Below, one piece after another: positions 1 to 64,000 of a DNA stretch of 64,000 nt. The first letter of the stretch is position 1; every line of letters starts with the position of its first letter. This stretch comes from Macrostomum hystrix (Eukaryota > Animalia > Platyhelminthes). The notes beneath the pieces were generated by a model, which saw nothing but the letters and a program-made list of their open reading frames with translations, did no database searches and had not been told where the DNA came from. The stretch lies in assembly GCA_950097015.1 (NCBI GenBank), contig CATNEN010000034.1, positions 6,262,001 through 6,326,000 on the forward strand, in the 5' to 3' direction. A program made the position numbers and the translations under genes.

Positions 1-3000
1 GCAGCAGTCAGGTGGTGATGAATTCGGCCATCATCATGATGCACCGTCTATTTGTCTATTGGCCGTCTCACAAGCTGCCTTTAGGCAAAGTGGCCGCCGC
101 CTGCTTCCTATTGGCCACAAAGATTGAAGACTGTCCGCGCAGACTTAATTTCATTGTTCAGCAATACTTTAAACACGAGCGACAGGTTGTTGATATGAAA
201 CAGGTAAGAAGCCTGCATCTTAGTTTTTTTAATTCTTTCTATCCAAACTAAATTAGTTGTAGAACAGTAGTTAGAGCATCGAACTTCTCCACCGAGAGGT
301 CGAGAGTTCGAATCATCACCGAAGGAGACCACGGAATTCAACATAGCTTAAGTTAACTTCGCTGAAAAATGGGGACCAACATTATCTGAGGAAGTCTGGC
401 GGCCAACCCAGTCCACGGACTGAACTCTGCGAAATAGCTGCAGCTGTATATTTCATGCAGTCTCAATTCCAGAAACCAATGTCACATCCTGAGAATATCA
501 CATGGTCCAACTTACAAAATTGGTCTAATAGTCTCTTCGTTATTGGTTTTTTTTCCCAGGTCAGCAACGAGGAGATGTCTCTGGTTAGCGAGGAAATTGT
601 CCTCCTGGAGAACCTGATCCTTCCCTGTCTGGGCTTCAACCTGTCAATCACGCAGCCTCAAAGTGTTCTGGCGCGAGGAGTTAAAATGCTAAATTTGCCA
701 AGCAGCCTGACCCAGACGGCCTATTATCACTGCACCAACCTGTTGCACCTGACTATCATGGTGCTCAGGTTGCGCCCCGAGACATTCGCCGCCGCCTGCG
801 TCCAGATGGCCGCGTCCTGGAGCAACGCCGAGCTGCCCAAGGCCGCCGACAATGGCGGAAAGAATTGGTTTAACTTTTTCGATCCTAATATGACACCTGA
901 ACTGCTCAAAGCTGCTGTTGACGAGTGCATTAGGGAACTCACCAAAGTGCCACCGGATGCCAAGCAGACTCTTAAAGATAGCATCAAGGTGAGCAGCTAG
1001 CTTTCAAATACTATTAGCCAAAAAGTACACGATTTGAAATCAGTCATTTGAAATCTATAATTTGTGATGCTTGGATTATAATGTAGGATTCCTGATGTTT
1101 GCATTATAATGTAGGATTCCTGATGTTTGCATTATAATGTAGGATTCCTGATGTTTGCATTATAATCTAGGATTCCTGATATTTGGGTTATAATGTAGGA
1201 TTCCTGATGTTTGCATTATAATGTAGGATTCCTGATGCTTGCATTATAATGTAGGATTCCTGATGTTTGCATTATAATGTAGGATTCCTGATATTTGGGT
1301 TATAATGTAGGATTCCTGATGCTTGGATTATAAAGTAGGATTCCTGATGTTTGGATTATAATGTAGGATTCCTGATGCTTGGATTATAATGTAGGATTCC
1401 TGATGTTTGGATTATAATGTAGGATTCCTGATGCTTGGATTATAATGTAGGATTCCTGATGCTTGGATTATAAAGTAGGATTCCTGATGTTTGGATTATA
1501 ATGTAGGATTCCTGATGTTTGGATTATAATGTAGGATTCCTGATGTTTGGATTATAATGTAGGATTCCTGATGTTTGGATTATAATGTAGGATTCCTGAT
1601 ATTTGGGTTATAATGTAGGATTCCTGATGCTTGGATTATAAAGTAGGATTCCTGATGCTTGGATTATAATGTAGGATTCCTGATGCTTGGGTTATAATGT
1701 AGGATTCCTGATGTTTGGATTATAATCTAGGATTCCTGATGTTTGGATTATAATGTAGGATTTCTGAATCTACGATTAGCATTTCTAAAAACGCTTTTAC
1801 GCAAGCTCGGCCACAGATCAAAGAAAATATTTGGCAGCTAATTTATTTAAATAGTGCGTAAAATTTTCTAAAGGCCAACTTCAAAAGCTTGCTTAGATAA
1901 TCGATTGGTCTCATCAATAGCTGCCGGATTCCGTTTTTTACTGACAGTGGAGCTGGCAGTTCGCAAAAGGACTTACAGTTTTTGCTGTCAACTGTCAGCA
2001 GTCGAAATCCGAGATGGCTGAATTAAATTGATTAAATCACCTGTCCAGATCCCCAGATTGAATCACGTGTCCAGATCCCCAGATTGAATCACGTGTCCAG
2101 ATCCCCAGATTGAATGACCTGTCCAGATCCCCAGATTGAATCACGTGTCCAGATCCCCAGATTGAATCACGTGTCCAGATCCCCAGATTGAATCACCTGT
2201 ACAGATCCCCAGATTGAATCACCTGTACAGATCCCCAGATTGAATGACCTGTACAGATCCCCAGATTGAATCCCGTGTCCAGATCCCCAGATTGAATCAC
2301 GTATCCAGATCCCCAGATTGAATCACGTATCCAGATCCCCAGATTTATTCCCCTGTCCAGATCCCCAGATTGAATCACGTGTCCAGATCCCCAGATTTAT
2401 TCCCCTGTCCAGATCCCCTGATTTTATTTTTCTTTGTAATGTATTTGGGTTTTTTACAAAGGGATTTGATTTTGTGTAACAAACGGGACCACATCGAAAT
2501 AAATTTCGTAACGCGTGAAACGCAAGCTCGGCCACAGATCAAAGAAAATATTTGGCAGCTAATTAATTTAAATAGTGCGTCAAATTTTCTAAAGGCCAAC
2601 TTCAAAAGCTTGCTTAGATAATCGATTGGTCTCATCAATAGCTGCCGGATTCCGTTTTTTTACTGACAGTGGAGCTGGCAGTTCGCAAAGGGACTTACAG
2701 TTTTTGCTGTCAACTGTCAGCAGTCGAAATCCAAGATAGCTAAATTAAATTGATTGAATCACCTGTCCAGATTCCCAGATTGAATGACCTGTCCAGATCC
2801 CCAGATTGAATCACCTGTCCAGATCCCCAGATTTATTCACCTGTCCAGATCCCCAGATTGAATCACGTGTCCAGATCCCCAGATTTATTCACCTGTCCAG
2901 ATCCCCAGATTGAATCACCTGTCCAGATCCCCAGATTGAATCACGTGTCCAGATCCCCAGATTTCGTTTTTCTTTGTAATGTATTTGGGTATTTTACAAA

Positions 3001-4436
3001 GGGATTTGATTTTGGGTATCAAACGGGATCACATCGAAATAAATCTCGTAACGCATTTACGCAAGCTCGGCCACAGATCAAAGAAAATATTTGGCAGCTA
3101 ATTTATTTAAAAAGTGCGTAAAATTTTCTAAAGGCCAACTTCAAAAGCTTGCTTAGATAATCGATTGGTCTCATCAATAGCTGCCGGATTCCGTTTTTTA
3201 CTGACAGTGGAGCTGGCAGTTCGCAAAGGGACTTACAGTTTTTGCTGTCAACTGTCAGCAGTCGAAATCCGAGATGGCTAAATTAAATTGATTGAATCAC
3301 CTGTCCAGATCCCCAGATTTATTCACCTGTCCAGATCCCCAGATTGAATCACGTGTCCAGATCCCCTGATTTTGTTTTTCTTTGTAATGTATTTGGGTTT
3401 TTTACAAAGGGATTTGATTTTGTGTATCAAACGGGACCACATCGAAATAAATTTCGTAACGCGTGAAACGCAAGCTCGGCCACAGATCAAAGAAAATATT
3501 TGGCAGCTAATTTTTTTAAATAGTGCGTCAAATTTTCTAATGGCCAACTTCAAAAGCTTGCTTAGATAATCGATTGGTCTCATCAATAGCTGCCGGATTC
3601 CGTTTTTTTACTGACAGTGGAGCTGGCAGTTCGCAAAGGGACTTACAGTTTTTTCTTTTAACGGTTTTACAAAAAGTATCGACTTGGACATACTCGAATC
3701 GCAAGTTTAAATAACCAGTTTTCTCCCACCTGACACCGCGCAGGCCACTCCAACTCAGAGTCAGCTGATGCAGCAGCAGCAGCGACAGATGGAGAGACGG
3801 CAGCAGGAGCGCGAGCGGGCAGCTAAGGCTGCTCTAGCAGCTAAAGAGGCTCAATCTGTCATCAAAGTGGAAAACGATTCTCTGGCATCGAATGATTCTT
3901 CGTCGACAGTTAGCGCCCCGCAGCAGCAGCAGCAGCAGCACGCTAACCGGCCCCTCACAATTGACGAGTACAAAAAACGTAGACAGCTTGACGCTGCTGC
4001 GGCTGCCGCAGGGCCTGCTGGCGACATCAAGCCGAAATTGGAGCCTTCGACGGCCTATCACACTCAGCGGCATCACCAGCAGCCGCAGCATCATCACCGT
4101 CAGCAGCAGCCGCCTCCCCAGCAGCCGCAGCCACCTTGGTCCCATCACAAGCATCCGAACAGTCACCAGCAGCAGCCCTCAGTTGGTCACCATCATCAGC
4201 ATCATCAGCATCAGCAGCATTATCCACATCATCATCATCGTCAGTTGCCTTCTGGTTCGTCTTCTGCTGCTGCTGCTGCCACTTCTTCGTCCGGCGTGCC
4301 GCCTCTCCTATCTGGCGCTAAACGGCCTCATCATCACCTGGGCGGCGTCGGGGAGTCATTTAATCCCAACGCTGTCGAGCCAAATAATCAGGCGAAAAAG
4401 CACAAACCGTCCATCCCACCCTACTATACTAAGTAG
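1..4436 (+). CDS. CCNT1: Cyclin T (P-TEFb regulatory subunit), 5'-truncated; exons <1-203, 560-988, 3744-4436
   Basis: Cyclin-box motifs SQVVMNSAIIMMHRLF, AAACFLLATKIEDCPRRL, LENLILPCLGFNLSITQP, TQTAYYHCTNLLHLT and GGKNWFNFFD match cyclin T. GT-AG introns 204-559 and 989-3743 are both phase 0. The last exon is His/Gln-rich; stop at 4434-4436; ATTAAA near 4528. Confidence 0.9.
262..520 (+). mobile_element. Degenerate tRNA-derived SINE (family B) in cyclin T intron
   Basis: tRNA-like head with B box GTTCGAATC (306-314). Shares the 16-mer CCCAGTCCACGGACTG (407-422) with the minus-strand element at 43600-43894. The 3' boundary is approximate. Confidence 0.5.
1066..1768. repeat. 28-bp minisatellite (TTATAATGTAGGATTCCTGATGTTTGGA)n, cyclin T intron
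   Basis: Direct periodicity, e.g. ATGTAGG at 1501 and 1529. Confidence 0.95.
1799..3654. repeat. Compound tandem repeat: four copies of a ~235-bp segment separated by 26-bp (TGTCCAGATCCCCAGATTGAATCACG)n arrays and a ~100-bp linker
   Basis: ACGCAAGCTCGGCCACAGATCAAAG recurs at 1799, 2520, 3059 and 3468; the spacing varies with the number of 26-bp units. Confidence 0.93.
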
Positions 4437-5547
4437 TGTTGTGAGCGAGTTTTACTACTATTAACTGTAATACTGGTGTATTTGTACAAACTCTCTTGTT
4501 ATGTTTCAACTTCAGGTGTAACTACTAATTAAAAGTAGTTTTAACTTCTAATACGAAAGTTTGTCTTCTGTTCGGTTAATCTATTTACTAATCGAAGTGT
4601 AATAGCTTGCACATGCCCTGAGTTGGTGGCTACTTTTTCTAACTTTTGACAGCTAACAAATTTATGACATTAGTGGTGCGAGATAATATCCAGATGTGGT
4701 CCTAAAAACTCCTCAATCCGCTCCCTTGCCCTTTTAACACGCTCTCTCCCGTGTCTTATCTCTTCGCCATAAATCCATTTGACTCAACCTATTATCTACG
4801 TAACGTACGTAACCTACGTAAGCTGAGCGTTATAAAACATTAGCTTAGTACTGCTATGTATTCTAAGCACTCGTATTTAAAAAGATTTTCTATCGATATC
4901 GCATTCATCATGTGCCTATATGTCGTACTTATTCTGTCCTATATGGGTATTTCGCGTGTGCTGTATAAATCAGTAATAGCATTTTTTCCTCAGCGCATTA
5001 GTCCGCGCTTGAGGATAGCGTGTGTGCTTCTATAAGTTACAAATTAGCTTCTCAATTTTAACCGGATAGCAGTTTCAGCAAAGTTAGCATTATCAGACAA
5101 ATATACATTTAAAGATAGATCTACATTGTTAATCTCAATTATTGTAAGCATGGAGTTCTGCTCTGTTGAACTATGTTTCAATTTTGTCAAAAGAAATAGC
5201 GGATTAACTTAATCGAAACGTTAATTGTAACTTATTTAATAAAATTTGCGCAACGCAAAACCATTTTCCTGTGAGCTTCTTCTGCATACGCTAATCAAAG
5301 TTATGCACAATTTAAATTATGCCAAAAAGCTAATAAAAACTACACATTTGTTTTCATTTTTTGCTACAAAATCTTTTATACTGCGAATCTGGCTTGACCT
5401 GCCCAATGCTGCTGCTACCGCTGTCACTGTTTATTTTCAACATCATTACCCCTATTAATAAGTAAATCGATTGCACAGGTCAGCTCGATTTTGGCTCGTG
5501 TTGTGGCGGCAAGGCAAGCTAGAAAAGGATGAATAAAACTGAAAAAA

Positions 5548-6600
5548 ATGTCTTCAAGTAGATAGCTTGAAGTTTTGTTTGTACTGCCTTCCATTGTATT
5601 TTTTATTGGACAATCTTTTTGTTATTTTACATAATATTTATTTAGCATATGTTTTACTGTCAAAGTTGTAAACTTTCCTAGAAAGCAAGGAGACAACCGT
5701 GATCCCTAGAATCTCTAGAAGAGCAGAGATCCAACAAGAGTCCCTTAGAAACAGAGCAGAGATCCCAGAAGAGTCCCTTAGAAACAGAGAAGATATCCCA
5801 GAAGAGTCCCTTAGTAACAGAGCAGAGATCCCAGAAGAGTCCTTTAGTAACAGAGCAGAGATCCCAGAAGAGTCCCATAGGAACAGAGCAGAGATCCCAC
5901 AAGAGCTCCTTAGAAACAGAGCAGAGATCCCACAAGAGCTCCTTAGAAATAGAGCAGAGATCCGACAAGAGCACCTTAAAAACAGAAGAGTCCCATAGGA
6001 ACGGAGAATGAGCCCTTTAGCAAAGTCATCCTTTTCTTTCGTTGCTTTCAGGCATCAGAAAAGTGTGAAAGCAGCCAGCCGGGCAAAGCAGGCGCCAATA
6101 GTCGCCTAATCGGGCCATTGAATCTGGTGCTAACTGTGTCTCTCAATTTTCTAGTGTTTCGCTTTCTACCACCAATCACTGCGCCATGGCTACTGCCACC
6201 CAATATTGCTACTAATAGTAGTAGTCTCAGTAGCATCGATCGAAAAACTAGTCTCAGTGTTGCTGCTAGTTGGCTAGCACCTTTGGCACTCACTGCAGCC
6301 ATCATACCTACGGCTTGTCGTCGTCTGCCAGCCCTTGGCGAAGGCTTCGCCACCGAGTCTCTTGTGCACTGCCTGCTGGCTCTGGTCAACTTGCTTAGCG
6401 GCGCCCTGGCCTCTCCTAACATGCTGCTGCCTCTGCTGCCGCTGTTCTCCATCTATTACTGCCTGTGCCGGCTTCTGTGCCTGCTAATTGGCTGGCTGGC
6501 GCCTGACAAACTGCCATTGGTCCAGTTTGCTAGGCTGTTTGTGCCCAACATACTACTGCTGGGTTTTAACTGCTATAGTGCACTACAGCTTGCTAAGTAG
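5548..6600 (+). CDS. Tentative ~288-aa protein with N-terminal 11-aa repeats and a multi-pass hydrophobic C-terminus; exons 5548-5557, 5682-5989, 6052-6600
   Basis: Strong acceptor TTGCTTTCAG at 6051 opens a stop-free frame to 6600 with several hydrophobic segments. Acceptor TTTCCTAG (5681) and donors at 5558 (phase 1) and 5990 (phase 0, weak GTCCCA) give one continuous frame MSSKSKETTV-(AEIPEESLRNR)n-ASEK. No family recognised. Confidence 0.4.
5712..5998. repeat. 33-bp minisatellite (AGAAACAGAGCAGAGATCCCAGAAGAGTCCCTT)n
   Basis: About 9 degenerate copies, open in one frame on each strand. Confidence 0.9.
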
Positions 6601-6705
6601 CTTACTGTGATGATCTGAAAGATTTAGCATTCAGTGAAGACGCGACTGGATTGGAATTAGTTTAAAGCATTCTTTGGGAATACTGCCTGTATTATCTGAA
6701 AAGTA

Positions 6706-7276
6706 ACATGGGATTATCTGAATACCATGGGATTATCTGAATGCCATGGGATTATCTGAAAAATACCATGGGATTATCTGAATGCCATGGGATTATCTGA
6801 ATAGCATGGGATTATCTGAATAGTACCATGGGATTATCTGAATAGTACCATGGGATTATCTGAATAGAATTGGATATGAATGCCATGGGATCATCTGAAT
6901 ACCATGGGATTATCTGAATACCATGGGATTATCTGAATGCCATGGGATTATCTGAATAGCATTGGATCTGAATGCCATGGGATCATCTGAATACCATGGG
7001 ATTATCTGAATACCATGGGATTATCTGAATAGTACCATGGGATTATCTGAATAGAATTGGATATGAATGCCATGGGATCATCTGAATACCATGGGATTAT
7101 CTGAATACCATGGGATTATCTGAATGCCATGGGATTATCTGAATAGCATTGGATCTGAATGCCATGGGATTATCTAAATACCATGGGATTATCTGAATGC
7201 CATGGGATTATCTGAAAAATACCATGGAATTATCTGAATAGCATTGGATTATCTGAATGCCATGGGATTATCTGAA
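6706..7276. repeat. ~19-bp minisatellite (GGGATTATCTGAATACCAT)n
   Basis: Direct periodicity with indel variants. Confidence 0.93.
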
Positions 7277-7759
7277 GACTGAAGGACGAAGTGCCATCTG
7301 TCATTTAGATGGGGTGTCATGTGAAGATCATTTGTCAAGCAAGGATACCAGCCATATTATCTGCAGTAGCCGCGCGCAGCGAGATCATATTAAGGTTAGC
7401 TTTGCTGCTATTATTGTTAAGTAGCCATTTCTAGTTTTTTTTAATAAATCGACAAGGAGGAACAAATTTATCGAGCTTTTGATTATTTTAATGATTTTAT
7501 TGCTTTGTTCGATTATTTTATTCCTTAATATTGCGTGAAGCCATCCAGTTGGTTTTCGTTTTGGAAATCTTGTTTGTCTCTTCGTCCACGCCTAATCCAT
7601 TGCGATAAAATATGTACCCTCGTACAAGCGTATGCTTTTTACATAATTCACTTTGCAATCTAAATTTGTATTGTGTGATTGATAATATACTATTTTACAA
7701 AGATTTGATCAGACTTGAAACATCTATTGTGCTTCCTTCTCTTACTGTGAGGACTGATT

Positions 7760-8660
7760 AAGTAGGCAGATTGGGAAGTGGCTAGAAAGATTTAGGGAGT
7801 GAGTAGACAGATTTAGGGAGTGGGTAGACAAATTGAGGGAGTGGGTAGACAAATTGAGGGAGTGGGTAGACAGATTAAGGGAGTGGGTAGACAGATTGAG
7901 GGAGTGGGTAGACAAATTAAGGGAGTGGGTAGACAGATTAAGGGAGTGGGTAGACAGATTGAGGGAGTGGGTAGACAAATTGAGGGAGTGGGTAGACAAA
8001 TTGAGGGTGTGGGTAGACAAATTGAGGGTGTGGGTAGACATGTTGAGGGAGTGGGTAGACAAATTGAGGGAGTGGGTAGACAGATTAAGGGAGTGGGTAG
8101 ACAGATTGAGGGAGTGGGTAGACAAATTGAGGGTGTGGGTAGACAAATTGAGGGTGTGGGTAGACATGTTGAGGGAGTGGGTAGACAAATTGAGGGAGTG
8201 GGTAGACAGATTAAGGGAGTGGGTAGACAGATTGAGGGAGTGGGTAGACAAATTGAGGGTGTGGGTAGACAGATTAAGGGAGTGGTTAGACAGAATAAGG
8301 GAGTGGCTGGATAGATTGAGGCAGTGGCTAGACAGATTGATGGAGTGGATAAACTGATTTAGGGAGTGGCTAGACAGATTAAGGGAGTGGGTAGACAGAT
8401 TGAGGGAGTGGGTAGACAAATTGAGGGAGTGGGTAGACAAATTGAGGGAGTGGGTAGACAAATTGAGGGTGTGGGTAGACAGATTAAGGGAGTGGTTAGA
8501 CAGAATAAGGGAGTGGCTGGATAGATTGAGGCAGTGGCTAGACAGATTGATGGAGTGGATAAACTGATTTAGGGAGTGGCTAGACAGATTAAGGGAGTGG
8601 CTAGACAGATTAAGGGAGTGGCTAGACAGATTAAGGGAGTGGCTAGACAGATTGAGGGAT
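7760..8660. repeat. 21-bp G-rich minisatellite (GAGGGAGTGGGTAGACAAATT)n upstream of DHX9
   Basis: Direct periodicity; explains ORFs 7742-8461, 7820-8314 and 7833-8357. Confidence 0.95.
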
Positions 8661-8810
8661 TAGCAGACTGAAAATCAAAATGAAGCGAGTTTCATCTAAG
8701 TATTTATGTGTTTCCCGTTAAACAGTCACTAATAAGTACCGTGTAATCTTTGCAGCCACTCAACTGTCAAATTGTTGCCCATAACTCCTTAGCAACAAGC
8801 GCTGTGCACA

Positions 8811-11800
8811 ATGTCGGACATGAAATCGTTTCTCTATGGCTGGCTTGGCACTAGAAAGCACCAACCGCCTGTCTACACTGTGAAATCAGAGACTGGGCGC
8901 GGCAGGAGCAGATTTGTTTGCGATGTGAGTAAGGATAGATGGGCTGAGCAGTGATGGGAGATGGGCTGAGCAGTGAAGGGAGATGGGCTGAGCAGTGAAG
9001 GGAGACGGGCTAAACAGTGAAGGGAGACGGGCTGAGCAGTGAAGGGAGACGGGCTGAGCAGTGAAGGGAGATGGGCTGAGCAGTGAAGGGAGATGGGCTG
9101 AGCAGTGAAGGGAGATGGGCTGAGCAGTGAAGGGAGATGGGCTGAGCAGTGAAGGGAGATGGGCTGAGCAGTGAAGGGAGATGGGCTGAGCAGTGAAGGG
9201 AGATGGGCTGAGGAGTGAAGGGAGATGGGCTGAGCAGTGAAGGGAGATGGGCTGAGCAGTGAAGGGAGATGGGCTGAGCAGTGAATATGTATGCTGAATA
9301 TATCTAATATTGAATGCTGAAGTCATCAATGCCTGCAGTTACGAGTGGACGGTTTCAACTATGTGGCCCGCGGCTCCTCAACTAGCAAGAAGGACGCCCA
9401 GACGAATGCGGCTCGCGACTTCGTGTCCTACCTGGTGCGCCAGGGCCAGATGTCAGCGGCTGAAGTCCCCCAGTTCACCCAGGACTCGCTGGAGGGATCT
9501 GGACCGCTTGGTCCCTATCAGCAGCCGTTTGCTGGCTTCGGCGGCGCTGGCGGTTGGCGGTCGGGAGTTCAGCCCGGTAGCTGCTGCTGCTGCTGCTGCT
9601 GCTGCTTCTGCTGCGTCTCAAGAACAGTTGGGAGTCGCAGCCACGGAGCCTAGGCACGGCTACATTGATCGAATTGCGGATCAGAAACGACTAGAAGAGG
9701 TTATTTATCGCTAGTAGAGACTTAATTACATCTGTCCATCAATCCGTCTATCCCACACGATTATTCCATGTGCCTCACCCAATCCTTACACAGGCCGAAG
9801 AAGTGGACTTCACAGCAGATATCCACGGCGGCTGGACAATAGACAATGCCAAGAGCAGGCTGCACCAGTACCTGCAGATGACAAAGCAGCCAAAGGTTGA
9901 TTATCATTATACCGTCATTGGGCCGGACCATAAAAGGTATTTGGGGATCACCAAATATAGAAAGATCCCAGTTCGTGACTGGGTGGTCACAGAATCTCCA
10001 AAATCTTAATGTCAGGTCACCAACCCTCCCAGATCCTCATGTTGATTCACCAAACCTCCCAGATCCCCAGGTTGGGTCACTAAACCTCCCAGATCCTCAG
10101 GTTGATTCACCAAATCTCCCAGATCCCCAGGTTGGGTCACCAAACTTCCCAGATCCTCAGGTTGATTCACCAAACCTCCCAGATCCTCAGGTTGATTCAC
10201 CAAACCTCCCAGATCCCCAGGTTGGGTCACTAAACCTCCCAGATCCTCAGGTTGGGTCACTAAACCTCCCAGATCCTCAGGTTGGGTCACTAAACCTCCC
10301 AGATCCTCAGGTTGATTCACCAAACCTCCCAGATCCTCAGGTTGATTCACCAAACCTCCCAGATCCTCAGGTTGATTCACCAAACCTCCCAGATCCTCAG
10401 GTTGATTCACCAAACCTCCCAGATCCCCAGGTTGGGTCACTAAACCTCCCAGATCCTCAGGTTGGGTCACTAAACCTCCCAGATCCTCAGGTTGATTCAC
10501 CAAACCTCCCAGATCCTCAGGTTGATTCACCAAACCTCCCAGATCCTCAGGTTGGGTCACCAAACTTCCCAGATCCTCAGGTTGATTCACCAAACCTCCC
10601 AGATCCTCAGGTTGGGTCACCAAACTTCCCAAGAACTTGTGATTTTGTCATTGAATCATACGTAGTTCATCGTTCACAGTTCGTTTAGTTCATTGATTCC
10701 AACGTAGATTTGAATAAACGCGTTGCCGCTCGTTAGTGCATCAGACTCACTTGTTGTGCGTAATAAATGACAATATTCATTAAAGCCACACTCTTGGCAT
10801 CAATTTCACCATCTTTAGAACTTGATTTGCCAAGTCTGTGCGCCTTGAAATTTTAATAAACCAATCGGTATTTCTCCGGTAGTCTAATTTTTGAGAATAC
10901 TTATTCTCATGTTTTAGGCTTTCTATCCTGTCAGTAAATCTGATTCAGTCAGTCAGTCCACAGTCGTACTCGATTAACTAGCGCAATTGGTGAGTCTGAT
11001 GCACATACTGGCAACTATATTGCTTACTTAGGTGCTGTCAATGCTTCTTCAGTTGAATGGCCGCTACCCTCCCCGAATCCTTGAGTGTTTTATGGCCCCT
11101 ACCCTCCTCCAATCCTTGAGTGTTTTATGCCCGCTACCCTCCTCCAATCCTTTAGTGTTTTATGGCCGCTACCCTCCTCCAATCCTTGAGTGTTTTATGG
11201 CCGCTACCCTCCTCCAATCCTTGAGTGTTTTATGGCCGCTACCCTCCTCCAATCCTTGAGTGTTTTATGGCCGCTACCCTCCTCCAATCCTTGAGTGTTT
11301 TATGGCCGCTACCCTCCTCCAATCCTTGAGTGTTTTATGGCCGCTACCTTCCCTCAATCCTTGAGTGTTTTATGGCTGCTACCTTCCTCCAATCCGTGAG
11401 TGTTTTATGGCCGCTACCTTCCCCCAATCCTTGAGTGTTTTATGGCCGCTACCCTTCTCCAATCCTTGAGTGTTTTATGCCCGCTACCCTTCTCCAATCC
11501 GTGAGTGTTTTATGCCCGCTACCCTTCTCCAATCCGTGAGTGTTTTATGGCCGCTACCTTCCCCTAATACTTTAGTGTTTTATGGCCGCTACCTCCCCCA
11601 ATCCTTATGACCGCTACCCTATCCCAAAATTAAGAGGCCGCCACCCGCCGTCAATGTGATTCGTGTCCCGTCCCGCATTGCAGAAGCTTCTCAGCTAAGT
11701 TGAGCATCATTAGTCGCAAAAGCAATCGCAGCATTACGGCCGTTGAGCACGGCTCTAATAAGCAGACCGCTAGCAAAGCCTGCGCTCTGTCTCTGGTTCG

Positions 11801-14800
11801 TCAGCTCTTCCACCTGGGCGATATTGAGGCCTACACTGGCCAGGCCAAGAAGAAGAAGGGAGAAGACGTGCCAGAACTGACGCTGCGCTTGTCGTCAGAG
11901 ATTGAAACTAAACTGGCCAGCCTGCTGGAGGATCTACAGCTGCGCCCCGTTGGACGGCCTGCCGACTTGGCCGACGATGGCGGCGCTGGGGTCAATCTGA
12001 TAGTGAACTATCATCTAACGGACTTTAAACCATCGCCTAGGTATGCCAAATGCTTGTTTGCTTGCAATTATTGCCAGATTATGAGAATATTTAATTAACA
12101 TCCACAGACAGAAGCCCTGTACTCTGCCCTGGTCGCCTCCACTGCCCAACTGGAACGCCTGGCAGTCTTGCAACATCGACGAAGGACCAGATGCTTTCGC
12201 CTCGCTTGAGGATATCAGTCAGCGTCTGGCGCAGCAATTCGCGGGCGAGGTGAATTCATTGCTCAGGACTACTCCGCCCTTGCTTGTTTGTGATCTTGCG
12301 ACCTTGTTCAGGATCCTGGCTGTTCATGATCCTCTGACTGTTCATGATCCTCTGGCTGTTCATGATCCTCTGACTGTTCATGATCCTCTGACTGTTCATG
12401 ATCCTCTGACTGTTCATGATCCTCTGGCTGTTCATGATCCTCTGACTGTTCATGATCCTCTGACTGTTCATGATCCTCTGACTGTTCATGATCCTCTGAC
12501 TGTTCATGATCCTCTGACTGTTCATGATCCTCTGACTGTTCATGATCCTCTGACTGTTCATGATCCTCTGACTGTTCATGATCCTCTGGCTGTTCTTGAT
12601 CCTCTGACTGTTCATGATCCTCTGGCTGTTCATTAAACATTTGATAAACAAATTTTGATATCCATTCCCCAGTCGGCCAATCCCGAGTACCGTCGCATGC
12701 TGGAGCAACGCGACCAGCTGCCAGCGGCGGCGCATCGCGACGAGCTTCTGGCAATTGTTCGCGACAACAGCGTGACTCTGGTGCGTGGCGAGACCGGCTC
12801 GGGGAAGACCACCCAGCTGCCGCAGTTTATCCTGGACGATTATCTAGCCAGCGGCCGCGGCGCCCAGTGCAACATCATCGTGACGCAGCCGCGTCGAATC
12901 TCCGCTGTTAGCATCGCCGACCGAGTGGCCGCCGAACGCGCCGAACCCCTCGGCGTCTCGGTCGGCTATTCGGTCCGTTTTGAAACTGTCTCGCCCCGTC
13001 CGTACGGCGCGCTGCAATACGTCACAGTTGGCACTCTGCTACGCCGACTGGAGGGTGGCCTGCGCGGCATCAGTCACGTGATCATTGACGAGATTCACGA
13101 ACGCGACGCCAACACCGACTTTCTCATGGCCATCCTGCGCGATGTGGTGAGAGCGAATCCGGAGCTGCGGCTCATACTCATGTCGGCCACGGTTGACACC
13201 AGCCTGTTCGCCGACTTCTTTAATCCGTGCGCCTGTGTTCAAATCGACGGCCGTGTCCACCCGGTTGAGGCCTACTATCTGGAGGACTGCATTGAAATGC
13301 TCAGCTTTGTGCCGCCGCCTCCGTTAAAGCGCGGAAAAGGCGGCGGCGGCGGCGGCGGCTCCAGGGGACGCGGTCAGGACGACGACGACGATGAGGACGA
13401 AGCTGGAGGCGGCGCCGGCACGGGCAGCGGAGAGCCGGACGATCTAGCAGACGAGAATTGCAACCTGATCTGCTCCGATGAGTACAAGCCGCAGACGAAA
13501 AGCAGCTATGGCTAAAATGTCTGAGCGTGAGACCAGCTTTGAACTGATTGAAGCGCTGCTCAGGTAAGACTGAGTTCGCATGGAATTGGTTGAGAAGTCA
13601 TACTTCCTATTAGAACCAAGGACCACTAGCTGGAAGAAGGGCGGGACACTTCGTTTCTTAGAGAAATTATTTAAGGCAGATTTTAATAGAAACTTTCAAT
13701 TTTATTCACACAAAAATGATTAAAAATTTGTATACGAATGCTTCATGCTTCATAAACTTGAGAAATAATAATTTATCTTCATTTTATTTTCGTTTATTTT
13801 TTATGAAGCACAATAGCTAGTGACTAAGCTATCTAGTGACTAAAGCTATCTAGTGACTAAGCTATCTAGTGACTAAGCTATCTAGTGACTAAAGCTATCT
13901 AGTGACAAAGCTAGCTAGTGACTAAGCTATCTAGTGACAAAGCTATATAGTGACTAAGCTATCTAGTGACTAAGCTATCTAGTGACTAAGCTATCTAGTG
14001 ACTAAGCTATCTAGTGACTAAGCTATCTAGTGACTAAGCTATCTAGTGACTAAGCTATATAGTGACTAAGCTATCTAGTGACTAAGCTAGCTAGTGACTA
14101 AGCTATATAGTGACTAAGCTAGCTAGTGACTAAGCTATCTAGTGACTAAGCTAGCTAGTGACTAAGCTATCTAGTGACAAAGCTAGCTAGTGACTAAGCT
14201 ATCTAGTGACAAAGCTATCTAGTGACAAAGCTATCTAGTGACTAAGCTAGCTAGTGACTAAGCTATATAGTGACTAAGCTATATAGTGACTAAGCTATAT
14301 AGTGACTAAGCTATCTAGTGACTAATCTATCTAGAGACAAAGCTATCTAGTGACTAAGCTATCTAGTGACTAAGCTATCTAGTGACTAAGCTATCTAGTG
14401 ACTAATCTATCTAGAGACAAAGCTATCTAGTGACTAAGCTATCTAGTGACAAAGCTAGCTAGTGACTAAGCTATCTAGTGACAAAGCTATCTAGTGACTA
14501 AGCTATCTAGAGACTAAGCTATCTAGTGACTAATCTATCTAGAGACAAAGCTATATAGTGACTAAGCTATATAGTGACTAAGCTATATAGTGACTAAGCT
14601 ATCTAGTGACTAAGCTATATAGTGACTAAGCTATCTAGTGACTAATCTATCTAGAGAAAAAGCTATCTAGTGACTAAGCTATCTAGTGACTAAGCTATCT
14701 AGTGACTAAGCTATCTAGTGACTAATCTATCTAGAGACAAAGCTATCTATCTAATGACTAAGCTAGCTAGTGACTAAGCTATCTAGTGACTAAGCTATCT

Positions 14801-17800
14801 AGTGACTAAGCTATCTAGTGACTAAGCTATCTAGTGACTAAGCTATCTAGTGACTAAGCTATCTATCTAATGACTAAGCTAGCTAGTGACTAAGCTATCT
14901 AGTGACTAAGCTATCTAGTGACTAATCTATCTAGAGACAAAGCTATCTAGTGACTAAGCTATCTAGTGACTAAGCTATCTAGTGACTAAAGCTATCTAGT
15001 GACTAAGCTAGCTAGTGACTAAGCTATCTAGTGACAAAGCTATCTAGTGACAAAGCTATCTAGTGACTAAGCTATCTAGTGACAAAGCTATCTAGTGACA
15101 AAGCTATCTAGTGACTAAGCTATCTAGTGACTAAGCTATCTAGTGACTAAGCTATCTAGTGACTAAGCTATCTAGTGACTAATCTATCTAGAGACAAAGC
15201 TATCTAGTGACTAAGCTATCTAGTGACAAAGCTAGCTAGTGACTAAGCTATCTAGTGACAAAGCTATCTAGTGACTAAGCTATATAGTGACTAAGCTATA
15301 TAGTGACTAAGCAATATAGTGATTAATCTATCTAGTGTGACTAAGCTATCTAGTGACTAAGCTATCTAATGACTAAGCTATCTAGTGACTAAGCTATCTA
15401 GTGACTAAAGCTATCTAGTGACTAAGCTAGCTAGTGACTAAGCTATCTAGTGACAAATCTATCTAGTGACAAAGCTATCTAGTGACTAAGCTATCTAGTG
15501 ACAAAGCTATCTAGTGACAAAGCTATCTAGTGACTAAGCTATCTAGTGACTAAGCTAGCTAGTGACTAAGCTATCTAGTGACAAAGCTATCTAGTGACAA
15601 AGCTATCTAGTGACTAAGCTATCTAGTGACAAAGCTATCTAGTGACAAAGCTATCTAGTGACTAATCTATCTAGTGACTAAGCTATCTAGTGACTAAGCT
15701 ATCTAGTGACTAATCTATCTAGAGACAAAGCTATCTATCTAATGACTAAGCTAGCTAGTGACTAAGCTATCTAGTGACTAAGCTATCTAGTGACTAAGCT
15801 ATCTAGTGACTAAGCTATCTAGTGACTAAGCTATCTAGTGACTAAGCTATCTATCTAATGACTAAGCTAGCTAGTGACTAAGCTATCTAGTGACTAAGCT
15901 ATCTAGTGACTAATCTATCTAGAGACAAAGCTATCTAGTGACTAAGCTATCTAGTGACTAAGCTATCTAGTGACTAAAGCTATCTAGTGACTAAGCTAGC
16001 TAGTGACTAAGCTATCTAGTGACAAAGCTATCTAGTGACAAAGCTATCTAGTGACTAAGCTATCTAGTGACAAAGCTATCTAGTGACAAAGCTATCTAGT
16101 GACTAAGCTATCTAGTGACTAAGCTATCTAGTGACTAAGCTATCTAGTGACTAAGCTATCTAGTGACTAATCTATCTAGAGACAAAGCTATCTAGTGACT
16201 AAGCTATCTAGTGACAAAGCTAGCTAGTGACTAAGCTATCTAGTGACAAAGCTATCTAGTGACTAAGCTATATAGTGACTAAGCTATATAGTGACTAAGC
16301 AATATAGTGATTAATCTATCTAGTGTGACTAAGCTATCTAGTGACTAAGCTATCTAATGACTAAGCTATCTAGTGACTAAGCTATCTAGTGACTAAAGCT
16401 ATCTAGTGACTAAGCTAGCTAGTGACTAAGCTATCTAGTGACAAATCTATCTAGTGACAAAGCTATCTAGTGACTAAGCTATCTAGTGACAAAGCTATCT
16501 AGTGACAAAGCTATCTAGTGACTAAGCTATCTAGTGACTAAGCTAGCTAGTGACTAAGCTATCTAGTGACAAAGCTATCTAGTGACAAAGCTATCTAGTG
16601 ACTAAGCTATCTAGTGACAAAGCTATCTAGTGACAAAGCTATCTAGTGACTAATCTATCTAGTGACTAAGCTATCTAGTGACTAAGCTATCTAGTGACTA
16701 ATCTATCTAGAGACAAAGCTATATAGTGACTAAGCTATCTAGTGACTAAGCTATCTAGTGACTAAGCTATCTAGTGACTAAGCTATCTAGTGACTAATCT
16801 ATCTAGAGACAAAGCTATCTAGTGACTAAGCTATCTAGTGACTAATCTATCTAGAGACAAAGCTATCTAGTGACTAAGCTATATAGTGACTAAGCTATCT
16901 AGTGACTAAGCTATCTATCTAATGACTAAGCTAGCTAGTGACTAAGCTATCTAGTGACTAAGCTATCTAGTGACTAATCTATCTAGAGACAAAGCTATCT
17001 AGTGACTAAGCTATCTAGTGACTAAGCTATCTAGTGACTAAAGCTATCTAGTGACTAAGCTAGCTAGTGACTAAGCTATCTAGTGACAAAGCTATCTAGT
17101 GACAAAGCTATCTAGTGACAAAGCTATCTAGTGACAAAGCTATCTAGTGACAAAGCTATCTAGTGACTAAGCTATCTAGTGACAAAGCTAGCTAGTGACT
17201 AAGCTATCTAGTGACAAAGCTATCTAGAGACAAAGCTATATAGTGACTAAGCTATATAGTGACTAAGCTATATAGTGACTAAGCTATCTAGTGACTAAGC
17301 TATATAGTGACTAAGCTATATAGTGACTAAGCTATCTAGTGACTAATCTATCTAGAGACAGAGCTATCTAGTGACTAAGCTATCTAGTGACAAAGCTAGC
17401 TAGTGACTAAGCTATCTAGTGACAAAGCTATATAGTGACTAAGCTATATAGTGACTAAGCTATCTAGTGACTAATCTATCTAGAGACAAAGCTATCTAGT
17501 GACTAAGCTATCTAGTGACTAAGCTATCTAGTGACTAAGCTATCTAGTGACTAATCTATCTAGAGACAAAGCTATCTAGTGACTAAGCTATCTAGTGACA
17601 AAGCTAGCTAGTGACTAAGCTATCTAGTGACAAAGCTATCTAGTGACTAAGCTATATAGTGACTAAGCTATCTAGTGACTAAGCTATCTAGTGACTAATC
17701 TATCTAGAGACAAAGCTATCTAGTGACTAAGCTATCTAGTGACTAAGCTATCTAGTGACTAAGCTATATAGTGACTAAGCTATCTAGTGACTAAGCTATC

Positions 17801-20800
17801 TAGTGACAAAGCTATCTAGTGACAAAGCTATCTAGTGACTAAGCTATCTAGTGACTAAGCTATCTAGTGACTAAGCTATCTAGTGACTAATCTATCTAGA
17901 GACAAAGCTATCTAGAGACAAAGCTATCTAGTGACTAAGCTATCTAGTGACTAAGCTATCTATCTAATGACTAAGCTAGCTAGTGACTAAGCTATCTAGT
18001 GACTAAGCTATCTAGTGACTAATCTATCTAGAGACAAAGCTATCTAGTGACTAAGCTATCTAGTGACTAAGCTATCTAGTGACTAAAGCTATCTAGTGAC
18101 TAAGCTAGCTAGTGACTAAGCTATCTAGTGACAAAGCTATCTAGTGACTAAGCTATCTAGTGACTAAGCTATCTAGTGCCTAATCTATCTAGAGACAAAG
18201 CTATCTAGTGACTAAGCTATCTAGTGACAAAGCTAGCTAGTGACTAAGCTATCTAGTGACAAAGCTATCTAGTGACTAAGCTATATAGTGACTAAGCCAT
18301 CTAGTGACTAAGCTATATAGTGACTAAGCAATATAGTGATTAATCTATCTAGTGTGACTAAGCTATCTAGTGACTAAGCTATCTAGTGACTAAAGCTATC
18401 TAGTGACTAAGCTAGCTAGTGACTAAGCTATCTAGTGACAAAGCTATCTAGTGACAAAGCTATCTAGTGACTAAGCTATCTAGTGACAAAGCTATCTAGT
18501 GACAAAGCTATATAGTGACTAAGCTATCTAGTGACTAAGCTATCTAGTGACTAATCTATCTAGAGACAAAGCTATCTAGTGACTAAGCTATCTAGTGACT
18601 AAGCTATCTAGTGACTAAGCTATATAGTGACTAAGCTATCTAGTGACTAAGCTATCTAGTGACAAAGCTATCTAGTGACAAAGCTATCTAGTGACTAAGC
18701 TATCTAGTGACTAAGCTATCTAGTGCCTAATCTATCTAGAGACAAAGCTATCTAGTGACTAAGCTATCTAGTGACAAAGCTAGCTAGTGACTAAGCTATC
18801 TAGTGACAAAGCTATCTAGTGACTAAGCTATATAGTGACTAAGCCATCTAGTGACTAAGCTATATAGTGACTAAGCAATATAGTGATTAGTCTATCTAGT
18901 GTGACTAAGCTATCTAGTGACTAAGCTATCTAGTGACTAAAGCTATCTAGTGACTAAGCTAGCTAGTGACTAAGCTATCTAGTGACAAAGCTATCTAGTG
19001 ACAAAGCTATCTAGTGACTAAGCTATCTAGTGACAAAGCTATCTAGTGACAAAGCTATCTAGTGACTAAGCTATCTAGTGACTAAGCTATCTAGTGACTA
19101 AGCTATCTAGTGACTAATCTATCTAGAGACAAAGCTATATAGTGACTAAGCTATCTAGTGACTAAGCTATCTAGTGACTAAGCTATCTAGTGACTAAGCT
19201 ATCTAGTGACTAATCTATCTAGAGACAAAGCTATCTAGTGACTAAGCTATCTAGTGACTAATCTATCTAGAGACAAAGCTATCTAGTGACTAAGCTATAT
19301 AGTGACTAAGCTATCTAGTGACTAAGCTATATAGTGACTAAGCTATCTAGTGACTAATCTATCTAGAGACAAAGCTATCTAGTGACTAAGCTATCTAGTG
19401 ACAAAGCTATCTAGTGACTAATCTATCTAGAGACAAAGCTATCTAGTGACTAAGCTATCTAGTGACTAAGCTATCTAGTGACTAATCTATCTAGAGACAA
19501 AGCTATCTAGTGACTAAGCTATCTAGTGACTAAGCTATCTAGTGACTAAGCTATTTAGTGACTAAGCTATCTAGTGTGACTAAGCTATCTAGTGACTAAG
19601 CTATCTATCTAATGACTAAGCTAGCTAGTGACTAAGCTATCTAGTGACTAAGCTATCTAGTGACTAATCTATCTAGAGACAAAGCTATCTAGTGACTAAG
19701 CTATCTAGTGACTAAGCTATATAGTGACTAAGCTATCTAGTGTGACTAAGATATCTAGTGTGACTAAGCTATCTAGTGACTAAGCTATCTAGTGACTAAG
19801 CTAGCTAGTGACTAAGCTATCTAGTGACTAAGCTATCTAGTGACTAAGCTATCTAGTGACTAAGCTATCTAGTGACTAAGCTAGCTAGTGACTAAGCTAT
19901 CTAGTGACTAAGCTATCTAGTGACTAAGCTATCTAGTGAGTAATAAACTGACTGAGGCGACTAACTCAATTTTGCATTCACTTTTTTGTCAAGTATTACG
20001 AGAATTAGATAGAATTTTTCATTAAGAATCTGTAGGTCAAGCTATAGGCTATAAGCTATAGGCTAGGCTCCTATCTCGCTAGTACACTTTTTTCGTGAAA
20101 ATCAGAATTTAATAAAATGTACAAGAAACGTAGTTTCCCGCTCTTCTTCTTCTAGTGGTCCTTGGTTAGAACATGATTCGAAACTGTTCCGATCCAATCT
20201 TTATATCTCTAACAATCCAGGTACATTCAGTCCCTGCCAGTGTCTGGCGCAGTGCTAATCTTCCTACCTGGCTGGAATCTGATCTTCTCAATGGCTCGTC
20301 ACCTGCAGAACCATCCTGAATTTGGCCGCTCAGCGTACACAATCCTGCCATTGCACTCGCAGATACCGCGCGAAGATCAACGGCGAGTATTTGAACCGGT
20401 GCCAGCCGGCGTCACCAAGGTGATTCTCAGCACAAACATAGCGGAATCGTCAATTACTATTAACGACGTTGTGTTTGTGATCGACTCGTGCAAAGCCAAA
20501 GTGAAACTGTTTACATCGCGCAACAATCTGACACACTACTGCACAATGTGGGCCGCCAAATCCAATCTGGAACAGCGGCGCGGCAGGGCTGGCCGCACCC
20601 AGCCTGGCTACTGTTTTCACCTGTGCTCTAGAGCTCGCTACGATCGAATGGAGGCTCACGCCACGCCTGAACTATTGCGCTCACCTTTGCACGAATTGTC
20701 GCTGATGGGCAAACTGCTCCAGTTGGGTCCGATACCGGAGTTTCTGGCCAAAGCGCCGCAGCCGCCGCCTTTAGACGCCGTGATGGAATCGGAGCACACT

Positions 20801-23800
20801 CTGCGCGAGATGCGCGCCTTGGACGCCAACGATGAGCTGACACCGCTTGGCCGGCTGCTGGCTCGACTGCCACTGGATCCGCGACTGGGTAATTTATTAG
20901 GAGCCCATGCTAATATGACTAGGTTATTAGGACTAGATTACTAGATTTATATTGCCTCATTGATTTTTATATGTTAAAATGCTGCTTCATTTTTAATTGC
21001 GATTATCCCAAGAAATCGGCAGTCTAAACAGTACGGCTAATCGTGGCCTAAAGTTACCGGAATATCGTAGCCTAAACTGATTCCAAGAATCGTAGCCTAA
21101 ACTGATTCCAAGAATCGTAGCCTAAACTGATTCCAAGAATCGTAGCCAAAACTGATTCCAAGAATCGTAGCCTAAACTGATTCCAAGAATCGTAGCCTAA
21201 ACTGATTCCAAGAATCGTAGCCTAAACTGATTCCAAGATTCGTAGCCTAAACTGATTCCAAGAATCGTAGCCTAAACTGATTCCAAGAATCGTAGCCTAA
21301 ACTGATTCCAAGATTCGTAGCCTAAACTGATTCCAAGAATCGTAGCCAAAACTGATTCCAAGAATCGTAGCCAAAACTGATTCCAAGAATCGTAGCATAA
21401 ACTGATTCCAAGAATCGTAGCCAAAACTGATTCCAAGAATCGTAGCCAAAACTGATTCCAAGAATCGTAGCCAAAACTGATTCCAAGAATCGTAGCATAA
21501 ACTGATTCCAAGAATCGTAGCCTAAACTGATTCCAAGAATCGTAGCCAAAACTGATTCCAAGAATCGTAGCCAAAACTGATTCCAAGAATCGTAGCCAAA
21601 ACTGATTCCAAGAATCGTAGCCTAAACTGATTCCAAGAATCGTAGCCAAAACTGATTCCAAGAATCGTAGACTAAACTGATTCCAAGAATCGTAGCCTAA
21701 AGTGATTCCAAGAATCGTAGACTAAACTGATTCCAAGATTCGTAGCCTAAAGTGATTCCAAGAATCGTAGACAAAACTGATTCCAAGATTCGTAGCCTAA
21801 AGTGATTCCAAGAATCGTAGCCCAAACTGACTGAGGCGCCGCCATCAATGCACTTTTAAGGCCGAATGCTGCTCCACGGCTGCGCCCTAGGCCTGGCTCG
21901 GCCATGCGCGGCTGTATGCGCAGCGGCCAGCGCAGGCGACGCTCTGGTCCTGGCGCCCGGCCAGCGCTGGCTAACTGGCAGGCAGCGCGGCTTGGCTCGT
22001 GGCACCAACTCGGATCACGTGGCCGGCCTGTTTGCCCTGCGGCTTTACGAATCGGCCGCCGCAGGCGGTCCCGGCCGCGCCGAATCAATGTGCGACGAGG
22101 CCGGACTAAGCGCGCCAGTTCTAAGGGCCACAATTGAGGCGCGCAATCAATTGCTAGGCATCCTGCATTCGTCCGGCTTTGTTGGCGATCACGAAATCGA
22201 CGGGCCGGGCTTTGACGCAACCAGCGACAGCGTCGGTGGCCACGGCTTTGACGATTGGGCCGCTCTAATTAGCCTGCTCACCATGGGCATGAGCCCCAAT
22301 GTCTGCTTTCACAAGGATAAGCGAAAGGTTTTTAGAACTATTGTTTTAGAAAGAGAGCAGCTGTGAACGGGGACAGTTGGGAATGGGTAAATTAGGAATG
22401 GGGACTGTGGAAATGGAGGAAATTGGGAATGGGGACTGTGGGAATGGGGACTGTGGAAATGGGGGGAATTGGAAATGGGGACTGTGGGAATGGGGACTGT
22501 GGGAATGGGGGGAATCGGAAATGGGGACTGTGGGAATGGGGACTGTGGGAATGGGGGGAATCGGAAATGGGGACTGTGGGAATGGGGACTGTGGGAATGG
22601 GGACTGTGGGAATGGGGACTGTGGGAATTGGGGGAATCGGAAATGGGGACTGTGGGAATGGGGACTGTGGGAATGGGGACTGTGGAAATGGGGGGAATTG
22701 GAAATGGGGACTGTGGGAATGGGGACTGTGGAAATGGGGGGAATCGGAAATGGGGACTGTGGGAATGGGAACTGTGGAAATGGGGGAATTGGAAATGGGG
22801 ACTGTGGGAATGGGGACTGTGGGAATGGGGACTGTGGGAATGGGGACTGTGGGAATGGGGACTGTGGGAATAGAGAATTGGAAATGGGGGAAATTGGGAA
22901 TGGGGACTGTGGGAATGGGGACTGTTTGTGGTCTGTCAGCTCAGAAGCTCATAATTTCTGTTTGATCATGACTTACCCGCACAGGTAATCACAGCCGAGG
23001 GTCGGACAGCCCTAGTGCACAAATCGTCCGTGATCGCCAGCAATTTTCCTGATCTCCGATTCCCGTCGCCGCTGTTTGTATTCGGCGAGAAGCTGCGCAC
23101 TCGCGCGGTCTCCTGCAAGCAGTTGTCGAATGTGACCCCGCTGCAGTACCTGGTGTTCGGAGCTCGCAAGGCCGTGTGGACTGGCGGAGATCGGCTACTG
23201 CTGGACGACTGGATCAGTTTGCGACTGGATTTCGGCGTAGCGGCGAGGCTGCTCAGCTTGCGGCCGGCGCTGGAGGCCCTGCTAGTGAAGGCCTGCCTAC
23301 AGCCCGAGTCGGTCATTGCCTCGCCAAATCAGCAGGATCGCTGCCTGGCCGATATGTTTCGTGATTTGAGTCGTTTCGACGCGGCCGAGTTCGGCATCTT
23401 CAGTGAGGACGCTGGCGCCCCGGGCGACGCCGCTGATCAGGCGGCATTCTCGGCTGCACAGCAGACGCCACCGTTGAAGCGTTTCAGATCTGCTGCCGCT
23501 GGTGGGGGATCAGTTCAACAGCGAATGCCGACGCCTTCGCCGTCGCCATCGTTTCAGGCCTTCGGCAGGGGGACAGGGCGAGGCTGGGTTCCGCCGCCTC
23601 AGCCGCAGCCGCCTCTGTTCAGGCCAGGCGGCGGTATTGGTCGTTTCGGCGGCCCTCTGCCAGGGGCGCAGCCGCCGCCCTTGTCGCCACATTTCGGTGG
23701 CGGCTACGGCCATGGCTACGATCAAGGCTACGGCTACGGCTACGGCTTTGGCGGACGCGGACGCGGGCGCGGTTTTCGCGGCGGTCCATCGCCGTATTAT

Positions 23801-23812
23801 GGTCCCAGATAA
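8811..23812 (+). CDS. DHX9: DEAH-box RNA helicase A / maleless; exons 8811-8924, 9339-9576, 9641-9699, 9794-9936, 11684-12040, 12108-12249, 12673-13563 (one extra A at 13498-13501), 20221-20888, 21861-22327, 22985-23812
   Basis: dsRBD1 ([13 protein letters not shown]...[14 protein letters not shown]), dsRBD2 ([13 protein letters not shown]...[24 protein letters not shown]), motif [15 protein letters not shown] box, SAT, motif [12 protein letters not shown]2/OB-fold region and RGG tail. Exon phases are mutually compatible. The 9577-9640 junction is uncertain. Confidence 0.95.
8936..9285. repeat. 22-bp minisatellite (GATGGGCTGAGCAGTGAAGGGA)n, DHX9 intron 1
   Basis: Begins ~11 nt after the donor at 8925 and ends ~50 nt before the acceptor. 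Confidence 0.95.
10012..10632. repeat. 30-bp minisatellite (AACCTCCCAGATCCTCAGGTTGATTCACCA)n
   Basis: Direct periodicity; explains ORFs 9897-10688 and 10012-10632. Confidence 0.95.
11058..11620. repeat. 35-bp minisatellite (GGCCGCTACCCTCCTCCAATCCTTGAGTGTTTTAT)n
   Basis: Direct periodicity; ends ~65 nt before the acceptor at 11683. Confidence 0.95.
12306..12633. repeat. 18-bp minisatellite (CTGTTCATGATCCTCTGA)n
   Basis: Fills most of DHX9 intron 12250-12672. Confidence 0.95.
13812..19940. repeat. ~6.1-kb 17-bp satellite (AGCTATCTAGTGACTAA)n with higher-order blocks, DHX9 intron 13564-20220
   Basis: About 360 units with no ORFs in any frame. The rare variant GCAATATAGTGATTA recurs at 15311, 16299, 18328 and 18875. 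Confidence 0.97.
21062..21830. repeat. 25-bp minisatellite (CTAAACTGATTCCAAGAATCGTAGC)n
   Basis: Direct periodicity within DHX9 intron 20889-21860. Confidence 0.95.
22370..22925. repeat. 15-bp G-rich minisatellite (GGAATGGGGACTGTG)n
   Basis: Fills DHX9 intron 22328-22984; explains ORFs 22377-22988, 22423-22965 and 22469-22873. Confidence 0.95.
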
Positions 23813-24457
23813 TTCTAGGCTAATTTATCTTAAAATATTATAAATTACTCTTCTAGTTATGAACAAAACATGCTACTAAAAGTAATCACTCATAGTACTG
23901 ATAGTAATAGTGTTCGTAAACAACAGTTCTTTCTTATTCACTGCCCCTCTCTTTATCTAACGCACTCTGAATCTGTATAAGACCAAATAATTATGCTTGT
24001 TTATTGGGTTTTTTTATAATTCAAATAAATCAGTCAGATTTTGTATCCAGTGCAACTCTAGGAATGTTCAGTCTTTGAAAACTTTATTTCTTGTACTATT
24101 ATCAGTGTTAGGCCTGTCCTCGCTGTGTGTGTCTCTATCTGTCCCATCGGTCAGTCTACAGTCCAACTGCCTCTAAATTGCTGTTGCCTAGCCCGTCATT
24201 CATTTCAGCTGGCGCTTGTTTTCAGGCAGCATCTTATCAGCTGATCTTGCCGTATTTCCGCGTATGTTCATTTCTTAGTTTGCGATTTCAGCATATTCAC
24301 ATAGAAAAAATTAAGTTAGACTTGAATGGTTCAGTTGGTGGGTGGGAAATTGTTGCCTAGAAAATCCGGCCTACAACAAGACAGTTTATAATCCGTTTAT
24401 TATATTGTACTCGTAAATTAAAAAAATTAAAGGATCATTTCTTATTCAGCGCTAACA

Positions 24458-24639
24458 AATAATAATTGCAGGAGGGCTGCGGGCAATGGCACATCATTTA
24501 GTGACACTAGACCCGCAGCCAGCGAGGAGAATATTGTGCGGATTTCGCTGACTCCTGAGCACACACGCTCACAGATACCGTACGCAGACATGCGCTCACA
24601 CAGGTGTGTACATCTGCCCCGTCTTTCTCATCGTCAGGC
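24458..24639 (-). mobile_element. 5'-truncated tRNA-derived SINE (family A), 3' half with (ATT)n tail
   Basis: Highly similar to 46196-46380 (ATAATTGCAGGAGGGCTGCGGGCAATG...TTTCTCATCGTCAGGC). Confidence 0.85.
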
Positions 24640-27600
24640 GGTAGGGGTCGGACGGGATCAAGATTTTCGGGGTTTTTTTTACCGATTTTACCTCTTGCAC
24701 CCGATGGCATTTGCGGCTGGAAATATTTCCTTACTGGTTTCAGTCCCTATATAATCGTAAAACTGATCTTAAACCGATTTCAACTATCAACATTGTCAGC
24801 CGCTGCTGCCGCTGCTACTGTTCTTTTACGATTTCTCTTTCTGTCGGTGGTGTCGGCTTTTGAAAACTTCCTCTTTTATCTCTCCCTCTCCGACCCTCAA
24901 TCGGTGTTTAGTTTCGCAAACTTCAACCGAACACATTATAAAATCTCCATTTAAATGGAACGCTTCTATTTCCCAATTTCGTCAGGAAATTTTTATGATT
25001 ATAAACGTTTGCGTTATTAGCCGCATTATGACGGCTACACCTTTTTTATTTTCCTATGTTTTTAGTATATTTTTAGCTACTGCAAGTAGTCACAATTAGG
25101 ATTTGATATTCTCTCACTTGTTCTAGAACAGGCTTTCGCAACTATGAGTCATGTCGAAATTCAGTTGACATGTAAATTCAATTTAGATTTAGATTTCATT
25201 TAAATCTCAAACAACGTTAAGGAGGCGGTTCTGTATTGTCATGCAGTTATATAGCGCAGTTACTTTGGTAGATTGCTGCCAAAGTAGTGCTAGATAAATT
25301 TCTGCTTCACTTGCGCACTTGGCTCAGTGCCAAGAATTTGAAAAACTAAATTCCCGCTTTGTGTCGGAGCACATTGGACCTCTTTCTTCTGCCCTCACTC
25401 CCCACTCTCTTTTTCTTTCCCTCGGCTTACTTCATCTGCTTTTTTAGCCCGGAGTCTAACCGCTACCCCTCTACATATTTTCTGCATGTAGCCAAGTGTT
25501 TGTCTCCCTGATCAGCGGGAACACCTGCCCGTTCCCTGACATCTGATTTTGTATTTATCGTTTGTGTGTGCATTTATTTCTGAATCATGCCAAATACTGT
25601 GTCTTTGTGAATATTTTCCGCTCGTCACATTATTTACGACTCAATGTACGAGTAGCTATATCGCGCAGTATTTGAGCAGTATTTGATTTTCTACCTGATT
25701 CCTACAATCCCCTCTCTCTCAGTTGCCTCCCACTTATCTGCCTATGGTTACTTAGCTAAATGGATTTTGTTTAACAATGAGCTTAAACTCCAACCCCCCC
25801 CACCGCCTAACCAACTCTCCATTTATGATTCATCATTATCAGCAGCGGCAGTTGCCAGTAATACAACTTCACCTGACACCACCCCACGCTCACACACGGC
25901 CACACCCCTGCTCCCCCTGCCCTCACAGCCCGCGTCACAAGGCGTGGCTAAAAGAGAAAATCGCCTATATGCGGGAATCAAACGTTTAATAGTCGTAGTT
26001 GCACATATATATGTGTGTGTGTATTCTGGAGGATTGAAAGCCAGAAAATGATTTGGGCGGTGCATCGCGCTGAGCTGAATGAGTGTGTGTTTTAGGCTCT
26101 TTTTGGCTAGATTTTTTTTACTTCTTCTGCTGCCGCTGCTTTGTCAATCCCTTACCCCCGTTGTGTTTGCTTTTCAGTTTGAGGGTTGAAAAAAAGGGAG
26201 AAGAAATGAAATGAGAACAAGCAACATGCAGATGGCATGGCGCGGGATTCACAGAAGGCTTTCAATCGATTCTGCAATCTGAATTCGCTAGATATTTAGT
26301 TTTTTGTCTTGAAGAGGAAGGAATAATTGCCCCCGTGTGACCCCCGTTTCTCAAATACGTATTGGCTAATGGCCTGTCACAATAGTCAGTGGGTTGAGGT
26401 GTGTGTTCACTTGTGTGCCTTGTGCTATCAGCATGCTAGCGGCTTGCTTAAACTAAACAGAATTCCCCAGATACCCGGGGTGTGGGTGCGCGAGACAACA
26501 ACTTATAGACCGACTTTTTATTCCGAATCTCTCTCCTTTTTCTCTAATCCCATTTTCAGTGTTTCCCACACAAGAATGTGTTTGTTTAGTCACTGGATCT
26601 GCCACCACAACTCCCCCGCACAAAACCCTGACTGCTTACTAAGTCGCAATCATGGGTTCAGTGGGACAACGCAGCCCTATTGGGAGTTTTTAACAACCCC
26701 CCCCAAGGTCATCTTGGGCTTTTCGCAGCTTTCCACCTTTACCTTCAACTTCTGGCTAGTTCACCTAAACACTGAAGTAGTTAGAAAGGCTATATAGATC
26801 TCTTTTTTATGTTTCTTTTCAAAACTGCGCCAGGCCTATCTTCCGTCTCTCACCGCCACCCCCCGCCCGCCCGTTTCTCCTTTTTCCTCTTCCTGAACGA
26901 CGAGATGCCCCCCCGCCAGGCCAGCCCACATTTTGCCTGTCAGACCGTCTGCGGCTCCTGCCACGGATTGCGTGACGAATTAGCCCCAATTGGCGAGCGG
27001 CGCCGATTGGAGAAAGAAATCCTATTTATGCGGGATCGGGATATTTGTAGGCGGGGTAGAAAAATTCTAATGATGATGTTGATGACCTGCTGCTGCTGCC
27101 GCCTCTCAACTCCCCCCCCCCCCCTAGTTCAGTTGCTTCGGACACTCATTTTTCGTCGACTGGGTCAATATTACTGCTATAGCCGGGCTTCTATTTCTCC
27201 CCGGTGGCTGGCGGCCGCGAGGATTGCAGTTTGACTGTCAAATCCAGGGTCAGTGAGGCGTGCAGTGTTGCATTTTTTTCTCGGTGAGATTCCGGCCAAT
27301 ACCCTCGGGACCTGGGGCTAAGGGGGGATGGGTTGGAAATAAAAACGCGTTAAGAGCTATAGTGTATATAGTTTGGAGACAAAGAAACTTTATTAGAGAG
27401 ACGAGAAGACGACGATAAAGGGTATTGGGATATAATTTCTGCCCCAGAGAGATGTGCTACCCCATTCCCAACTCTTTGAGGTTGGAACAATTTTCGTTGG
27501 CCGATGTGTTACGTAATCATCAGGTTTGCTTAGCCTTTCTGTATGGAGACGACAGGAATCAGGCGGTTTGCGGATGATTGTAGAGGGATTTACTAACCCA

Positions 27601-29275
27601 CTGATGCTTATCTAATAGCCCCACTGGCCATTTTACTCAGCCAGACGTCTCGCTTCCCAAATCATAATTATTAAAGCGGCAGCATCTTCTTCCTCACTCG
27701 AATTCTCTTCTCGGGGAACTAATTTAGCTAAAAACACTGGGCGCCTATTATTTTATAATGCAATGTCCAGAAGTAAAGGTTTAATTAATAATTCAGGCTA
27801 GTTCACAATCTATGCTCCCAATCCTCTCGCGTGGCGTTATATTTAATTTGACTCGAAAGGCACGAGGCGGCGGTAGAGGAGGAGAGTACTAGTGTGTTTG
27901 CAGGAAGGATAGGACGCGGCTTTCAGGCTCCAGCCAGACTAACCCGACTCTGATTAATAGCGCAGTCAAGTTGGCGATAGGGAGAACTGTTTTGACAGTG
28001 CGCCGTATAACTCCTTATCTACCAATCTCTTCCCATTTCCCCGTCAGTGCAAGCTAGCCTGCCCTAGGATCCTTTCGATATTCCGAACCCGACCGAACAA
28101 AAATTATACTTGCACTTTTCTCGCCTGGGACGGACTCTGCCTCTTCCCCGCCATCCTGCATCTTCTCCCAGATCTGCTGTCAACTCAATCCCTACTCCAT
28201 TCTCTCTTCTCCGTGAGTGTCGTCATAGCATAGGCGTTGCTAAATATAGAACTTGGTCGAGCCGTACTTCAAACCCTACCCTTCCTACTCTTCTCTCCTA
28301 CTCCCGCGATACTCAATGCCGGCACACACTGAGTCGAGCTCATTTCCATGAATCCGAGAGCTCTCATTTGCCTAGGCCTACGGCTGGATAGTTTTTTATT
28401 TATTAAAGAAATTGTAAATACAAAAATTGGCAATGTACCCATATTTATTGTTAAAACAGGGCCTTTAATACTGCACTGCAATTTGTAGTGCCTCTGTTAA
28501 ATTAGCTAGGAATTGGCTCTTTGTAGGCGTGTATCAAGTTTAATACCTATAATATCAACCAACTAGTGAAGCGAATTTGCTGAATCCATGCTTGTGTCCC
28601 CGTGCACTTGGCCCACACCCTCCACCCAATGTACAAATGACCTCCCCCCGAACCGGCAGTGAGTTTGCTGAACCCAACGCCCTTCTCCCTCTGTCTGTCT
28701 GTTCCTCTTTCTCTCCCCATCCCTTCCCTGTCAATTCCAACCCTTACAGCGAACATTGCTCCCAAGTTTCTAGCTTATGGCTTATTGGAGACACGCGCCA
28801 GGATCAGGAATGATAGAGAGTGAACAGGGGCTGCCTTCTTTGTTCTCCGCTTCTCTCTCTCCGCCCTCCTCCTACCCCCTGCCGGTCACAGCAAATCCGC
28901 GGATCGCAGACCTATCTCCACCCCTGTTTTCCAAAACCCCAAACCACCTAGAAATCTCTTCTTTATAGAGACGATTTCTCAGCTTTGCCCTAGCTTCTGA
29001 CCCATAATCTTCACTTCTCTCTGTTTGAAATCTTCATTTATAGCCTCCCTCCAGGTTTGCTTTTATTCCTTGAAAGTGTTCCTCATTTTAGCTTTTAATT
29101 ACCAAGCGACGCCACTAACTGGTCATTATTGCCATTTTTTACAGACACCAAAGCAAGATAAATGCGACACTTTGCACACTGGCCTGCTTGCCTGGCCAAG
29201 ATGCCATTGCGCTAGCTAAACAAATCGATTTGCCTGACATTCTTTATCCTTCACAAATTGTTCTTAAACTCGACA

Positions 29276-32200
29276 ATGGGAAACATTGCGCTACGCCCAT
29301 TTAAAACTTTGCGCTCGTCGACTCGACATCGGACCTCGACGGCGGCAGCCACGGCGGCATCGGCGGCTGCGGCGGCAGCGGCTGCAGCTGCGGCAGCTGC
29401 AACAGCATCGTCCACAATGCCTGCCACCGGATCGCCGGATCGAGTCGCCGGATCGACTGCAGCCTCCAGCAACTCCGCCGCCGCGGCAGCTAGCGCCGTC
29501 GCCTCGTCGGACATTCCAACCGCAGCGATGACGCCGTCTCCGTCGATGACAGCTGCCAACGCGGCTGCGGCTTCTTCGGCTGGCGGCAACTCCGAAGCAA
29601 TCCTGGGCCCCTATCAGGCCTCACAATCACTGCTAGGTAGCGCGGAGGAGCGCATGATTGTTGCTGCCCAGAACAGCAGCACTGTCGCATCCGCCGTTAT
29701 CGCCGTACCGGCCGCCTCCGCTTCCGCTATTGTTGTCGTAGGCGACGACAGCCCCCGCCAGCGTTCGTCAGCCGCCGCATCCACCTCCGCCGGCGCCGCC
29801 TCCACCAATCTATTCGTTGCCATGTACAATTATCAGGCTCGCACCGAGGAAGACTTGTCATTTAACAAAGACGAAGTGCTGGAAGTGGTTGACAACAGCC
29901 AGGGCACCTGGTGGATGGCCCGCGGCCTGAAGACCGGTCGTCAGGGCTATGTGCCGTCCAACTTTCTAGCCCAAGCTGAGACCATCGAGTCCGAGCCGTG
30001 GTTCTTCGGCCAGATCAGCCGCATGGACGCGCAGATACTGCTGCTGCGCACAGAGAATCGAGTCGGCTCATTCCTAGTGCGCAACTGCGAGAATCGATCC
30101 ACCCGGCGGCATCACGCCTATTCGCTGTCGGTTCGCGACCATTCGGTAGTTAAGCACTATCGCATCCGGCGGCACGAGAGCGGCCAGCTCTACATTAGTA
30201 GGCACGTGAAATTTCGCTGCGTTGCAGATTTGATTAGGCACTACAGCGCCGAGTCCAATGGTCTGTGTACTCGCCTGGTGGCACCCTGCGTCAGATCCAA
30301 TGTCCCGGAACCAATCGGCCTGTCCTATGACACCGTGGACATGTGGGAGATTCCCAAAGCCTCTTTACATCTGCGCAGCCTAGTTGGCCAGGGCCAATTC
30401 GGCGAAGTGTGGGAAGGCGTCTGGAATAGCACCACCCGGGTGGCCGTTAAAACATTGAAGCCTGGCACAATGGACGCCAAGGATTTCCTGCGCGAAGCTC
30501 AGACTATGAAACGATTGCGTCATCCGAACCTCATCCAACTGTACGCCGTGTGCACCCAAGACGAGCCAATCTATATTGTGACAGAGCTGATGAAACACGG
30601 CAGCCTGTTAGACTATCTGCAGTGCCCGGCTGGTCGGGCATTGTCAATCAAGGATCTGCTGTTCATGGGCTCCCAGGTAGCCGCCGGCATGGCCTACCTG
30701 GAGGGTCGCAATTATATTCACAGGTGAGAAATACGCCGCTTTTATTGCTGCTTTAGGAGCCGATTATCAATTCCTTATCGTAGTTAAAAGTTATAATTCC
30801 GAATTATTGGTAGTCCGTGCAAATTGCTTTAATATATAAAATATATTTGGTTTCAATTTTATCCCTCAGTTGTTACTTAGTTTAGCTTAAATCTCCATTT
30901 TGATCCCCCGCTTTTCTCCGTGTGTGTTTTCGTCGGGTTAATGTTAAATCTTTAGTTTAAAAGTTATTCCCTTATTTTCAACGTTATCATCTAAATTTCA
31001 ACTTAATCCCATAATTTCAACACTATCCACATAGTTTTTACGTTATCCCCATAGTTTTAACACTTATCCCCGTAATTTCAACATTATTTTCATAATTTTA
31101 ACGCTATCCCAATAGTTTCAACGTTATCTCCATAATTTTAACGCTATCCCAATAGTTTCAACGTTATCTCCATAAGTTTAACGCTATCCCAATAAGTTTC
31201 AACGTTATCTCCATAAGTTTAACGCTATCCCAATAGTTTCAACGTTATCTCCATAATTTTAACGCTATCCCAATAGTTTCAACGTTATCTCCATAATTTT
31301 AACGCTATCCCAATAGTTTCAACGTTATCTCCATAAGTTTAACGCTATCCCAATAGTTTCAACGTTATCTCCATAAGTTTAACGCTATCCCAATAGTTTC
31401 AACGTTATCTCCATAAGTTTAACGCTATCCCAATAGTTTCAACGTTATCTCCATAAGTTTAACGCTATCCCAATAGTTTCAACGTTATCTCCATAAGTTT
31501 AACGCTATCCCAATAGTTTCAACGTTATCTCCATAAGTTTAACGCTATCCCAATAGTTTCAACGTTATCTCCATAAGTTTAACGCTATCCCAATAGTTTC
31601 AACGTTATCTCCATAAGTTTAACGCTATCCCAATAGTTTCAACGTTATCTCCATAAGTTTAACGCTATCCCAATAGTTTCAACGTTATCTCCATAAGTTT
31701 AACGCTATCCCAATAGTTTCAACGTTATCCCCTTCAAGTTTTAGCGTTCTCCTTATGAAAGTACATTTTGTAAAAGTACAAATTGCACCCAGATTTGCCA
31801 TGATTTCCTTGACAACCCGCAGGGATCTGGCTGCTCGCAACATCCTAGTCGGCGACAACCGCGTAGCCAAGATCTGCGACTTCGGCCTCGCCCGCCTATT
31901 GAAAGTCGGCCAAGAGTACGAGGCCCGCCACGGCTCCAGATTTCCAATCAAATGGACGGCGCCGGAGGCGGCCAACTTTAGTAGATTCTCAATCAAATCA
32001 GACGTCTGGTCCTACGGCATCCTGCTCATGGAGCTGCTCACCCATGGCCGGGTGCCCTACCCCGGTATGAGCAACATGGATGTGCTGCACCAGGTCGAGA
32101 ACGGCTACCGGATGCCGCGGCCCTCCGGCTGCCCTGAGCCCGTCTACCGCCTGATGCGCCAGTGCTGGGACTCGGACGAGAACAGGCGGCCAAGCTTTGA

Positions 32201-32345
32201 AGAGATTCACGCCCGCATTGAGGATATGCTCAACGCCGACGATGACGATGGGTGCGGCTTCGGCGGCGGCGGCGGAGGCGGTGGAGGAGGCGGCGGCGGC
32301 GGAGGCTTTTGCGGCGCCGGTAGCCGGCGGGGCCTATTCAAGTAG
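29276..32345 (+). CDS. Src42A: Src42A/FRK-type non-receptor tyrosine kinase (SH3-SH2-kinase); exons 29276-30723, 31823-32345
   Basis: MGN N-terminus, SH3 ([17 protein letters not shown]...GYVPSNF), SH2 (WFFGQISR...FLVRNCE), [18 protein letters not shown]|DLAARN (phase-2 intron 30724-31822), DFGLARL...EYEAR...[16 protein letters not shown] and EYEAR are Src42A/FRK-like rather than c-Src-like. Confidence 0.9.
30975..31732. repeat. 40-bp (dimeric 20+20) minisatellite (AACGTTATCTCCATAAGTTTAACGCTATCCCAATAGTTTC)n in kinase intron
   Basis: Homogeneous 3' part, degenerate 5' part. Confidence 0.95.
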
Positions 32346-33029
32346 GAATCGAAGATTGTTTGACACCGCAGAGATTTTTAGATTCTAAATCTAGTAACAG
32401 AAAGTATGTTTATATTTAGTTTAGTTGTTCAACTGTTGTCGTTTCCAGGAAAGTACTATCGTAGAAGTCGACACGCACAAAGTATTTTTAAGTCAGTACT
32501 TAATGCTCCGTTTTTAGTCAGTCTAGGTCATTCAATCGAGCAGCACAATCTCCTGTTGCAGCCTCTGCAGCTGTTTATTGATTTGCTATTCATTTACGCA
32601 ATTGTTTTCCATTCTACAGCCAGCCGTGTACTTTTGTGCAGTGAATCAGTTTTTTGCAGCTTTTAAAATAGTCAATCTACTACTAGTAGTATAGGCTAGT
32701 AGATAGCAGTTCTATTTTTGTTTTGCAACCGAGTCTGTCTCGATTAAGTCAGTTTTCTATTCTTGTTTTTTCTTGACTTTCTGCTTTTGCTTCGCTTTTA
32801 TGCCCCGCTGTTGCAATTGTTCCCTGCACACTGAAATCTATTGAATTCCTCGACTCGATTTGTACACACTCGCTGGCGGCACACTCCGCTGAAATAAGCA
32901 TCCGCCATTGACGAATTATTTTGATTTCTCTGACTGCCTATATATAAATTTCTATCAATTATTGTTGACAATAGGTTCCAAACAACTTTTCTGCCTTGTA
33001 ATATGCCGCATATTATTAATTCTGTTGTA

Positions 33030-34784
33030 CGAGGGGTGTTTCAAAAGTAACGAGAATTTAGTCATAACTTTTTAATGGATAAACTTTTTAACTTGAAATT
33101 TTTACCCTGTAATTTTGCAAATATGGACAGCACACAGCTTCAGTTGCAACTCTATCGCTCTACATGCACTAGTGAAATCTCACATTAAATTCCAGACCTC
33201 GAGATAAAAAATTACGATTTTTGTCTGTGGTCTATATACCTGAGAAATTGCTTAGAACTTGAAAACTGCTAATGATGCTGCTGATGCACTCAGCTGCTTC
33301 TGATACTGTCTCCGGTGTCTGCTGTTTATGGGCAAAGTTGCCTAGGAATTTTTGTTTTTTAAGCTGCATAGGGCTGCTCAAAATTGCAAATGCTTGACTG
33401 AGAGACTTGACTGAAAAGTGCTTTCAAGTGAGACTATGGAACGACCGAAAGATCATTCAGAAATTGGATCGAAGGAAGGACAACGGCATTTTATCGCTGG
33501 TCTGGTTCAACTTGGAAAGAAGCCATGCGATATCGCTCGGGACCTGAACCAGGCATTTGGAGATCAGGCACTATCGCAAGCGCGGGTTTATGCTCACTGC
33601 AAGGCGTTCCGCGAGGGTGCTACAGGATGTGGTGACGCGCCGAGGTCAGGTCGCCCCCGCACGTCAACGGATGACAACAGCAAACAGATTGTCCGTGATT
33701 ACCTCTGCGCCAATCCTTCTGCCACATCGCGTGAAGTTGAGGAGGTCTGTAGCATCTCCATTGCTTCTGTGAGCCGCATCCTCAAGGAAATAAACTGGTC
33801 GAGAGTCTGTGCCAAGTGGGTGCCGCGTGAGTTGACCCTGGACCACAAAAGAAAGCGAATTCACTGTGCAACGGAGAACTTGCAGTTGTGGCAGCAACTT
33901 GGTGATCAGGAGTTTAAACGACTTCTCATCAGTATGGATGAGACACCACTGCCAATGTTTAATCCACTGACTAAGCAGCAGTCCATGCAGTGGGGGCCCA
34001 GGGGCCGTCAGCCGCACACAAAGCCAATGAAGTCGGCATGGACACGCAACATCATGTGCACCGTGTGGTTTGACGCCTGTGGGGTTCTGATGGTCGACTA
34101 CCTGCCAGACAAGGCCACCATCAATGCTGCATACGTGCAAGATCAAGTTGCTCGTCTGCGTGAAGTCATCCTCCAGAAGCGACGCATCATGCGCGCCAGG
34201 CCCTTCATCTTGTGGGACAACGCTCGCCCTCACGTCGCCGCGGCCACCACAAGGAAAGTGGAAGAGCTCGGCTTTCGGCTGCTTAATCATCCACCTTATT
34301 CACCAGACCTCGCCATTGCTGACTTTCACTTGTTTGGAGTAATGAAGAAGCCCATGCGAGGTCGCGTCTTCACCAGTCGACAGGAAGTCATTGCGGCGGC
34401 CAACGAATCTCTCCATGCGCTGCCTGCGAGTTTTTGGGGGGAGGGAATCGACAAACTGCTGCATCGCTATGAGAAATGTATCCAGCTCGATGGCAGCTTT
34501 GTGGAGCGTGCTGAAATCGCTGAAGAAATGGACGAAGGCGCTGATTTTTGACACAACAAACATGTTCACCTGTTCACTCTTTTCCACTGACAAAAATCGT
34601 AATTTTTAATCTCGAGGTCTGGACTTCAATGTGCGATTTCACTGGTGCATGTAGACCGACAGGGTTGCAACTGAAGCTGTGTGCTGTCCATATTTGCAAA
34701 ATTATCGGGTAAAAATTTCAAGTTAAAAAGTTTATCCATTAAAAAGTTATGACTAAATTCTCGTTACTTTTGAAACACCCCTCG
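33030..34784 (+). mobile_element. Full-length mariner (Tc1/mariner, DD34D) transposon, 1755 bp, TA target duplication, ~200-bp imperfect TIRs
   Basis: TA at 33028-33029 and 34785-34786. Ends read CGAGGGGTGTTTCAAAAGTAACGAGAATTT and its exact reverse complement. TIR similarity extends over 33030-33230 / 34584-34784. Confidence 0.97.
33436..34551 (+). CDS. Mariner transposase, intact, 371 aa from first ATG
   Basis: WVPREL linker, MDET (D1), WDNARPH (D2), HPPYSPDLAIAD (D3), with 34 residues between D2 and D3. No stops or frameshifts. Confidence 0.96.
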   Translation: MERPKDHSEIGSKEGQRHFIAGLVQLGKKPCDIARDLNQAFGDQALSQARVYAHCKAFREGATGCGDAPRSGRPRTSTDDNSKQIVRDYLCANPSATSREVEEVCSISIASVSRILKEINWSRVCAKWVPRELTLDHKRKRIHCATENLQLWQQLGDQEFKRLLISMDETPLPMFNPLTKQQSMQWGPRGRQPHTKPMKSAWTRNIMCTVWFDACGVLMVDYLPDKATINAAYVQDQVARLREVILQKRRIMRARPFILWDNARPHVAAATTRKVEELGFRLLNHPPYSPDLAIADFHLFGVMKKPMRGRVFTSRQEVIAAANESLHALPASFWGEGIDKLLHRYEKCIQLDGSFVERAEIAEEMDEGADF

Positions 34785-34994
34785 TAGTTATTGATGTTGT
34801 GAATTTTCTATTGTTGCCTTTTTGAAGAAAAAAAAGTTTCTCCAAAGGCAATTTTCAAATAAAAAATAGTCCAGTTGGTTTCTTTTCTTAGCTGCATTTT
34901 CTTGCAACAAAAATTTACCTAAGTCCAGCACGTTATGGAAATTTTCTGCCTTTTATAATAAATTCTACTTCCATGTTTAACTGATTATTAGTTA

Positions 34995-36200
34995 GACCGC
35001 CCTCTCTCAACCCTCCCAGATCCTCATGAACCCTTCCCAATCCCCAGGAACCCTTCCAGATCCTCATGAACCTTCAAGATCCTCATGAACGCTTCCCAAT
35101 CCCCAGGAACCCTTCAAGATCCTCATGAACCCTTCCCAATCCCCAGGAACCCTCCCAGATCCTCATTAACCCTTCCCAATCCCCAGGAACCCTTCAAGAT
35201 CCTCATGAACCCTTCCCAATCCCCAGGAACCCTCCAAGATCCTCATGAACCCTTCCCAATCCCCAGGAACCCTCCCAGATCCTCATGAACCCTTCCCAAT
35301 CCCTAGGACCCTTCCAGATACTCATAAACCCTTAAAATTCCCCAGCAACCCTCCAAGATCCTCATGAACCCTTCCCAACCTCCAGCAACCCTCCAAGATC
35401 CTCATGAACCCTTCCCAATCCCTAGGACCCTTCCAGATACTCATAAACCCTTCCCATTCCCCAGCAACCCTCCAAGATCCTCATGAACCCTTCCCAATCC
35501 CCAGGAACCCTCCAAGATCTTCATGAACCCTTCCCAATCTCCAGCAACCCTCCCAGATCCTCATGAACCCTTCCCAATCTTCAGGAACCCTCCCAGATCC
35601 TCATGAACCCTTCCCAATCCCCAGGACCCTTCCAGATCCTGATAAACCCTTCCCGTTCCCCAGCAACCCTCCAAGATCCTCATGAACCCTTCCCAATCCC
35701 CAGGAACCCTCCCAGATCCTCATGAACCCTTCCCAATCCCCAGGACCCTTCCAGATCCTCATAAACCCTTCCCGTTCCCCAGCAACCCTCCAAGATCCTC
35801 ATGAACCCTTCCCAATCCCCAGGAACCCTCCCAGATCCTCATGAACCCTTCCCAATCCCCAGGACCCTTCCAGATCCTGATAAACCCTTCCCGTTCCCCA
35901 GGACCCTTCCAGATCCTGATAAACCCTTCCCGTTCCCCAGCAACCCTCCAAGATCCTCATGAACCCTTCCCAATCCCCAGGACCCTTCCAGATCCTGATA
36001 AACCCTTCCCGTTCCCCAGCAACCCTCCAAGATCCTCATGAACCCTTCCCAATCCCCAGGAACCCTCCAAGATCTTCATGAACCCTTCCCAATCTCCAGC
36101 AACCCTCCCAGATCCTCATGAACCCTTCCCAATCCCCAGCAACCCTCCCAGATCCTCATGAACCCTTCCCAATCCCTAGGACCCTCCCCGATCCCCAGGA
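34995..36200. repeat. 39-40-bp minisatellite (CCTCCCAGATCCTCATGAACCCTTCCCAATCCCCAGGAAC)n
   Basis: Direct periodicity, e.g. CAGGA at 35701 and 35741. Confidence 0.95.
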
Positions 36201-36464
36201 GGGGCAGCGCGATGCACTAGGATAGGAGGATATGTCAGCTACTATTTCATGCATTTTCATGTCATCTTCCTAGTTTAGTTCCGATGATCGCTAAGAAGTT
36301 AGAAAACTATAAATTCTTTTCTTTTTAATGCTTTCGTGACGTTCAAATTTTTCGCTGTCGTATGCAGTAAAGGTACATTTATACTTTACGTACTACTGGT
36401 CCTATTTTATAAGTAGCATTGATAGCAAGCCTCTTAAGAAGGCGAAAAGCCGCAAAAAGAGCTG

Positions 36465-37984
36465 TCAATAGTTCTGGTAGCTCTTCAGCACTCCCTCGTC
36501 TCCGGGTCCGCGAGGCCGCACCACAAAGTCGCGATTCCACAGGCGCACCCAGGCCTGGTAGTGCTCAGCCGGCTGAATCCGGTGCCGCCGAAAGCGCTGA
36601 TTGGTGACCGCCTCCTGGCCCCGCCTCTGCCTCAGATGATCGATGATCTCCATGACATTCTCCAGGCGGTAGCTCAGGCGCAGCTGGCGCTCCAGCTGGG
36701 CGTCTGCCACCGCGACTGGCGGCTGATCGCTGCGGGAAATCCTGCGAAACTGCTGCTGCTGTTGCTGCGGCGTTTTGTAAGCAGTCAGCGAATAGCCCGG
36801 AAGTGGAATCTCCATAGTCGCTGCTGACGTCACCGCTGTTGGACCGTGGCCCGCTGCGGACTGGCGCGATTGGCTGCGGCTGACGGAGTCGATGGTGTCA
36901 TCGCCGGAGACGATGCCTCCGCCAGCGCGTCTCTGCTGCTGCTGCTGTTGCTGGGCCGGCTGATTCGCCAGCTCGAATCGCGTTCGCAGCATCTCCATCG
37001 GGGTTCTGGTTCGTGGCAGATCCTGCGGCCTGCTGGGAATGCGTTTGCAAATCTAAGAGCTCTACTGGGCTGCAGATTTGTCAGCCTCACTTTTGTGCTA
37101 ACAAAGCAAATGCCAATTCCAGGGGGTGAGTGGCAGAGCGGTTAACGCGTTTTTGCCTCTCGCACCACGGTCCATGACCATAAGTTCGATTCCACGGCGA
37201 GGCCACATTCATTTGGGGCGCAGCCGCGGAGAGAAGGCTTGGGGGCTTGTCGTGCAATTTACGCCCTTGAGGGCCAACCTCCAAGGCACAGTGAAATGTA
37301 CACTGCCTGACGATGAGAAATTGTGAGCGTGTGCCTGCGTACGGTAATTTGTGTCCGTGTATGCTCAGGAGTCAGCGAAATGGGCAGAATTGCCTCCTCG
37401 CTGGCTGCGGGTCTAGTGTCATCAGTGTCATCATTAATTCTGAATTTTAAAAAATTTAAAATTATGTAAAATTTTAAACAAAACTAAGGTGGGCATAAAT
37501 TTCCGGGTTTGCCCCTGATCACGACAATTCGTTCGCGCCCAGAAATCAGCAGCACTCACGGCACCGGCTCAGCGGAGAGGATGGTGTTCCTGGCCAGCTT
37601 CTCGTAGCACTTGAACGTGGCGTACTGGCCCTCGATGGACAGGGTGGCCGAGAACCGCGGATTCCTTGGCGCCTCGTCCGGCCGCATCCGGGTCATGAAG
37701 TCGTCGGCCAGTGTGGCCGAACTGTCCTCCCTGATGGCGCTGCCGCGAAGCGATTTCTGCAGCCCGATCAGCCGCGTCACCCGGCGCGACAGCAGGGCGA
37801 ATCGGGGCGGCTGGCTGGATGGCGACCCGGCGCCGCTGCCGGCGGAGCGCTGCGACGAGCCGCCGCCGAGGGAGGAGGCGCCGCCACCGCCGCCGCCGCC
37901 GGTGCGGGCCAACTCGGCGATGGAGATCCGTCGGCTGCGCGGCTGGGAGCTGACGGAATGCAGCGATGGAATTTGGTGTTCCAA
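36465..37984 (-). CDS. Hypothetical protein, last two exons (~37984-37560 and 37032-36465); 5' end uncertain
   Basis: Two GC-rich blocks with Gly/Gln low-complexity tracts. Donor CC|GTGAGT at 37559 (phase 2) fits acceptor ATTCCCAG|C at 37033. The ORF-track start at 37984 is TTG, so the true start or an upstream exon is unknown. No family recognised. Confidence 0.65.
37121..37430 (+). mobile_element. tRNA-derived SINE (family A), lacks the 3' tail
   Basis: A box TGGCAGAGCGG (37131), B box GTTCGATTCC; body matches the reverse complement of 46191-46559. Confidence 0.88.
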
Positions 37985-38028
37985 ATGGATTATAAGATTA
38001 ATTATCTTTTTTAATCCTACCGTTGTTC

Positions 38029-38389
38029 AGTGGCAGAGCGGTTAACGCGTTTGCCTCTCGTACGATGGTCCCTGAGCTCGATTCCTCGGCGAGGCCACAT
38101 TCATTTTGGGTGCAGCCGCGGAGAGAGGTCTTGGGGACTTGTCGTACAATTTACGCCCTTGAGGGCCAACCCCTAAGAGTGTACACTGCCTGACGATGAG
38201 AAAGTCAAGGCAGATGTACACACATTTGTTAGTGTATGCCTGCCTACAGTATCTGTGTGCGTGTGTGCTCAGGAGTCAGCCAAATGGACAGAATCGTCCC
38301 CTCGCTGGCTGCGGTTCTACTGTCACCGAGTGATGCGCCCTTTCCTGCAGCCCTCCAGCAAATATTATTAATATTATCATTATTATTAG
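38029..38389 (+). mobile_element. tRNA-derived SINE (family A) with degenerate (ATT)n tail
   Basis: Same head (TGGCAGAGCGGTTAACGCG) and body as the 37121 copy; ends ATTATTATTAG. Confidence 0.88.
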
Positions 38390-39199
38390 TAAACCCTACC
38401 TCAGTTCCATGAAGCCGCGAAGATATCTCGCAGAGTTCTTTCTCTTTCCTAGTTCTTGGAAACGTTATTAATAAATTCTTCTATGTCAAGGTTTGCATTG
38501 AAGAGTTTCAAGGGAAATAAAGGGAGCACTGCCTGGGCCGATCAGCTCCGCTCCCATTGCCTGTGTGTGCTCTCTATTTAGCCCACTCAAATTCTGGCCT
38601 CCTCAACTCCGTCTCTCTGTTCTCCCGCAGTGTTTGACTTGTGGCCAGCACAGGCGGAATGCACACTTTGAGGCGACTATACAGTTCTGCATGTCGTGGA
38701 TAGAGGAGTTGCCACGCTTTGTTCTATAGCTGGCCCTTTTTTAACTCGACTTTCCTTCCTCCTGCTAAAACTCTTATATAGACTGAAACGAGTTCAGGTA
38801 GGGCGTAGCTGGAAGCTAAGCTATTTGCACAGTCAAATTATATTCTCCTTTGTCAATTGGAAACGGCCTATAGCAACGGCTGAAGAGAAGAAGAGTAAGC
38901 ACGAATGCGAAAAGAGAAATAATTAACACGAATTTGTCTTTCAAGTAATTAAAATGCTTTTATCTTTGAACAAAACGTAAAGAAGGGTCGAAAAAATTAG
39001 TGTTTTCGTCGACTTATCAGCACATGAAGCAGCGTTTGACACCCTTTCTCAATGCTCCCGCATGCAGGCTCAACCCGACCGCTTCAGTCGGTTGTGCTCA
39101 AGCTGTTGATAATCAGTCTGCTACAACTCGGACACGAACTCAAACAACAGGGAAATGAGACGGAAACATAAACTTTTTCTGGTAGCCTTGGCAACGTTT

Positions 39200-39480
39200 C
39201 TCATTGTAGCAAGAGGCAGACCTCATTCAAAAGCAGACTAAAACTTCATACTCGTATGCTCACCCACACTGGCGAGAGGCCGTACAGTTGTAGCATTTGT
39301 TAGCTGACCTTCACCCAGAATAGTTCCGTCAAAGCCCATATGCTCACCCACACTGGTGAGAGGCCGTACAGTTGTAGCATTTGTTAGCTGACCTTCACCC
39401 AGAATGGTTCCGTCAAAACCCAAATGCTCACCCACACTGGTGAGAGACCGTTCGTCTGCAGCCTGTGTGAAATGGCATCC
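39200..39480 (+). pseudogene. C2H2 zinc-finger gene fragment with in-frame stops
   Basis: Reads [66 protein letters not shown]; TAG at 39301 and 39385, 84 bp apart. Confidence 0.85.
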
Positions 39481-39494
39481 AGTGAATATGACAG

Positions 39495-39990
39495 AATATG
39501 ACATCGGAAGGTGACAAGACACTTTGGACAGTGTACATCGGAAGGTGACAAGACACTTTGGACAGTGTTCATCGGACGCAGAGAGAAGGTGACAAGATAC
39601 TTTGGACAGTGTACATCGGACGCAGAGAGAAGGTGACGAGACACTTTGGACAGTGTTCATCGGACGCAGAGAGAAGGTGAAAAGATACTTTGGACAGTGT
39701 ACATCGGACGCAGAGAGAAGGTGACCAGACACTTTGGACAGTGTTCATCGGACGCAGAGAGGTGACAAGACACCTTGGACAGTGTACATCGGACGCAGAG
39801 AGAAGGTGACAAGACACTTTGGACAGTGTACATCGGACGCAGAGAGAAGGTGACAAGACACTTTGGACAGTGTACATCGGACGCAGAGAGAAGGTGACAA
39901 GACACTTTGGACAGTGTACATCGGACGCAGAGAGAAGGTGACAAGACACTTTGGACAGTGTACATCGGACGCAGAGAGAAAGTGACAAAA
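39495..39990. repeat. 44-bp minisatellite (GTGACAAGACACTTTGGACAGTGTACATCGGACGCAGAGAGAAG)n
   Basis: Head-to-tail copies with no spacers. Confidence 0.95.
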
Positions 39991-40456
39991 ACTTTACTTC
40001 TGTTACGTCGTCAGTCTAAAAGTAGTTTGTGAGTTGAGACAGTTAGGATGCATCGATTTTTTGGGAGAGAGGTTGAAAGTAGGATATTTTGAGGCAGCAC
40101 GGTCAGCTGTGTGCATGTGGTTCTTACAAATTAGATTGACTGCAGCAGGCTGAAAATTGCCTCCGCTGGGTCCCACTGGGCCCTACTAACTACATGCGGC
40201 TGCTAGCACCCAAGCGATTGCGCAACACTATCCAATTCCGATAAATAGCGACTGTTTCGAAATTGCCGGCAAAGTCAATAACCAGCAACTGTTGCTATCT
40301 AGCTGGCTAGGGCTATGGTCACTTTCTGCTGCAGTTGTCCTGACAACAAATTGGCTGCTAGTGAAGGGGATGGTTCAGCGATCAATGATTATCGATTTCG
40401 ACAATATTGGCGACATCCAATTTTAGAGGGTTTTCCTTACATCCACTCGCTTTTTT

Positions 40457-40880
40457 ATGAATTCTCATTCTTCTCTTTCTTTTCATGAATTCGCTTTCTT
40501 CTCATTGTCATCATTCTCTTTTTGTTCTTATGAATTCTCATTATTGTCATGAATTCTCATTATTGTCATGAATTCTCATTATTGTCATGAATTCTCATTA
40601 TTGTCATGAATTCTCATTATTGTCATGAATTCTCATTATTGTCATGAATTCTCATTATTGTCATGAATTCTCATTATTGTCATGAATTCTCATTATTCTC
40701 ATGAATTCTCATTATTGTCATGAATTCTCATTATTGTCATGAATTCTCATTATTCTCATGAATTCTCATTATTGTCATGAATTCTCATTCTTCTCTTTCT
40801 TTTCATGAATTCGCTTTCTTCTCATTGTCATCATTCTCTTTTTGTTCTCTTGAATTCTCATTATTCTCATGAATTCTCAT
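40457..40880. repeat. 19-bp minisatellite (ATGAATTCTCATTATTGTC)n bracketed by ~73-bp direct repeats
   Basis: ATGAATTCTCATTCTTCTCTTTCTTTTCATGAATTCGC... starts at both 40457 and 40777. Confidence 0.9.
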
Positions 40881-41681
40881 TCTTCTTATTTTATTTGTTT
40901 TTACTGATTATCATTTCGTCCGCATTTGTTCTGAACAAATTCAAGGTTCAGAAGGTGCTTCGTACTAATCAATCCTCTGAGGCCTTGTCCTCATCACAAC
41001 CTCTTAGTTGGTGATTAATTCGTCCATTAAAGGTGACAACCGCGACGGATGACGAGGCGTGGTTTCGTATTTCATTCAGCTTTTATTGGAGATACCTGTG
41101 TGCCAAAATTGATCTCATGTATGTGATTCATCATCTATAGGTGATATGAGTTGAGAAAAAAGTTAATATGTGAGAGTAATTCTCGAACTCCTAATAACAA
41201 ATTAAAGTCAATATTGGTAAGTTTATTTGCGTACATCATTGGAGTAAATGAAATGTGTAATTGAAAATTCGCAAATGGAAATACACGCTGGTATATATAC
41301 ATACCATTCGCTTATCAGCGAGCAAAATTCTTTTGAAATGTAAAAGCCCTGAGAGTAGGTAATAAGTAGTAACGTAAAACATTTAAAATAGTAGCGGAAA
41401 AAGTAAATATATAGCAATGCATGAAAAGGTATTTCTTAAGTTTCTTTTCCTAAAATACCCTAATCCAGCTTTATAAAAAAGTTCACTTGCTAGTCCGAAA
41501 TGCTTGTTTTAGTACACATTTCGACCTTGACCTTGAAGAATTCCAGCCAGCGATCACGCGTTGTACATGTGCGCTTCTGTTTTTTCAAATTTGACTTTGA
41601 ATTTGACCTCCAACCAGCGATCACGCAATGCATGCATGCGTCTCCATTTAGACTTTGACCTTGGAGAATTCCAATCAGTGA

Positions 41682-44378
41682 TCACGCAATGCTTGCGTAC
41701 GTCTCCATTTTGACTTTGACCTTGGAGAAGCCCAATCGGCGGGTCAGATCTTCGGCCCGCATCTGCGTGTAGGCGCGTCGGCTGGCGGCCAGGTGGCCGG
41801 ACTTCAAGTAGACGGAGGCGGCCGGCCCGGCTGTAGCCAGGAGCAGCCCGTGATGCCGCTGGTTGTTGAGACGGAGGAATCTGGTGGCCCAGGCGCGCAG
41901 GAGGACGGCCTCAATCAGCAGGCTCTGATTGGCCTCACAGAGTAGCGACATCAGGTGAAAGTCGGTAGTGAGGAAGCCGGGCAACAGGTGGAAGCTGACA
42001 TCTCGAACGCGATGCACCTGGAGTTGCGATTTTATTAAAATAATCGCGTCAGCTCATCATATAAAAAAATGAATGGAATTCAAAATGGGATCGATACACG
42101 TGAGTAGATTTCGGATCGGCATAGAATAGAAAAAAAATGAAGGTAGAAAGGCTCTAAAAATCTACGAATTTTCTGCCCCTCTATTTCTATTTCTATTTCA
42201 CCTCAAATATTACAATCGATCGCGTGCCGTGAAGCACATTTTTTGAGAGCGATTGCTCAGGCCAACTGCTCCGACATCAACAGCTTCCGGGTTGAGTCCC
42301 TGTACAATGCTCAAGGAGTCTGGGGGGATGTGGGAGAAGCTAAATGAGTCTGCTACAGTATCACACTTCTCCAGTGCAGAGGGCCTGAATGAGTCACAGA
42401 TTTCTGAGTCACGCAGGACAGACACTGCAGACATTACAGATACTACAGACATTACAGACACTGCAGACATTACAGATGCTACAGACATTGCACATACTAC
42501 AGACATTGCACATACTACAGACATTACACATACTACAGACATTACAGATACTACAGACATTACAGATGCTACAGATATTACAGATGCTACAGACATTGCA
42601 CATACTACAGACATTGCACATACTACAGACATTAAAGATACTGCAGACACTACAGACATTAAAGATACTGCAGACACTACAGACATAACATATACTACAG
42701 AAATGACAGGACCTCGTGTCTGTAGAAGCTAAGCGCTATCAGTTTGATGAAGCCGGCAAAGAAGCTGGCCTCCATGTAGGCGTCCTCCTTGAAGGCCAGT
42801 CGCGACTGAGCGAAACGCAGCCAGGTGAAGCCGGCCTGGCCCGTGGCTCCGACAGCTGAACCGGCAGCCAGGCCCAGCAGAGCCCAGTTGGACCAGGCGC
42901 TGAGCAGCTGAGGGCAGACAATCGATGGCAGTCCGCCAGTCTGATGGCAGACTCGTTCGGCGGGAAACGGCGCCGGCGAGACGGCGAGGCAGCAGACGAG
43001 AGCGCAGGCGGTTATCGCCAGGCACTGGCCAGCGAGACTCGCCGCCTGCTTAGCCGCCCAGGATCTGCAAAGCCGGCCGGAGTTCTGCCAGTCCGCCAGG
43101 CTGTGTCCGAGGCTCCAGTCGACTCGGCCGGCCTCCGAGCTGCAGAGTCGAGCGGCGCAGCCGGCTGAGAAGCCGCTGTCGGGCATCGCTGCGCAATTAC
43201 CGGGCTGCGAGTCGGCGATCTCGCTAACGTAGGGGCGTTGATAGGAGAGATTCTGTATGAGATTAGATGTTAATAGATGAGATTCTGTATGAGATTGGAT
43301 GTTAATAGGTGAGATTCAGTATGAGATTGGATGCCGAAAGTGAGATTCTGTATGAGATTGGATGCTTATAGGTGAGATTCTGTATGAGATTGGATGCTGA
43401 ATGTTGAGATTCTGTATGAGATTGGATGCTGAATGTTGAGATTCAGTATGAGATTGGATGCTGATAGGTGAAATTCTGTATGAGATTAGATGCAAAAGGT
43501 GAGAAACTGTATGAGATTGGATGTTGAAATTTGAGATTCTGTATGTGAAATATGTGAAATTTGAAATTTAAGATATCGCATTAGAAAAATATAGAATAAA
43601 AAAGGATTCCCAAATCAGTTGGGTCAGATGTGCAGCCAGTGACACAGCGCAGCTATTGCACAGTGGCTTCCAAAGGCTGTGTACAGCTTGTCCAGTCCGT
43701 GGACTGGGGGAGGTCGCCACACTTACCCGAACTCCTGCCCCAGCTAATGCTGGCACCAACTTTCAGCTTGGCAAACTTAACCCACTAGAGCATCAAGTGT
43801 CTTGCTGATGTGTACAAATAGCTAAATTTGGGTCGAGATTCGAACCCATGACCTCTCATATTCAGATGTCCAAAGCTCTGAGCACTGGGCTACTAATACT
43901 CTTATATAAGCCCTAATGAAATATATGATTAAATCAAGATTTTGCTTTGTAGAAAATATTAACAATTGAGATCTTCCATGAGATGTGATTGGACTGCTAA
44001 CCTCACAGCCAGCCGCACGAATTGCCTGATCTCGCTCTGGACCAACAGTAGATCCCGCCTGAGCTGCGGACCCGCCGTCAGCTGCCACCACAGCTGCGGC
44101 AGCCACATCAGGCCGGCGTAGGCAAGCAGCGCAGTCGCTAGGTCGCGAGTTCGTGTTCCCACCGGCTGCTGCAGGTGGCACATCTGGCTGACAAATAGGA
44201 CCTGGGCAGCGCTGGCATTGCGATGGAGTTGGCATGCTCCAGGTGCGGTCGCGAGTTCGAGTCCAAACAGACTAATCGATAGAGTGAGTGGCCAGAACAC
44301 TGAGAATAGTTTGGCCAGGTGGTCTGGCAACAGCTCAATGCGAAAATTTGAGTAGTCGTCCAGGTAACCGCATGACAT
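41682..44378 (-). CDS. Pannexin/innexin-family channel, 407 aa, pannexin-like; exons 44378-44002, 43223-42713, 42017-41682
   Basis: Splice phases 2 and 0 are compatible. Four hydrophobic segments, two Cys per extracellular loop (GAC-x17-C; RVC...IVC). Motifs FRIELLPDHL, LMWLPQLWWQLTAGPQLRRDLLLVQSE and TDFHLMSLLCEAN align by eye to PANX1 [37 protein letters not shown] and NDLSLYNLFLEEN. Confidence 0.8.
42415..42705. repeat. 18-bp minisatellite (ACAGACATTGCACATACT)n, pannexin-like intron 2
   Basis: Direct periodicity starting just inside the donor. Confidence 0.93.
43245..43550. repeat. Degenerate ~30-bp minisatellite (GAGATTCTGTATGAGATTGGATG...)n
   Basis: About 10 diverged copies next to the acceptor at 43224. 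Confidence 0.88.
43600..43894 (-). mobile_element. tRNA-derived SINE (family B) in pannexin-like intron 1
   Basis: Minus-strand head TAGCCCAGTG...GGGTTCGAATCTCGACCC (A/B boxes), then CAAGACACTT and the CCCAGTCCACGGACTG core shared with 407-422. Confidence 0.6.
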
Positions 44379-44604
44379 TGTTCAGCAGTCGCGTGATGCG
44401 CGACTTAACTTAGTAAAATATAAGAATATAAAGGGATGCTTTACTGATAGCCAATTGGGCTTCAAGTAAATATCAACTGCACGCAGATTGGTCGGCCTAG
44501 TGTGGCAGCTTTTTTTGCAATCTCTTCGATTACTGCCCACTCAGTAGTATCAGTGAATATGCAATTCAAAGCAATTGTTTCCTGAAATTCTCATAATCCG
44601 AAAT

Positions 44605-46175
44605 CCGATTATCCCACTGTGCTCAAGGTACGACTCAACCACCCCAATGTGCTCAAGCTACGAATCAAACATTCCACTTTGCTCAAGCTACGAATCAAAC
44701 ATTCCACTGTGCTCAAGCTACGAATCAAACATTCCACTGTGCTCAAGCTACGAATCAAACATTCCACTGTGCTCAAGCTACGACTCAACCACCCCACTGT
44801 GCTCAAGCTACGAATCAAACATTCCACTGTGCTCAAGCTACGAATCAAACATCACACTGTGCTCAAGCTACGAATCAAACATCACACTGTGCTCAAGCTA
44901 CGAATCAAACATTCCACTGTGCTCAAGCTACGACTCAACCACCCCACTGTGCTCAAGCTACGAATCAAACATCACACTGTGCTCAAGCTACGAATCAAAC
45001 ATCACACTGTGCTCAAGCTACGAATCAAACATCACACTGTGCTCAAGCTACGAATCAAACATTCCACTGTGCTCAAGCTACGACTCAACCACCCCACTGT
45101 GCTCAAGCTACGAATCAAACATCACACTGTGCTCAAGCTACGAATCAAACATCACACTGTGCTCAAGCTACGAATCAAACATTCCACTGTGCTCAAGCTA
45201 CGACTCAACCACCCCACTGTGCTCAAGCTACGAATCGAACATTCCACTGTGCTCAAGCTACGAATCAAACATCACACTGTGCTCAAGCTACGAATCAAAC
45301 ATCACACTGTGCTCAAGCTACGAATCAAACATCAAACTGTGCTCAAGCTACGACTCAACCACCCCACTGTGCTCAAGCTACGAATCGAACATCTCACTGT
45401 GCTCAAGCTACGAATCAAAAATCACACTGTGCTCAAGCTACGAATCAAACATTCCACTGTGCTCAAGCTACGACTCAACCACCCCACTGTGCTCAAGCTA
45501 CGAATTAAACATCACACTGTGATCAAGCTACGAATCAAACATCACACTGTGCTCAAGCTACGAATCGAACATCTCACTGTGCTCAAGCTACGAATCAAAC
45601 ATCTCACTGTGCTCAAGCTACGAATCAAACATCACACTGTGCTCAAGCTACGAATCGAACATCTCACTGTGCTCAAGCTACGAATCAACCACCCCACTGT
45701 GCTCAAGCTACGAATCGAACATCTCACTGTGCTCAAGCTACGAATCAAACATCTCACTGTGCTCAAGCTACGAATGAAACATCACACTGTGATCAAGCTA
45801 CGAATCAAACATCACACTGTGCTCAAGCTACGAATCAAACATCACACTGTGCTCAAGCTACGAATCAAACATCACACTGTGCTCAAGCTACGACTCAAAT
45901 ATCCCACTGTGCTCAAGCTACGGATCGAACATCACACTGTGCTCAAGCTACGAATCAAACATCACACTGTGCTCAAGCTACGAATCAAACATCACACTGT
46001 GATCAAGCTACGACTCAAATATCCCACTGTGCTCAAGCTACGGATCGAACATCACACTGTGATCAAGCTACGAATCAAACATCACACTGTGCTCAAGCTA
46101 CGAATCAAACATCACACTGTGATCAAGCTACGACTCAAATATCCCACTGTGCTCAAGCTACGGATCGAACATCCC
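44605..46175. repeat. 30-bp minisatellite (ACTGTGCTCAAGCTACGAATCAAACATCAC)n
   Basis: About 52 copies; explains ORFs 44575-45522 and 44619-46238. Confidence 0.96.
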
Positions 46176-46190
46176 GCGGCCAAACCGCAT

Positions 46191-46559
46191 AATAATAATA
46201 ATAATAATTGCAGGAGGGCTGCGGGCAATGACACATAGTTTGGTGACACTAGACCCGCAGCCAGCGAGGAGGCAATTCTGCCCATTTCGCTGACTCCTGA
46301 GTACACACGCACACAGATACCGTACGCAGGCATACGCTCACACAGGTGTGTACATCTGCCCTGACTTTCTCATCGTCAGGCAGTGTACACTCGAACTGTG
46401 CCTTGGAGGTTGGCCCTCAAGGGCGTAAATTGCACGACAAGCCCCCAAGCATTCTCTCCGCGGCTGCGCCCCAAATAAATGTGGCCTCGCCGTGGAATCG
46501 AACTTAGGGACTGTGGTGCGAGTGGCAAACGCGTTAACCGCTCTGCCACCGACCCCCCA
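46191..46559 (-). mobile_element. Full-length tRNA-derived SINE (family A), ~370 bp, (ATT)n tail, 13-bp target-site duplication
   Basis: GGCCAAACCGCAT at 46178-46190 and 46560-46572. The minus strand starts TGGGGGGTCGGTGGCAGAGCGG (A box), contains GTTCGATTCC (B box) and ends ...CCTGCAATTATTATTATT. Confidence 0.93.
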
Positions 46560-48128
46560 GGCCAAACCGCATGGTGATTTCAACATTAAAAAGATGCAAT
46601 TGGATCCAATTACGAGTATGCAGTGATGATTGTTTCTGATGTGCTTTGCCGATAAGCGAGAGTCTCTATTTAAAACAGATGTTTTATGTTGTAAAAATTA
46701 AGTATTTAATTTGCACATTGCTTTTCAGTCCTAGTTGCGAGTAGTATATACGTGCATAAACAATATTGTGCGCTATAAAAATATGAATTTCAGTTTTACA
46801 TAGACTTACATAGGTCAATTAAATTAAAGCGAAAATCGGGTAATTATGTAGGTGTCTAACGAACAAAAAACTTGGGATTTTCGATATGAATGCAACGGCC
46901 GATATTTAATCATGGCTATTTGTATGCATGCATAAGCCTATATGTACACGAAAATAAAATTTAAATTAAATGAAAAACACGTGCACTTAGAAGCTTCTAA
47001 TGCTACTCATAGTAGACGATTCCAAAAAAGCTAATAAAATCCGAATCATAGTACTGGATAGATACGCATATTCAAGGTTCAGGCGCAAGCAGCTTGTGAA
47101 TTGTGAATTGCCATATCGAAACATGAATAAAGTTTATGCGACATATCTTTGCCAATCTAAAATGTTATTTTGCGAGAACCTTAGAAAAGATCACGTGAAG
47201 CATGACAGATGATATGCATATGTGAAATATCCTATTTCACATATGCTCTAAAATCACTATTGAAACCATTTAAAAAAATGACAAGGAGGTAGAAATATTT
47301 CTTAATAAAAAATTGGTCTTCCTAATTATCACTGATCTCTACTTATCAGCTAATTGCACAAAAAGTCTAAATAAATAGTAATAATATCGAGATTGCCACA
47401 TATAGACAAAAAGCAGGGCTTAAGGCTGCAAATAGAAATGTGGATATAGAAAAAATAGGAAATTGTGTGAAATTGCAAAGATTTGTTAAGCTGCACTTAA
47501 TAAATGGCGGAGTCCGAAGGGTCCGAAGCGAACGCGCAAATTTTTACGCGAAAAAAAGCAAAAAAAACAACACTATTATTCTCAACCAGAGAATTCTTAC
47601 TACTTGACCCGAGTAGTAAGTAGCATCTGGTGATTGTTGCGGTTGTTTTAAAAAAATACCTTTTGCATTTGTAGCCAATAAAAAGCGTTTAAAAGCTGAA
47701 TCGATTAAAATGAGGCGTGTATTTGTGTGCGTGAGAGAATATGTGAAAAAAATAATGTAAGAAAAAGCTGAGATAGTATACAGTGTTGCGAAAAGATTTT
47801 GTCGGCTATTATTTGACGAAAACTGTACTTGATTTGAAAAAAAACTTCGAAAAGTTGACTTAAAAAAATTCACCTTAATATCCAAATACTTGACCTTGAT
47901 TTGGGAAATTATTAATTCTAAGAAAAAGCCTGCAAAGGGGTCGGGGATCGTATTACTGCCTTGTGACGCAGACTGAACTCGTTTCATTAAAAATAGTTAG
48001 CTTGCTTTGCTGTGGCATGAAATACAGATTGAACAGTTTTTACACTACAAGCGATGCTAAAACACGCTTTAGAAAAAAATTCATTAGGGAGAAATGTGGA
48101 GGACAAAAATGACATTCACACGCGTTTT

Positions 48129-51100
48129 TTACACGTCGCTCTCCTGAACAGTGGCCATGCACGAAGCATTCACAGAGTTCTCGTCAACCGTTGTGTCGCC
48201 TTTGTTTAGACCCGTCTGTTGATAGATCGCATCATTAAGGAACTGCAATTTATATGTGCAGAGCAAGCGTATGATACCCCGAAACTTGGTATTTTAAATC
48301 AAAATTATTTACAATCAGCACGATCTGATTGGCCGGCAAAATGGGGTGGATGGTGAGGGCCGCAGCGAAGGAGTGGGATGTGTCGGAGGCAGCGGTATTG
48401 GAGTGAGGTTGGTGTCGGGGGTATGCGGCGAAGGAGTGAGGTGGGTGCTGTTGTGCCCGTAGCGGAGTGAGGTGGATGTTGGGGTGGCCCGCAGTTAGGG
48501 AATAAGGTGGAAGTCAGGGCCACACCTCTACAACTGTTGCTTAACACACGACTAGTCTGCCGCTGGCTTCAGGCACGACTCACCACTCACCAGACAGTCT
48601 CACCACTGTATGCTTAACAAAGCGCTTATTTGTAAGGGAAATTCTCTAGAACATAAAAAATATTCTTCTGTAGAAATAGTTAGAAGCCGAAGTACCGAAA
48701 GAAATTTTTTATGGAAAACAATTTAGAAGAAAAAATACAAGGCAAAATTTTCAACATATCTGACAAAACAAAGAATTTAAGTACTAACAAAATGTTTTAG
48801 AATAGCCAAAGCAATTTGAGTATTTAAAGTTTTTAAACATGTACAGTTATAGAGAAGAAATCTATTCTAGATAGGTACTTAAAGAGGCTATAAAGAAAAC
48901 AATTAAGACGTAAATGCTTTCCATGTTAATAACTGACCAGACTATACATACCGGATGTATGCTCTTTACTTACTCATTGTTGATCGGCCTTCATATTTAA
49001 GGGTCGTTTTAGCATGGTTATAATAATATCGCTCACAGCATCCTTTTCTAGCTTTTAAATACTCCTACTCTGCAAACCCAGTTCAATAGCTAATCCCTCA
49101 CCGACTCATCCGCGGCGTCGCCATCGCCCGAGATGACCAAATTTCGTCGAGTTATTCTAGTCTCGCGACGAACCTCGGGCACGCCGTTAATCTGTTGAGT
49201 TTTAGTATGAAAAAAATAAATTTAGCAGCAAAGTGCGGAGTGGCGTGGCGCAAGCGGCGGAGGAGTGAGGTGGGTGTCAGAGGCTCGCGGAGGAGTGAGG
49301 TGGATGTCAGGGCTCGGAGAGGAGGAGTGAGGTGGGTGTCTGAAGCCCGCGGCAGACGAGTCGTGTGTTGGGCAACAGTTGTAGAGAAGTGAGGTGGGTG
49401 TCAGAGGCTAGCGGAGGAGGAGTGAGGTGGGTGTCTGAAGCTAGCGGAGGAGGAGGAGCTAAGGAGATAGGTGTTGGACAACAGTTGTTGAGGAGTGGGG
49501 TAGGTAGGTGTTAGCCGCATTCGGTGGAGCAGGAAAATTCACATTCAATTGGAAACATGAACCAAGATCTTTCTCCACTCTCACTCACAGTTCTCTCTAG
49601 AAGAGGGCCACCATCGGCGCCCTGGCCACCGCCGTGACTGTCGAAACAGGGCGGGCCGTGGGTTGCGTGCGACTCCACCACCTTGTTGGTGATGACTTTG
49701 CGCACTTGACGCCGCCGCACCACCTTCTTGGTGATCCGGCTGCCGTGCTCGTCAGTGAAGGTCATCACCTCTTCCTCGGGCTCGCCGATTTCTTCGCTCT
49801 AAATTTGAGCGGAATAAAATAGTAGCTCTGTTAACCTATTGCCTCTAAGTCTCACCTGTCCTTATTAAAGTCACTCTCAGTCTCACCTGTTAACTTCCCT
49901 GTCTCACCTGTTAACTTCCCTGTCTCACCTGTAAACTTCCCTGTCTCACCTTTTAACTTTCCTGTCTCACCTACTACGTTACAGCAAAACACTCGTAAAA
50001 AACGGTGAACGAATCTAATAAGCTTAGTAACAAAGTATTGCGCATAAAAACAAGGTATCAACTGTGCGAGCGAGCCCTACGTGGGTGACGTAAGTCTTCT
50101 CAGTTGGCTGCATGTCCAGGTGATGGTGATGACTGGGGTAGCTGTCCCTGGCGCAGCAGTCCATGGGCACGGTGGGTATGGCCATCGGCTTGGCTAGCGA
50201 ATCGTCATCCAGGCAGTAGTCTTCGGGTCGCTTTGTAATATGAGAAAGAAAAATATGATTCAAGTATTGATATTTCTAGTCTATATTGTCATTCGCCTAC
50301 TAGTGAGCATGCAATACACTACTTAGAGTAGGTGACTTAAAATTGCGAATCGAGTTTGTAATATAATTATATAGTGTGCTCAACATGGCCATATGTGACA
50401 TGTTTGTATTGCAAATTCTGTGCGAACCAATCAATAGCGAACCACACCTACTCACTACACTACCTGACTTTAGTTTATCACCTCGGTACCCCAGTCTCCC
50501 TTAACTCAGTCTCCCTCACCCAGTCTCCCTCACCACAGTCTCCCTCAACCCAGTCTCCCTCAACCCAGTCTCCCTCACCTCAGTCTCCCTCACCTCAGTC
50601 TCCCTCACCACAGTCTCCCTCAACCCAGTCTCCCTCACCCCAATCTCCCTCACCTCAGTCTCCCTCACCTCAGTCTCCCTCACCTCAGTCTCCCTCACCT
50701 CAGTCTCCCCCACCCCAGTCTCCCTCAACCCAGTCTCCCTCACCCCAATCTCCCTCAACCCAATCTCCCTCACCTCAGTCTCCCTCACCACAGTCTCCCT
50801 CAACCCAGTCTCCCTCACCCCAATCTCCCTCACCTCAGTCTCCCTCACCACAGTCTCCCTCAACCCAGTCTCCCTCACCCCAATCTCCCTCACCTCAGTC
50901 TCCCTCACCTCAGTCTCCCTCACCCCAATCTCCCTCACCTCAGTCTCCCTCACCTCAGTCTCCCTCACCCCAGTCTCTCTCACCCCAGTCTCCCTCACCC
51001 CAGTCTCCCTCACCCCAATCTCCCTCACCCCAGTCTCCCTCACCACAGTCTCCCTCAACCCAGTCTCCCTCACCCCAATCTCCCTCACCTCAGTCTCCCT

Positions 51101-54100
51101 CACCCCAGTCTCCCTCACCTCAGTCTCCCTCACCTCAGTCTCCCTCACCCCAGTCTCTCTCACCCCAGTCTCCCTCACCCCAGTCTCCCTCACCCCAATC
51201 TCCCTCACCCCAGTCTCCCTCACCACAGTCTCCCTCAACCCAGTCTCCCTCACCCCAATCTCCCTCACCTCAGTCTCCCTCACCCCAGTCTCTCTCACCC
51301 GTCTCCCTCAACCCAGTCTCCCTCACCTCAGTCTCCCTCACCTCAGTCTCCCTCATCCCAGTCTCTCTCAACTCAGTCTCCCTCACCTCAGTTCGGGTCT
51401 CCCGCACAGAGACGGTCGGTTCGCCGCTCTCCATGAAGCCGCCGCGCAGCCGCCCAGCGAACTGCTGGCGGTGGTCTCGCACCTGATCGCTGCGCTGATC
51501 CACCGAAGGCTGCAATTCGTTAAAAAATTAGTTTTTTATGCTTTGACGTTTTTTCTAAAGTCAAATCGATGAACTCCAAGCGCTTGATAGATGCAGACTA
51601 ACTAATGGAGTATTGTCACGCGAAATATTTATCAGTCAACCAACAGGAACCGAAGGGTACAAGGGAGAAACACAGGCAGAGATGAAAAATAAGGAAATTA
51701 ATAATCTGGGACTAGACAGGCCAAATGAAACCTGATTCCAGCTAAGAGAAAATTTTTACGATCCCTTGTGATGGGGCGTGTCTACACATTGGGTTTGCCA
51801 CCCAACCATCACCGCACGAGCTGGGTCATGGACTATTGTACAGAGATTTTTTATGAGCAATGAGGGAATAGACTTTATCTAACGAATGAGCATAATGTAC
51901 TTAGAGTCCGTTATAACAACTGTTTAAAAGAGTTAAAGAAAATATTCAGATGAGAGAGTCAGATGAGAGTCAGATGAGAGAGTCAGATGAGAGAGTCAGA
52001 TAAGAGAGTCAGATGAGGGAGTCAGATGAGAGAGTCAGATTAGAGAGTCAGATAAGAGTCAGATGAGAGAGTCAGATGAGAGAGTCAGATAAGAGAGTCA
52101 GATGAGAGATGAGAGAGTCAGATGAGAGAGTCATATGAGAGAGTCAGATGAGAGAGTCAGATGAGAGAGTCAGATGAGAGAGTCAGGTGAGAGAGTCAGA
52201 TGAGAGTCAGATGAGAGAGTCAGGTGAGAGAGTCAGATGAGAGTCAGATGAGAGAGTCAGGTGAGAGAGTCAGATGAGAGAGTCAGATGAGAGAGTCAGA
52301 TGAGAGAGTCATATGAGAGAGTCAGATAAGAGAGTCAGATGAGAGAGTCAGATGAGAGAGTCAGATAAGAGAGTCAGATGAGAGAGTCAGATGAGAGAGT
52401 CAGATGAGAGAGTAAGATGAGAGAGTCAGATGAGAGAGTCAGGTGAGAGAGTCAGATGAGAGAGTCAGATGAGAGAGTCAGGTGAGAGAGTCAGATGAGA
52501 GAGTCAGATGAGAGAGTCAGATGAGAGAGTCAGATGAGAGAGTCAAATGAGAGAGTCAGATGAGAGAGTCAGATGAGAGAGTTAGATGAGAGAGTCAGAT
52601 GAGAGAGTCAAATGAGAGAGTCAGATGAGAGAGTCAGATGAGAGAGTCAGATGAGAGAGTCAGACAGAGGATAAATTCAAGCCCGCATATGTATTTGCTA
52701 CCCCACTTAGGCCTCACCCTCTGTTGCTGCTGCTGCTGCTGCTCGTCATTAGACACCTGGGACAATCTGCTCTTCTAAAATGGTTTCCAAGTATATACAT
52801 GGAGAAATAAAAGTGCAGCTCGGAATGTGGCGCAAATGCAAGAACAGGGCATGGAATCAGAACACAGAGAGTCACTCACCCGCTTGCTAAGGCTCTCCTG
52901 CAGCATTCTGGGGTCGGCGTAGGCAAAGCCTTTTGATTTGCGCTGCAATGTGAATTTTAAAAAATTATACTAGCTTGGCCATGCATTTTTGTAGAAAAAA
53001 AGTTGCAAATTCACTGCTTAAATTGCGAATTAACAATTATTAGCCAAGCTTTTGCTAGTTCTGCGCTCATTCATTTTAAATAATATCAAGAAAGTTGGTG
53101 CTAAAACATTTTTTCAGAAGAAAATTAAGCAAGAAAAATTAAAGTAAAAACTATTAGAAAAATCGGAATAAGAAAAAAAATTGTAATAGTGTCTAAGAAA
53201 TGTATATACGAGGCCTGTCCCAAAAGTAGTGTTACTTTTGATTATATCTTTTGTTCTGATGGTTCAAATAACGTGATTTTACACAGTCTTATAGCGGCAA
53301 GTCTCTTCTTTATATTAATTCAAATCTTTTTTCTAACAGACTAGGGAAATAGAAGTTATCAACGAAAAACTAACAGGACCTCAAACATAGACTTACAGTA
53401 AGTCTCGTAGCCCTCGTAAGCCCTCGTAAAAAGCGGGATTTCTAAAAGAGGCTGTTACGAATAAGGAATTTAAAATGAACTGCTCTAGAAAACGGGCGTT
53501 TTTAAGAACCACACTTACGGCAGTCTTAGAAACACACCAATGAAAGGTTTTAAAGAAACACTAAAAAATTAGGATCGAAAAAACTGATAATAAAATGGGT
53601 TTTTAATAAACATACACAACAAGAGGTTTCTAAGAAACACGAATAATAAATTTGTTTCTAAGAGACATAAAATAAAGTGGTTTCGAAAAAACAGAGTAAG
53701 AGGTTTTCCAAGAAACATACACAACAAAAGGTTTCCAAGAAACACGAATAATAAATATGTTTCCAAGAAACGCAGCTACGGTAGATTATTTAAAAAAAGA
53801 ATTTACGAGACAGGCTTCTAAGCACCCCACATAACAGAGATGTTTCTAAGAAACACATGAAGGGTAAATATTCTTCCATTTCTAAGAAACGTACGAGCCA
53901 AACCCAAAAACTGAAACAAAAAGTTACTCACATCGGCAGCCCCTGTTCGGCCGCTACGTCGCACAGCCTCCTCGCTGGCCAAGCCGACCGCTGTCCAGGC
54001 AGGACCTGGCGGATAACGAAATGCCCTCTGGCCGAAGTTCACATCCACAGTCTGGTCGCGAACGCACACGGTAGGATAGTAGGCGTCGCTGACACGAGCG

Positions 54101-57100
54101 GCAGGCGGCAGCGAGTAGGCCTGGCCCAGCGACTGGCCATTCTTGGCGAACGCCACCGTGCCGGTGCCCAAGTCCAGGTAGCAGCCGACTACATCGCCGC
54201 CGTTGAAGGGCTCGCCGTAGACGTCGATCTGATCGTTGTGCATTTTCTTGCCCTGAGACCCGGCCAGCCCGAAGCCGTCTGGATCGGCGCCGTAGGCCCA
54301 GCCGTGCTGGTCACGACCGGCGTCCAGGCTGCCCGACTCGGTGGTCCAGCCAGCTCTGGTCAGGCCCGAAGAATGCGACTCCAGCGGCTCCACCTAGGGT
54401 TTGGGTGAGCACACGCTTGGCCATTTCCATTCACATCTTAAATTTCACCCTTAGTCTCACTGCTGCACCCTTCATCTCACTGCTGCACCTTCATCTCAAT
54501 GCTGCACCCTTCATCTCACTGCTGCACCCTTCATCTCACTGCTGCACCCTTCATCTCACTGCTGCACCCTTCATCTCAATGCTGCACCCTTCATCTCACT
54601 GCTGCACCCTTCATCTCACTGCTGCACCCTTCATCTCAATGCTGCACCCTTCATCTCACTGCTGCACCCTTCATCTCACTGCTACACCCTTCATCTCACT
54701 GCTGCACCCTTCATCTCACTGCTGCACCCTTCATCTCACTGCTGCATCATTCATCTCACTGCTGCATCATTCATCTCACTGCTGCACCCTTCATCTCACT
54801 GCTGCACCCTTCATCTAAGCATCCCACCCTTCATCTTGCAACGGTTATTGTAGACAAACCTCGTAGTAGAATCGGCCTGAACCGGCCACAGGCCGCACAC
54901 CCTTGGCTGCCCGCACTCCCTGCCAGCCGAAGCCAAGCCTGCCCTGCGCCGACGCTCCGTCCGGTCCCAGCGCCATGCCCGGCCCGGTGACGTCATACTG
55001 ATTTAGTCGCCAAGCTTTGGGATTATCTGCGCGCTGATTGACCGGCGCGAGGCCGACCGGGCGCCACGGGCCGCCGGGCAGGTGAAGCAGCGGACTGGCC
55101 GGATTGTCGCCGAAGTTCCAGCGCAGGATGGCGCCGTTTCTGGCGCAGGCCGCCGGGAAGAAGGTCTCGGACCGCATCTCCCTGGCGGATGAGAGGTGGA
55201 GGGGTTGAGTCAAGCTGCCATAGAGTTTGGTGGGTCAAGCTACCATAGATTTTGGTGGGTCAAGCTGCCATAGAGTTTGGTGGGTCAGGCTGCCATAGAG
55301 TTTGGTGGGTCAAGCTGCCATAGAGTTTGGTGGGTCAAGCTGCCATAGAGTTTGGTGGGTCAAGCTGCCATAGAGTTTGGTAGGTCAAGCTGCCATAGAG
55401 TTTAGTGGGTCAAGCTGCCATAGAGTTTGGTGGGTCAGGCTGCCATAGAGTTTGGTGGGCCAGGCTGCCATAGAGTTTGGTGGGTCAAGCTCCCATAGAG
55501 TTTGGTGGGTCAAGCATCAGTTGTGTTAAGCTTTAGTTGGTAAGTCTCGACCAAATATTGTACAGATATTTTGCACAAAACTTTATTGTACTGAAATATC
55601 TTCAAATTAACCCAAAGTATTTATGTGCCAAACAATTCAATCTCACTTAGCTTAAAAAATCAAGCATTCACGGCCCAAGCATCATAATTAATATAAGTCA
55701 GACAGAAATAGTAAAATAACTCATTGACAATAATAATAAATAAATCATAAAAATAAAACTGATTTGCAGCTCTTGATTCAGTTGCTCAGATTTTAGATCT
55801 CGAATCATTAATCAGCTAGAATGCCAGATGATATACCAAAGAGCTATTCAGTAAAAGTACGGCATTTCATCACGGAAATGAGAATATATTAGCAAAAAAC
55901 CGCGTCTGTCGTTTAGAGGCTGGTGAGGGCAGTGTGAATAGGGGCCTATTTGGTAGGTGAATAGCTGGCAGTGAATGCTCTCTCACCTGGCCAAGCTGAA
56001 GGCCTGTCCCTGTTCCACCCCGTTGACGGAGTACAGCACGAGGCCGCTGTCCAGATCCAGAGCGGCTCCGACCACGTCGCCAGGCCGCAGCCGGCAGCCG
56101 TAGTCGTCTACCTGGCCTGCAGTGCATTTGGTGGCCTGGCGGCCGTCAGGGCCGGCGCCGAAGCCGAAGCCGTGCGCGTCGGCGACGCCCAGTCGCAGGC
56201 CGGCCGACGCTGTAGCCCAGCCTATGCGGGAATCGACATCGGCGGCGGCGTCGACTTTGCGACCATGCGGCAGGTCGACGACGACCTCGAAGTACCACTG
56301 GCCGCCGTTGCGGACGCCGGAGTCGGCCCGGCCGCCAAGCCAGTCAGCGCCAGGGCAGGCCAGCGTCAGCGGCGGAGATTGTCGTCTTTCGACATCGTCG
56401 CCGACAGCAACGGAGGCGCCGGAACCGTCAACGTCGGCGTCGAGAGGAGTAAGGAACCAACGCCGCGGCCGGATCGCGTCCAGCTCTGGCCGTCGATCCA
56501 GCTGTTCGCGAGCTTGAAGCGTCGACTGCTGCTGCTGCAGCTGCTGCTGATAGTCCATGGGTGTGCTCTGGGCCTGATGATAATAGGAGGCCGTGATGGC
56601 AGCGCTGCCGGTGCCGTTCAAGCCAGGCGCCGGTAAGTGCGACTCGTAGTTAAAAGCGTCCTCTGCAAATGACGAGCGAACTCAATTAAGCTCATGACCA
56701 CAGACTACTCAAGCTCATGACCACAGTCTACTAAAGCTCATGACCACAGTCTACTCAAGCTCATGACCTCAGTCTACTCAAGCTCATGACCTCAGTCTAC
56801 TCAAGCTCATGACAAGTCTACTCAAACTCATGACCTCAGTCTACTCAAACTCATGACCTCAGTCTACTCAAGCTCATGACCTCAGTCTACTCAAACTCAT
56901 GACCTCAGTCTACTCAAACTCATGACCTCAGTCTACTCAAACTCATGACCTCAGTCTACTCAAGCTCATGACCTCAGTCTACTCAAACTCATGACCTCAG
57001 TCTACTCAAGCTCATGACCTCAGTCTACTCAAGCTCATGACCTCAGTCTACTCAAGCTCATGACCTCAGTCTACTCAAGCTCATGAACTCAGTCTACTCA

Positions 57101-60100
57101 AACTCATGACCACATTCTACTCAAACTCATGACCACATTCTACTCAAACTCATGACCACATTCTACGCATTATCATGACCACAATAAACATAAACATATG
57201 ATCAGCCATGATCTTGGACGCTCAAAAAACCCAACTACCACAATAAACTCACTGTCGTGAGCATTGTGCTCACCTTTCTTGCGGAAACTCTTTCGCATGC
57301 CGGGCGTGATTAGGGCCTCCGGGTACGGGCCGAGAGTCTGATCATTTATCTGGCCCCTGGTTGGCCCAGTATAGTTCCAGTTGCGCTTGAATGTGCCAGG
57401 AATGAGCGGCTTGGCTGGCTTCTCTGGCGACTTCAGCCTGAAATCAATCATAGAAGATGTCTCTGTGTTTAGCTGCTGCTCATTGAAAACTATAAGATAG
57501 AGTCATAGACGATTGAAGGGGAATTGCGTCATGCAAACTGTAGCTAGTCATTTTTATAGAGAATATAATAAAATAAGGGCTTAAAATGACGGATATGAGA
57601 GAATGAAGATCTGGGATAATGAGGATCTGGGAAAAGAGGATCTGGGAGAATGAGGAACTGGGAGGATTAGGATATGGAAGAATGAGGATCTGCAATAATA
57701 AGGATCTGGGAGAATTGGGATCTGGGAGAATGAGGAACTGGGGAGGATAAGGATCTGGGAGAATGAGGATCTGGAAGAATGAGGATCTGGGAGAATGAGG
57801 ATCTGGGAGAATCATCCCATTTGAGAAGAATGAGTCTATGTAATTAGGAAGATATGAAGATGGAAGGGAAAAATCATTAGCCGAAGCTCACCTGAAGAAG
57901 CCGTGATGCTCAACCACTGCCCGCCAGAGCCGCTTGGCCAGCCGGCCCGAGGCGCATTTGAATTCCACAACTCGCTCGCCGCGCCAATCAGAATCGGCCG
58001 GCCGGAGGGCGATGCGTAGAGAGCAGCGCTTGTAGGACACTCGCATGATCTTTGGCCAGGAGAAGCGGTTGATGCGCAGGCTGTTGCGGTAGACCAGCAC
58101 TCCGCTGTGATAGACACCAACGTAGACTTCCTCGCCGCGGCAGTCGCGAGCTTCGTGCATGTCAACGCCGTACATGGCCAACTTTTTAGCGTTCTGCAGG
58201 AAGCGCAGATCGGCCTCCTCGGGGGTCATGCCGCTGTGCGTGCGGTGCAGCTCGCTCACCCGCTCCTGCAGCTCGCGATGGGCGCGGAACTCCTCGGGGC
58301 AGAAGGGGCAGTCCTGCAGTTCAGATGCAGAGCCAATTGGAGTCTAAGCAAGTCTATGCAAACGGCACTATTTAGATGACGAGGCTAAACCAAAGTCATA
58401 GTTACTCCTGCCATTTGCCTGAACGTGTTGACTTGAGATGGGAATGTGATATGGAATGGGATGTGAGATGGAATGGGGATGTGATATGGAATGGGGATGT
58501 GATATGGAATGGGGATGTTTAGAATACTTAGAATTTAGGACTACACAATCACACAGAGGGGATAAAACTATGATCTGGGGGAGCTGATTGAGCAGGTCAC
58601 TCAGTTTCAAGATCACTCCGTTTCTAGATCTATTTGTTTCTAGATCACTCCGTTTCTAGATCTATTTGTTTCTAGATCACTCTGTTTCTATTATAGATCA
58701 CTCCGTTTCTACATCACTCCGTCTTAAGTTACTAAATTTCTAGACCAGTCAATTTGTAGATCACTCCGTTTCTAGATCACTCCGTTTCTAGATCACTCCG
58801 TTTCTAGGTCACTCCGTTTCTTGATTAATCCGTTTCTAGATCACTACGTTACTAGATTACTCCGTTTCTTGATCACTCCGTTTCTTAATCACTCCGTTTC
58901 TTAATCACTCCGTTTCTAGATCACTCCGTTTCTAGATCACTCCGTTTCTAGATCACTCCGTTTCTAGATCACTCCGTTTCTAGATCACTCCGTTTCTAGA
59001 TCACTCCGTTTCTAGGTCACTCCGTTTCTAGATTAATCCGTTTCTAGATCACTCCGTTTCTAGATCAATTTGTTTCTAGATCACTCCGTTTCTAGATCAC
59101 TCCGTTTCTAGATCACTCCGTTTCTAGATTAATCCGTTTCTAGATCACTCCGTTTCTAGATCACTCCGTTTCTAGATCACTCCGTTTCTAGATCAATCCG
59201 TTTCTAGATCACTCCGTTTCTAGATCACTCCGTTTCTAGATCACTCCGTTTCTAGATCACTCCGTTTCTAGATTAATCCGTTTCTAGATCACTCCGTTTC
59301 TAGATCAATTTGTTTCTAGATCACTCCGTTTCTAGATCAATCCGTTTCTAGATCACTCCGTTTCTAGATCACTCCGTTTCTAGGTCACTCCGTTTCTAGA
59401 TCACTCCGTTTCTAGATCACTCCGTTTCTACATCACTCCGTCTTAAGTTACTAAATTTCTAGACCAGTCAATTTGTAGATCACTCCGTTTCTAGATCACT
59501 CCGTTTCTAGGTCACTCCGTTTCTAGGTCACTCCGTTTCTAGGTCACTCCGTTTCTAGGTCACTCCGTTTCTAGGTCACTCCGTTTCTAGGTCACTCCGT
59601 TTCTAGATTAATCCGTTTCTAGATCACTCCGTTTCTAGATCTGGGGGAGCTGGTTGAGCAAGAAGCTCTAATGTGAAGCATCCGGCGATTTCGTTGGAGC
59701 GGAGGAGGAGGGGTGGGCGCGACAGGCGGGCTGATTTGCATTCGTGTTGGCCCGGGGAGGGAAGAGGATATTATTATAAAAAAATCCCAATCCCATTTCG
59801 TCTCTTGAATTTGAAGAGACGACAGGAAAATTCCAATGAAACTTCGCGAGCAGAATTCATAAGTACAATTTTCAGCTAGATAAACTTGTATTCAGACTCC
59901 ACGCCAATTGAAAGTACTTTCTATGCAATCATAAAAATAGTATACGCATTCGGATGAACAGAATCTAGACAGAAAGAACCCGACAGCTCTGCTGATTGGG
60001 GTTGCAGAGAGCTGATGAAGCTAACTATTTTGTCAGACCCCTGCTCCACACGCCTGAGAGGAATCTTCATTTGGGAACAAAGCTAGCAAATGTACTCAAA

Positions 60101-61752
60101 GGCACACTCTGAGAGCCACTTACTCAGCTATGAAGAAAAAGCTTATGACACTCAAGAGACAAGTTTTATTTAACTTTCTGCTAACAAACCAACAAAGAAC
60201 CCATACCCACTTTCCTAAATTGTTGATGTGCAGTTTTGATGTCACTGGCTCACACAATCACTATGTCACATCATCTTTTGAGTCCTTCTTTTCGAAAGGC
60301 ACATTGTCCTTAAGTTTTTCTGTCTTAAGTCACTCCGTCTATAAGTCACTTTGCTTTAAGTCCCAATGTCTCGAAGTCAGTTAATAGACACTTCATTTCA
60401 AGGTCAGTCCGTCTATAAGTTACTCAATTTCTAGATCAATTAATTTGTAAATCACTCTGTTTCTATATCACTAAGTTTCTAGATCACTCCGTTTCTAGAT
60501 CAATCCGTTTCTAGATCACTCCGTTTCTAGATCACTCCGTTTCTAGATCAATCCGTTTCTAGATCACTCCGTTTCTAGATCACTCCGTTTCTAGATCACT
60601 CCGTTTCTACACCACTCCGTCTTAAGTTACTAAATTTCTAGACCAGTCAATTTGTAGATCATTCCGTTTCTAGATCACTCCGTTTCTAGATCACTCCGTT
60701 TCTAGATCACTTCGTTTCTAGATCACTCCGTTTCTAGGTCATTCCGTTTCTAGGTCACTCCGTTTCTAGATCACTCCATTTCTAGATCAATTTATTTCTA
60801 GATCACTCCGTTTCTAGGTCACTCTGTTTCTAGATCACTCCGTTTCTACATCACTCCGTCTTAAGTTACTAAATTTCTAGACCAGTCAATTTGTAGATCA
60901 CTCCGTTTCTAGATCACTCCGTTTCTAGATCACTCCGTTTCTAGATCACTTCGTTTCTAGATCACTCCGTTTCTAGGTCATTCCGTTTCTAGGTCACTCC
61001 GTTTCTAGATCACTTCGTTTCTAGATCAATTTGTTTCTAGATCACTCCGTTTCTAGGTCACTCTGTTTATAGATCACTCCGTTTCTAGATCACTCCGTTT
61101 CTACATCACTCCATCTAAGGTTACTATATTTCTAGACCAGTCAATTTGTAGATCACTCCGTTTCTAGATCACTCCGTTTCTAGGTCACTCCGTTTCTAGA
61201 TTAATCCGTTTCTAGATCACTCCGTTACTAGATTACTCCGTTTCTTGATCACTCCGTTTCTAGATCACTCCGTTTCTAGATCACTCCGTTTCTAGATCAC
61301 TCCGTTTCTAGATCACTCCTTTTCTAGATTAATCCGTTTCTAGATCACTCCGTTTCTAGATCACTCCGTTTCTAGATCACTCCGTCTTAAGTTACTAAAT
61401 TTCTAGATCAGTCAATTTGTAGATCACTCCGTTTCTAGATCACTCTATTTCTAGGTCACTTCGTCAAAAATTCACTCCATCTGCAAGTCTGATGCAAAAA
61501 CGAAGGATCGCGCCCTCACCTGCAGATAGGTGAGGTCGCCAACCCTGGCATTAGTTAGGTCGTGGTCGCCAATTTCGGATTGCACAACATAGCTGCCCAG
61601 CACAATGTAGGTGGTGAACGAGCACGGCAGGATGTCGGCCATGAGGTTCTGGCGAATCTGCAGCGCCATGTAGTACCGGGTGAGGTTGTCGCGCAGATTC
61701 TCCGGGTCGGGCGGGTAGAACTTCACCATGAACTCCAGCTTCCATTCGTTCT
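48129..61752 (-). CDS. EPB41: Protein 4.1/coracle-family FERM protein with two internal DDX1-type SPRY domains, 5' part outside the window; exons 61752-61520, 58313-57892, 57437-57253, 56662-55987, 55181-54860, 54393-53932, 52942-52880, 52774-52718, 51509-51387, 50230-50081, 49798-49589, 49191-49102, 48242-48129
   Basis: FERM-M (VKFYPPDP...[10 protein letters not shown]...LPCSF...[12 protein letters not shown]), FERM-C (LAMYGVDMH...INRFSWPKI...[16 protein letters not shown]), FA region, two SPRY domains and a 4.1-CTD-like end ([14 protein letters not shown]...LNDAI). All 12 GT-AG junctions are phase-compatible, giving ~1034 continuous codons. The small downstream exons are less certain than the FERM and SPRY exons. 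Confidence 0.8.
49225..49500. repeat. Degenerate (GGAGTGAGGTGGGTGTC...)n repeat; related copies at 48330-48500
   Basis: The same core occurs in two adjacent introns of the 4.1-like gene. Confidence 0.7.
49850..49975. repeat. 21-bp minisatellite (TTAACTTCCCTGTCTCACCTG)n
   Basis: Five to six copies. Confidence 0.88.
50488..51390. repeat. 15-bp minisatellite (CAGTCTCCCTCACCT)n; minus-strand unit ACTGAGGTGAGGGAG contains a splice donor
   Basis: About 60 units continuous with the exon 51509-51387 / donor 51386 junction. Confidence 0.96.
51945..52665. repeat. 13-bp minisatellite (GATGAGAGAGTCA)n
   Basis: Direct periodicity. Confidence 0.96.
53932..55181 (-). CDS. Two exons (55181-54860, 54393-53932) encoding the end of SPRY 1 and all of SPRY 2 (DDX1-type)
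   Basis: FFPAAC...LRWNFG closes SPRY 1. WRLNQYD...ALGPDG...WQGVRAAKG...RFYYE|V...RAGWTT...[16 protein letters not shown]...[25 protein letters not shown]...YPTVC...VNFG...FRYPP is SPRY 2. Confidence 0.9.
54455..54820. repeat. 20-bp minisatellite (TCATCTCACTGCTGCACCCT)n
   Basis: Fills intron 54394-54859 inside SPRY 2. Confidence 0.95.
55210..55516. repeat. 25-bp minisatellite (CAAGCTGCCATAGAGTTTGGTGGGT)n
   Basis: Direct periodicity next to the acceptor at 55182. Confidence 0.95.
55987..56662 (-). CDS. Exon encoding most of SPRY domain 1 (DDX1-type) of the 4.1-like gene
   Basis: WLGGRADSG...QWYFEV...RIGWAT...GFGFG...DDYG...[28 protein letters not shown]; phase 1 in, phase 2 out. Confidence 0.88.
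56690..57180. repeat. 23-bp minisatellite (AAGCTCATGACCTCAGTCTACTC)n
   Basis: Fills intron 56663-57252. Confidence 0.95.
57600..57815. repeat. ~16-bp minisatellite (GAGAATGAGGATCTGG)n
   Basis: Degenerate periodicity; the reverse complement carries CTCCCAGATCCTCA. Confidence 0.88.
58594..59640. repeat. 16-bp minisatellite (GATCACTCCGTTTCTA)n, array 1
   Basis: XbaI/Sau3AI-rich unit, flanked by a 23-bp direct repeat. Confidence 0.95.
60330..61465. repeat. 16-bp minisatellite (GATCACTCCGTTTCTA)n, array 2
   Basis: Same unit and same ~50-bp variant block as array 1, ~700 bp away in the same intron. Confidence 0.95.
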
Positions 61753-62479
61753 CTGCTCGGTGGGTGGCAGGGAGGCGAGAATGGATTCGCTTTGAGCAAC
61801 CTATCCTTAAGCCGCAGCTAATCGTGCTACCCCCAATCTGGTACCCAATTTACAACTGGGTGAACTGAAGCGATGCGAACTAAAACCGATGGACAGAAAA
61901 AATATTGTGCCGCTATAAATCGAGGTCAATCAGTTTAAGCTCGCTGGAACCGATGAGTCATCGAGTCTTTCTCTGTAAGTAAGAAATGGCAAGACCCAGA
62001 AGCTGGTCGTCTTGGCAACAATAATCATAACAAACTAGAACATGCTTATTCTACAAGAGAATTATCTGAGGGGTTTCACAAGCTTTAAGCAAGAAACACA
62101 CAAAACTCGCCACTTGAACTGATTCACATTCGCGGAAAGAGAATTTTCCAAACAGAATTACAACTTGCCCAACATTCTTCACTCGCTATGTAGAAAAAAA
62201 ATAATTCTAATCAATGCAAAGTTTTTAAACCAGCCCCAGAACCCCCTTTAAGGCCACAACGATATCGGTTGGGGGTGATTGGATGCAGATGCAGTAAGGG
62301 AGATGAGAGAAAGGCTATAAAGTTTGGAAAGATTTCAATAATTTGTTTCGCATGCTTTTTAGCAATTTTTTTTTACTTTGCATTCGAAGAACGAAACAAT
62401 TTTTTAGTTGGTAAGCAAAGTCAGGTGAGACAAGCTTCTAAACCCAAAAATTAAAGCCCTTTCAATACCTCACAACTGT

Positions 62480-63600
62480 CTAATCTCTCACCTGTCTCAT
62501 ATCTCTCCTGTCTCATCTCTCGTCTGTCTCATCTCTCGTCTGTCTCGTCTCTTTTCTGTCTCGTCTCTCTCCATCTCATCTCTCTCCTGTCTCGTCTCTC
62601 TCCTGTCTCGTCTCTTTTCTGTCTCGTCTCTCTCCTATCTCCTCTCTCTCCTGTCTCGTCTCTCTCCTGTCTCGTCTCTCTCCTGTCTCATCTCTCTCCT
62701 GTCTCGTCTCTCTCCTATCTCATCTCTCTCCTGTCTCATCTCTCTCCTGTCTCGTCTCTCTCCTGTCTCGTCTCTCTCCTGTCTCATCTCTCTCCTGTCT
62801 AATCTCTCTCCTGTCTCATCTCTCTCCTGTCTTATCTCTTTCCTGTCTAATCTCTCTCCTGTCTCATCTCTCTCCTGTCTTATCTCTCTCCTGTCTCATC
62901 TCTCTCCTGTCTTATCTCTCTCCTGTCTCGTCTCTCTCCTGTCTCATCTCTCTCCTGTCTTATCTCTCTCCTGTCTCATCTCTCTCCTGTCTAATCTCTC
63001 TCCTGTCTCATCTCTCTCCTGTCTTATCTCTCTCCTGTCTCATCTCTCTCCTGTCTTATCTCTCTCTTGTCTCATCTCTCTCCTGTCTTATCTCTCTCCT
63101 GTCTTATCTCTCTCCTGTCTCATCTCTCTCCTGTCTTATCTCTCTTCTGTCTCATCTCTCTCCTGTCTAATCTCTCTCCTGTCTCATCTCTCTCCTGTCT
63201 CATCTCTCTCCTGTCTCATCTCTCTCCTGTCTCGTCTCTTTTCTGTCTCGTCTCTCTCCTATCTCATCTCTCTCCTGTCTTATCTCTCTCCTGTCTCGTC
63301 TCTCTCCTGTCTAATCTCTCTCCTGTCTCATCTCTCTCCTGTCTTATCTCTCTCCTGTCTCATCTCTCTCCTGTCTTATCTCTCTCCTGTCTCGTCTCTC
63401 TCCTGTCTCATCTCTTTCCTGTCTCATCGCTTTCCCAATCTCATCGCACACCCGCGTCTCGCATCTCTCCTGTCTAATCTCTCCTCTAATCTCTCCTCTA
63501 ATCTCTCCTCTAATCTCTCCTCTAATTTCTCCTCTAATTTCTCCTCTAATTTCTCCTCTAATCTCTCCTCTAATCTCTCCTCTAATCTCTCCTCTAATTT
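62480..63600. repeat. 16-bp pyrimidine-rich minisatellite (TCTCTCTCCTGTCTCA)n followed by 12-bp (TAATCTCTCCTC)n
   Basis: Direct periodicity; explains ORFs 63067-63477 and 63424-63609. Confidence 0.95.
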
Positions 63601-64000
63601 ACCCTGCAAAGCTGATCAAAATCAGTTGAATATATTTTAGAAAACAGAATACTTAAAATAATAACACGAAATAACCACAAAATGGTTTCGCCTTGCGCAG
63701 CTATTGTTGTCCGTAAGAACTGTGGCAAATCATAATAGTTATGCATAATATGCTTTTCAGTTATTCTATGACCCAGAAAACTGACAAGTTTAATGATAAA
63801 CAGTAGCGCAAAAGATACCCAGTTTAGGACAAGTTATTAAAGCTAAACAGAAGAGAAAGCCACGAAGCTGATTTTCAGCAATAGCAGCAGCAGCAGCATG
63901 GCATCGAGGTCTCGTGCACTTTTGTCATCGATATAGAAAAATAAGTGAAATACCAATGGAACAGTGCAGCAGTGAAAGTCTATTCTGAGGTGCTGGAGTG

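Follow-up and report, generated by a model that had tools for sequence, protein, structure and literature searches.

In textbooks the pannexins are what chordates have left of the innexin family. Recent surveys hold the same view (PMC3928549, PMC8769644), and no description of a pannexin-type protein in a flatworm was found in the literature searched; Macrostomum is absent from the survey data of PMC8769644. The locus described here, which lies in a window of 64,000 nucleotides (the whole stretch of DNA analysed), raises the question of whether a flatworm nonetheless encodes a channel of pannexin rather than innexin type. We judge it reasonably likely that this locus in a Macrostomum-type flatworm is a real gene with three exons, and that its product is a strongly diverged subunit of the large-pore channel superfamily of innexins and pannexins, with recognisable parts that are pannexin-type rather than innexin-type.

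Gene model and host

The gene model (407 codons on the minus strand, as are all features of the gene given below) consists of three stop-free exons with predicted GT/AG junctions. Exon 1 (44378-44002; 125 codons plus 2 nt, ending at the donor GAG/GTTAGC) carries a short N-terminus, the first two TM segments with outer loop 1 between them, and the helix following TM2. Exon 2 (43223-42713; 1 nt plus 170 codons, between the acceptor GTTAG/C and the donor GAG/GTCCTG) runs from the inner loop through TM3 and outer loop 2 to TM4, while exon 3 (42017-41682; 111 codons plus TGA, acceptor TCCAG/G) carries the cytoplasmic C-terminal part. The start codon is the ATG at 44378, preceded two codons earlier by an in-frame TGA, and the stop codon is the TGA at 41684-41682. 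The splice phases of the three exons are compatible and yield 407 aa; a second in-frame pair of sites for intron 1, with donor GCT/GTGAGG (exon end 44007) and acceptor GCGAG/ATC (exon start 43219), would yield 404 aa. Translation and hydropathy bear out the architecture of the original prediction: the three-exon reading frame contains four hydrophobic segments and a pair of cysteines in each outer loop, and YYQW is absent before TM2.

The placing of the gene outside chordates also holds. The best match of a neighbouring kinase is Macrostomum lignano and the host is therefore a non-chordate – in this case a flatworm. Chordate contamination or recent transfer was considered separately, and was rejected in view of the host-type minisatellite introns, the flatworm neighbours and an identity of only ~38%. 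A tblastn search with the exons found no paralogue in the window, and ARAGORN found no tRNA at the locus. Beside the M. lignano kinase no counterpart was found: the contig ends 5 kb on, and exon 2 gives only a weak match in it, which is noise.

Pannexin and innexin signals

A phmmer search of PDB sequences with exon 1 gave 31 matches, all 31 of them to pannexins (best PANX3, E=8.8e-6; frog PANX1, 7.9e-5; PANX2, 4e-3). In the PANX3 alignment 41 of 109 query residues are identical (~38%), as opposed to the ~15% identity between pannexins and innexins (PMC7108861). TM1 (~residues 22-44; 44247-44315), delimited by hydropathy, aligns with TM1 of PANX3; C49, the first cysteine of outer loop 1 (44232-44234), aligns with PANX3 C66; and C67, the second (44178-44180), lies 18 residues further on and aligns with the second loop-1 cysteine of PANX3. 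TM2 (residues 80-100) and the following helix (101-119), together at 44022-44141, contain LPQLWWQLTAGPQLRRDL, the strongest pannexin-like stretch, in which P94 aligns with the conserved TM2 proline of PANX3. The bulk of the pannexin score comes from 40 residues, namely TM2 and the next helix: a 50-aa piece covering them (residues 76-125) matched 31 sequences in PDB, all pannexins (E=1.8e-4), and TM1 plus loop 1 on their own matched no pannexin there. Judged by alignment, the part of the protein from TM1 through loop 1 and TM2 to the helix after it is homologous to PANX1-3.

Motif counts point the same way. The stretch TAGPQL..DL corresponds to the TA[AV]P motif of chordates, for which the chordate sequence files of PMC8769644 contain TAAP 88-90 times, TAVP 5-9 times and TAGP not once; none of the three occurs in the non-chordate file of that study. 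The TA.P pattern of the TM2 region was not recovered in any of 200000 shuffles. YYQW, the motif missing from the translation, has 52 occurrences in the non-chordate file of PMC8769644 and none in its chordate files.

Evidence from the rest of the protein is of a different kind. Exons 2 and 3, and sub-pieces of them, matched nothing relevant in the PDB search. Hydropathy places TM3 at residues 187-210 (exon-2 residues 61-84; 42971-43042), the strongest hydrophobic peak (KD 2.24), and TM4, Gly/Ala-rich and weakly hydrophobic, at residues 237-260 (exon-2 residues 111-134; 42821-42892). Outer loop 2 contains CHQTGGLPSIVC, from C218 to C229 (42914-42949), whose pattern – fitted by eye and post hoc – also fits amphibian PANX1 and the lancelet pannexin and is matched by 64 of 200000 shuffles. 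Exon 3 contains LLPGFLTTDFHLMSLLCEANQS (41922-41987), which fits LP.{0,1}F...D[ILF].L.{7}N.[ST]; this pattern, again post hoc, also fits PANX1 and the lancelet pannexin and is matched by none of 300000 shuffles. Across the two exons the pannexin-type motifs stand in the correct order, for patterns that were defined by eye after the query had been viewed. The claim that the protein is pannexin-like rather than innexin-like accordingly stands for the N-terminal third and, for exons 2 and 3, is left without a statistical match. AlphaFold2, run without an alignment on exons 1 and 3, gave pLDDT values of 47.8 and 43.7, too poor for a fold comparison.

The most serious competing explanation is that the gene is a fast-evolving offshoot of the flatworm innexin expansion, in which the innexin hallmarks have been lost and the TM2 likeness is ancestral or convergent, without any particular relationship to the pannexins of chordates. 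In the Atlas search exon 1 falls near Innexin/Pannexin clusters at 0.93-0.95, a placing that also agrees with the pannexin-type reading; the top one, at 0.95, is a Platyhelminthes 'Innexin family protein' cluster, which speaks for the offshoot. The confinement of the signal mainly to 40 residues also counts for it, as does the drift of the remaining protein past detection, which a long branch would show. Direct searches argue the other way. Exon by exon and with sub-pieces, neither Pfam Innexin (PF00876) nor Pannexin_like (PF12534) matched at E<=10, so the innexin profile misses every exon of what would be an innexin. Three pannexin paralogues were matched in PDB whereas INX-6 was not at E<=10. 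The ~38% identity to PANX3 is well above that usual between the two groups, and TA.P, LP.F and D..L..N.S agree with pannexins over all three exons. We regard an innexin offshoot as rather unlikely.

Wider searches with exon-sized queries brought no closer relative to bear on a pannexin-type assignment. Exon 2 gave only MurJ-fragment noise in the Atlas. When 1.84 billion representatives were scanned in full by HMMER with exon 1 as the query, four matches came back, all tandem-repeat artefacts, the ~29-bit pannexins falling below the library threshold; among these representatives no relative closer than pannexins was found with this query. Word searches with exons 1 and 2 found none (proteins of ~407 aa are invisible to exon-sized queries), and a metagenome scan with exon 1 found no match.

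Coding signal and repeats

A second alternative concerns the locus itself: exon 1 may be a pannexin-like relic and the locus non-working, exons 2 and 3 being chance G+C-rich open frames or pieces wrongly joined. Both donors of the model (GTTAGC and GTCCTG) are weak, exons 2 and 3 are unmatched, and the codon-usage scores of exons 1 and 2 are low (+0.08 and +0.03 bits per codon, compared to +0.29 for exon 3; the table was built from neighbouring kinase and helicase exons), all of which would suit a relic. Composition and open frames speak for a gene. Exon G+C is 0.59-0.66, against ~0.40 in the introns, with exon GC3 at 0.68-0.79. Of the six frames of each exon, that of the model is the sole one free of stops and the sole one with a positive codon-usage score; all three exons, 407 codons in sum, stay open in just 1 of 20000 nucleotide shuffles. 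The loop-2 cysteine pair, TM3 and TM4, and the C-terminal motif moreover lie at the places expected of a pannexin.

Repeats are prominent at the locus. Intron 1 (43224-44001; 778 nt, GT/AG ends, G+C 0.40) contains a 32-nt minisatellite (43237-43545, from a tandem-repeat search) and a SINE-like element (43622-43854, from a blastn match). Intron 2 (42018-42712; 695 nt) contains an 18-nt minisatellite (42418-42709) that begins 3 nt past the donor, so that minisatellites adjoin both splice sites of exon 2. A 61-nt tandem repeat of 2.2 copies (41609-41741) takes in the final ~19 codons together with the stop. Repeats at these two splice sites and over the stop add to the case for a non-working locus; set against the open frames and ordered features, they leave that explanation improbable in our estimation.

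A different four-pass family of large-pore channels (an LRRC8 channel domain lacking its repeats, CALHM, or a connexin-like protein) shares the general topology with cysteines in the outer loops, and one Atlas cluster near exon 1 is also labelled Pannexin_like (PF12534), but with no LRRC8, CALHM or connexin chain of PDB at E<=10 against any exon, no PF12534 match, and no leucine-rich-repeat exon downstream (the protein stops 111 residues after exon 2), such an origin is very improbable.

Predicted channel and known relatives

The original prediction had further noted a glycosylation sequon at the position used in PANX2 and PANX3, and the alignment confirms this for PANX3: N54-A55-S56 (44211-44219), in outer loop 1 and five residues C-terminal to C49, aligns with PANX3 N71-F-S, such that N54 falls exactly on N71 as C49 does on C66. 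N71 is a glycosylation site of PANX3 (PMC3928549). Outer-loop sequons are, however, listed for many flatworm innexins (PMC8769644), a point in favour of an innexin offshoot, and since they are common there the N54 sequon is a weak discriminator between pannexin and innexin. Beyond it, A57-A58 aligns with PANX3 I74-R75, and the W74/R75 pair of PANX1, which forms the outer constriction of that channel and underlies its anion preference (PMC7108861), is not kept. W74 is specific to PANX1.

By analogy with known channels, the subunits of a pannexin-type protein would assemble as a ring – of seven, if pannexin-like – around a wide pore in the plasma membrane, through which ions and small metabolites, ATP among them, would pass. 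Docking of two channels would be blocked by a glycan on N54, and we therefore propose that the channel would face the outside rather than couple cells; its non-junctional character is to this extent inferred. With Ala-Ala in place of W74/R75, gating and selectivity would probably differ.

The gene probably encodes a very divergent pannexin-type channel, at most a putative orthologue of the chordate pannexins. What the alignments do offer are hints that the pannexin branch may be older than the chordates. A bolder proposal is that pannexins are no chordate invention: they would have been kept in macrostomid flatworms, the innexin/pannexin split would date at least to the last common bilaterian ancestor, and the pannexin side would have been lost in most protostomes. 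We advance this tentatively, as a possible history to which we give well under even weight. A flatworm protein that matches PANX1-3 yet is missed by the innexin profile would allow the age of the pannexin branch to be tested, and would bear on the idea that after a bottleneck a single glycosylated innexin remained to chordates; a pannexin-like channel would moreover become accessible in a model animal that regenerates and can be made transgenic. Should the protein be only a long-branch innexin, it would be no more than an oddity in a gene family that evolves fast.

Comparison with known systems places the flatworm protein as follows. With protostome innexins (PF00876; INX-6) it shares the topology, two cysteines per outer loop, the TM2 proline and an outer-loop sequon of the sort frequent in flatworm members; unlike them, it has no PF00876 match (by exon), no YYQW and no post-TM2 P...W..EGG, and INX-6 is unmatched at E<=10. 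The lancelet pannexins (Ce_Bbe_01 and others, PMC8769644), compared by eye, resemble it in LP..FW..TA.P.L after TM2, in loop-2 C...SG...IP...C and in C-terminal LPF...D.NL...N.T, and differ in having their own duplicated loop-1 segment and their own sequon (N142/N146), which is not at Cys+5. From PANX1-3 it is set apart by its flatworm host, an N-terminus ~16 residues shorter, the position of exons 2 and 3 below statistical detection, Ala-Ala for W74/R75 of PANX1 (I74/R75 in PANX3), and a shorter loop 2 without the N254-type sequon of PANX1. It is nevertheless to PANX1-3, and most closely to PANX3 (structures 8hwq, 7xl6), that the likeness extends furthest: a collinear match running from R-x-E-L before TM1 through the post-TM2 helix, the same spacing of 18 residues between the loop-1 cysteines, a TM2 proline followed by W..TA.P.L..DL, a loop-2 cysteine pair and, in patterns read by eye and post hoc, TG...LP beside that pair and the C-terminal LP.F...D.xL...N.S.

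Pannexin likeness of the first exon

As in the original prediction, the putative 407-residue product encoded on the minus strand at 41682-44378 has four transmembrane segments (hydrophobic residues ~22-44, 80-100, 187-210 and 237-260), two cysteines in each outer loop (C49 and C67 in loop 1, between TM1 and TM2; C218 and C229 in loop 2, between TM3 and TM4), and an N-glycosylation sequon, N54-A-S, five residues past C49; YYQW, the innexin hallmark before TM2, is absent from the translated exons.

Database searches were run exon by exon. Compared to all solved structures, exon 1 matched 31 distinct sequences, every one a pannexin (31/31; best E-values 8.8e-6 for PANX3, 7.9e-5 for frog PANX1, 2.7e-4 for human PANX1 and 4e-3 for PANX2): no innexin, LRRC8, CALHM or connexin chain was matched at E≤10. 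The alignment with PANX3 (query 11-119, PANX3 27-149) starts at R-x-E-L, ahead of TM1, and reaches the helix that follows TM2, with 41 identities over 109 query residues; identity between pannexins and innexins is ~15% (PMC7108861). It pairs C66 of PANX3 with C49, N71-F-S with N54-A-S, and the second loop cysteine with C67. Residues 76-125 alone (a 50-residue piece comprising TM2 and the next helix; aligned stretch ~80-119) match only pannexins (1.8e-4) and account for 24.6 of the 29.4 bits of exon 1, while TM1 plus loop 1 alone match no pannexin among solved structures: the alignment of loop-1 cysteines and sequon is thus consistent with pannexin likeness, but is not independent evidence of it. 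Glycosylated residues named by PMC3928549 are N71 of Panx3, N86 of Panx2 and N254 of Panx1; since many flatworm innexins with loop-1 sequons are listed in PMC8769644, N54 adds little to the pannexin reading.

The principal alternative is that the gene arose within the innexin expansion of flatworms, as an offshoot on a long branch. Neighbours of exon 1 in the ESM Atlas are Innexin clusters that include one from flatworms (0.95), together with chordate Innexin/Pannexin_like clusters (0.94, 0.93). In Pfam, Innexin (PF00876) matched no exon or sub-piece, nor did Pannexin_like (PF12534). With solved innexin structures absent from the matches of exon 1, we regard such an offshoot as unlikely.

Motifs of exons 2 and 3

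The original claim of a protein resembling pannexins rather than innexins stands for exon 1, but exons 2 and 3 are without a statistical match in any database searched (the ESM Atlas returned only noise for exon 2). Motifs were compared to part of the PMC8769644 supplement, holding chordate pannexins and non-chordate innexins, flatworm sequences not included. Among the sequences listed there, YYQW occurs at least 52 times in non-chordate sequences and never in chordate ones; RFTAAP (at least 83-90 occurrences), TAAP (at least 88-90) and TAVP (at least 5-9) are found in chordate files, and in none of the non-chordate, non-flatworm sequences listed. The TA.P-region stretch reads LMWLPQLWWQLTAGPQLRRDL in the query, LMYVPTLFWRFTAAPQLYGDL in shark PANX1, IMYLPVVFWNVTAVPTLQAEM in lancelet and FYVPRYFWKIWEGGKI in the innexins printed in that part. 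By eye, loop 2 of the query (CHQTGGLPSIVC) can be set against amphibian PANX1 (CNIRTGILKNDTALPALIQC) and lancelet (CNIRSGELLVMKNIPEAVNC), and its C-terminal part (LLPGF..TTDFHLMSLLCEANQS) against ILPTF...NDISLFLLFIEENIS and MLPF...SDINLLAVYLASNVT, again among the sequences consulted; the pannexin motifs of both exons stand, by eye, in the expected order. Loose patterns fitting pannexins and the query recurred in 64 of 200,000 exon-2 shuffles and 0 of 300,000 exon-3 shuffles, figures that overstate the case because the patterns were written after the query had been seen. Overstated though they are, the motif shuffles argue that all three predicted exons are parts of one pannexin-type protein.

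In the part of supplement file 8 consulted, tunicate-labelled rows (Tu_Cin_01/02 and Tu_Cro_01/02) are identical or truncated copies of the preceding lancelet rows; the row labels may have slipped.

Integrity and surroundings of the probable gene

In the predicted model, exon 1 (44378-44002; 125 codons plus 2 nt) begins with an ATG, two codons downstream of an in-frame TGA, and ends at GAG/GTTAGC; exon 2 (43223-42713; 1 nt plus 170 codons) lies between acceptor GTTAG/C and donor GAG/GTCCTG; exon 3 (42017-41682; 111 codons) follows acceptor TCCAG/G and closes with the stop TGA (41684-41682). A coding reading of the originally predicted exons is supported: phases are compatible, and in every exon the model frame is the best, sole positive and sole stop-free of six (+0.08, +0.03 and +0.29 bits per codon for exons 1, 2 and 3), as scored with a codon table from Pfam-supported exons of the adjacent kinase and helicase genes. 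G+C is 0.59, 0.66 and 0.62, vs. ~0.40 in surrounding DNA (GC3 0.68-0.79), and all three exons stay open in 1 of 20,000 nucleotide shuffles. Against these signals must be set the donors, both weaker than the CACAG/GTGAGA donor of the kinase gene; that the locus is dead or mis-joined nevertheless seems to us quite improbable. An alternative in-frame pair for intron 1 (donor GCT/GTGAGG, exon end 44007; acceptor GCGAG/ATC, exon start 43219) has a stronger donor than the predicted pair, and would yield 404 residues with the loss of three from the inner loop.

Several repeats lie in and around the gene. The stop and the final ~19 codons fall within a 61-nt tandem repeat (2.2 copies; 41609-41741), whose next downstream copy repeats the 17 residues of the C-terminus in a version 76% alike: the actual C-terminus may differ from the model. 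Minisatellites flank both exon-2 splice sites, one of 18-nt units (42418-42709) beginning 3 nt past the donor, the other of 32-nt units (43237-43545) ending 11 nt before the acceptor AG and 13 nt before exon 2. Promoter space is very small, because 233 nt separate the ATG from a 30-nt satellite (52 copies; 44611-46173) on its upstream side. The intron 1 repeat at 43622-43854 – probably a SINE – has a tRNA-like box B (GGTTCGAATC) and 70% identity to Macrostomum lignano contig NIVC01001110.1 (962-1184); ARAGORN called no tRNA there. On that contig a 4-kb simple satellite (4921-9281), with SIYL repeats on the minus strand, lies just upstream of the M. lignano kinase gene.

Neighbors in the window are a DEAH helicase (12.6-23.8 kb), a Src42A-like SH3-SH2-kinase gene (29258-32296, plus strand), whose junction CACAG/GTGAGA ... 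CCGCAG/GG joins HR/DLAARN, and a mariner/Tc1-type transposase with an open ORF of 377 aa (33418-34551, plus strand; HTH and DDE domains). The best database match of the kinase exon is M. lignano BOX15_Mlig001734g1 (72% identity; remaining matches ≤59%), to whose contig two kinase exons show 84-86% DNA identity; kinase introns and flanks gave no alignment with that locus. These matches mark the genome as that of a Macrostomum-type flatworm, with the DNA coming either from a congener of M. lignano or from a paralogous, diverged part of the M. lignano genome.

No relatives closer than pannexins emerged from word searches using exon 1 or exon 2, and exon 1, run with HMMER against 1.84 billion representatives, gave just four matches above threshold, all repeat artefacts; neither a metagenome scan nor tblastn within the window found a closer relative. 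There being no relatives and hence no alignment, structure models are single-sequence (pLDDT 47.8 and 43.7). Absence of the product from the protein collection is uninformative on expression, since the kinase protein of the window is missing there too.

A probable pannexin-type subunit and its differences from pannexins

Another four-pass family, which the topology would allow, is scarcely credible beside the 31 pannexin matches of exon 1. We consider it probable that the gene is genuine and codes for a highly divergent member of the innexin/pannexin superfamily, a subunit of pannexin type. Purely on the analogy of pannexins, such subunits would assemble into a ring forming a wide pore; with N54 glycosylated, docking would be impeded, leaving a channel to the outside. 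A pannexin branch older than chordates is a tentative and rather doubtful extension; a 2026 preprint (10.64898/2026.06.13.731801) argues in parallel that connexins predate chordates. Macrostomum falls outside the taxon set of the 2022 survey (PMC8769644), and the literature searched held no description of a pannexin-type protein in a flatworm.

Where PANX1 has W74-R75, its outer constriction and selectivity pair (PMC7108861), the query has A57-A58; pannexins also have an N-terminus ~16 residues longer and a longer loop 2, that of the query being free of sequons. Each of these differences from pannexins – the alanine pair, the short N-terminus, and the short, sequon-free loop 2 – could be of consequence.

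What the first reader, a model, noticed from the sequence alone, without database searches (positions are those of the whole stretch)
53932..57437. Protein 4.1/coracle gene with two frame-obligatory DDX1-type SPRY domains (FERM-FA-SPRY-SPRY-CTD)
Seen: three minus-strand exons encoding two SPRY domains lie between the FA exon and the exons leading to a 4.1-type C-terminal domain. The block is entered in phase 1 (57253 to 56662) and left in phase 0 (53932 to 52942), so skipping it would frameshift everything downstream. Known: 4.1/coracle proteins are FERM-FA-(SAB)-CTD, and I know of none with SPRY. The motifs WRLNQYD...ALGPDG...WQGVRAAKG...YYEV and [17 protein letters not shown] closely track the DDX1 helicase SPRY (WQMNPYD...AIGSDG...WHGCRATKG...YYEV; GCYLDIDKGHVKFSKNG). 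Inference: the DDX1 protein-interaction module was captured and duplicated into a membrane-cytoskeleton/septate-junction adaptor, a possibly undescribed architecture that could link the cortex to RNP or other partners.
Basis: partly seen in the sequence, partly recalled or inferred. Interest (0 to 1): 0.88.

Follow-up and report, generated by a model that had tools for sequence, protein, structure and literature searches.

The report
Flatworm protein 4.1 with twin SPRY
This is a real, expressed flatworm gene for the membrane-skeleton adaptor protein 4.1 that carries, in its middle, two copies of a binding domain derived from the RNA helicase DDX1; every flatworm 4.1 gene found in public databases has the same design, yet no paper found here describes it.

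Summary
Spliced RNA contigs from three runs join the FERM_C exon, the FA-like exon, the three SPRY exons and the downstream exons. In one run a single 2909-nt contig spans them all. One correction: the FA-like exon ends at 57274, not 57253 (same phase).

The FERM domain is of the 4.1/coracle type (48-51% identity to canonical 4.1). Both SPRY domains are DDX1-type: the best solved match is the human DDX1 SPRY, and in a tree the two copies form one clade inside the DDX1 SPRY group.

The "FA" and "CTD" labels are weak. Pfam finds neither, and profile comparison recovers only short remnants.

The architecture is not unique to this genome. About 30 flatworm protein clusters (Macrostomum, Schistosoma, Clonorchis, Fasciola, Echinococcus, Taenia, monogeneans) carry FERM plus two abutting SPRY domains. 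Their names are automatic, and some are wrongly called "DDX1". No flatworm 4.1-type protein without SPRY appeared, and no non-flatworm one with SPRY. Four literature searches found no description.

The scan has also noted a second copy on another piece of this genome (s1-300453).

Verdict: a real, phylum-wide variant of protein 4.1 that is catalogued in databases but undescribed. Its function is inferred, not shown.

The parts
61520..61752 (-). FERM_M exon. The 5' border is approximate (61752 or 61755). FERM_N and the N-terminus lie beyond the window end.
   Evidence: Pfam FERM_M E 9e-9. 77% identity to P0152 residues 183-261. The RNA contig's loose end at 58319 continues into this exon's 3' end. 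No FERM_N match was found in 61800-64000.
57892..58313 (-). Exon with the end of FERM_M and all of FERM_C
   Evidence: Pfam FERM_C E 1e-19 and FERM_M E 4e-7. RNA joint 57891/57436.
57274..57437 (-). FA-like exon (degenerate FERM-adjacent region). The real donor is at 57274.
   Evidence: RNA joints 57436/57891 and 57274/56662 in X2, X3 and X4. Pfam FA does not hit. hhalign against canonical FA: 30 columns, P 2e-5; reversed control P 0.5.
55987..56662 (-). Low-complexity linker plus most of SPRY domain 1
   Evidence: Pfam SPRY E 3e-9. RNA joints 56662/57274 and 55986/55180.
54860..55181 (-). End of SPRY 1 and start of SPRY 2 (the WRLNQYD and [10 protein letters not shown] motifs). The two domains abut with no linker.
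   Evidence: Spliced translation. RNA joints. HMM envelopes of the two domains meet at the same residue.
53932..54393 (-). Main part of SPRY domain 2
   Evidence: Pfam SPRY E 1e-19. Best PDB sequence match is DDX1 SPRY 4XW3, E 1.9e-28. RNA joints 54391/54858 and 53932/52942.
52880..52942 (-). Small exon, 21 codons, phase 0 to 0
   Evidence: RNA joints 52942/53932 and 52880/52774 in all four runs. 70% identity to P0152 residues 918-944.
52718..52774 (-). Small exon with a poly-Q run
   Evidence: The acceptor at 52774 is shown by RNA. The donor is inferred from GT and the frame.
51387..51509 (-). Tail exon. Its donor is followed by a minisatellite made of copies of that donor.
   Evidence: tblastn with P0152 residues 942-986. 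AG/GT borders and open frame. Tandem array at 50488-51392.
50081..50230 (-). Candidate 150-nt cassette exon (phase 0 to 0), absent from the M. lignano orthologues
   Evidence: AG/GT borders and open frame. Four runs of the RNA-like study P2 hold all of it. Its junctions were not checked.
49589..49798 (-). Conserved tail exon (TDEHG...ITKKVV motif)
   Evidence: 62% identity to P0152 residues 997-1041. The motif is shared by flatworm orthologues. Pfam 4_1_CTD does not hit.
49102..49191 (-). Tail exon ([16 protein letters not shown])
   Evidence: AG/GT borders and open frame. Its resemblance to the canonical ETRIEKR..ITGD motif was judged by eye only.
48129..48242 (-). Last coding exon with the [11 protein letters not shown] motif and the stop codon
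   Evidence: tblastn with P0152 and P0001. This motif is the only part of the tail that matches the canonical 4.1 CTD profile: 26 columns, P 8e-5; reversed control P 0.38.

Best explanation
The locus is one expressed gene: the flatworm (macrostomid-like) version of protein 4.1/coracle, a cortical membrane-cytoskeleton adaptor.

Shown:
- A 4.1-type FERM domain is followed in the same mRNA by a degenerate FA-like stretch, a linker, two directly abutting SPRY domains and a short tail that keeps only a remnant of the 4.1 C-terminal motif.
- Both SPRY domains descend from a DDX1-type SPRY.
- The layout is shared by flatworm 4.1-type genes from Macrostomum to schistosomes and tapeworms.

Inferred evolution: a DDX1-type SPRY was inserted into the variable region between FA and CTD of the 4.1 gene in a flatworm ancestor. 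It was duplicated in tandem before Macrostomorpha and Neodermata split. It then became obligatory while the canonical FA and CTD decayed.

Inferred mechanism:
- The FERM domain still docks the protein to membrane proteins and lipids at the cortex or at septate-type junctions.
- The twin SPRY forms a rigid protein-binding platform that takes over the partner recruitment done elsewhere by the CTD, and in vertebrates by the SAB.
- The partners are unknown.
For: One transcript:
- Spliced contigs in three runs have GT..AG joints. One 2909-nt contig spans FERM_C through the post-SPRY exons.
- All 13 in-window exons have AG/GT borders and one open frame down to a stop codon. The product is 60% identical and colinear with M. 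lignano PAA52686 residues 185-1123.
- A relative's complete 1088-aa FERM-SPRY-SPRY ORF sits uninterrupted on 3.5-kb contigs in two runs.

4.1 type:
- Every best non-flatworm match to the FERM region is a 4.1/coracle protein with Pfam FA and CTD, at 46-51% identity and E about 1e-95 to 1e-101.

DDX1 type:
- 58 of the roughly 150 best library hits to SPRY 2 also have a DEAD helicase part.
- By sequence, PDB 4XW3 scores E 1.9e-28, against 6e-11 for the next family, RyR.
- An AlphaFold model of the orthologous tandem (pLDDT 89.9, pTM 0.82) superposes on 4XW3 at TM 0.91-0.93 and rmsd 1.3-1.4 A.
- 78% of DDX1-conserved columns are kept, against 57% in multi-SPRY outgroups. These include DDX1-specific W, G, R and C positions.

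Single capture, then duplication:
- All first and second copies form one clade (SH-aLRT 98) inside the DDX1 group (95).
- Monophyly of the first copies is not rejected, p-AU 0.90.

Phylum-wide:
- About 30 flatworm clusters have FERM plus SPRY, and none of them has Pfam FA or CTD. All non-flatworm hits are canonical.

Rigid pair:
- There is no linker between the domains in any of the orthologues that carry two full-length SPRY domains.
- AFDB models of other members superpose across both domains at TM 0.85-0.94.
Against: - No functional data of any kind exist. Localisation, partners and the claim that the SPRY pair replaces CTD functions are all inference.
- Whether the SPRY clade is nested inside the DDX1 SPRYs or is their sister is not resolved (polytomy). 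The tree holds only the 150 best hits, so hnRNPU, RanBP9 and ASH2L SPRYs were excluded by score, not tested in the tree.
- The homologue searches are limited by length (0.55-1.75 times the query) and list only 120 rows. A short canonical flatworm 4.1 could have been missed.
- Planarians, polyclads and catenulids were not identified among the hits.
- The structure model is of the M. lignano orthologue, not of the window's own protein.
- The 5' end of the gene is outside the window.
Confidence: 0.85

Rival explanations
1. This gene is not the flatworm 4.1/coracle orthologue but a lineage-specific FERM paralogue that picked up SPRY domains. A canonical FERM-FA-CTD 4.1 exists elsewhere in flatworm genomes and does the classical job.
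For: The searches list only 120 rows and only proteins of 0.55-1.75 times the query length. Flatworms clearly have at least two FERM-SPRY paralogue groups, so the family has diversified.
Against: In two FERM-centred searches, every flatworm hit (about 30 clusters) carried SPRY and none carried Pfam FA or CTD. Canonical 4.1 proteins from molluscs, annelids, brachiopods, arthropods and chordates scored E 1e-79 to 1e-101. A canonical flatworm 4.1 should have scored in that range. The tail still keeps the 4.1 C-terminal motif.
Confidence: 0.1
2. The SPRY domains do not come from DDX1. They come from another SPRY family, or from an older shared ancestor, and the DDX1 likeness is retained ancestral similarity or convergence.
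For: The tree does not resolve whether the clade is nested within the DDX1 SPRYs or is sister to them. A DDX1-specific motif (G-T-x-K-K-S...F) is lost in both copies. Multi-SPRY kinases also score highly.
Against: Against solved structures, DDX1 SPRY outscores every other family by about 57 bits. The fold match is TM 0.91-0.93. The joint clade with DDX1 has support 95, with the multi-SPRY proteins outside it. DDX1-specific residues absent from the outgroup are kept in both copies.
Confidence: 0.07
3. The fusion is an artefact. The SPRY exons belong to a separate nested or neighbouring gene, and assemblers or gene predictors merged the two.
For: Logan contigs are assemblies and could in principle be chimeric. 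Some database models in this family are clearly mis-merged, for example the 2312-aa M. lignano entry that adds a kinase.
Against: Three independent runs give identical GT..AG joints across every intron from FERM_C through the SPRY exons. The frame is continuous. Uninterrupted full-length ORFs exist in transcript contigs of relatives. The same order is seen in about 30 species clusters.
Confidence: 0.02

Closest known systems
Protein 4.1 / coracle family (EPB41, EPB41L1-3, Drosophila Cora)
   Same: The FERM domain is 46-51% identical to canonical 4.1 proteins of many phyla. The FERM domain is followed by an FA-like stretch. The extreme C-terminus keeps a remnant of the CTD end motif.
   Different: Two SPRY domains fill the central region. 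Pfam FA, SAB and 4_1_CTD are not detected. No canonical 4.1 protein in the searches carries SPRY.
SPRY domain of the DEAD-box helicase DDX1 (PDB 4XW3; PMC4555926)
   Same: It is the closest sequence and fold relative of both SPRY copies. The N-terminal W-x-x-N-P-x-D motif, the W-x-G-x-R-A-x-K-G motif and other DDX1-conserved positions are shared.
   Different: Here the domain is not inserted in a RecA-like helicase core, and no DEAD or Helicase_C domain is present. It is duplicated in tandem. The DDX1 G-T-x-K-K-S motif is changed in both copies.
Database-only flatworm FERM-SPRY proteins, e.g. M. lignano PAA52686, C. sinensis 'Band 4.1-like protein 3', S. mansoni 'putative 4.1 G protein', E. 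multilocularis 'SPRY domain containing protein'
   Same: Same domain order, same abutting SPRY pair and same tail motifs. The window's product is 60% identical and colinear with PAA52686.
   Different: These are unreviewed automatic predictions in other species. Some are misnamed 'DDX1, partial'. No paper describing the architecture was found.
Other multi-SPRY proteins (ryanodine receptors; SPRY-repeat protein kinases such as Dictyostelium splA)
   Same: They carry several SPRY domains in one chain and are the next-best matches.
   Different: They fall outside the DDX1 plus flatworm clade. Their scores are much weaker. The host proteins are unrelated.

Membership tests
Protein 4.1 / coracle family | 4.1-type three-lobed FERM domain (FERM_N, FERM_M, FERM_C) | tested here: met
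   FERM_M and FERM_C are found in the window's exons. FERM_N lies outside the window but is present in the orthologues. The best non-flatworm matches are all 4.1/coracle proteins, at 46-51% identity and E about 1e-95 to 1e-101.
Protein 4.1 / coracle family | FERM-adjacent (FA) domain, Pfam PF08736 | tested here: inconclusive
   Pfam gives no hit even at E up to 10. hhalign of flatworm against canonical FA aligns 30 columns with P 2e-5; the reversed control gives 0.5. The core GSKFRYSGRT motif is altered.
Protein 4.1 / coracle family | C-terminal domain, Pfam PF05902 (4_1_CTD) | tested here: inconclusive
   Pfam gives no hit for the window's exons or for the tails of four orthologues. hhalign matches only the last 26-column motif, P 8e-5; the reversed control gives 0.38.
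Protein 4.1 / coracle family | Spectrin-actin binding domain, Pfam PF04382 (vertebrate members only) | tested here: not met
   It is absent from all flatworm members scanned. In the searches here it appeared only in vertebrate 4.1 proteins, so its absence does not exclude membership.
DDX1-type SPRY domain | SPRY fold closest to the DDX1 SPRY in sequence and structure | tested here: met
   Pfam SPRY hits twice. 4XW3 matches at E 1.9e-28 by sequence. The orthologue model matches 4XW3 at TM 0.91-0.93 and rmsd 1.3-1.4 A. The domains form a clade with the DDX1 SPRYs, support 95.
DDX1 helicase | SPRY inserted in RecA-like domain 1 of a DEAD-box core (PMC4555926) | tested here: not met
   No DEAD or Helicase_C domain is found in the window's gene or in any FERM-SPRY orthologue. 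Database names such as 'DDX1, partial' for these proteins are misnomers.
Flatworm FERM-SPRY-SPRY proteins (database group) | 4.1-type FERM, then two abutting DDX1-type SPRY domains, then a tail with the TDEHG and LN.AI..T.L motifs, all in one transcript | tested here: met
   RNA joints, full model, domain envelopes and tail motifs.

The most novel reading that the evidence does not exclude
In the flatworm stem lineage the whole protein 4.1/coracle lineage was rebuilt. A DDX1-derived double-SPRY platform became obligatory and the canonical FA and CTD partner sites decayed. Cortex and septate-junction or tegument assembly in all flatworms, including schistosomes and tapeworms, would then run through partners different from those in other animals. 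These partners might include proteins that normally bind the DDX1 SPRY, which would physically link the cell cortex to RNA-processing complexes.
Probability: 0.3. Interest if true: 0.7.

Novelty: new variant of a known kind. Interest (0 to 1): 0.5.

Why it matters
Protein 4.1/coracle is a core organiser of the membrane skeleton and of septate junctions in animals. If all flatworms use a version whose central and C-terminal partner sites are replaced by a DDX1-derived twin SPRY platform, three things follow.

- It is a clean, datable case of domain capture followed by tandem duplication in an essential scaffold.
- It predicts a different set of cortical partners in flatworms. This can be tested in Macrostomum or planarians.
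- It points to a parasite-specific feature of a tegument and junction scaffold in schistosomes, liver flukes and tapeworms.

It also exposes a recurring annotation error: flatworm FERM-SPRY proteins named "DDX1".

The find is moderate rather than major. The proteins already sit in public databases, and nothing yet shows what the SPRY pair binds.

Tried and rejected
- Pfam on single tail exons and on orthologue tails for 4_1_CTD and FA gave nothing, even at E up to 10.
- A relaxed tblastn for FERM_N exons in 61800-64000 gave only noise. The 5' end of the gene is outside the window.
- I tried to find a bona fide flatworm DDX1 by naming the best DDX1-like hits. That gave nematode, fish, mollusc and unnamed metagenome entries, plus one flatworm fragment of the FERM-SPRY family, but no flatworm helicase. 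AFDB hits named Ddx1 had their organisms masked. Whether a normal DDX1 is still present in flatworms therefore stays open.
- Four literature searches for FERM plus SPRY in flatworms gave no relevant paper.
- High-depth 'joints' such as 54305/56286 and 57942/58048 have 22-32 nt sides and non-canonical ends. I read them as partial matches of a more highly expressed paralogue, not as splicing.
- The window's own spliced protein could not be handed to the Pfam, structure or database tools, because it has no reference. Exons were scanned one at a time, and the M. lignano orthologue stood in for structure prediction.


Full report
**What is in the sequence**

On the minus strand the window holds a multi-exon gene. 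Pfam finds these domains in single exon translations:
- FERM_M in 61472-61729
- the end of FERM_M plus FERM_C in 57888-58259
- SPRY in 55983-56621 (E 3e-9)
- SPRY in 53818-54393 (E 1e-19)

Reading the sequence and splicing it in a script shows three exons: 56662-55987, 55181-54860 and 54393-53932. All have AG/GT borders. They join in one open frame with the upstream exon 57437-57274 and the downstream exon 52942-52880.

The first SPRY domain ends in the middle exon, and the second begins there with no linker.

**RNA evidence**

Four public runs were laid on 52600-58350. Contigs of X2, X3 and X4 (one study, same organism as the window) skip every intron with GT..AG ends. The joints are 57891/57436, 57274/56662, 55986/55180, 54858/54391, 53932/52942 and 52880/52774.

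In X3 one 2909-nt contig covers 58077-57891, all intermediate exons and 52942-52880, then runs on for about 1 kb. FERM_C, the FA-like exon, both SPRY domains and the following exons are therefore on one assembled transcript in three samples.

The only correction is that the FA-like exon ends at 57274, not 57253. Both donors are phase 1. No joint bypassing the SPRY block was seen.

**Full model inside the window**

Using the closest orthologue as a guide together with splice signals, I get 13 exons from 61752 to a stop codon at 48129. All have AG/GT borders and share one frame.
- The product is 977 aa, or 1027 aa with a candidate 150-nt cassette exon at 50081-50230.
- It is 60% identical and colinear with Macrostomum lignano PAA52686 residues 185-1123.
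- Four runs of the RNA-like study hold the candidate exon completely. Its junctions were not checked.
- FERM_N and the N-terminus are not in 61800-64000 and must lie beyond the window.

**The host gene**

The FERM plus FA-like region of the orthologue finds canonical protein 4.1/coracle proteins as its best non-flatworm matches. These come from brachiopods, annelids (including Platynereis Cora), molluscs, arthropods, amphioxus and vertebrates, at 46-51% identity and E about 1e-95 to 1e-101. All have Pfam FERM and FA, and most also 4_1_CTD. The FERM domain is therefore of the 4.1 type.

- Pfam FA and 4_1_CTD do not hit the window's exons or the tails of four orthologues, even at E up to 10.
- Flatworm against canonical FA: 30 columns align, P 2e-5; reversed control 0.5. 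The core GSKFRYSGRT motif is altered.
- Flatworm tails against canonical CTD: only the final 26-column motif aligns (D..aLn.AI..T.L..d..V), P 8e-5; reversed control 0.38.

These are remnants, not intact domains.

**The SPRY domains**

A search of 1.84 billion representative proteins with SPRY 2 gave flatworm FERM-SPRY proteins as the top hits. Next came SPRY-repeat kinases and many DDX1 helicases. 58 of the roughly 150 best hits have a DEAD helicase part.

- Against solved structures, the human DDX1 SPRY (4XW3) scores E 1.9e-28. The next families are RyR at 6e-11, RanBP10 at 1e-9 and ASH2L at 7e-6.
- In a maximum-likelihood tree of 85 SPRY domains, all first and second copies of the flatworm proteins form one clade (SH-aLRT 98). 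That clade sits inside a group with all DDX1 SPRYs (95). The multi-SPRY proteins fall outside.
- Whether the flatworm clade is nested in DDX1 or is its sister is unresolved.
- Holding all first copies together gives a better likelihood than the free quick tree, p-AU 0.90. One tandem duplication before the Macrostomum-Neodermata split is therefore the simplest history.
- Of 37 columns conserved in DDX1 SPRYs, both copies keep about 78%, against 57% in the outgroup. The kept positions include DDX1-specific W, G, R and C residues. A DDX1 G-T-x-K-K-S motif is changed in both copies.

**Structure**

An AlphaFold model of the orthologous tandem (30-sequence alignment) has pLDDT 89.9 and pTM 0.82.
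- It superposes on 4XW3 at TM 0.91-0.93 and rmsd 1.3-1.4 A.
- AFDB cluster models of other family members superpose over both domains at TM 0.85-0.94.
- The domains have no linker in any of the orthologues that carry two full-length SPRY domains.

Together these point to a rigid pair. The DDX1 SPRY is described as a putative protein-interaction platform with a conserved basic patch (PMC4555926). I could not map that patch here.

**Distribution**

FERM plus two SPRY domains occurs in:
- Macrostomum lignano (two paralogue groups)
- Trematodes: Clonorchis, Opisthorchis, Dicrocoelium, Echinostoma, Paragonimus, Fasciola, Calicophoron, Schistosoma (several species), Trichobilharzia, Heterobilharzia
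- Cestodes: Mesocestoides, Schistocephalus, Spirometra, Hymenolepis, Echinococcus, Taenia, Hydatigera
- Monogeneans: Cichlidogyrus, plus a SPRY-only fragment from Protopolystoma

In the FERM-centred search with the Clonorchis protein, all of the roughly 30 flatworm clusters carried SPRY and none carried Pfam FA or CTD. Every non-flatworm hit was canonical. Among the 150 best SPRY hits, only flatworm or unnamed Logan proteins had a FERM domain. A relative's full 1088-aa ORF lies uninterrupted on 3.5-kb contigs in two runs, so it is a transcript.

The names given by the sources are automatic: 'Band 4.1-like protein 3', 'putative 4.1 G protein', 'SPRY domain containing protein'. Two proteins that have FERM and SPRY but no helicase are called 'DDX1, partial'.

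Four full-text searches found no paper on this architecture. The scan itself has noted a second gene of this kind on another piece of the same genome (s1-300453). The high-depth partial matches of a paralogue seen fit that.

**Interpretation**

Shown:
- one transcript
- a 4.1-type FERM domain
- two abutting DDX1-type SPRY domains
- degenerate FA and CTD
- wide presence in flatworms

Inferred:
- a single capture in a flatworm ancestor followed by tandem duplication
- the SPRY pair works as a protein-binding platform that took over partner recruitment while the FERM domain keeps membrane docking

Not shown:
- localisation and binding partners
- any link to RNPs
- whether flatworms still have a normal DDX1
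- presence in planarians, polyclads or catenulids
- complete absence of a canonical 4.1 in flatworms (the searches are limited by length and by number of rows)

**Verdict**

It is not a one-off in this genome. It is the standard flatworm form of protein 4.1, already present in databases but apparently undescribed. I rate it a new variant of a known kind, with moderate interest.

Noticed in passing
window 49253-49455, 49880-49972, 50488-51392, 51946-52664, 53608-53771, 54446-54816, 55209-55515, 56688-57180, 57585-57812, 58597-59641, 60428-61464: Almost every intron of this gene holds its own minisatellite, with periods of 13-54 nt and up to 65 copies. The 16-nt arrays at 58597-59641 and 60428-61464 share one unit. 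The array at 50488-51392 starts right at the donor of exon 51509-51387 and repeats donor-like GGTGAGG units.
   Followed up: partly
database entries GAA30691.2 (P0003) and KAL3319268.1 (P0008): Two flatworm proteins are named 'ATP-dependent RNA helicase DDX1, partial' and 'DEAD box helicase 1, partial'. They have FERM and two SPRY domains but no helicase domain. The names were probably transferred through the SPRY similarity.
   Followed up: yes
window 50081-50230 (-): A candidate 150-nt cassette exon with phase 0 to 0, AG/GT borders and a His-rich product. It is absent from the M. lignano orthologues but held completely by four runs of the RNA-like study. Its junctions were not verified.
   Followed up: partly
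window 54244-54305, 56286-56307, 57903-57942, 58048: Contigs at 5-15 times higher depth match only short conserved stretches and continue into unlike sequence. They most likely come from a more highly expressed paralogue of this gene in the same organism. The scan noted a second FERM-SPRY gene on another piece (s1-300453).
   Followed up: no
P0167 (UniRef A0A1I8GXA5, M. lignano, 2312 aa): A member of the same 90% cluster is annotated as a protein kinase domain-containing protein and is twice as long. It is probably a gene model that merges the FERM-SPRY gene with a neighbouring kinase gene.
   Followed up: no
P0009, P0013 (Logan, 1720 and 1481 aa): Proteins with a kinase domain followed by six SPRY domains are the best non-flatworm, non-DDX1 matches to SPRY 2. 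They resemble Dictyostelium splA, which also appeared in the AFDB search.
   Followed up: no
window 41682-44378: The next gene downstream on the minus strand is the pannexin/innexin-like gene noted by another first-stage finding (s1-361133). It sets the 3' limit of the 4.1 locus.
   Followed up: no
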